DNA of 64,000 bases from Saccostrea echinata (taxonomy: Eukaryota). The position numbers were made by a program, and so were the translations under genes. Shown here piece after piece: positions 1-64,000 of this stretch (its first letter is position 1; each line of letters begins with the position of its first letter). The DNA is taken from NCBI RefSeq assembly GCF_033153115.1, contig NW_026889803.1:1612001-1676000 (forward strand), in the 5' to 3' direction. The notes beneath the pieces were generated by a model. It was not told the DNA's origin. It saw only the letters and a program-made list of their open reading frames with translations, and ran no database searches.

Positions 1-16164: not shown

Positions 16165-19100
16165 ATGTGTGATTACAGTTTGGAAGCGAACGACCACTCT
16201 TGTGATTACGGGGACCCAGAAGAGTATAGTGTGAGTGGGGACAATATGGCGGAGGGCCCGGGGGTCGGGGAGGAGAGGGGATTTTTGGATGAGGAAGAGG
16301 AAATGGATGTCTATGCCCAGCTGGAACAAAAGCAGAAAGATTTAACTCTGGCTGCTGAATTGGGGAAAGCTTTACTGGAAAAAAATGAGGAACTTGAGAG
16401 GAGAAATGAACAAATCATGGAAGAGTTTGCTCAGAAAATTGAGGTAAAGATTTTTTTCTTTCTATTAAAAGCCACTTAGTTCACCATTATTGATCAAAAT
16501 TTATCATCACAGTTTGTGCCATATTGCATCATTTTCTGTATATAAAAGTATTGATTGTCTTAGTTTCCTTATCATTGTACATAAAATATTTTTTATTCTT
16601 TTTCTGGCGACAAATATCCCTAATTCATTATACACTTTTGATGAACCAATTTAATGATTCTCTTTGATTAGTGTGTGGCATATTGGCAGTCATAGCTTGT
16701 AAAGACCCCACTTAATAATGTGTTGATCTGAAGTTATTGCTTTGTTATTTGTAACACTCTCATAATCGCTTTGATATGATCCTTTGATCCCCCCCCCCCC
16801 CATTTCATGTCTTGAAGCTGTGCTTATAATATTATTTTTGATGTTTATTTCTGTTTATTTTTTGGCAGAATTTTAAGCATGTGTTTCATTTGAATGTTGT
16901 TCAAAGTATAATTTTTAACTTCCTTATCCTATATAGCTGTATACATTTAACATGTTTAATGGTGATAAATTGCGAGTGTATATTGTAATTTTCCATGTCC
17001 ACATATTTAAAGGAAATTAATATACAATTGTATATAATTTAGAAATATACATGTAGTAATTTGTTGGATCAACAAAAACACATTTCAGTGACACATATAA
17101 TTGAAACCAATTAAAGAAATATAATAGTTATCTAAAGCTTAACATTTTGAAGTACAGTTAAATGATACAATGGATGAAAAAAGAAAAATCAAAATATATA
17201 TTTCACATATCAGAGTAATTGATTTTCTTATTTTAGTAGTTCTTTAAATTTTTCTTTGTGCTTCCTGCATCCCTGAAACAATTTTGTTTGAGGATACATT
17301 GACTTGTCTGTATGTCTTGCTACCATCATCATCAGAAATCCACTAAAGCTCTGTCAATCTGCTGAGTGTGTCTGTTGGTCTGTCTGTCAGGTTGTCCATC
17401 CTGCTAAATTCATATCCATGCCATAACTTTATAATGGAGAAACATTTGAACTCATATTTAGGTACAAGGTTGCTAACAATCATTTGATGGAGATTTGGTC
17501 AAGGTCAAGGGTTCCAAAAATGTAAATTCTTCTGTGTAGACTATAACTTACCGGTAATTATAAGCCCATATTGGTGTGCCAAGGCCATTTTGTCAAGGTT
17601 ACAGGATTCAGAAAAGTTATAAGTTTATTTAATCTATGCAAATTTTTAAGCATGCATGTTCTGAGTGTACCCTACGTAGGGGATCTGTCCCATTAATAAA
17701 TTTCGAGTGTACCCTATGTAGGAGATCTGTCCCATTAAGAAATTTCTAAGTTTATTACAATTCAGATATATTTTAAGGTAGGTAAATACTATCAGAATTT
17801 TCTGTCAAACAATTTATTTTTTCATTTAAATATCTTAAACAACTCTTGAGCCAACAAAAAAACCCATATTACACATACCTTTGCACGCTTATTTTCATAC
17901 TATGTGCTATAGAGCACATATACCCCCAACTTCAACAGCCAAATTCTAACACAAGGATGTATAATTTCATATTTTATTCAAATATGCACCAAAGCACACT
18001 GTATTGTGCTATAATTCATTAAATCTAATAGATAATTAACTACAAAGAGAATTTTTCGAGATATTCAATTGAAAACATGCACATTTAACATTTATACTGC
18101 TCAAATCCATCAGAAAAAAAAATCACAAAATATCATTATTTTCAAAAGTCCCAAAATTTATATTGTTAACATGCCATTTTTTCTTTAAAAATATCTAAAA
18201 TTATATCTAAGGTTAACAAAAAAACATATTTTATCACAGTAGACCAGAGATATTTTATTAAATCATATCTCGAATACCCCTACCCCCACTTTGGTAATAG
18301 CATGTTTTACAGTTATATTTTACACACTGTGAAAAATATCAAAATGTAACAAACAAATACAGTCTTAGAATGAAATACAAATGGAATATTAAAAAATACT
18401 GAAATTTTGGTCCTTCTAGACACTTAGAACATAAGGGGTAGGGTGGTGGTGGTGGGGGGGGGGGGGCAACCCCTTCCTTTTTTCACAATTTTTTTTTACA
18501 TACAAGTACACATTCTTAACAATTTATAATCTAATACATATAAAGAGAATAAATGTAGTGTAACAAACATACATGTAGATTCTAGCAAGTATAGCTCATA
18601 AACAAATAATTTTGTTGAATGAAAATACTTATGATGAACTAACAAGAGTTCAAATACTCCACAACTTTGCCAATGATCTTCTGAGACTTCATAATTCTTG
18701 GTGTCTTTGAACCAGACACAACCTCACTAAAGACAGTCTGAATCCCACAATGGGGGTCACGCTTATGTATGAGTTTTAGCTTGTTTAAGCTTAGATTGTT
18801 AGCTGTAAGCCTTTTAGAGATCAGTGTAGAAATTACTTTGCTTTGTATCAATGGAATTAGTGAGGACTTGACATTATAATAATTCATATTAAATATATCT
18901 GAAGATTCACATTTGAATGCTAAATTTGACTCGTACAGTTCTCGTAAACTACAAACATCAGCTAGAGCATTGTGTGCATCGTAACTTTTCCCTAAACACA
19001 ATCTGACCAATGTTTCTTGTTTAAAATTTCCCATTGTTTTCTTGTCAAACTCTCATCTTATGTAATTAAGCTCTTCACTTTATAGTTTTCTACCTGACAA

Positions 19101-22100
19101 ATTTTAAATAACAAAATTAACCATCTTAAAATATATATAAATAATTATAATATTTTCATTTTAATGATGATTTAATTCCAAAATGGCTACTATTCTTTAA
19201 ATGCAGTCCCTATCATTTTTAATGTTAAGGTTTAACACTTCTCAAAAAAAGATACTTTTTAGACTGAAGTCCCCTAACCAAGTCTCGACTATGTAATTAA
19301 GCCCTTCACTTTAAAGTTTTCTCCCTGACAAAATTTTAAATAACTAAATTTACCATCTTAAAATATATATATTAAATAATTTTAATGATGATTTAATTCC
19401 CAAATGGCTACCTTGTCCTATGATTAGGATGTACAATGTATATTTTTGTAGTTGTAAAACATTTCTTTGGACATATTTCAGGAATTAGAACAGGAGAAGT
19501 ATGAATTGTATCTTCATTTGGAGAAAAAGGAAACGGAATATGAGAACACCATTAAAGAGCTACAATATGACATCAGTCAGCTGAGGGAAGAGCTTCAGTC
19601 CCAACAGCACCAGAGGTCAAACAGTGTCAAAGAGAGTTCCATGGCAATAAGGGACTTAACTCTGCAGAATGAGCGACTGACAGAGGATCTAAGGACAGCA
19701 TCAATAAAGGAAAGGGAACTAGAATCAGAGAACCAGAATCTGAAGGAAAAAATCACAGCAAGGAGTTCATCCATGCATGTTCATGTTGGACAGCTAGAAG
19801 TCCTGCAACAAGATGTATGATAATTAGCTGTTATTTTCCTTTTTATATTGTGTATGTAGTTTACAGGAAGGAAAGGATGTGTCTCGGTAATTAAGATGAC
19901 ACAAGCTAAAGCATGAAATTAAAACTATGGACCTATGATAATGCATAGAGGAATCGGTATCATGCAAGGGCTAGGTATTAGTTATTAAGTCTCATGTAGA
20001 AGCCCCCAAAAATATTTATACTCCAAACCCAAGCCTTTATGGTGCAGGAACAGTCTCTACAGTACCTCTTTATTAAGATTTAACTTGGCTGGTCATGTGT
20101 AACATGGCTGAGATTTCAAAAACCTTGACCTTCCACACACAAATTGACTGATGTTTAGAGTCTTCTATTTGTAGTCCCATTAGTCATCGATTTCGTACAA
20201 TTGATGCTCATGGTCATAATTAATTTATTAATATTAACAGAGAAAATGTTATCAAGATGAATATATTCTTAAATACAGATTCAATATTTGATTGTCACAT
20301 CTAAAATTCCAATGTAATGTTAAACACATGGCTTACATTCCAACCTTTTGAAATATCAGCTGAATGTACTTTTGCTTTTTATCAATATCTCAATATAATT
20401 TTTTTTAAAAATCCTAAAACTGCAATTTACAGTATCAAATACAGTTCCAACTTGGATATCTCGAATACCATGGATATGTCAAAGTGATTTGGAAGTTCCA
20501 AGCACTGATATCTTGGGGTTTTTTTTTTTCTTCGTCCATCAAGTTCAAGACTGTAACTTACTGTACATAGCATGATAAAGTGATAGTTACATAGTTACAT
20601 GTAATAATTGTTGTCTTTGTCTTAATTGTTTGTTTGTTGGCAATTGGGGGGGGGGGGGGCAATATTGGACCCCTTTGAAATTATGTAATATATTTTTTTA
20701 TTTAATAGAGAAATGACATTGTGTAACCTTTGTCATTTTGATGTTTGCATACACCATTGTTGAAATGAAGATGAAAAAGACTTTAATGGCAAATGTCCTG
20801 TAATAAAAAGATACAGACTGCTAAAATCCCCACCAAATGCCTGCTGTAATTCCTGCTTGTTTTTATCTGCAACATTAATTCTTTTCAGTTTAGCCAAAGC
20901 ACTCCTAGAATTGGAATTTTTACAATAAAATAATACAAGTCTAATTGCTCTTGATTTCCTTTATGGAAATGAGAAATCGGTATATTGCGTGGCTCTAAGG
21001 CCGCAAAGTCTGCAGCTTAAATGTTTACAATTGATCAAATACCTGAGAGGAAGGACATTTGCCAGGAGACTGATGAAATATGAAATATTGTTTTTCAGAT
21101 TAACGAGCTGCGGTCAAAGCGACAGGAATTGGAAAAGAGACACAGTATTGTTCTGGAGGAGAAGCATGCTGTGACCTGTAGCCTGGAGGAGTCACAGGAA
21201 CGCATTCTAATGTTAGAAAAGTCAAAACGGGAAATTGAACAAACTGTAAGATTGTAGAATAGTACATATACATGTATATGTATAGAAAGTACCTCAGTAT
21301 TTTCTTTAAGTAGCTGGAGCTAAGCATGTTTGTTGCAGAAATAAAAGGGGGGGGATTATTACACTTGAAAAGGTAGAATAGAATTCTTGTTTTAAGTTAT
21401 AACATTCTGAAGTTAAAATGATGCAGATAAGTAAAGAGTACTGATACTCTTAATGCACAGGCACTTGACATTTTAAACCTTTCTCTTTATTGATAAAAAT
21501 ATCCCCATACTATAATAATTTTATCAATAAAGAGAAAGGTTTAAAATGTCAAGTGCCTGTGTCTTAATGTATCAAAAAGTCTGATTTATTTTTGGATAGT
21601 GTGCCCCACCATGCATGCATATATTTTGTGATTGTTCATTTGTAATACTGCACCAAGTTTTGATAAGCATGTCTTTTTTTCCTTCCTGTTCTATGTGTAC
21701 ACAGTTGTAGCATAGTACCCACTTAAGTCTAAAAACAAATGCTCTAATATTGATTCAATCTCACTGGGATTAATGTTATTCATTCCATGTCATGCTATTT
21801 TTATGGAAATGACACAAAGTGGCCTTTTTTGTGATGTACCACGCATATACCATCTGTTTCCTCGTGAGGGATGTTATCAATGAAAAGTGTAGTGTATTCA
21901 AAAACTGAACACCTAAAGCATCACACAGGGGAAATTTTGTAATTTTATTAATGTACCACAGTGAATACTTTTCATAAGTAAACATGCAATGACAAATAAA
22001 TAATATATGTATGGCATGCATATATAATTAAAATTTTTATTAAGAATGTAAGAGTAGTAAATGTAAATATGGTTAACTTAATGAAAAAATGAATTAAAAA

Positions 22101-25100
22101 GATTCAGAAATTAATAATTTGTATGTACAGACCCTTTGGGGTTTTTAAAAATCCCTTCATTTTTTATTATGCAATAGTAAGGTGTCTGTCATCCATCCAG
22201 CTGTCTGTCTGTCTGTAAACAATTTTTCAAAAAAAAAATTTCTCCTCCTACAGTTTTGGTCTGATTTCAAAATAAATTGGCATACAAGGAAATTTCAAAC
22301 TCGGATAAATACTTCTGTGTATCAGTTTTTATTTTGAATAATGGTGTTAACATGGTTACTAAAAATAGAAATTTCTGTAAAATACTTTCAAAACACTACT
22401 CCTTCTACAATTTTGGTCTAATTTCAATATAGCTCCGCAAAATTCTGTGAAATTCTTTCAAAAGGCTAATCTTCCAACAGTTTTAGTCTGGTTGCAATAA
22501 ATCTTAATTGTCACACAAGAAAGAGACCAACCAAGGACCATTATTCTATATATTGCTGTTGCATAGTTTCAAGTGCATGTGCTACTTTTCACTTCCTTTG
22601 TTTTAAGTACAAACAAGTAGAGCTACAGTCTCATCAGAGACTTCTGGTTTTAATCATCCCATATGCAAATGTCCAGCCTGAATTATTGATTAGACAATTA
22701 AATTGCAAAATTTATTTATTTATTTATTTTTATTTTTTTTGTACAATGTAATGTACTTTTTCTATTAAATACTCAGATTTAAAACTAGGCTAATTATTCT
22801 AAATACAATTTTACATGTAGATCAAGTCTAAATGAACTGTATAGTAATATATGACTATGAAGCTATAGTCATACTTCCAAAATTTTAAATGTTCTATGAT
22901 TGACCAGAATAGATATTTTTTCAACAACAAAAAGTGATCCTAATTATTCCATACCCCGTTTTGTAGGTCCAGAACCAGGAGCGAGATATCATAGAACTCC
23001 AGGAGACCAACGTCCAGCTCCAATCTCAGCTTCATCACATGTCTACAAATCCTGTCACTTCTAGTCACCCCAATAAAACACAGTCCTTGTCATTATTTAA
23101 CGAGATCTCTCAGTTGTCTCCTGATCATCTCTCACCCGTCACCTCACCCGAATCATCAAAAACAGTGAGTAATTGTCAGGAACATTTTGTTAATTGATGG
23201 TTCCTTAAAGGTGACATGGAAGGATTAAATCTACCATCACATAAAATGTCAAAAATATTACAATATATATACATGTAGTTCAATCTGATTTAAGCCTTGC
23301 CAATGAGATGAAATTTTTGTATTAGAGTTACTTCCCTTAAGATGTTCATTTTTTAAAAAATATTCTATACACTGCTAAACCCATATAATCTGTATGTAGT
23401 CTCTAATTCTTCTCCATAAATATCATATAACAGTGATGTTTAAACTGTCAAATCAGTTATTGTTGAGACACTCTAACCTTGAATTTTGCTGTTTTCCCCC
23501 CTACAGTTCCCTGTGGACTCTGACACCAGTGGGGGTTCCTTCTTACTGGACCTTATGGAGGAGGATGAGTACGAGTGTGACGATGACCTTTATCTGACCT
23601 CTCCAGTATCACAGCTCCCTCTACACTCAACCCTCACTGATTCTCAATTCTTAGAAAACTTCCAGTATTCATCTCAGCATTATCAAGCAGATAAAGAGGT
23701 ATTTTCATTACATTTTGTTATTAAATTTCATACAGGAATCAAGCTGGTATTAATGTAAATAAGACAATTATCAGTTAAAGCATAACCCTTTTTATTACCA
23801 GTATATGCCAGAAATGTTAGGATTTTTTTCTTAATTTTTTTTGTTTTGTTTTTTTTTTTTTTAATAAATTTTTCAGAATGCTTTTTTTATAAGAATCATT
23901 TTTTTCTCTCACATATACATGTACTAGCACATTTAAAGAAAATGTTGATATATCTGTATAAAGAGGTATTTTGTGTATCCTGCAGATAATGTAATTTCCT
24001 TAGGGCGTTATGTCTGTAAAAGTTGTCCCCCTTTAGCATTTTATGTTTTATTTGACAGTTTCATGAAGAACTAGTCAGTGTATATTGCCAATTGAAAGAT
24101 ATGTGTGCGAGTCTTCAATATGGACATTCAGATTCACAGGAGTGTTCAGATTATACATTGTGTGAGGATATTCGTCCAGGTGTTTTGTCAGATCTGCTGC
24201 AAGAGTTCAAGGAATTAATGCAGGATGTTCTCACCTTTAGACCTACAGTAAGAATTTAAATTTGAAAAGACTTTTTATATAAACACGTAGTTAATGTTAA
24301 TACAGTACAAGCTCCTGCACTTTCTATGCTTGTAAAATCGTGTATGCAGTACTGTATATGAGGGAAATAACTCATTGTGTTGATTACCATGCTTTCAGTA
24401 AAGTTTGCAAATTCCATTCTGATAAATTTGACCTTTAACGAGGATGTTATGTTTATATTTACACAAGATTATGGAGGAATCTCAGGTGTGCTTAGATGGA
24501 GAGGATCTAATATCTGTATCAGAGCTAGGCCAACACATCACTGATCTGAAGGAGGAACTGAGGGGTGCTCAGGGGGATCTCAACCGGCTCAAGCAGGAAT
24601 TGACTCAGCGAGATGCCCAGCTCGAGCAGAAAACTCAAGAGCTTAAGAATCTCACAGGAAAGGTAAAGGTAATTTGTATGATTAATGGCTTTTGGTCACA
24701 TTGAATAATAAATAAAAGGGGAGGGGCAAAAACTTGTTTTCTGTCATGATATATTTAGGGATTGTCATAAAATACTGATTCAGGGCAGAAAAGATTTTGA
24801 TCATCATAGAACTAAATCATTGGCCAGCAAATTTTCTTTTGGAGGTATTTATTTGTAGAGATATTCTTTGGTCATGCACAATTTAGGATTTTCTTGGTCT
24901 TTCTTTGTTATCATAGGTCTCCATATTAGAGGTAAGCATACACCCTCTGAATGTTGTTCATCTTTTCTGTTTGATTAAAACAGAGAGAGTTGTAGCCAAA
25001 AGGTGCCTACACAATTTAAAAACTGAGTAGCACCTTTCTTGTACTTACTTAAGATTTGCTGTGTTTTAGTTTGATAGCTTGCTTTTTTAAAATGAAAGTG

Positions 25101-26380
25101 TTTTTCATTTCTAAGCCTTTGAACTTTTGTCTTTGCCTTAATGTATATTACTGTTGGCTTTTCCTCTAGCCAGAAAAGAAATTCAAGTTGCCTCATAAAT
25201 TTCAAAAATTGTAAAAAATGTATGTCAGTTTAAGAAAAGTTCCCCATATTACTATATGTTTTTTTTCTTGCATTTACTTCTACTTGCTGTAATCTTTTAA
25301 GATACAGACTCGAACAATCACTTAATTTTTCCAAAATTTGAAATTATAAATAGTATGTGTATTTAGCCTTCACATATAATCAATATTTCACATACTTTTT
25401 CAGTTGTCCCTGCAGCATGAGGAATTGTCTGCTGTTCAGCGTCAGAGGGACCATCTACACACTGCGCTGCTTGTTAAGGGTCACATGACTGAACATGAAA
25501 TCATCCAGCAGGCTCGACAGGAAAGGGACTTTGCAATAGAAAAGTACGTCAGTTAGAAACATAAACTGGTACAGTAAAATAGCAGTGTTCAGCAGATTGT
25601 AAAGGAATATATTCCCCTTAGCAAGTGTTATACATGAATACTTAATTACTTTGTCCTTTCCAAAGACATAAATATTTTTCCCTGGGTCCTTTCATATTCT
25701 GACGATTGCTACTTAATTGGCTATCCTTATATGGAGACAAAATTTGTCTGCAAAATTGTTACCTTATTTGATTTTTCAGGTTAAATATCTTTGGGGAAAA
25801 AATGATAATAATAAAAAAGATTTTAAAGAAACAAATGAAAATGAAACAAAGTCAAATTTACATCTTTATTAATACGCTGTAATTGACAATAAAAGATGTG
25901 CTATACAATTTTCTGCTGGTTATAAACTACATGTACATATATTCCAGGGGTATTGTTACTATGAATATCATAAATATCATTCTTGAACCCTTTCAGGAAA
26001 AATAAAATGGAAATAGAATTGGCAGAATCCAGATTTGAATTGCTGAATTTAAAAGATCAATTAATGGAGGCCATTCAACAAAAAATGGTATTAAGTCAGG
26101 AGCTAGAACAGTGGCAGGTATGATAATTCAATCAGAATTTTTCATCAATTATTTCATAAGTATTACTTGTAATTGCATTAATTTAAATAAAAAGTATTTT
26201 TAAATTTATGTGAGTGTATTATTTTTTTTTCAGAGTGATATGGAACACCTATTTGATGTTCATATTGAGAAAAACTTTCAAAAGGACACTAAACAACAAG
26301 AATTTTGTCGAGAGTTAAAAGAGAGCATGCAGGGCATGAGAAAATCTAAATCTGCGATTAATTTCTCCACGTATCATTAG
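16165..26380 (+). CDS. BICDL1: BICD family-like cargo adaptor (BICDL1/BICDR-1/CCDC64-like), ~646 aa; exons 16165-16443, 19482-19814, 21099-21245, 22967-23164, 23507-23698, 24059-24247, 24468-24662, 25404-25543, 25997-26117, 26234-26380
   Basis: CC1 box KQKDLTLAAELGKALLEKNEEL, LEQEKYELYLHLE, a Spindly-like SLFNEI and C-terminal QARQERDFAIEKKNKMEIELAESRFELLNLKDQLMEAIQQKMVLSQELEQWQSDM, as in BICDL proteins. All introns are GT-AG with consistent phase. The exon 7 acceptor could alternatively be 24486, and the start could be 16246. Confidence 0.9.
17777..19412 (-). mobile_element. Internally deleted DNA-transposon remnant (possibly Kolobok-like) in BICDL1 intron 1
   Basis: One end is TTAA|GGTAGGTAAATAC and the other is AAATGGCTACC|TT. 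The terminal ~130 bp is duplicated (about 19058-19192 and 19289-19412). The element carries an exonuclease fragment. The superfamily is inferred. Confidence 0.4.
18639..19050 (-). pseudogene. C-terminal fragment of a DnaQ/DEDDh (PML C-terminal-like) exonuclease protein
   Basis: FKQETLVRLCLGKSYDAHNALADVCSLRELY is a typical ExoIII H-x-A-x-x-D motif. The ExoI/II motifs are missing, and the ORF breaks abruptly against a repeat. Confidence 0.7.
20442..20554. mobile_element. Degenerate Tc1/mariner-pogo-like MITE (TA flanks)
   Basis: TA|CAGTTCCAACTTGGATATCTCGAA ... TCAAGTTCAAGACTG|TA. Confidence 0.4.
21456..21561. mobile_element. 106-bp perfect hairpin MITE with an 8-bp TSD (P-element/hAT-like)
   Basis: 43-bp perfect arms CACAGGCACTTGACATTTTAAACCTTTCTCTTTATTGATAAAA. 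TCTTAATG is duplicated at 21448-21455 and 21562-21569. Confidence 0.9.
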
Positions 26381-26826
26381 CAGTGTTTAAAGCTGTTTAG
26401 ATATGGTTTTATGGGATCAACTTCAACAAATCCACCACTTTAATGTGACAAGAAAACCGAATGTCTTTCAACCAAGAAAACAAATATTTGGAACTTCTGT
26501 CTCAGTGTTCTCAAAACTTGAAGAATAATATTTGCAGCTGAAGAATGTAACAGAAATTTTAGAACAATTATTGTTTATTTATATTAAATAATGGGTAATG
26601 CTAATATCCTGCCAGTTATATATCAAACACGTCTGTAGATCCAGACAGGTTTGCATTAACAAGGACATATTGACTATTTTTGTTTTCTACGTGATAAAAA
26701 CTTTAAAAATAGTTTTTATCACATATACTTGTGCTTGCCATTTTTTTGTTGCAATATTAAAAGTTTTAACATACTTAAAATGTCTTTGCTTTTTAGAATT
26801 GTGAAAATAATGTTAACAAAAAACAT

Positions 26827-26978
26827 ATAAATATTGCATGTAGTTGAGGGTAGCATTGAAATTTTTTCACCCACAAGAAAACCATTGTCAGCTGAGGCAC
26901 AGCCATGCAAGGCTGACAATATTGTTTTTGAGAGGTGAAAATTTCAATGTTACCCTCAATAACTGCAATATTTATTAT
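26827..26978. mobile_element. ~150-bp palindromic repeat (Crypton-like non-autonomous type) downstream of the BICDL1 stop
   Basis: ATAAATATTGCA..GTTGAGGGTAGCATTGAAATTTT..CACC...ATTGTCAGC pairs with GCTGACAAT...GGTGAAAATTTCAATGTTACCCTCAA..TGCAATATTTAT. The family assignment is tentative. Confidence 0.6.
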
Positions 26979-27512
26979 TTTAAACTGAATGTTTTATACA
27001 AATACACATATACATATTAGTGAACTGTATGTGCATAAATTTTGCACAGTCAATATTTTGTGGAATATCACCTGTCATCAAGTAGTGTTGACTGTTTCTA
27101 TGGTCTGTCATGCTGGAGGGCATGGTTTCATCATTTAGAGGGTAATAGTTTTTCTGACATAGGATTGTGTTAAAGAAATCTGTAAAACAGTTTTTGCAGC
27201 TTTAGTTATATTGCTGAAACACAAAGTTAGCACAAAATTTCCTTACCAAACTGCCGTATTTTTTCATCCTCCCCAAATATATACTTTTATAACTACACTG
27301 GAATCCAAATGATTGCAAAAACATGAAAATTTTTTTAAAAAATTAGTACAAATTTTATACCATGAAACAAATTAGTTTGAAAGTAAAAACTGCAATAAAG
27401 AGTATGATTAAATGTTCACTTTCTTTGGATTTTGGGTATCCATGACTTTAGTAAATGTTTCTTGACCAATCAGATTCAACTAATTTAAATGAAAGTTAAA
27501 TATGACGAAATA

Positions 27513-27715
27513 CTGTAAAAGCAGAAATATTCGTTGGGGATTAAATTTCGTTGTTAACAATTATTAACAAAATTAAATCCCGCACGTAATTTTTTTATTA
27601 CTACATGTATATATTGAATAAAGTTATTTTCAAAACAATGAAATTTAATGCCAACGAAACTTTGAGATGACTAATCAACGAAATTTTATCCCCATGAAAA
27701 TTTGTGCTTCTACAG
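27513..27715. mobile_element. TA-flanked MITE (Tc1/mariner-type)
   Basis: TA|CTGTAAAAGCAGAAATATTCGTTGGGGATTAAATTTCGTT ... AACGAAATTTTATCCCCATGAAAATTTGTGCTTCTACAG|TA. Confidence 0.7.
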
Positions 27716-28399
27716 TATACATTAAAAAATAATATGAAAATAAAGATATCTATTTCCAGGCTAAGTTGGTCTGGTAAATAATGTTTTTATCCTTATTAGT
27801 GGTACATGTATAAGACTCATATATTTAATCATTGTGGTTACTAACAGTCAACTTTATCTGTATACAGTCAGTATAGAGTCAAACCGTTAATAAAAAATAT
27901 GACTATATAGACCCTGATGCTTACATACCTGATTAGCAAGATCTCAGACAGAGGGAACACTGATTACTGTCAAAAGATAAGAAAGTGACTAAGTTCCTTC
28001 ATAAAAAGATAAGATCCTGTAAGAAACACCCGGTCTTTTGAGATGGACTGCAATATATAGTAAAACTCAAAAATATACATACATGTATTTCACTTATTTT
28101 CATGGGGCTATCTTTAATTTTTTTGTTTATTTGATATACTTTGACTCTCATGTTTCAAGGTGGGTAGGTAGGCAGTTGATTTTTTTTAAATTGTCTTAAA
28201 CTTGGATAAAGGTCATTAAAATCACACACTTAGAAATTTATTGATGTTTTCGCTACAGTGTATAAATGGATAGCTAGACAGATTTAATATTTATTGCTGT
28301 TAACATCTCAGTCTAAAAGCATCTTTTTGAGAAGTGTTAAACCTTAATATTAAAAATGATACGGACTGTATTTTCATACAAATACCGGTAATTAATAAT

Positions 28400-29992
28400 A
28401 ACTAGAACAAAGCTCATTGCAAAGCAACAAGAAGGTCTTCCGACGGACGTCGAAAGTATTGTTACGTTCCGATAAGTTTACCTGTGAAATTCGGATTAAC
28501 TGTTGTTGACAAGTTCCGAATAAACGGACCCTGAACCCGATGTGTATAAACTACTAAAATATTTGTCAATGAACAATGAACGAAAGAATTGAACAATGAT
28601 TTATTATTTGAACTTTATCAATTTTATTTATGTATTGTAATTACAAAGCGTTATGTTGTATATGTTCTATATAGGTACAACGTTATTAAGTAATTTTAGT
28701 GGTCAAAACCCGCTAACTTACAAATTAGATATTGATTGTGACGTTATTGGTATCTGACGTTTATACGTCATCATAACAACTTTTGTCTATAAAAGACAGC
28801 TGTTTTGTGTTTAGAAGTCAGAATGCATTGGGTTGCGACTCCGTATACTTCGGGTGTAAGACAGTGGTATGTACAAACAGTACCAAGTCTATGTATACGA
28901 AATCATTAGTGAAGAGTCACTCAGAGTAGAAACGTCCTGGATTGACCATTGGTTCGTCATCTTTGTATTAACCAAATAACGTTGTACCAACCAGGTTTAT
29001 CATTGTGCTTATAATTGAACCATTTGATCGTCTTAATAAATATCATAAACTTTATAACGTGTTATTCGTCACGGTTCTAGTGCAGATATTATAGTGAACT
29101 AAAAATTGGTCATTTCGCCAATTATTCAGTGGACCAAAAATTGGTCATTATTCCGATTGTATATAAACTTTGTGGATAACCATTTCAACCTTGACCAGTT
29201 ACCAGTAACCAACAGCGGCCCACGATTAACTGATTAAGTAATAACCTTATACCCTCGGTTTCGTTACAGTATTTTATAAGAGTTTATATCATTATAATGA
29301 TAACATTTCGACAAATTTCTGGAAATTTCACAAAAAATCATTTTTAAACAACTTCCGGTTCCAATTCGGACATTTCCGGTTGTTAGATCGTCACTTCCGG
29401 TTGACGTAGAAAGTCACAAGGCCAGAAAAAACCTTTAAACTCAATTACAAAATCATTTTATACTATTTCTAATGATTTTAGAGAAAAAAACTTCATTAGT
29501 CATCTATTTCCGGTTTACACCGGAAGTCTTTCCAATTGATGGTTTTTGTTGCCGATTTTAGTTCTATATCCCTATATTCAAAACTGTTTTTCAAAAATAT
29601 CAAATATCACTTCCCAGTTTGTCGGAAGTGATGGATACAATAATTAAAGGCATTAGCACTACTCAAAGAGATGTTCTATCTTTTCTGAAAAAATAAATTG
29701 TCTATGTTGAGTCCATCTTCATCTATCTTGAGTCGTTTACAAGAAAATGCGTGGACTAAATAAAAATTTGAAAAATGAAAATCAGACAGAAAATGCAATC
29801 GGAAGTGATTTTTCAAAAAAATGAAGAAAAAAAAAACGGTCTGGAGATATAGTAATGATGCATCATTCCTGAAAAATCTTTGAAATCAGTTGACTATTTT
29901 CCAAGAAATCATGTGTATTATGGAAATGGAATAATAAAAATAATAGGAAACAGAAAACAGTAAGGTCTTCTGAAAGAAGTCGGAAGACCTTT
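28400..29992 (-). mobile_element. Non-autonomous Helentron/HINE-type element hosting a solo LTR
   Basis: Subterminal motif AAGGTCTTCCG at 28432, terminal hairpin AAGGTCTTC..CGGAAGACCTT at 29962-29991, a short palindrome CTCATTGCAAAGCAACAAG near the other end, and internal ACTTCCGG repeats. Confidence 0.65.
28460..29268 (+). mobile_element. Solo LTR (809 bp, Gypsy-like)
   Basis: TGTTACG...CGTTACA termini with a 4-bp TSD GTAT (28456-28459, 29269-29272), TATAAAA at about 28788 and AATAAA at about 29035. It is more CpG-rich than its flanks and has no internal coding region. Confidence 0.75.
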
Positions 29993-31369
29993 ATAAAGAT
30001 AAATAAAGTACGGAAATAAAGTGCCCCGCCACAGCATGATACTCCCATCAAATATTGTTCAATTGTTATAAACAGTTTAGAGTAAAAGAAAATCATGTCA
30101 ACCTTGATACAAGGATTTCAATGATTTTTCCATTCCTTTTAATAATTGTTTATACATCTCCTGTGGTGTAGGCATTAATTATAACAAATATTACATTATA
30201 GATCCTCAACTGGTTGTGTTAGAGCTTGACAAATGTCCATCTGCACCCCCCCCCCCCCCCCCCCCAGCTTTCAGATTTGTGAGACATGATGCTCTGAATT
30301 AGTTGATATTTTCAAAATATTAAATAAAAATATCATATTAAACAATATCAATTTAGTCTTAACAACTTAATCTATATCAAATTAATATTAAAAATAAAAG
30401 GCTGGCCATCAAATGACATATGCTATAAACTGACCAGCAGTTCTTCTGTCTAATTCCCAAAGGATACAGATAACAGCTGCTTGATCAGAGATCATCTAAC
30501 AGAAATGATTGAGACAGCTAGCCTCCCTACACTGAACTCATTAATTAATCTCTAACTGCATGGATGCATGTCCACTCATTAATCCCAATGGATGAATGGA
30601 TCTATACATACTATCTGCTTTGTAGTGCAATAAAAATGCATATTTATGTCATTCTGAAATTAAATTTGAAAACAAAGATTTTTTTTTAAAATTTGTAACA
30701 AAGATTTATAAAAAGAAACAAAAACTTGTGTAATCTTGATGCAACATTTTTAATAAGGTTCCTGGAATTTACTCTTAGATTTGTAGGTACTATCTACCAT
30801 AATTAAAAACATTTTTTTTAAATACTTGATTTTTTTTTAGATTTAATGTCAGACTGGTTTTAAGCTGCAATACCGAGTATAATTAGTTTTAATTATATTA
30901 TATAATAATTATATTATTTATTAATAAATTATAATTTGTTATACAATATCAAATAAGTTTTTAATTACTTTTCACCAAATTCATTTTAAAAGTTCGGCTA
31001 GCCAACTATTTAATCCAACACAGCTGATTCTTTTTGCCCAGTTCCCAAGAGATATAGATAACACCTGCTTGATCAGAGATGCTCTACCAGTTAGCTCCTC
31101 ACACTAAACTCATTAATTTCTCTCTAATTTGACATGCAATTTTCTGTTATCAAATTCTTCTTGACCAGTGCTTGATAATTACACCCATGGGAGAGGTGGA
31201 ATTTTTCCTTGTAACATTACATTTATTATAGATTGCTGTAAAGTATATTATGAAAAAATAAATATTTTCTTGATTTAACATTTTTTAAAATAAGGATACT
31301 GCAACACTCTTGCATTTTTTGGGATTGTGTGATCTAATAGTAAAAAACATTTTTTTTTAAATTTCACTT

Positions 31370-31712
31370 AAATTAAAGGACACAGTGACCTTGAAATAGG
31401 TCACGACACACCTTCTACCTAATATGCATAAATTGACCAAGTTTGATGATTCCAAGTCTTATAGTTTTCTAGTTAAGAGCCGGACAGGATTTTTCCATAT
31501 TTGGCCATAGCATCTTAATTAAAGGTCAGAGCGACCTACTTTCAATGTGCGACACACCTTCTACCCAAGAAGTATCAGCTGACAAAATTTGATAATCCTA
31601 GGCCTAATAGTATTAAAGTTATGAGCTGGACACGATAAAAGCTAACAGACGGACGGACGGACATGAACGTCAATAACATAATATGTCCCGTCTAAAGACA
31701 GGCGTATAAAAA
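31370..31712 (-). mobile_element. Helentron/HINE fragment (second copy at about 36366-36680)
   Basis: Internal repeats GACACACCTTCTACC..AAGTTTGAT..TAATAGT, a (GACG)n microsatellite and a terminal hairpin CCCGTCTAAAGACAGG followed by TATAAAA. Confidence 0.6.
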
Positions 31713-32503
31713 TGATCAGGTAGGGTAAGGCTGATTTTAATGGGTCAGTCAGAGTACATTATTTGAACAAATCATTTTCTATTGTTGGCCTAGGGTCCAA
31801 TTTTCTTGGTTTGAGAAATAATATTGGTCATGAGGATTTGAATTCCTTGATGAAGACATACTGTAATCTAACATTTTGTGGAGGACATGAATTCATGGTT
31901 CTCAGACTCTTTATACCATATAAACAATGACCCCCCCCCCCCTCAAAAAAAATAGTGATTTAACAGCATTTTAACAGGGACCTTTAGAAAATTCACTTTG
32001 ATTACACTTTATATAAAAATCTGTATATACCAGTACAAATAAATGGAAAATAGTAACAAGTTTTGCATCAATGAATTTATTGAGAGATTGTTCTTTTATA
32101 CATAAAATTAAAAAAGTGTAAGATATAAAAATTTGCATCTCAAGATAATTAAATTATTTTAAAAATATACATTTCCATTTCTTATTAGTCCTAAAGTGTT
32201 CTTCATCTACATCATTAAAATAACACACAAAAATGTGTGCAAAAAAAGGATAAACTATAAGACAACACAAATATTGATAATTGTGCTAAGTTTCTGACCA
32301 TTCATGGCATTGTATCACAAGATTTTTTGTTACACTTCAGAATACATGTACTACACTGTAACAACCTGTTGGTATTTGAAGTATGAAAGCTATAAACATA
32401 AAAAATCCTGATTAAGCAATCAAAAACTTTCATGTATCTGTTTTCTTTGTAGAAGTCATGTTCATCCTTTACATCAAATATGCAATATACCAAATTTCAG
32501 CAA

Positions 32504-35496
32504 TTATTTCCCTTCAAATATTGATTTGACCGGGGAAATAAAATAAGTGTCCAATGTCTCCCAGAGATTCTTCCCAAAGCTCAGTCTTCCTACACCAGAT
32601 TTCTTATCAGAATCAGGTTTTGACATCTCCTGAAGTTTAATGTCCTCGGCAATTTCTTCCCTTTCAATTAAATGTCGGTCTTTGACCGGAAAATCAACAC
32701 TGTTAAACCTGCTCAATGGTATCAAAGATGCATTCACATTTTCCCTCTGTCCTTTTAATTCTAATCCAACTTGTGGACTTGGAAATGAGTCTTTGAAATT
32801 TAAATGCTGCGTCACATCACTAGGTGGATCAATAAGAGAACTTTCCAAACTAGGGAGATTCAAAAGAGGGGCATCAGTGCCCTTGTACAAGTTAAGTCCC
32901 TTTTTATGTCTGCATGACTGTTCAAGAACAGATACATTTACAGTTGTGTTACAACTCTTTTTAGACTTCTTCAGTGCTGTGCCCAGAATATCTGCAACTT
33001 GTCCATCTTCCTCTTCCACTATATTTAATGTTGTGTGGAAGGACTTGCCCATTTGCACTGACTTGTCGCCTTTCCCTGCGTATGTTTTTTCCAGGAGAGA
33101 ACTATCATTTTCTCTGATTCTTTTTTTGGCAGACATTTCTGTGAGAACATTAAGAGGAATGTCTCCAGAGGTATTAAGGTGAGTTTCTGGTGATTGTACA
33201 ACAACAAATCTAGTTCTATCCAGCCAGTCTCCATTGGATTCTGGTTTCCTTTTTGTCCTTTTTCTTTTTTTTCTTGCGTGATTGTTTCCATTTCCTTCGA
33301 CGGAATCACCGTGCTCATCCTCAAAATCTGAAGAGGTCACATTCTGTTCAATGCTTGGTTTCTTGATAGCCCTTCTTCCTTTTTTTCTGGGGTGATGCTT
33401 TTCAGTATCAGTATCTCTGTTTTCATCCTCAGAAGATGAGGTGACATTCTGATCAAAGCTCAGTCCAGAAGCTCTCTCTTCATGTGACCTCTGTCTTAGA
33501 TTTCTCTTTGGTTTCCTTTGGCGAGATGGAATGCATCTGAGAGGCTGTTTCTGTTTTCTTAATATTGATGAATATCTTGTTCCACTCTGACTTCTTACAT
33601 CCTCCATCGGGCTTTGCTCCTCTGAAAGCTGGCTGCTTCTATTTTGGACCCTCCTTGAACTTCTTGTGCTGGATTTTTGAGTTGTATTATTATCTTCCAG
33701 TACACAATGATCTGTATCTTTTCCCTGAACTTTTAAGTAGCTTTTCTTACATGTCAAAGTAACTTCAAATAAGAATGGATACACCTTCAGTATTTTTCCA
33801 TTCTTCTTAAATGTTATTTTTTGAGAAATTTTCCATGGTTTTCTGTTAAAGGTCACAACAAAATGTTTGCTGCAAACAGTCTTGAGAATTTGATTTCGCT
33901 GAGACAGGTATATTAATCCTCTCAGTACTTTGTCAATATCTTCTGCGGTTTCTGAAAATAAAAAATGAATTATTTACCAAGTGGCTAAAAATAAAATCTG
34001 AATTATCTTCAATATTCTTCAACCAGGGACCCATTTCATAACTTACACTAAGACCAATAATTTTAGCTCTTACCTACCTTATACTATTCTCAAATGAGAG
34101 GTCCATGGGCCACAATGCTCACCTGAGAAACTTTAGTCTTGCTGTTCCTCCTCAGATTTTTAAAAGATTGTTAAATTCCCATGAAAAATTTTGACCCCAT
34201 ATTATGCTCTAAAAGGACTCTGAATTTAATCCACACATCATGGTTATGCTTCAATATGGCCTTGCAGTTATGGAGCAGAAAATTCTTTTCCTTTATACAG
34301 ATATACCAGCATTATGTAAAATATAATCCTGATTTAAGTCAACTAAGTGAACTCTTATCCAGGATCCATAATTTGAAAAAAGTTGATTCCACACAACTTG
34401 GGAATGTTTGCAAATCAATGGTTCTATTGTGGTTTTTTGAGATTTTCAATAAAAAAAAGTTTTTATAGTCCCATGTAAAACTTTGATCCCCCTGGGGCCA
34501 TGATTTGAACAATTTAGAATATAACTACCTCAGGAAGCTTTCACATAAGTTTCATATTTTCTGGTTTAGTGGGACTTGAGATTTTTTCCCCCTATATATT
34601 TCTATGTAAACATTTCATTCCCTACTTCGGCCCCATCCTAACCCTGGGGAATTGATTTGAACAAATTAGAAACTAAGCTACCTTACAAAGCTTTCACTTA
34701 AGTTGCATCTTTTCTGGCCCATTATTCTTAAGAAGAAATTTTTTTTAATGATGGTTGACCCTACCCTATTTTGCCTTTTCTTGATTATCTCCCCTTGGAA
34801 GGGGGATTGGCCCTTCATTTGAATAATTTAGAATATCCTTTACCCAAAGATGCTTTGTGTTAACTTTAACAACTTTAAAATTGACCCAGTGCTTCTTGAG
34901 AGGAAGTCAAAAACATGGCCGTAGGAACGGGGGGGGGGCATGGGGGGGCTGTGCCCCCCAATAATTTTGCCGATTTATATAGATTACTATAGTAAACTTA
35001 GATACTTTATGCTTGTGCCCCCCAAAAAAAAAACGTCTGATAACCCTTCTTTTTTTTTTTGCTTGTCAAGGAATTTTTGGTAGTTGATGCCCCCCCCCCC
35101 CCTTTTTTTTTTTTTTTTGCTTGTCAGGAAATTTTTGGATAGTGTCCCCTCAACTGTCAACTGAAAATATATGGCTGTGCCCCCCCCCCCCCCCCAAACT
35201 GAAATTGCTTCCTACGGGCCTGAAAAATGTGAAAAGTTTACAGATGGATGGATGCTGGACAAGGGGTGATCAGAAAAGCTCACTTTAAGTTTTCAGCTTA
35301 GGTGAGCTAAATGTATTTTTACAGAGTCTTACAAGTTTTTTTTCAAATTACTTAAAAGAAGAAAATACTAACCTTTTCCAGTGAGAAATTGATTTAAATT
35401 TCCATCACAACAGTTAGATTCATGGCAATGAAATAATTTTGTTTTGTACAAATGGTCCACATGCAAGATCAGCTTTGTTTTATCGTCAGCAGCCAT
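32504..35496 (-). CDS. MAJIN: MAJIN-like (membrane-anchored junction protein) meiotic telomere-nuclear envelope protein, ~523 aa (exons 35496-35373, 33951-32504)
   Basis: Spliced N-terminus MAADDKTKLILHVDHLYKTKLFH...GKETAEDIDKVLRGLIYLSQRNQILKTVCSKHFVVTFNRKPWKISQKITFKKNGKILKVYPFLFEVTL. It aligns by eye with the human MAJIN N-terminal domain as recalled (ETRFLHAGPNVYKFKI...TQELEDSVRVVL...EHFIVFPYKSKWERVSHLKFKHGEIILIPYPFVFTLYV). The phase-1 GT-AG intron fits. The gene model is solid; the orthology is inferred. Confidence 0.7.
34092..35311 (-). mobile_element. Helentron/HINE-type non-autonomous element filling most of the MAJIN-like intron
   Basis: Ends GAGGTCCATGGGCCACAATGCTCACCTGAG and GTGATCAGAAAAGCTCAC..TCAGCTTAGGTGAGCTAAA (subterminal GCTCACCT inverted repeat), with degenerate internal tandem units. 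It is the same family as 53436-54371. Confidence 0.8.
34914..35222. mobile_element. Poly-G/poly-C MITE with a 5-bp TSD AAAAA, nested in the Helentron
   Basis: CATGGCCGTAGGAA ... TTCCTACGGGCCTG, with AAAAA on both sides. Removing it restores the host GAAGTCAAAAATGTGAAAAGTTTACAGA (compare about 54281-54305). Confidence 0.75.
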
Positions 35497-36749
35497 TTCC
35501 TGAAAATACATACAAAAGAAGCTTTAATAAATTAATATTACAAGTCACATCTTTGCGTGCTTTAAATAAACGAAGGGGCTAATCAGCATGCACTGAATAA
35601 ACAAAGCCGCTAGTCCATCTTGCCTCTGCTAGGCATATTCATTTATTTTTGCAAGGAAAAAAAGGGCATGGCGCTGGAAAAAAGGGCATGGCGCTGCGCC
35701 ATGCTAGTTTGCTTTAGATTTAACACTATCAAGACTTTTTAAATTATCATTATTGTACCTGTTGTAATAGCTGACATGGATTCTACACTACTGAAATGGA
35801 CAGGGATTTTGACAGCAGTAGATATAGATAGGTATAGAACTACTATTGCACTTAAATACTGACTATGGATAAAACTTCCATTTAGTCTTAAAGTTGCTGG
35901 TATGTTGAACAACAGGATGGCTTATATCTATAACAACAACAATTCAAGTAACTGAATTACTTTTTCACTTGAGAAGACGCAAGCCAAAGGAACAAGATGA
36001 GTTTGTGAAACACTGATGCCCCTGTATGACAGCTCATAACAAAGGCTGAAGTTTCTCAAATGCAAGTCAAGCTCCGAAGTCAAAAATCAAGAGATCAAAA
36101 ATGTTGGTACATAAAAGAAAGATGCTTAAAAAATTAAATTACCTATCTAACTCTTCTTGACATGTTTCATTAGATATTTATATTGTGCACTTATTAACAG
36201 CAAATTCCAAACTAAGCATCTTATTTGCAAATAAAATGATTTTTTTAATGCATTTTCTTTAAAAAAATACAAAAAAATTCATATAAAATAATTAAGAGCT
36301 AATATTAATCTTTCCATGCTGAAACCAGATCCATTAAATAAAATCTTGGTGTAGCATTCCTCCTTAAGTAAGATGTGACACACCTTCTACCTAAGAGGCA
36401 TTAATTCGCAAAGTTTGATGATTCTAGGTCTAATAGTTTTCTAGTTACGGGCCAGATAGGATTTTTCCATATTTGGCCATAGCATCTTAATTAAAAGTCA
36501 CAGAGAGACCTATTTTTTTAGGTGTGACACACCTTCTACACAAGATGTGTCAGCTGACAAAGTTTGATAATTCTAGGCCTAATAGTATTAAAGTTATGAG
36601 CGGGACACAGAAAAAGCTAACAGACAGATGACCGGATGCCAAAACAAAATACATCCCGTCTTAAGACAGGCATATAAAAATCACACTTTGATGCAGTAAT
36701 AATTAAGAGCTCGCAGTGTCGAGCGGCACATTACACCACAAGCTATTAA

Positions 36750-37295
36750 CAGGTTGGGCACACTTCCCTTCTTAAGTAACTGTTACGCTAAAAGGGAATT
36801 GTTCTTCTTCCCTTTTAGCGTAACAGTTACTGAAGACGTATATAGAACGTTATTTCGTTATTATGATATTGTCTTACAGACCCAGTTTAACGATAGAATT
36901 CGTTTTGTGTACTGGCAATGTAGCAAAATAAACACAGGCGATAACTCGAACTCTGTGCATTTTCTATCAACAATCCAGAGAGTTCCGAATGTCAACATGG
37001 CATGTAAATATAAAGCGAGGAAAAAACGTTGAGAAAATGAGTTGAATTTTCTTATCTATAAGGATTATTTTTAAAGTTAAAAGACATATACAATCTCAAA
37101 AAGGTTTGTTACGATTAATTTGGCAGTTATTTTCAGTGCAACTCCTTTTGTATTCTTCAAAATCATTTTGGAGTGGATCCGCTCCAATTTGCTATATTGC
37201 AAGTATATGGGACGTATTCTAACTGTGGTAAGGGCTTGTCCCGAAACAGAGTTAGATTATTCTAACTACAAAAGAAGGGTAGTGTGCCCAATCTG
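36750..37295. mobile_element. ~105-bp palindromic CAG-ended MITE interrupted by an Academ-like element
   Basis: Outer arms CAGGTTGGGCACACTTCCCTTCTT / AAGAAGGGTAGTGTGCCCAATCTG and a perfect 24-bp inner hairpin AGTAACTGTTACGCTAAAAGGGAA / TTCCCTTTTAGCGTAACAGTTACT. The flanks are ATTAA / ATTAT. Confidence 0.75.
36839..37268 (-). mobile_element. Academ-like non-autonomous element (430 bp), reverse orientation
   Basis: Reverse-complement homolog of 38440-38869 over its whole length, with degenerate 9-bp flanks CTGAAGACG / CAAAAGAAG. Confidence 0.8.
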
Positions 37296-37623
37296 ATTAT
37301 CCATCTGAACATTTTTTTAAAAGGAGTTTAGTAAATCATCCCTGGCTTGGTCTCCAAAAAAATCTTAAGGTGAACAAAAATATGATACACAGATTTACTG
37401 AGAGATTACAAGACGATGTATATAACTTAATCAGGTCCAGTACAATCAGTACATTTAGCTATGTAGCTAAAATTACCTACCGTAGCTTTATTTACCTACC
37501 TCAGGTAGCTTTATTCAGCTATTTCAAGGCAACTTTTCACAATTTTGCTTTTTATTTTAAAAAGACAAAAAGTTGCAAGTAAATGTCTACTAATACATAT
37601 TCTAGGTATTATTTAAAATGCAA

Positions 37624-38347
37624 GGCCAAAAATAAAATTAGCTTTGTTTGGCATTGCTGGCTAACTCACATATATCGGTGCGGTCCGAAGAATTTTTTCA
37701 ACAGATACTGATCATAATTTTTATTTCGTTATATTCATCCGGATTTAGGTGTTTGTAGGTTTGAGTAATATATACAGAATGGGAAAGAATCTTGTATACA
37801 CTTGATTGACCGAACAGTTTTCATTTATAAGCATCTGTTCAGTGTGATGTTGAATAAATGCGTATCACGAATCCAAGCATGGCTGTCGAAAGCGGTAATG
37901 TAAACTCGGTATAACAGAAGTTGATGGCATGACTCTTTGGTAATGTGGTTTTAAATGGAAAAAGTAAACTGATGTATTCGATATACCAGTTCGAAATAGA
38001 ACTTTCACAGTATAATGTCCTGTCCGATTTGCTAGATGAATCTAGCTGCCATGCTTGGATTCGTGCACATGATAACGTCTTTATACTAATTTAATGTCGG
38101 TGATTTTTAATACCATGTTTATTACAGTTTTAAAACTAAAAAGGTTTGAAAATAAATGACAAAACTGGGATCAATTCGGACTGTGGTTGTTGTTAAACCA
38201 TCAGAAACCCATGACACCCGGATACAATCAACATGTGCCATTTCTGAAATTTAAATAAAAAAAAAAAAAAAAAAAATTTTCCCTACCTACCAACCCAAAC
38301 TTATAAAGACTAAGTCGGCAACGCCAAACCAAAAATATTTTGTGGCC
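37624..38347. mobile_element. Harbinger-like MITE (GGCC ends, 3-bp TSD CAA)
   Basis: CAA|GGCCAAAAATAAAATT..TTTGGCATTGC ... GCAACGCCAAACCAAAAATATTTTGTGGCC|CAA. It shares the subterminal A-run + TTCCCTACCTACC with the 8818-9223 element. Confidence 0.7.
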
Positions 38348-38439
38348 CAATCTAAAGCAGTGATAGTTTTAACATTGCTGCGTTTGAACACTTTTAAGGA
38401 AAATATGTATTTCCATTGTCTGAGTAACTGTACACCACC

Positions 38440-38869
38440 TAGTTAGAATAATCTAACTGTGTCTTGGGACAAGCCCTCGCCACAGTTAGAATACGTCCCA
38501 TATACTTGCAATGTAGCAAATCGGAGTGGATCCATTCCGAAATGATTTTGAAGAATACAAAAGGAGTTGCACTGAAAATAACTACCAAATCAATCATAAC
38601 AAACCTTTTGAGATTGTATATGCCTATTAACCCAAAGAATAATCCATATAAATACAAAAATTCAACTCATTTTCTCAACGTTTTTTCCTCGCTTCAAATT
38701 TAACGCCATGTTGACATTCAGAACTCTCTGGATTGTTCATAGAAAATGCACAGAGTTCCGAGTTATCGCCCATGTTTATTTTGCAACATTGCCAATACAT
38801 GGAACGAATTCTATCGTTAAACCGGGTCCGTAGGACATTTATCATTTTAACAATAGAACATTCTATCTA
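38440..38869 (+). mobile_element. Academ-like (AcademH-type) non-autonomous element with a perfect 9-bp TSD
   Basis: TAGTTAGAA...TTCTATCTA termini. TACACCACC occurs at 38431-38439 and 38870-38878. Confidence 0.85.
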
Positions 38870-41800
38870 TACACCACCTTGTGTGCGATGAGGCGTGAAT
38901 AAGTATGATTACTCCACATTATGCTCGTGTTAACCAAAACTGGTTTTCTTTCTTATTTCACTCAAGAAGTAACTGTTAGGTCACAAATTAACTGTTGTAT
39001 ATAGTCCCAAAACTTTTAGAATTTTGATTGCAATTGCGCAGAAAAAGACACATCTCCAAGAGTGATTTTTTCATGAATTGTTTTCAGATGAGTTCAAAGT
39101 TGAAAATTATCACTGCATCAAAGTGCAATTTTCTGCACTTTCTGGGAAAAATGTTAATTTAAGAAATAAGTTTGATTTAGTAGCTAAATAAAGCTACTTC
39201 AGGTAGGTAAATAAAGCTATGTAGGTAATTCGAGCTACGTAGCTAAATCTAGTGCTTGCACCAGACCTGTTAATGTAACTAACAGACTTGTGCAACAATA
39301 CCAGGCATTTGCAAATAAACTCATGAATCGAATTCAAATGATCGTTTTTACATAAATTTGCGCTCATTTGATCTCATCATAGCCTTTTGAAAACTTGGAG
39401 TAAAAATAACATTCGTATCACCTTTATGCGACTGGTATAATCCAAATACTTTTTGTTTTCAGCGCGTCCCATCCATAATGACTCGGAACCGAAATCATAA
39501 TATTTATATTCGGATAAAATTGAATTTGATAATTCGTACAAGAAAGTGTTCGTGTTCTGTTTTAAATTCTTATTTCAATGTATATATAAAAAATACCTTG
39601 TGTTTTGTTTATGTTTATTAAATCAATCAATGTTTATTTTTTCTTTAAATTTTAATCAATGTCTTTAGATATACAGAGAAAAACACAATATACACAAATT
39701 AAACACTCTGAAACCGAGCCCCTATATGGGCTATTTAAAGCACAGTTTTATAGACATGACATGTAAAATTATTATTTATTGAAGCTTTATGTTTTGCAAG
39801 TGTACAGTAAATTTAGTTCATTGATATTATAGTCTAGGACTGTTTATCACAATGCAAATGATTATCCCATGCCGTGTGCTTAAACTGCATGTAATTAAAG
39901 ACGAAAATTCTTTGCTTCCAAACATTTAGAGGAAAGACCTTTCAAGAACATCATGCATGTGACGATTAAAAACTATGACAAGGTAAAACATATAAGTTTG
40001 TTAACGGATGAAATTTTATAATTTAACTACCTTCTTACTTTATGCCATGTTCAAGCATTTTGTTTATTCAATCAAGTAAAATGTTCAAATGTCCGGTGAT
40101 TCCCTCGTCCCGTCAAAATCGCGAAATGACTTAAAAGGTAGTATATTGTTTAGCCGCCTACCTTCAGGTTAATTTTCAAAAAGTTATCATATATTCCAAT
40201 TATTTTTATAAATTTATATAGAAATGTATCTCAATTTTTATAAATTTTGAACTATTCAGAAAAAAAGATAATTTGGGGGGGGGGGGCAAAATTCAAGAAT
40301 TTCACTATAGAAATCAATGGAAATCGAAATACATATATAATATCCCCCCAGTGAAACAAAAAATGCCTTTTTTGCAGCTATTACGCATTGCTATTAGGCA
40401 AATTAAAACCAAAGCTTTTGTTGTTTCGGAGGGTGGGGGTTATGTTTACAGACCAAAATACAAAAATACACTGCTGAAAATAGTCTTCTTGTGACCAATA
40501 TAATTTCATATGATAAATAATTTATAACTTGTAAGTTTTGCTAAATGATTCAGGTATAGTTAATTTAACATAGATTTATCAAACTGAAAGTTTAAGAGGT
40601 CATTTATCCATAATTCCATATCCACGATTATGAAATCTAGGGGAGGGGGGTGCACATCCCATCAATCAAAAAGTTGTATATAACACTGGTATTAGAGTTA
40701 TAAATCAATTACGTATCATTAAAAATATTTAATAAAATATGCCAAACATGTTGAATTATGAATGTGCAAAATGTAGGCGATAAATGGGAGCGTTCGCAGT
40801 TTCAGCGAACTTGAGGTTATTTTTGGAAAGTAAGAAAAAAATTACATTGTAAATACAGGATGATCGCATGATGCAGGTTCAATAATGCATTTTTGTCTTT
40901 ATGATAGTCTAAAATTTTTTAATCATCAATCATACGCATTTCCAGAGCCGTTGTCTCTTTCAGCTTCATAAATGATAATTCAATCTAGAATTAACAGAAA
41001 TGTAAATGATATTAATCGAGTCTATAGAAAAAAAATTTCCGTTTTTGATTTATATAATTTATTGTTTGCCATTACAATATTTTTAATAAAATCTCCACGT
41101 CACTTTTTGTTTCAGTTTTACTTTGAATAAAAGGTCGATTATCTTTTTTTTTTATCTCTTCATAAAATTCAAGAAATTTTATTATCATTATTATCTTGAC
41201 ATTTCTTAACAAATTTAAAAAAATATACACAAAAATATGGGATACGATACATGTATCACCAAAAAGCCAATTAATTAGCTAAAAGTGATTTTCAGTTAAG
41301 GGTTGTATGAGAAATAACATACTCTGAATCTTGCACAAATGTCTGGGAATATGTAGCAATACGTACTTCATCACAAATTCTTGGGAAAAATTATATATAA
41401 TTGAGGAATGTGTCATCAGATCAATTTTAACCTGCTCAGACGGAAATATTTGAAAAAAAAGAACCAATAGCTACGGTTGTACACAGATTTCTTAAATCGG
41501 AAAATGTGATAATTTCTGTAATAAGAAATGTGGTTGCGAAATTCAAACTCGGCACATGTATTTATGAATGTGATTGCGAAATTTAAATTTTCACAATTTT
41601 ACGTACCAGAGTAGGGGGTGTACACATTATATAGTATGCTGGTAAAATTGATCCATGATTTTATCGAGCCAACCAAGAGACAACATCGATCGAAGACACA
41701 TGAAATAATATTAAGGTCTTCAATTAATCATAGATTACGGGGAAAAGGGTTCGAATTAAAAATTCAATTTTGTCCGGTCGTAACAATTTCGCAACTTCCG

Positions 41801-42020
41801 TTCCGATTTATTATGACAGATCCTTGAAGGCAAGTAAGTAAAATTTCCCGATTATTCATTATCATGGTGAATCGATGGTGTCATTAACACACATGTGAAA
41901 GGACTTTTAGTGAAGTTAAGACATGATTGTTGCAGTGCTTATTAATAAATTGAACAGAAGTGTTAGGAAAATAGAAGGCCTAAGCATTCCGTCACAATGA
42001 TCAGCTCTACAGGCACTTGC

Positions 42021-42119
42021 TAGATGAATAAAATATCGTTTTATAAAATGATATTGTCCTACGGACCCGGTTTGGTAAGGGCTTGTCTGTCCCCAGACAC
42101 AGTTAGATTATTCTAACTA
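42021..42119 (-). mobile_element. Internally deleted 99-bp derivative of the Academ-like element
   Basis: Both ends are retained and joined at GGACCCGGTTT|GGTAAGGGCTTGTC, ending AGTTAGATTATTCTAACTA. Confidence 0.7.
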
Positions 42120-42187
42120 CAGATATGCCTGATCTTGTTGATACTGATATCACACTGAAATATCTTTCAGAATCTTTCTTTTATAAT

Positions 42188-42519
42188 AGATAGTTTTCAG
42201 TAGGCCCAAATTATCAAGAGTTATTTCCCGTTGGCCGCCATATTGGAGGTCAACATGCTCATATTCCTTCATTATTTAACCAACTTTAACTTTTTATACT
42301 GGCCATTGTGGGGTAGGAAGCGTTGTTTTTCTGAAAAATATATATTAGTTAAAGCCTCTTTCATTTCATAATTTTATTTCATAAAAATTTCCCCTCAAAT
42401 TTTTCTGCTACACCTTCTTAAATTTGGTAAGACAAAGAGGAAAAATTCTCAGGTTGACCACCAAGATGGCAGCCAAGGGAAATAACTCGGAGAGAAAATA
42501 TGTAGTATGAAAACTATCT
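42188..42519. mobile_element. MITE with ~65-bp imperfect TIRs
   Basis: AGATAGTTTTCA..GAGTTATTTCCCGTTGGCCGCCATATTGGAGGTCAAC pairs with GTTGACCACCAAGATGGCAGCCAAGGGAAATAACTC..TGAAAACTATCT. Confidence 0.65.
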
Positions 42520-44258
42520 ATAGATAAACCAGATCAAAACTTAATTAAACCCTTACTTTATCTGGACATGAGAAGTGCAGAGGGATTTGTCAGTGTTTTT
42601 CAAAATTTTCTGTAAAATTTCTCCAGAACCACCGGACCAGTTTCAACCAAACTTGCTACAAAGCAGGTGATTCAAGTTTATTCAAATGAAAGCCCAAACC
42701 CTCTTGAAAGGGGAGATAATCAAGAAAATGTAACAATAGAGTGGGTGTCTTAAAAATCTTCTCAACAAGCCACAGGCATTTGTTTCATATATGGGGTCAC
42801 CCCTTCCTTTCCCTCCACAAGGTACCTAAATCAATTAAAGGCACCCCTGGTTCAAGCTCGTATTTTGTTATTATATCAGTCATTAACCTACTTTTAAATG
42901 ACATTGTTGGCTTTGACAGACTTTTTTCTTGTCATATAAATTGTTTCAGACATCTCTGACTCAAGACGAGATACAGGAACTTCTGGTTAGGGTTGATAAA
43001 ACCAAAGACCTCAGAATGGAAAACTCTGAAATCTCTGCTTTTATCCTACATTTATAACCCCCACTATCCTGAAAAGTATGGTTATATATTCAACCTAAAT
43101 ATAGGATAAACAGACCATGGACAAACAAATTTCATTGTGAATGCACTCTGGGTGAACAGGAATTTGGAAAAATGGCGTAATTGGTGAAGGATGAACGTTT
43201 TAAGGCCAACGAACCAGCATTTGTTTGGGCCACAATAGGGTTCAAAGATTTCCATCTAGGAATAAATAAAATTTTATACAGAAAAAATATATAAATCTGC
43301 CAGGGGCATAGCCATGCATACTTACATGTAGTATATGTTACATATAAAACTATATTTTACAATTATATAGAGTTAAGGATAGAAAGCACTAGAAAAACCT
43401 TACCTTTTCCTGCATAATCATAAAATTTCCAAATAAAATTAGCATTTTAAATTCAGATCAATCCTTTTCTGGACAATTAAAACTAGCTGTCAGAAATGCT
43501 GAAAATTCACTAGCTTCTAAAGGCCTTCAACCCCCCCACCCCACCCCCCCATCAATAAAGATAAAATCATGTTACATGTTACCGGTACTTGTGAAGTAAA
43601 TCAGAAGGTAAAACTCAAATTCTGTGTAAATAACTTCAGTTAATGGTGTGTCATATTTATAATTGGATTTTTAAAGAAAAGTTTCTTTATCACATAAGGT
43701 GAACATTTTATTTTGATCAGTGCATTTGTTCTATTATGAAAACTTTTTTTTTTAAATTTTAACATTATATGCAGTATACTATGATACTAGCTATCAAGTT
43801 TTCTGTCTTTTATTCCATTTTGTATTTTATTAGTAAACCGACAAAAAATTATCAATCTTTGTGTGTGTATTTGATTTTTTTAACAGTAAATGGAGTGGTC
43901 ATGTGAAATGACTAATGAACTCATGTATTACTTATAGACAAGGTTGCTACTCCATGAGATCATGACCCTGACTTTTTTTCAGCTTTTTTCCTTTCAAATT
44001 TATTGGGTCAGCAATTACTGCATGACACTTGTGAAATTGGTGTTGGTTTTTGCACAAGATCAATCACATAATTAAATCCAGTAAAACCAAAGGGGATCTG
44101 TGTTGAATCAAATATATAGCAGTGATGGAAAATTCATAAATGATTATGTTGATTAAAAAAGGAAGTGAAATATGGGATATTGTTGTAGTGAGTGTTATAT
44201 ACGTTTTGTAGTATTGAACAAAGTGATGACCGAGTGAAGCTACAGTATAACCTTAGCG

Positions 44259-46040
44259 ATGAGTTACTCCAGTGAAGCTAAACAGCTGGTCGTAGATGAG
44301 GAAGCAGCCACGGGAATACTCCAGCATCTCGACAAAAATGAACTGCAAAACCTTCTAGAAGACAATGACAAGTTAGATGGATTAATAAAGGATTTACAAC
44401 AGGTCAATGTTTGATTTCAATATATAGAATGTAAAATGTATATATCTGGCAGAAGAGCTACTGGTAAAAATAAGTAATTGCTTTTAATATAAAAAATTAT
44501 ATATTTTAATCCTTGTGTACTTATTGGTAATTACATCTCAATTGTAGAGCATCTGTAGGTATACTTAATTGTTTACTTAGAATAAAGTAATAAATATACT
44601 GTAAGTTACATTACATGTACCGGTACTGTTAAAAAGAAGTATTCATCTCTTGATGAATGTCACAGATAATATTATTTTCTCATTTTTTTCCCTCTTGGTT
44701 TTAGGTCAAAAACATACAAACAGACAGAGAAATGATGCTTGCCAAAAATAAAAGCATGGCAGAGTACAACTTAACTTTCCAAAGTCGACTAGAGACCTTG
44801 AAAAGTGAAGTTGCTAAAGGTTATGAGGATGCTAATAAGTTGAAAATAGCTCTGGCTCAGGATAAATCTAGAATAGGTAAAGGAGAAGAAAATATGACTA
44901 GTGCATGTATTTAGCTTGGTGACGACACCTAGACAGTTTATCAAAATCAAGGTACATGTCTATTAAGCTGATAATAGCTCTGGCTCAGGATAAAAGAAGC
45001 AGAAAAAATGACAGCTTAATGTCAGCCCTTTTTTTCAAATTTTTCAATTTTTCAAACTCAAGGTACAGTAAATCTTGGTTATAGCAAAGTCCTGGGGACC
45101 TGTGAATTCACTTTATCTGTAATTCATTACCTGGTATATCCATACAGTGACGTCAATAAAATATATATAGCAAATTTGCAAAATATATCTGTATATCTAG
45201 GAGTATTTTTTAACTAACAGCTTTTAAGAAATGAGAATACTCAATCAGATTGTGAGAATACTTAAAATACATTTTATATATTGTTGTGTTCTTTAAGACG
45301 TTTTGACTGGCTTTACTTATTTATTGTAGATTCACACCCGAGTCGCCTTCTGCCTGACACAGTCCTGGCTTTGTTACAGTCTGCTGCTGCAGTGTCAGAA
45401 GAAAGTTCAGAGGTAACTCAACAATCTAAAAATAGAACAAAACATACATCAATGAATGCCAATCCCCCTAGTCATTTTGAAAAAATCCATTGTTCATTCA
45501 GGTGTAAATTTGAGTATGATATTATTATGATTACTGAGTATCATGATACAGTCATCAGGGAAAAACAGGATATTGTATAACAATTTATAATTATATATAG
45601 TTTTTTCCCTGAATTTTCTAATGTATTAAATATATATGTATTCATTACTTAAAATCATTTGGAAAGCCAACCAGAGAAAAGTAACGGTCAGGAATCAAAA
45701 TAGTGAAGGAATTGATAAATACATGTGCATCAGTTATAACTATTTATTTAACTATTTTTATGCTTCTTTTTAATTTTAGCAATTTGCAGAGCAGTTCTGT
45801 GACAGTAAGATAAATCATGAAGCTTTCTTAGAGAATTATCTCCCTGTTAGAACAGTTGCTCATTTAAGACAAGTGAAAGTGAAGAAATTAACAGAACTGA
45901 TGAATTCTGGACTCTCAAGGCCAGATGTTCCCACTGTTAACCCCTCGACAAACAGTTATTCCTGTCCCAGTGGCCTGACCAATCTACCCTACCCTAGTGG
46001 GAACTTTTCAATGCCACAGCCAGCAATGTATCCTAGATAG
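44259..46040 (+). CDS. VPS37B: Vacuolar protein sorting-associated protein 37B/C-like (ESCRT-I, Mod(r) domain), 219 aa; exons 44259-44402, 44705-44876, 45330-45412, 45780-46040
   Basis: LQHLDKNELQNLLEDNDKLDGLIKDLQQVKNIQTDREMMLAKNKSMAEYNL...PDTVLALLQSAAAVSEESSEQFAEQF...EAFLENYLPVRTVAHLRQVKVKKL followed by a Pro-rich tail (LPYP). There is no UEV domain, so it is B/C-type rather than VPS37A. Intron phases are consistent. Confidence 0.88.
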
Positions 46041-46171
46041 TGCTGAAGGATTTATGTGAATTTCTTTTTCATGAATTGTGAAATTAGAGGGCATACTACT
46101 ATTTTACGTATAGATTCCAAACCTAAAATCTCATTGTTTGCTGCAATATAAGTGTAAAAAGACAGACTTTG

Positions 46172-47302
46172 TTTTTAGCTCACCTCAACGAAGTTGGGGG
46201 AGCTTATGTAATACCCTCGGCGTCGGCGTCCCAGGTTAAGGTTTTTGGAGCAGTTTTCTTTTCAAGTACTTCTATGGCCTATATTAGTCAGAGATGCATG
46301 GAGGATGCTTCTAGTGTGTTTCATTGTACCAGTCAAGGTTTCAGATGCTGCAATTTCAGCTAAAGAATGACCAGGTTAATGTTTTTGGAGCAGGTTAAAG
46401 TTTTTGGAGCAGGTCTCATTTCCAAGTAACTATAAGCCCTATATTGACCAAACTTGCATGGATGATACATCTAAGGATGCACACTACTGGACTTGCTTTG
46501 GATGCTGGATCTGACCTATATTTTCTGGATGAGTGACCAGGTCAAAGTTTTTGGAGCAGATCTCATTTCCAAGTAACTATAAGCCTTATATTGACTAAAC
46601 TTGCATGGATGATACATCTAAGGATGCACACTACTGGACTTGCTTCGGATGCTGGATCTGACCTACATTTTCGGATTGAGTGACCAGGTTTAAGTTTTTG
46701 GAGCAGATGTCATTTCCAAGTAACTATAAACCCTATATTGACCAAACTTGTATGGATGATACATCTAAGGATTCACACTACTGGACTTGCTTCAGATGCT
46801 GGATCTGACCTACATTTTCCGGATGAGTTACCAGGTTAAAGTTTTTGGAGCAGATGTCATTTCCAAGTAACTATAAGCCCTGTGTTGACTAAACTTGCAT
46901 GGATGATACATCTAAGGATGCACACTACTGGACTTGCTTCGGATGCTGTATCTGACCTACATTTTCCGGATGGAGTAACCAGGTTAAAGTTTTTGGAGCA
47001 GATCTCATTTCCAAGTAACTATAAGGCCTATCTGAACCAAACTTGCATGGATGATACATCAAGGGACGAACAATCTCAAACTTGCTTTGGATGCTGGATT
47101 TGACTTACATTTTCTGGATGAGTGACTAGTTTTCAGATAAGTATATTCCCAAGTAACTGCAAGCCCTATCAGACCAAAATTGCATAAATGTTGCATCTAG
47201 GGATGCACACTCCTAGATTGTTAGTTTAGTGTGGGACTTTGCCTTACTTAAAGACAACATTCGTTGAGGTGAGCTCTGTAATCTCTGATAACCTATGTTT
47301 TT
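46172..47302 (+). mobile_element. Helentron/HINE element carrying a ~147-bp satellite-like tandem array (about 6-7 units)
   Basis: Starts TTTTTAGCTCACCTCAACGAAGTTG, followed by (CGGCGT)2 and tandem units CCAGGTTAAAGTTTTTGGAGCAGATCTCATTTCCAAGTAACTATAAG... at about 46538, 46685, 46831 and 46979. It ends TTCGTTGAGGTGAGCT (inverted to the start) and then a T-run. Confidence 0.85.
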
Positions 47303-49129
47303 GAAATGTTTAAGAATGACTTTGTGTTTATAACATGTTTGTATATTTTGCCATATGAAGTGCTGACACTGAACAATGCAAAATTAATGTTTCATGTTCT
47401 GTTGTGTGGTAATATATTTGAGCTTTGCTAGAATAGAAAACATTGAGACAAAGGAAAACTGCCTTTTTTCCTCCATAAAATAGGGTACATGTTTATTGTG
47501 GATGATGGTTTTTTTAACAAAATTTTAATGACTTTTTAAGAAAAAAAAAGAACATGCATTCAAATATGATGTTACCATAAATACATAGACAAAAATCAAT
47601 TATTTGACAAGACAAAAATGTATGGGTTTAAGTATGATGGAAAAGGAATGAAGATGAATCATGCATTTTTAGTTTAATATTCAGAAATATGTGTAATGAT
47701 ATCCCCATGAAAAAAAGATGCCACAGACTGTGTACCCATATTTTACATAATGTGTACTACCAGTATTTGTTTTAAATTTGCAGCATCCAAATCTATTTTA
47801 TTACGAGTTCAAAGATTCTATGAATCTTTAAAGTTTTGACAAATTTTAAAAGAAATTCCTGTAAATTAATTCATTTAGGTATATGAACATGTATTATGAT
47901 GTTTGAAGAGCAAGCCAACTGTTTCATTGGTTGTTTTTGTCTCTTAAAAAGCTCATAACAGGCTACAGGTTTAATCTGTTGGGTCTCTTTAAGGTATTTC
48001 ATCCCTAAAAGCCTCAGATTCAATGAAATTGAATGCATATATAACAGATATGATTGAGTTGAATGTATAAAAAAAACATGACTGAGTTGAATATGGTATA
48101 TTAGAGGGTTGAATACTCATCATTTATTAAGAAATAATATATCTGGTAGAGAAATTATTTTCAATTGTTATTCTATTCCTAATGATTAAACACATCTTTT
48201 CACGACTGCATTTATTGATATTCTTAGTATTTGAAGTTTAAAAAAAAAAGACTTGTCCCTATAGACCTCAATGCAATCTTTGTTTCTTAATTACTGCTTA
48301 AGCAATTACATTTTGGAATTTTTTTTCTGGGAAATCCTTCTCTACTGTAAAATACTTTAAATTAATATCAGAGTATTATAAACATGTATGTGACTGATAT
48401 TTGAGGATAGAGAATTTGGTCCTATAAGGGGTGGAATACCTTAAAAAAAATGAACATGGCTGCCCGAGGTATACTTGTTATCCAGAATGGTAAAGGAAAT
48501 AACATTATCCCTTCTTGATTCAAAATGTGTACATGTACTTGTGTGCATAGACTTTTGCAATCATTAAAATAAACTTATACTAATAAATAGTATTTCAAAA
48601 GCTTGTTTATTTGTATCTTCATTTATATACTCAGGTACACCAATCAAATGTGAGTCAAATGAGCTTTGTGTCCTATGGAACACTTGTTGAGCACTGCATA
48701 GGTAGATAATGGTGGCATGAAATTCCTTGTTGAAAATTTTTTCTAAATACAAGTAGAGTGTACACATTTTTCAGCACTGGTTATCTTTCAAAAGAACTAT
48801 AATGTAGTAGGATTTTGAAGAATTTGTAAATATGGTGATTGTAAGGTTTGAATACAGTGTCTTTCTGAGTGCACCATATGCATGTACAAGAAAGCAAAGT
48901 ACTAAAATATAAATTCTGCTAAAAGAAATACTCATATAGCACCATTACCTAGTTGCTACAAGACTCGGTGTCGGAATTATTTGTTGTGTGTGCCTGAAAG
49001 CATCTTAATTGAATTATATATTATTGACACAATGTAATTTAAATTGAAATGTGTAACTTAAAGTGATCATTCTCAGAAGTCCATTTAAATATTAAATAAA
49101 AATTATGAGCAGAGTCAACATGAGCATCT

Positions 49130-49225
49130 GAAAACAGAGGTGGAATTAGGTGCCATGGGGGAGTAAGCATCCCCTGTCGACCAGTCACACCCACCATGTG
49201 CTCCTTTTGATTGGGTAAACACAGC
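49130..49225 (-). mobile_element. Short remnant resembling a Penelope-like retroelement-associated repeat
   Basis: AGAGGTGGAATTAGGTGCC..GGAGTAAGCATCCCCTGTCGACCAGTCACACCC resembles a common oyster repeat as recalled; not verified. Confidence 0.3.
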
Positions 49226-50664
49226 GCGGTTTACTTCTGTGGAAATTCCTTATTCTGGATTTTTGTTTCAAAATAAGAATTGGCCTCCAGAAATTACGCT
49301 TTTGGATTATGCTCCTAAGTTTAATTTTTCTATGTCGTATTAATACTTTAGCAATGATAGGTTTCACTTAAAGTTCTTAGTTACACACCGATTTATACTC
49401 AGATTGTCATTTATACATGATAAATGCTGATAAAATGGATAGTAATGTAACAATTTAAAAATCATTCATTTAAAGTATTGATATGTACATAAGAAAATTA
49501 AGAAAAGGTATTGTCAACACTAAAAAATTACGGATGAAAAGCTCAAATCATGGTGAGAATCCATTTAAATAACTAAAAACTGCAGAATAGGGTAAACACA
49601 TCTGTAAACAAATATCTGTAGACAATTCAGTGAGAAAAAAATGGCCTAACAATTTGTATGAAAGATGTCGGTCAACGTTCCACTTGGTCAATTAGTAAAT
49701 TGTATGAATTTTGATGGTTTTATGAACAGTTTCTCCTAAAATATGCTAAATAAAAAATACTTAATAGTGAGGTCAAGGTCATAGGAAAGGTCCGAGTCAG
49801 AAATAATGTCATATTTTAATACCTCCCACCAATATATATCATTGTATGAATTTTGATAAAAATATCTTGAATAGTTACTTTGAAACTAAACTAAACATAA
49901 AATAGGGAATAGTGAGGTTAATATCACAGGGAAGGTCAAGGTCAGATTAGGTGTCTCACAGTTGGATACCTCTCATCAATATGTATCAGTTTACCTTGAA
50001 ACAGACATAAAAGCAAAGTGTGATGAATGGATGGACAGAAGGAAGGAGACGGATATGATAAACACTATATTTCCTGGCCATATTCATGGTGGTGCATAAA
50101 AATACTGTCCCAATCCACATATTGTATTTGTGTCAACCATATAATTTCTTTTTGACTTTAAACAATTTTGTTGATATCCTAGTATCATCAACTTATTTGT
50201 CAATAGCCTGCCTCATTTTAGAAATTGTTTGTATGCAGAATATCTCTTGTGTATAAAACCAACCAGGACACATAAACTCCACATGCAGGTGATAATGTTA
50301 TACTACATAAATAAGGGAAGTTGATAATAGAAAAGTTGAAGTCATCATGTTTATCATAAATTTAAGTTTTAAATTTCAAACATTCAGTTATTGAACATAC
50401 ATTGTATCTGAATAAGGATTTACATGAAGTTAAATGATAATTGTCCATCAACTATAAAAGAGCTAAACATGTCTACTGTAATGTTGATGTGGACAAACAT
50501 CATCAATCCAAAGCATAACCTATTTTGCTTCAGTTCTAAATGCAGCTAAAAATTTTTGTCATTTTATGGCTTGTATGATATATTTTTTGTTTAATATTTG
50601 TTCAAAATTGAGATAAGTGTTGCTGAATTCTTCAGCTAATGCTCCCTTTGTACACGTGAAAGAT

Positions 50665-51025
50665 AATGCACTTGTACATTAATTATCCAATTTATGATGG
50701 ACCTTGAACTTTTAATACACTTGTACATTAATTATCCAATTTATGATGGACCTTGAACTTTTAATACACTTGTACATTAATTATCCAATTTAAGATGGAC
50801 CTTGAACTTTTAATGCACTTGTACATTAATTATCCAATTTAAGATAGACCTGGAACTTTTAATACACTTGTACATAAATTATCCAATTCAAGATGGACCT
50901 TGAACTTTTAATACATTTATTATCCAATTTAAGATAGACCTTGGAACTTTTACTACATTTGTACCTTAATTTTTATGGGCCTTGAACTTTTTATACACTT
51001 GCACATTTATTATCCAATTTAAGAT
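50665..51025. repeat. 49-bp minisatellite, about 7 copies, decaying rightwards
   Basis: Unit CACTTGTACATTAATTATCCAATTTAWGATGGACCTTGAACTTTTAATA. Confidence 0.9.
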
Positions 51026-51547
51026 TTGACTATTACATGTAATTTAAAAAGCTCTACTTTTGTTCCATTCATATACATGTACACGATTATGACAAGAAAA
51101 AAAGACAATACATTTTTATTAAAATTGAAACTGTATTTGAAATATTATCACAGTTATAACAAATCAACATATTCATAAAAACCTAAATAACATACACAAA
51201 GCACTAAATTACTATTACATACAGAACATACCCGAGTTACTTCTAACACTCCAGACCAATTACTTATGTCGATTTGAGGGAGTAGTTTTGTTAAAACTAA
51301 TTTCTACCTTCACAAGATCTTTTGATAAAGTTACTGATTATGCATTTTACTACATGGGGGAAAAAAAGAGCTGCCATCTATACATGAAGCACTGTATTTG
51401 CTTACGGTAATATGCTTTTACTAGGTTTTTCGTAACAATTCATTATATATTATATATATCTGTGGAGAATAACCAGTATTTTTTACAAAAAAAATATTTA
51501 AAAATCAGCTGCTTTTAAGGTGTTCAATTTTCTTTTTGAGTTAAAAA

Positions 51548-64000: not shown

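What the first reader, a model, noticed from the sequence alone, without database searches (positions are those of the whole stretch)
32504..35496. Hidden MAJIN-like meiotic telomere-attachment gene, about twice the mammalian length
Seen: the anonymous 450-aa ORF extends through an acceptor at 33952 to a 41-codon upstream exon, giving 523 aa. The first ~105 aa carry T-x9-YKxK, a helix, HFVV, W-x6-FKK and YPFLF in the same order and near-identical spacing as the MAJIN N-terminal TERB2-binding domain (comparison from memory). Known: MAJIN acts in the TERB1-TERB2-MAJIN complex that tethers telomeres to the inner nuclear membrane in meiosis, and invertebrate homologs are very divergent and often unannotated. 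Inference: this is the mollusc ortholog with a greatly expanded disordered middle region.
Basis: partly seen in the sequence, partly recalled or inferred. Interest (0 to 1): 0.78.

Follow-up and report, generated by a model that had tools for sequence, protein, structure and literature searches.

The report
Oyster MAJIN homologue without membrane helix

Summary
The minus-strand model (coding exons 35496-35373 and 33951-32504) gives 523 aa. It is identical to a public protein, 'uncharacterized protein LOC133205161 [Saccostrea echinata]', so the gene is unnamed, not hidden. Contigs of 4 of 4 runs laid carry the 35373/33951 joint with GT..AG ends.

On its own the protein only grazes Pfam MAJIN (17.8 bits, cut-off 27). 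A profile of 29 mollusc relatives hits only the human MAJIN crystal chains in the PDB copy (E 3e-16, full core). The oyster-only profile joins that family at 99.8%. No SLX4IP sequence signal was found. The gene is single-copy in this genome.

There is no transmembrane helix in this protein or in any stored relative. Instead, 22 of 35 family sequences share a ~65-aa C-terminal module: an acidic DRHxIExEE...KLQ helix, a basic cluster and an amphipathic LW...[ST]PxK..F tail. That module has no known relative.

Mollusc MAJIN candidates were published in 2020 (PMC7227075). This is a TM-less variant of a known family. The meiotic role is inferred, not shown.

The parts
35373..35496 (-). First coding exon: ATG at 35496, 41 codons plus the first base of a split codon; donor GT at 35372-35371. 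Encodes the first strands of the MAJIN-type core, including T7-x9-YKxK.
   Evidence: 41/41 identical to P0001; this exon alone matches family-profile positions 10-44 at a genome-wide E of 9.9e-4; contigs lie on 35373-35501.
35497..35501 (-). 5' untranslated letters of the same exon, preceded by a cag acceptor at 35502-35500 (the exon edge is ambiguous by 1-2 letters). At least one non-coding exon lies further upstream, outside 31500-36500.
   Evidence: sequence. table 8: X1 record 1 has 42 letters, X3 record 20 has 31 and X2 record 15 has 60 that do not lie on the stretch upstream of 35501/35500.
33952..35372 (-). Intron of 1421 bases with GT..AG ends, holding interspersed repeats and homopolymer runs.
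   Evidence: table 5 (joint 33951/35373, 'skips 1421', seen in 4 of 4 runs)..
33610..33951 (-). Start of the large terminal exon, encoding residues 42-~155. It holds the rest of the beta-grasp core (to about residue 113: helix, HFVV, W81, FKK, YPFLF) and the start of the linker.
   Evidence: residues 63-107 against MAJIN chain 63-107. (Pfam MAJIN profile 62-191)..
32696..33609 (-). Linker, residues ~156-460: Ser-, Lys- and Arg-rich with low model confidence. The first half (116-280) has net charge +13, with basic clusters RKKGRR (230) and RKKRKRTKRK (268). The second half (281-460) is 55-67% conserved among the oyster sequences other than S. cucullata (83-84% with that one) but was not detected outside them, apart from Lottia.
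   Evidence: composition, identity by region. (alignment). (Atlas model mean pLDDT 0.38). (P0013 aligned over profile 6-502).
32507..32695 (-). C-terminal module, residues 461-523. It comprises an acidic helix-like motif DRHLIEREEIAEDIKLQEMSK (466-486), a short linker, and the amphipathic tail LWETLDTYFISPVKSIF carrying the protein's only [ST]-P-x-[KR] site (S514). There is no transmembrane helix.
   Evidence: near-invariant in 8 oyster sequences. (module in 22 of 35 family sequences). (Kyte-Doolittle 19-window maximum of 0.25 in the last 40 aa).. (no known relative).
32059..32506 (-). Stop codon (32506-32504) and a 3' UTR of about 445 nt. AATAAA lies at 32081-32076 and the transcript ends near 32059.
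   Evidence: sequence. table 8 (X1 record 1 ends at 32059 with 8 further letters).

Best explanation
This is the single-copy Saccostrea member of a mollusc-wide family that descends from MAJIN.

Shown:
- It is a transcribed gene with at least three exons that encodes 523 aa.
- Residues 1-~113 are homologous to the MAJIN beta-grasp core.
- A basic, Ser-rich, poorly ordered linker follows.
- The protein ends in a conserved bipartite module instead of a transmembrane helix.

Inferred mechanism:
- As in mammals, the core is completed by the C-terminal peptide of a TERB2 partner through beta-strand addition.
- The core, together with the basic linker, binds telomeric DNA without sequence specificity.
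- The long flexible linker spans the distance to the nuclear envelope.
- Attachment to the envelope cannot be by an integral helix. I propose it runs through the C-terminal module. The basic cluster plus amphipathic LW...[ST]PxK..F tail would lie on the inner nuclear membrane or dock on the nucleoplasmic N-terminus of a SUN protein. The acidic DRHxIExEE...KLQ helix would be a second protein contact.
- The S514-P-V-K517 site would be a possible CDK switch. This parallels the CDK2-sensitive SUN1-MAJIN contact reported in mouse.
For: Gene and transcript.

Homology chain:
- An oyster-only profile (A2, 4 sequences) searched against 1.84 billion representatives found 37 proteins at E <= 1e-3. Examples are Patella P0010 at 1e-20, Lottia P0013 at 1.2e-12 over profile 6-502, P0022 at 3.7e-9 and P0033 at 2.1e-6.
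- P0022 (44.8 bits) and P0033 (37.8 bits) pass Pfam MAJIN's 27-bit cut-off.
- 18 of 29 family members hit PF15077 at E <= 0.01, and no other family was hit.
- The 29-sequence profile hits only three PDB sequences at E <= 10, all human MAJIN. The best is 3e-16, profile 1-113 against chain 3-110.
- hhalign of oysters against non-oyster members gives 99.8%, E 5e-28, over residues 4-113.

Fold: the ESM Atlas model of residues 1-125 has a chordate MAJIN cluster as its nearest structural neighbour, at TM 0.60.

Single copy: the only matches in the 923-Mb assembly are these two exons.

Basic linker. Human MAJIN linker basic patches enhance DNA binding (PMC6297230, passages read).

C-terminal module: conservation; amphipathicity (muH 0.55-0.80, mean hydrophobicity about 0).

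Literature: the SUN1-MAJIN contact is weakened by CDK2 inhibitors and its sites are unknown (PMC7509418, passages read). TERB1, TERB2 and MAJIN candidates are reported to co-occur in Mollusca (PMC7227075, section 5 read).
Against: - P0001 itself is below Pfam's MAJIN cut-off (17.8 bits against 27). Its direct hits to the MAJIN chains are not significant (E about 1). The oyster-only profile found nothing in the PDB copy. Membership therefore rests on a two-step chain.
- There is no TM helix: the Kyte-Doolittle 19-residue maximum is 0.57 in the whole protein and 0.25 in the last 40 aa. None of the 45 stored sequences reaches 1.6.
- The human dimerisation aromatics F73/Y75 align with T75/N77 (with PMC6297230). 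Of the six human basic-surface residues only the YKxK pair is clearly kept.
- No convincing TERB2 was found in this genome. There were three hits with E 0.99-3.6. Two of them look like noise, and one is a lead at the profile's C-terminal end.
- The tissue of the four runs is not known to me, so meiotic expression is untested.
- The close Crassostrea-type relative P0003 stands for 460 member sequences from run assemblies. That would be many for a strictly meiosis-specific transcript, though the tissues are unknown.
- The structural neighbour list ranks SLX4IP (TM 0.59) level with MAJIN (TM 0.60).
Confidence: 0.62

Rival explanations
1. It is a MAJIN-fold protein that no longer works, or never worked, as a membrane tether. 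It would be a soluble chromatin or DNA-repair adaptor in the manner of SLX4IP. The beta-grasp would capture a partner's strand, as SLX4IP does with XPF, and short conserved motifs in a long disordered tail would recruit other factors.
For: - There is no TM helix in any family member.
- The architecture (N-terminal beta-grasp, long disordered region, short conserved C-terminal motifs) resembles SLX4IP. SLX4IP has an N-terminal 122-residue beta-grasp and is called a structural homologue of MAJIN (PMC12804970, passages read).
- The Atlas structural neighbours give SLX4IP TM 0.59 against MAJIN TM 0.60.
- No separate SLX4IP-like gene was seen in this genome. PF15744 gave one weak hit in a low-complexity ORF of unknown kind.
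- No TERB2 was found.
- A close relative stands for many run-assembly copies.
Against: - The sequence signal is to MAJIN only. PF15744 was not hit by P0001 at E <= 10, nor by any of 29 members at E <= 0.01.
- The PDB profile search returned MAJIN chains only. I could not verify that the PDB copy holds a SLX4IP chain.
- The YKxK, HF[IV]V, W-x7-F and YPF[LV]F positions line up with MAJIN without gaps.
- PMC7227075 reports no MAJIN paralogues in metazoans.
Confidence: 0.25
2. It is a true MAJIN orthologue whose C-terminal tail is the direct counterpart of the vertebrate 'TM' segment and still inserts in the membrane, as a weakly hydrophobic tail anchor or hairpin. In that case nothing differs mechanistically from mammals.
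For: - PMC7227075 (section 5 read) reports moderate conservation across taxa in the stretch that harbours the TM, and a predicted helix there.
- The tail sits at the extreme C-terminus, as in a tail-anchored protein.
- The Elysia relative P0043 has a more aromatic version of the tail with no acidic residues in its core (FKFWQFFSQFL), with muH 0.80.
- From recall only and untested: the human TM segment also ends with a P-hydrophobic-basic-x-hydrophobic-F pattern.
Against: - The hydrophobic stretch is only about 16 residues long, is broken by a proline, and contains two or three acidic residues in most species.
- Mean hydrophobicity is about 0 and the Kyte-Doolittle window maximum is <= 0.81 in the last 40 aa of the full-length members.
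- Pfam's MAJIN model did not match four tails tested at E <= 10. HMMER is weak on such short stretches, so this counts for little.
Confidence: 0.12
3. It is a chance ORF or an annotation artefact with no function.
For: None beyond the weak single-sequence Pfam score.
Against: - Spliced contigs are present in 4 of 4 runs.
- There is a canonical poly(A) signal.
- Orthologues are conserved across bivalves, gastropods and Liolophura, which I recall to be a chiton.
- The core and the C-terminal module are under clear constraint.
Confidence: 0.01

Closest known systems
[quoted passage not shown]
   Same: - The N-terminal ~113-residue core is the same length and carries YKxK, HF[IV]V, W-x7-F[KR] and YPF[LV]F in the same register.
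- The family profile hits human MAJIN at E 3e-16.
- The core is followed by a poorly conserved basic linker (PMC6297230).
- The gene is single-copy, as reported for MAJIN (PMC7227075).
   Different: - It has 523 aa, against a protein whose TM ends at about residue 251 in mouse (PMC7227075).
- It has no transmembrane helix.
- It has a ~65-aa C-terminal module not covered by the Pfam model.
- The human dimer-interface aromatics F73/Y75 are not kept.
- P0001 itself is below Pfam's cut-off.
- The coding sequence lies in two exons.
SLX4IP (Pfam PF15744, UPF0492), the XPF/SLX4-binding adaptor
   Same: - It has an N-terminal beta-grasp of about 120 residues that PMC12804970 describes as a structural homologue of MAJIN.
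- The Atlas model of this protein aligns to a SLX4IP cluster at TM 0.59.
- It has no TM helix and a long disordered remainder.
   Different: - There is no sequence-level match at any threshold tried.
- The conserved motifs of the core follow MAJIN, not SLX4IP.
- The C-terminal module has no counterpart that I could detect.
Mollusc MAJIN candidates of da Cruz et al. 2020 (PMC7227075)
   Same: That paper reports PSI-BLAST MAJIN homologues in Mollusca, Annelida and Brachiopoda, with similarity mainly in the N-terminus. Very probably it is this same family.
   Different: - The species and accession lists are in supplementary tables that I could not open, so I cannot say whether any oyster sequence is there.
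- The paper reads the C-terminal stretch as a potential TM helix. My hydropathy counts do not support an integral helix in molluscs.
- None of the 15 named clusters I looked up (of 30), nor the two named Saccostrea proteins, is called MAJIN in public annotation.

Membership tests
MAJIN (PF15077) | N-terminal beta-grasp core homologous to human MAJIN residues 1-112 | tested here: met
   The family profile hits 6gnx_A at E 3e-16 over profile 1-113 against chain 3-110, and only MAJIN chains are hit. Oysters join the family at hhalign 99.8%, E 5e-28. The nearest Atlas structural neighbour is a MAJIN cluster at TM 0.60.
MAJIN (PF15077) | Score above Pfam's gathering cut-off (27 bits) | tested here: not met
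   P0001 scores 17.8 bits, E 0.0033, over profile 62-191 only. Relatives P0022 (44.8 bits) and P0033 (37.8 bits) do pass. 18 of 29 members hit at E <= 0.01.
MAJIN (PF15077) | C-terminal transmembrane helix anchoring the protein in the inner nuclear membrane | tested here: not met
   The Kyte-Doolittle 19-residue maximum is 0.57 in the whole protein and 0.25 in the last 40 aa. None of the 45 stored sequences reaches 1.6. The tail has mean hydrophobicity about 0 and muH 0.55.
MAJIN (PF15077) | Basic flexible linker after the core (DNA-binding patches BP1/BP2 in human) | tested here: inconclusive
   Residues 116-280 have net charge +13, with clusters at 230 and 268. This is composition only; DNA binding was not tested.
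MAJIN (PF15077) | Aromatic dimer interface (human F73, Y75) giving the 2:2 MAJIN-TERB2 complex | tested here: not met
   By the ungapped alignment (chain numbering is residue number + 2), these positions are T75 and N77 in the oyster. The family consensus there is V-t-p-k-k-k-p-W.
MAJIN (PF15077) | Binding of the TERB2 C-terminal peptide | not testable with these tools
No convincing TERB2 was found in the genome.
MAJIN (PF15077) | Meiosis-specific expression and telomere/nuclear-envelope localisation | not testable with these tools
   Spliced contigs show transcription, but the runs are coded and their tissues are unknown to me.
MAJIN (PF15077) | Single copy, with no better candidate in the same genome (orthology) | tested here: met
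   A six-frame search of the 923-Mb assembly with PF15077 found only this locus. The same search with the family profile found only its two exons. Sensitivity is exon by exon, so a gene made of very short exons could be missed.
SLX4IP (PF15744, UPF0492) | Sequence match to the family model | tested here: not met
   P0001 gave no hit at E <= 10. 0 of 29 family members hit at E <= 0.01. The own-genome search gave one weak hit elsewhere, in a low-complexity ORF of unknown kind.
SLX4IP (PF15744, UPF0492) | N-terminal beta-grasp fold of the MAJIN/SLX4IP type | tested here: met
   The Atlas structural neighbour is a SLX4IP cluster at TM 0.59, with 98 residues aligned over 6-112. The fold is shared with MAJIN, so this does not discriminate.

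The most novel reading that the evidence does not exclude
In molluscs, MAJIN is not an integral membrane protein. The ancestral or lineage-specific way of fixing the meiotic telomere complex to the nuclear envelope would then be a peripheral, regulatable contact. That contact would be made by a conserved bipartite C-terminal module: an acidic DRHxIExEE...KLQ helix, then a polybasic stretch and an amphipathic LW...[ST]PxK..F tail that carries a CDK-type site. The vertebrate transmembrane helix would be a later hardening of that tail. This would make the SUN-MAJIN contact, not membrane insertion, the conserved core of the attachment.
Probability: 0.3. Interest if true: 0.6.

Novelty: new variant of a known kind. 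Interest (0 to 1): 0.42.

Why it matters
**Annotation.** It gives a name and a testable function to a gene that public annotation leaves 'uncharacterized' or misnames. This holds in all 15 named mollusc clusters I looked up (of 30) and in the two named Saccostrea proteins. Misnamed examples are 'myb-like protein X' and 'serine/arginine-rich splicing factor 4-like'.

**Biology.** It extends the TERB1-TERB2-MAJIN story to a farmed bivalve group, where meiosis and triploid sterility have practical weight.

**Open question.** MAJIN is defined as membrane-anchored. The mollusc proteins keep the core but have no membrane-spanning helix, and have a different, strongly conserved end. If that end proves to be the envelope contact, it would show which part of the tether is ancient. 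It would also offer a short peptide to probe the poorly understood, CDK-sensitive SUN1-MAJIN link.

**Caveat.** The identification itself is not a surprise. Mollusc MAJIN candidates were reported in 2020.

Tried and rejected
**Searches that gave nothing**
- Single-sequence searches were too weak. Pfam scored 17.8 bits, PDB phmmer gave E about 1, and the oyster-only profile against the PDB copy found nothing.
- Two word-index searches meant to fetch named non-mollusc MAJINs failed. The alignment A4 returned only its own members plus an 81-aa fragment. P0022 residues 1-120 returned only itself. I therefore have no vertebrate or other non-mollusc full-length MAJIN in hand. I could not align C-termini across phyla or build a MAJIN/SLX4IP tree.
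- TERB2 (PF15101) in the own genome gave three weak hits. Two read as noise on translation. One is a 33-aa frame at the profile's C-terminal end and is a lead only. I fetched part of the upstream region (10,000 of the 18,000 bases asked for) and did not pursue it.
- SLX4IP (PF15744) in the own genome gave one weak hit, in a Ser-rich low-complexity ORF of unknown kind that does not look like SLX4IP.
- The C-terminal module had no match in Pfam, the PDB copy or the ESM Atlas. One search gave no feature hit, and the structural rows were mixed and mostly under TM 0.5.
- The search of earlier findings returned nothing relevant.
- Paper searches: 'MAJIN'+'oyster' listed 9 papers, none on this gene. 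My five-term search was badly set, because min_terms 2 let in papers without MAJIN, and it says nothing. 'SLX4IP'+'MAJIN' listed 1 paper. 'MAJIN'+'TERB2'+'metazoa' found 22 papers, 15 listed.
- I saw no paper describing a TM-less mollusc MAJIN or the DRH...KLQ motif.

**Rejected**
- Chance ORF: rejected.
- SLX4IP orthologue: rejected on sequence.
Full report
**1. What is in the sequence**

On the minus strand the tool lists a 450-aa ORF at 32504..33856. Its frame stays open upstream of the tool's GTG as far as a stop that lies just before a pyrimidine-rich ...ttttcag acceptor. The AG is at 33953-33952, so the exon begins at 33951.

About 1.4 kb further upstream an ATG at 35496 opens 41 codons. 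These end in a split codon at a G|GTTAGT donor, with the last exon base at 35373.

I searched the two exons separately, and did not join them. Exon 2 alone recovered a public protein, P0001, at 100% identity over 100% of the query. P0001 has 523 aa and is named by NCBI 'uncharacterized protein LOC133205161 [Saccostrea echinata]'. Exon 1 is 41/41 identical to P0001 residues 1-41. The gene is unnamed, not hidden. Saccostrea echinata is an oyster of the family Ostreidae.

**2. Is it transcribed and spliced as claimed?**

A search for runs holding 32400-35600 listed five holders with 0.41-0.50 of the sampled words, all kept as contigs and guessed to be RNA. That share is about the exonic share of the stretch.

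I laid four of them (3 samples, 2 studies) on 31500-36500.
- All 4 of 4 have one contig with the joint 33951/35373. It skips 1421 letters, with ends CT..AC on the plus strand, which is GT..AG on the gene's strand.
- One 2072-letter contig of run X1 lies on 32059-33951 and 35373-35501 with no differing letter.
- That contig, and contigs of X2 and X3, carry 31-60 further letters upstream of 35500/35501 that do not lie on the stretch. They break off at a cag acceptor. So at least one non-coding 5' exon lies further upstream.
- The 3' end near 32059 sits 17 nt after AATAAA at 32081-32076.

Contigs cannot give expression level, and the runs' tissues are coded. Transcription and the junction are shown. 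Gonad or meiotic expression is not.

**3. Is the N-terminus MAJIN-like?**

Taken alone the evidence is thin but points one way.
- The only Pfam family reported for exon 2 or for P0001 at E <= 10 is MAJIN (PF15077). It scores 17.8 bits, E 0.003, below the 27-bit cut-off, and covers profile positions 62-191.
- The only PDB sequences reported are three human MAJIN chains at E about 1. Residues 63-107 align without a gap to chain positions 63-107.
The tryptophan-to-FKK spacing is x7, not x6, and human MAJIN also has x7.

To get beyond single-sequence reach I took three steps.
- I built an oyster-only profile (A2: P0001-P0004) and scored it against 1.84 billion representative proteins. It found 37 proteins at E <= 1e-3 and 12 at <= 1e-10. 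Most match profile positions about 4-140, which is the N-terminal domain. One hit, P0038, is a cysteine-rich repeat protein and looks spurious; I left it out.
- Scanning 29 family members one by one against Pfam gave PF15077 for 18 of 29 at E <= 0.01 and no other family. P0022 (44.8 bits) and P0033 (37.8 bits) are above the cut-off, and P0014 (26.8 bits) is just under it.
- A profile of those 29 sequences (A3) hits exactly three PDB sequences at E <= 10, all human MAJIN. The best is 3e-16, over profile 1-113 against chain 3-110, which is the whole crystallised core.

The oysters belong with the rest. hhalign of A2 against 13 non-oyster members (A4) gives 99.8% probability, E 5e-28, over residues 4-113. 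Exon 1 by itself matches family-profile positions 10-44 at a genome-wide E of 9.9e-4.

The ESM Atlas holds its own model of this protein. For residues 1-125 its nearest structural neighbours are a chordate MAJIN cluster (TM 0.60, 102 residues) and a chordate SLX4IP cluster (TM 0.59, 98 residues).

**4. MAJIN or SLX4IP?**

A 2025 cryo-EM study describes the N-terminal 122 residues of SLX4IP as a beta-grasp. It calls SLX4IP and MAJIN structural homologues that bind partners by beta-strand addition (PMC12804970, passages read). Structure does not separate the two here. Sequence does.
- The SLX4IP family PF15744 is not reported for P0001 at E <= 10.
- It is not reported for any of 29 relatives at E <= 0.01.
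- No SLX4IP chain appears in the PDB profile search. I could not verify that the PDB copy contains one.

**5. One gene or several?**

Six-frame searches of the 923-Mb assembly gave two results. PF15077 found only this locus. The family profile found only this gene's two exons, at E 1.7e-86 and 9.9e-4. So there is no second MAJIN-like gene at that sensitivity. That fits orthology and the 'no paralogs' statement of PMC7227075. A canonical gene split into very short exons could escape such a search.

**6.

Mammalian MAJIN is a core, then a poorly conserved linker of about 120 aa with basic patches, then a well-conserved 19-aa transmembrane helix (PMC6297230, passages read). In mouse the TM lies at aa 232-251 (PMC7227075).

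The oyster protein has no such helix.
- Its best Kyte-Doolittle 19-residue window is 0.57, inside the core.
- The best window in the last 40 residues is 0.25.
- None of the 45 proteins stored at that point reaches the usual 1.6.

Instead, the last ~63 residues are the best conserved part after the core: 81-95% identity among oysters, against 21-42% in residues 116-280 outside the nearest species.

The same module recurs across the family. [quoted passage not shown] - 19 carry the module and served as seeds;
- 3 more were found by the model (P0018 at 40.4 bits, P0033 at 20.2, P0041 at 19.0);
- 13 show no hit. Several of these are obvious fragments, and they include all the named heterobranch gastropods (Elysia, Aplysia).

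The tail is amphipathic, with muH 0.55-0.80 and mean hydrophobicity about 0. It holds the protein's only [ST]-P-x-[KR] site, S514. The P and K are constant across the family, and the S/T usually is.

The module has no detectable relative in Pfam, including the C-terminal part of the MAJIN model. It has none in the PDB copy or the ESM Atlas.

**7. The middle**

Residues 116-460 are Ser-, Lys- and Arg-rich. Residues 116-280 have net charge +13, with basic clusters at 230 and 268. The Atlas model of the whole protein has mean pLDDT 0.38. 'Disordered and expanded' is fair.

Residues 281-460 contain blocks that are invariant among eight oyster sequences. I did not find these blocks outside oysters, apart from Lottia P0013, which aligned over profile 6-502.

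**8. Differences inside the core**

The PDB chain numbering is residue number + 2. Using the ungapped alignment, the human dimer-interface aromatics F73 and Y75 correspond to T75 and N77 in the oyster. Mutating those two residues in human MAJIN gives a 1:1 complex (PMC6297230). The family consensus also lacks them. Of the six human basic-surface residues mutated in that paper, the YKxK pair is clearly kept. The 2:2 architecture therefore cannot be assumed.

**9. Range and names**

I looked up 30 clusters. Of these, 15 carry a source name (6 of 10, 7 of 10, 2 of 10). By their names all 15 are molluscs: bivalves, gastropods and Liolophura, which I recall to be a chiton. This rests on my own knowledge of the genera; only Saccostrea echinata was looked up.

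None is called MAJIN. Thirteen are 'uncharacterized' or 'hypothetical'. One is 'serine/arginine-rich splicing factor 4-like' and one is 'myb-like protein X'.

PMC7227075 (section 5 and passages read) reports PSI-BLAST MAJIN homologues in Mollusca, Annelida and Brachiopoda, with similarity mainly in the N-terminus. It also reports 'moderate conservation' and a predicted helix in the TM stretch.

**10. Partner**

Pfam TERB2 (PF15101) gave three sub-threshold hits on three different contigs of the own genome. Two translate to noise with stops. The third is a 33-aa frame that ends in a stop and matches the profile's C-terminal, MAJIN-binding end (positions 175-205; 18.4 bits; genome-wide E 0.99). 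It is a lead, no more.

**11. Reading**

*Shown.* This is a transcribed, single-copy gene with at least three exons. Its product has a MAJIN-homologous core, a basic disordered linker, and a conserved non-TM C-terminal module shared across molluscs.

*Inferred.* It acts as the MAJIN of the mollusc meiotic telomere complex.
- It would bind TERB2 by strand addition and bind DNA through the core and linker.
- It would reach the nuclear envelope through its C-terminal module, not through an integral helix.
- The likeliest contact is the nucleoplasmic part of a SUN protein or the membrane surface.
- The mouse SUN1-MAJIN contact is weakened by CDK2 inhibitors, at unknown sites (PMC7509418, passages read). 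That makes the conserved [ST]-P-x-K in the tail worth testing.

I give 0.9 to homology with MAJIN and about 0.6 to the full functional statement. The main rival (0.25) is a soluble, SLX4IP-style adaptor built on the same fold.

**12. Verdict**

Its core inference is largely right, which is notable for a comparison made from memory. The identification is not new in kind, since mollusc MAJIN candidates were published in 2020, and the gene was already modelled.

The part worth a second look is the loss or absence of the transmembrane anchor and the conserved replacement module. Interest: 0.42.

Noticed in passing
window 12508-13881 (-): A 457-aa ORF matching reverse transcriptase RVT_1 (E 1.3e-18, profile positions 101-204 of 205). 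It is a retroelement fragment, probably non-LTR judging by the sequence after the RT domain.
   Followed up: partly
window 34005-34840, 34930-35200, 35174-35340 (intron) and 35842-36175 (upstream): Interspersed repeats. There are long G, C and A homopolymer runs, and stretches on which many unrelated contigs of all four runs pile up with loose ends and false joints (tables 2, 5 and 7). The repeat family was not identified.
   Followed up: no
G000:C2:11935692-11935784 (+), locus L003:1501-1593: A 33-aa open frame ending in a stop gives the best own-genome match to Pfam TERB2, at the profile's C-terminal MAJIN-binding end (positions 175-205; 18.4 bits; genome-wide E 0.99). It is a possible last exon of the oyster TERB2. 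No upstream exons were sought.
   Followed up: partly
P0021, P0043, P0046 (Elysia) and P0035 (Aplysia): The named heterobranch gastropod relatives keep the MAJIN-type core but gave no hit to the C-terminal module model. Elysia chlorotica P0043 ends in an aromatic-rich amphipathic stretch (muH 0.80). That stretch looks like a more hydrophobic version of the tail.
   Followed up: partly
P0003 cluster (close oyster relative, 515 aa): The cluster holds 460 member sequences. The 40 read came from run assemblies, on contigs of about 2-3 kb, which is transcript size. This suggests the orthologue is picked up in very many RNA runs of a well-sampled oyster. The tissues are unknown.
   Followed up: no
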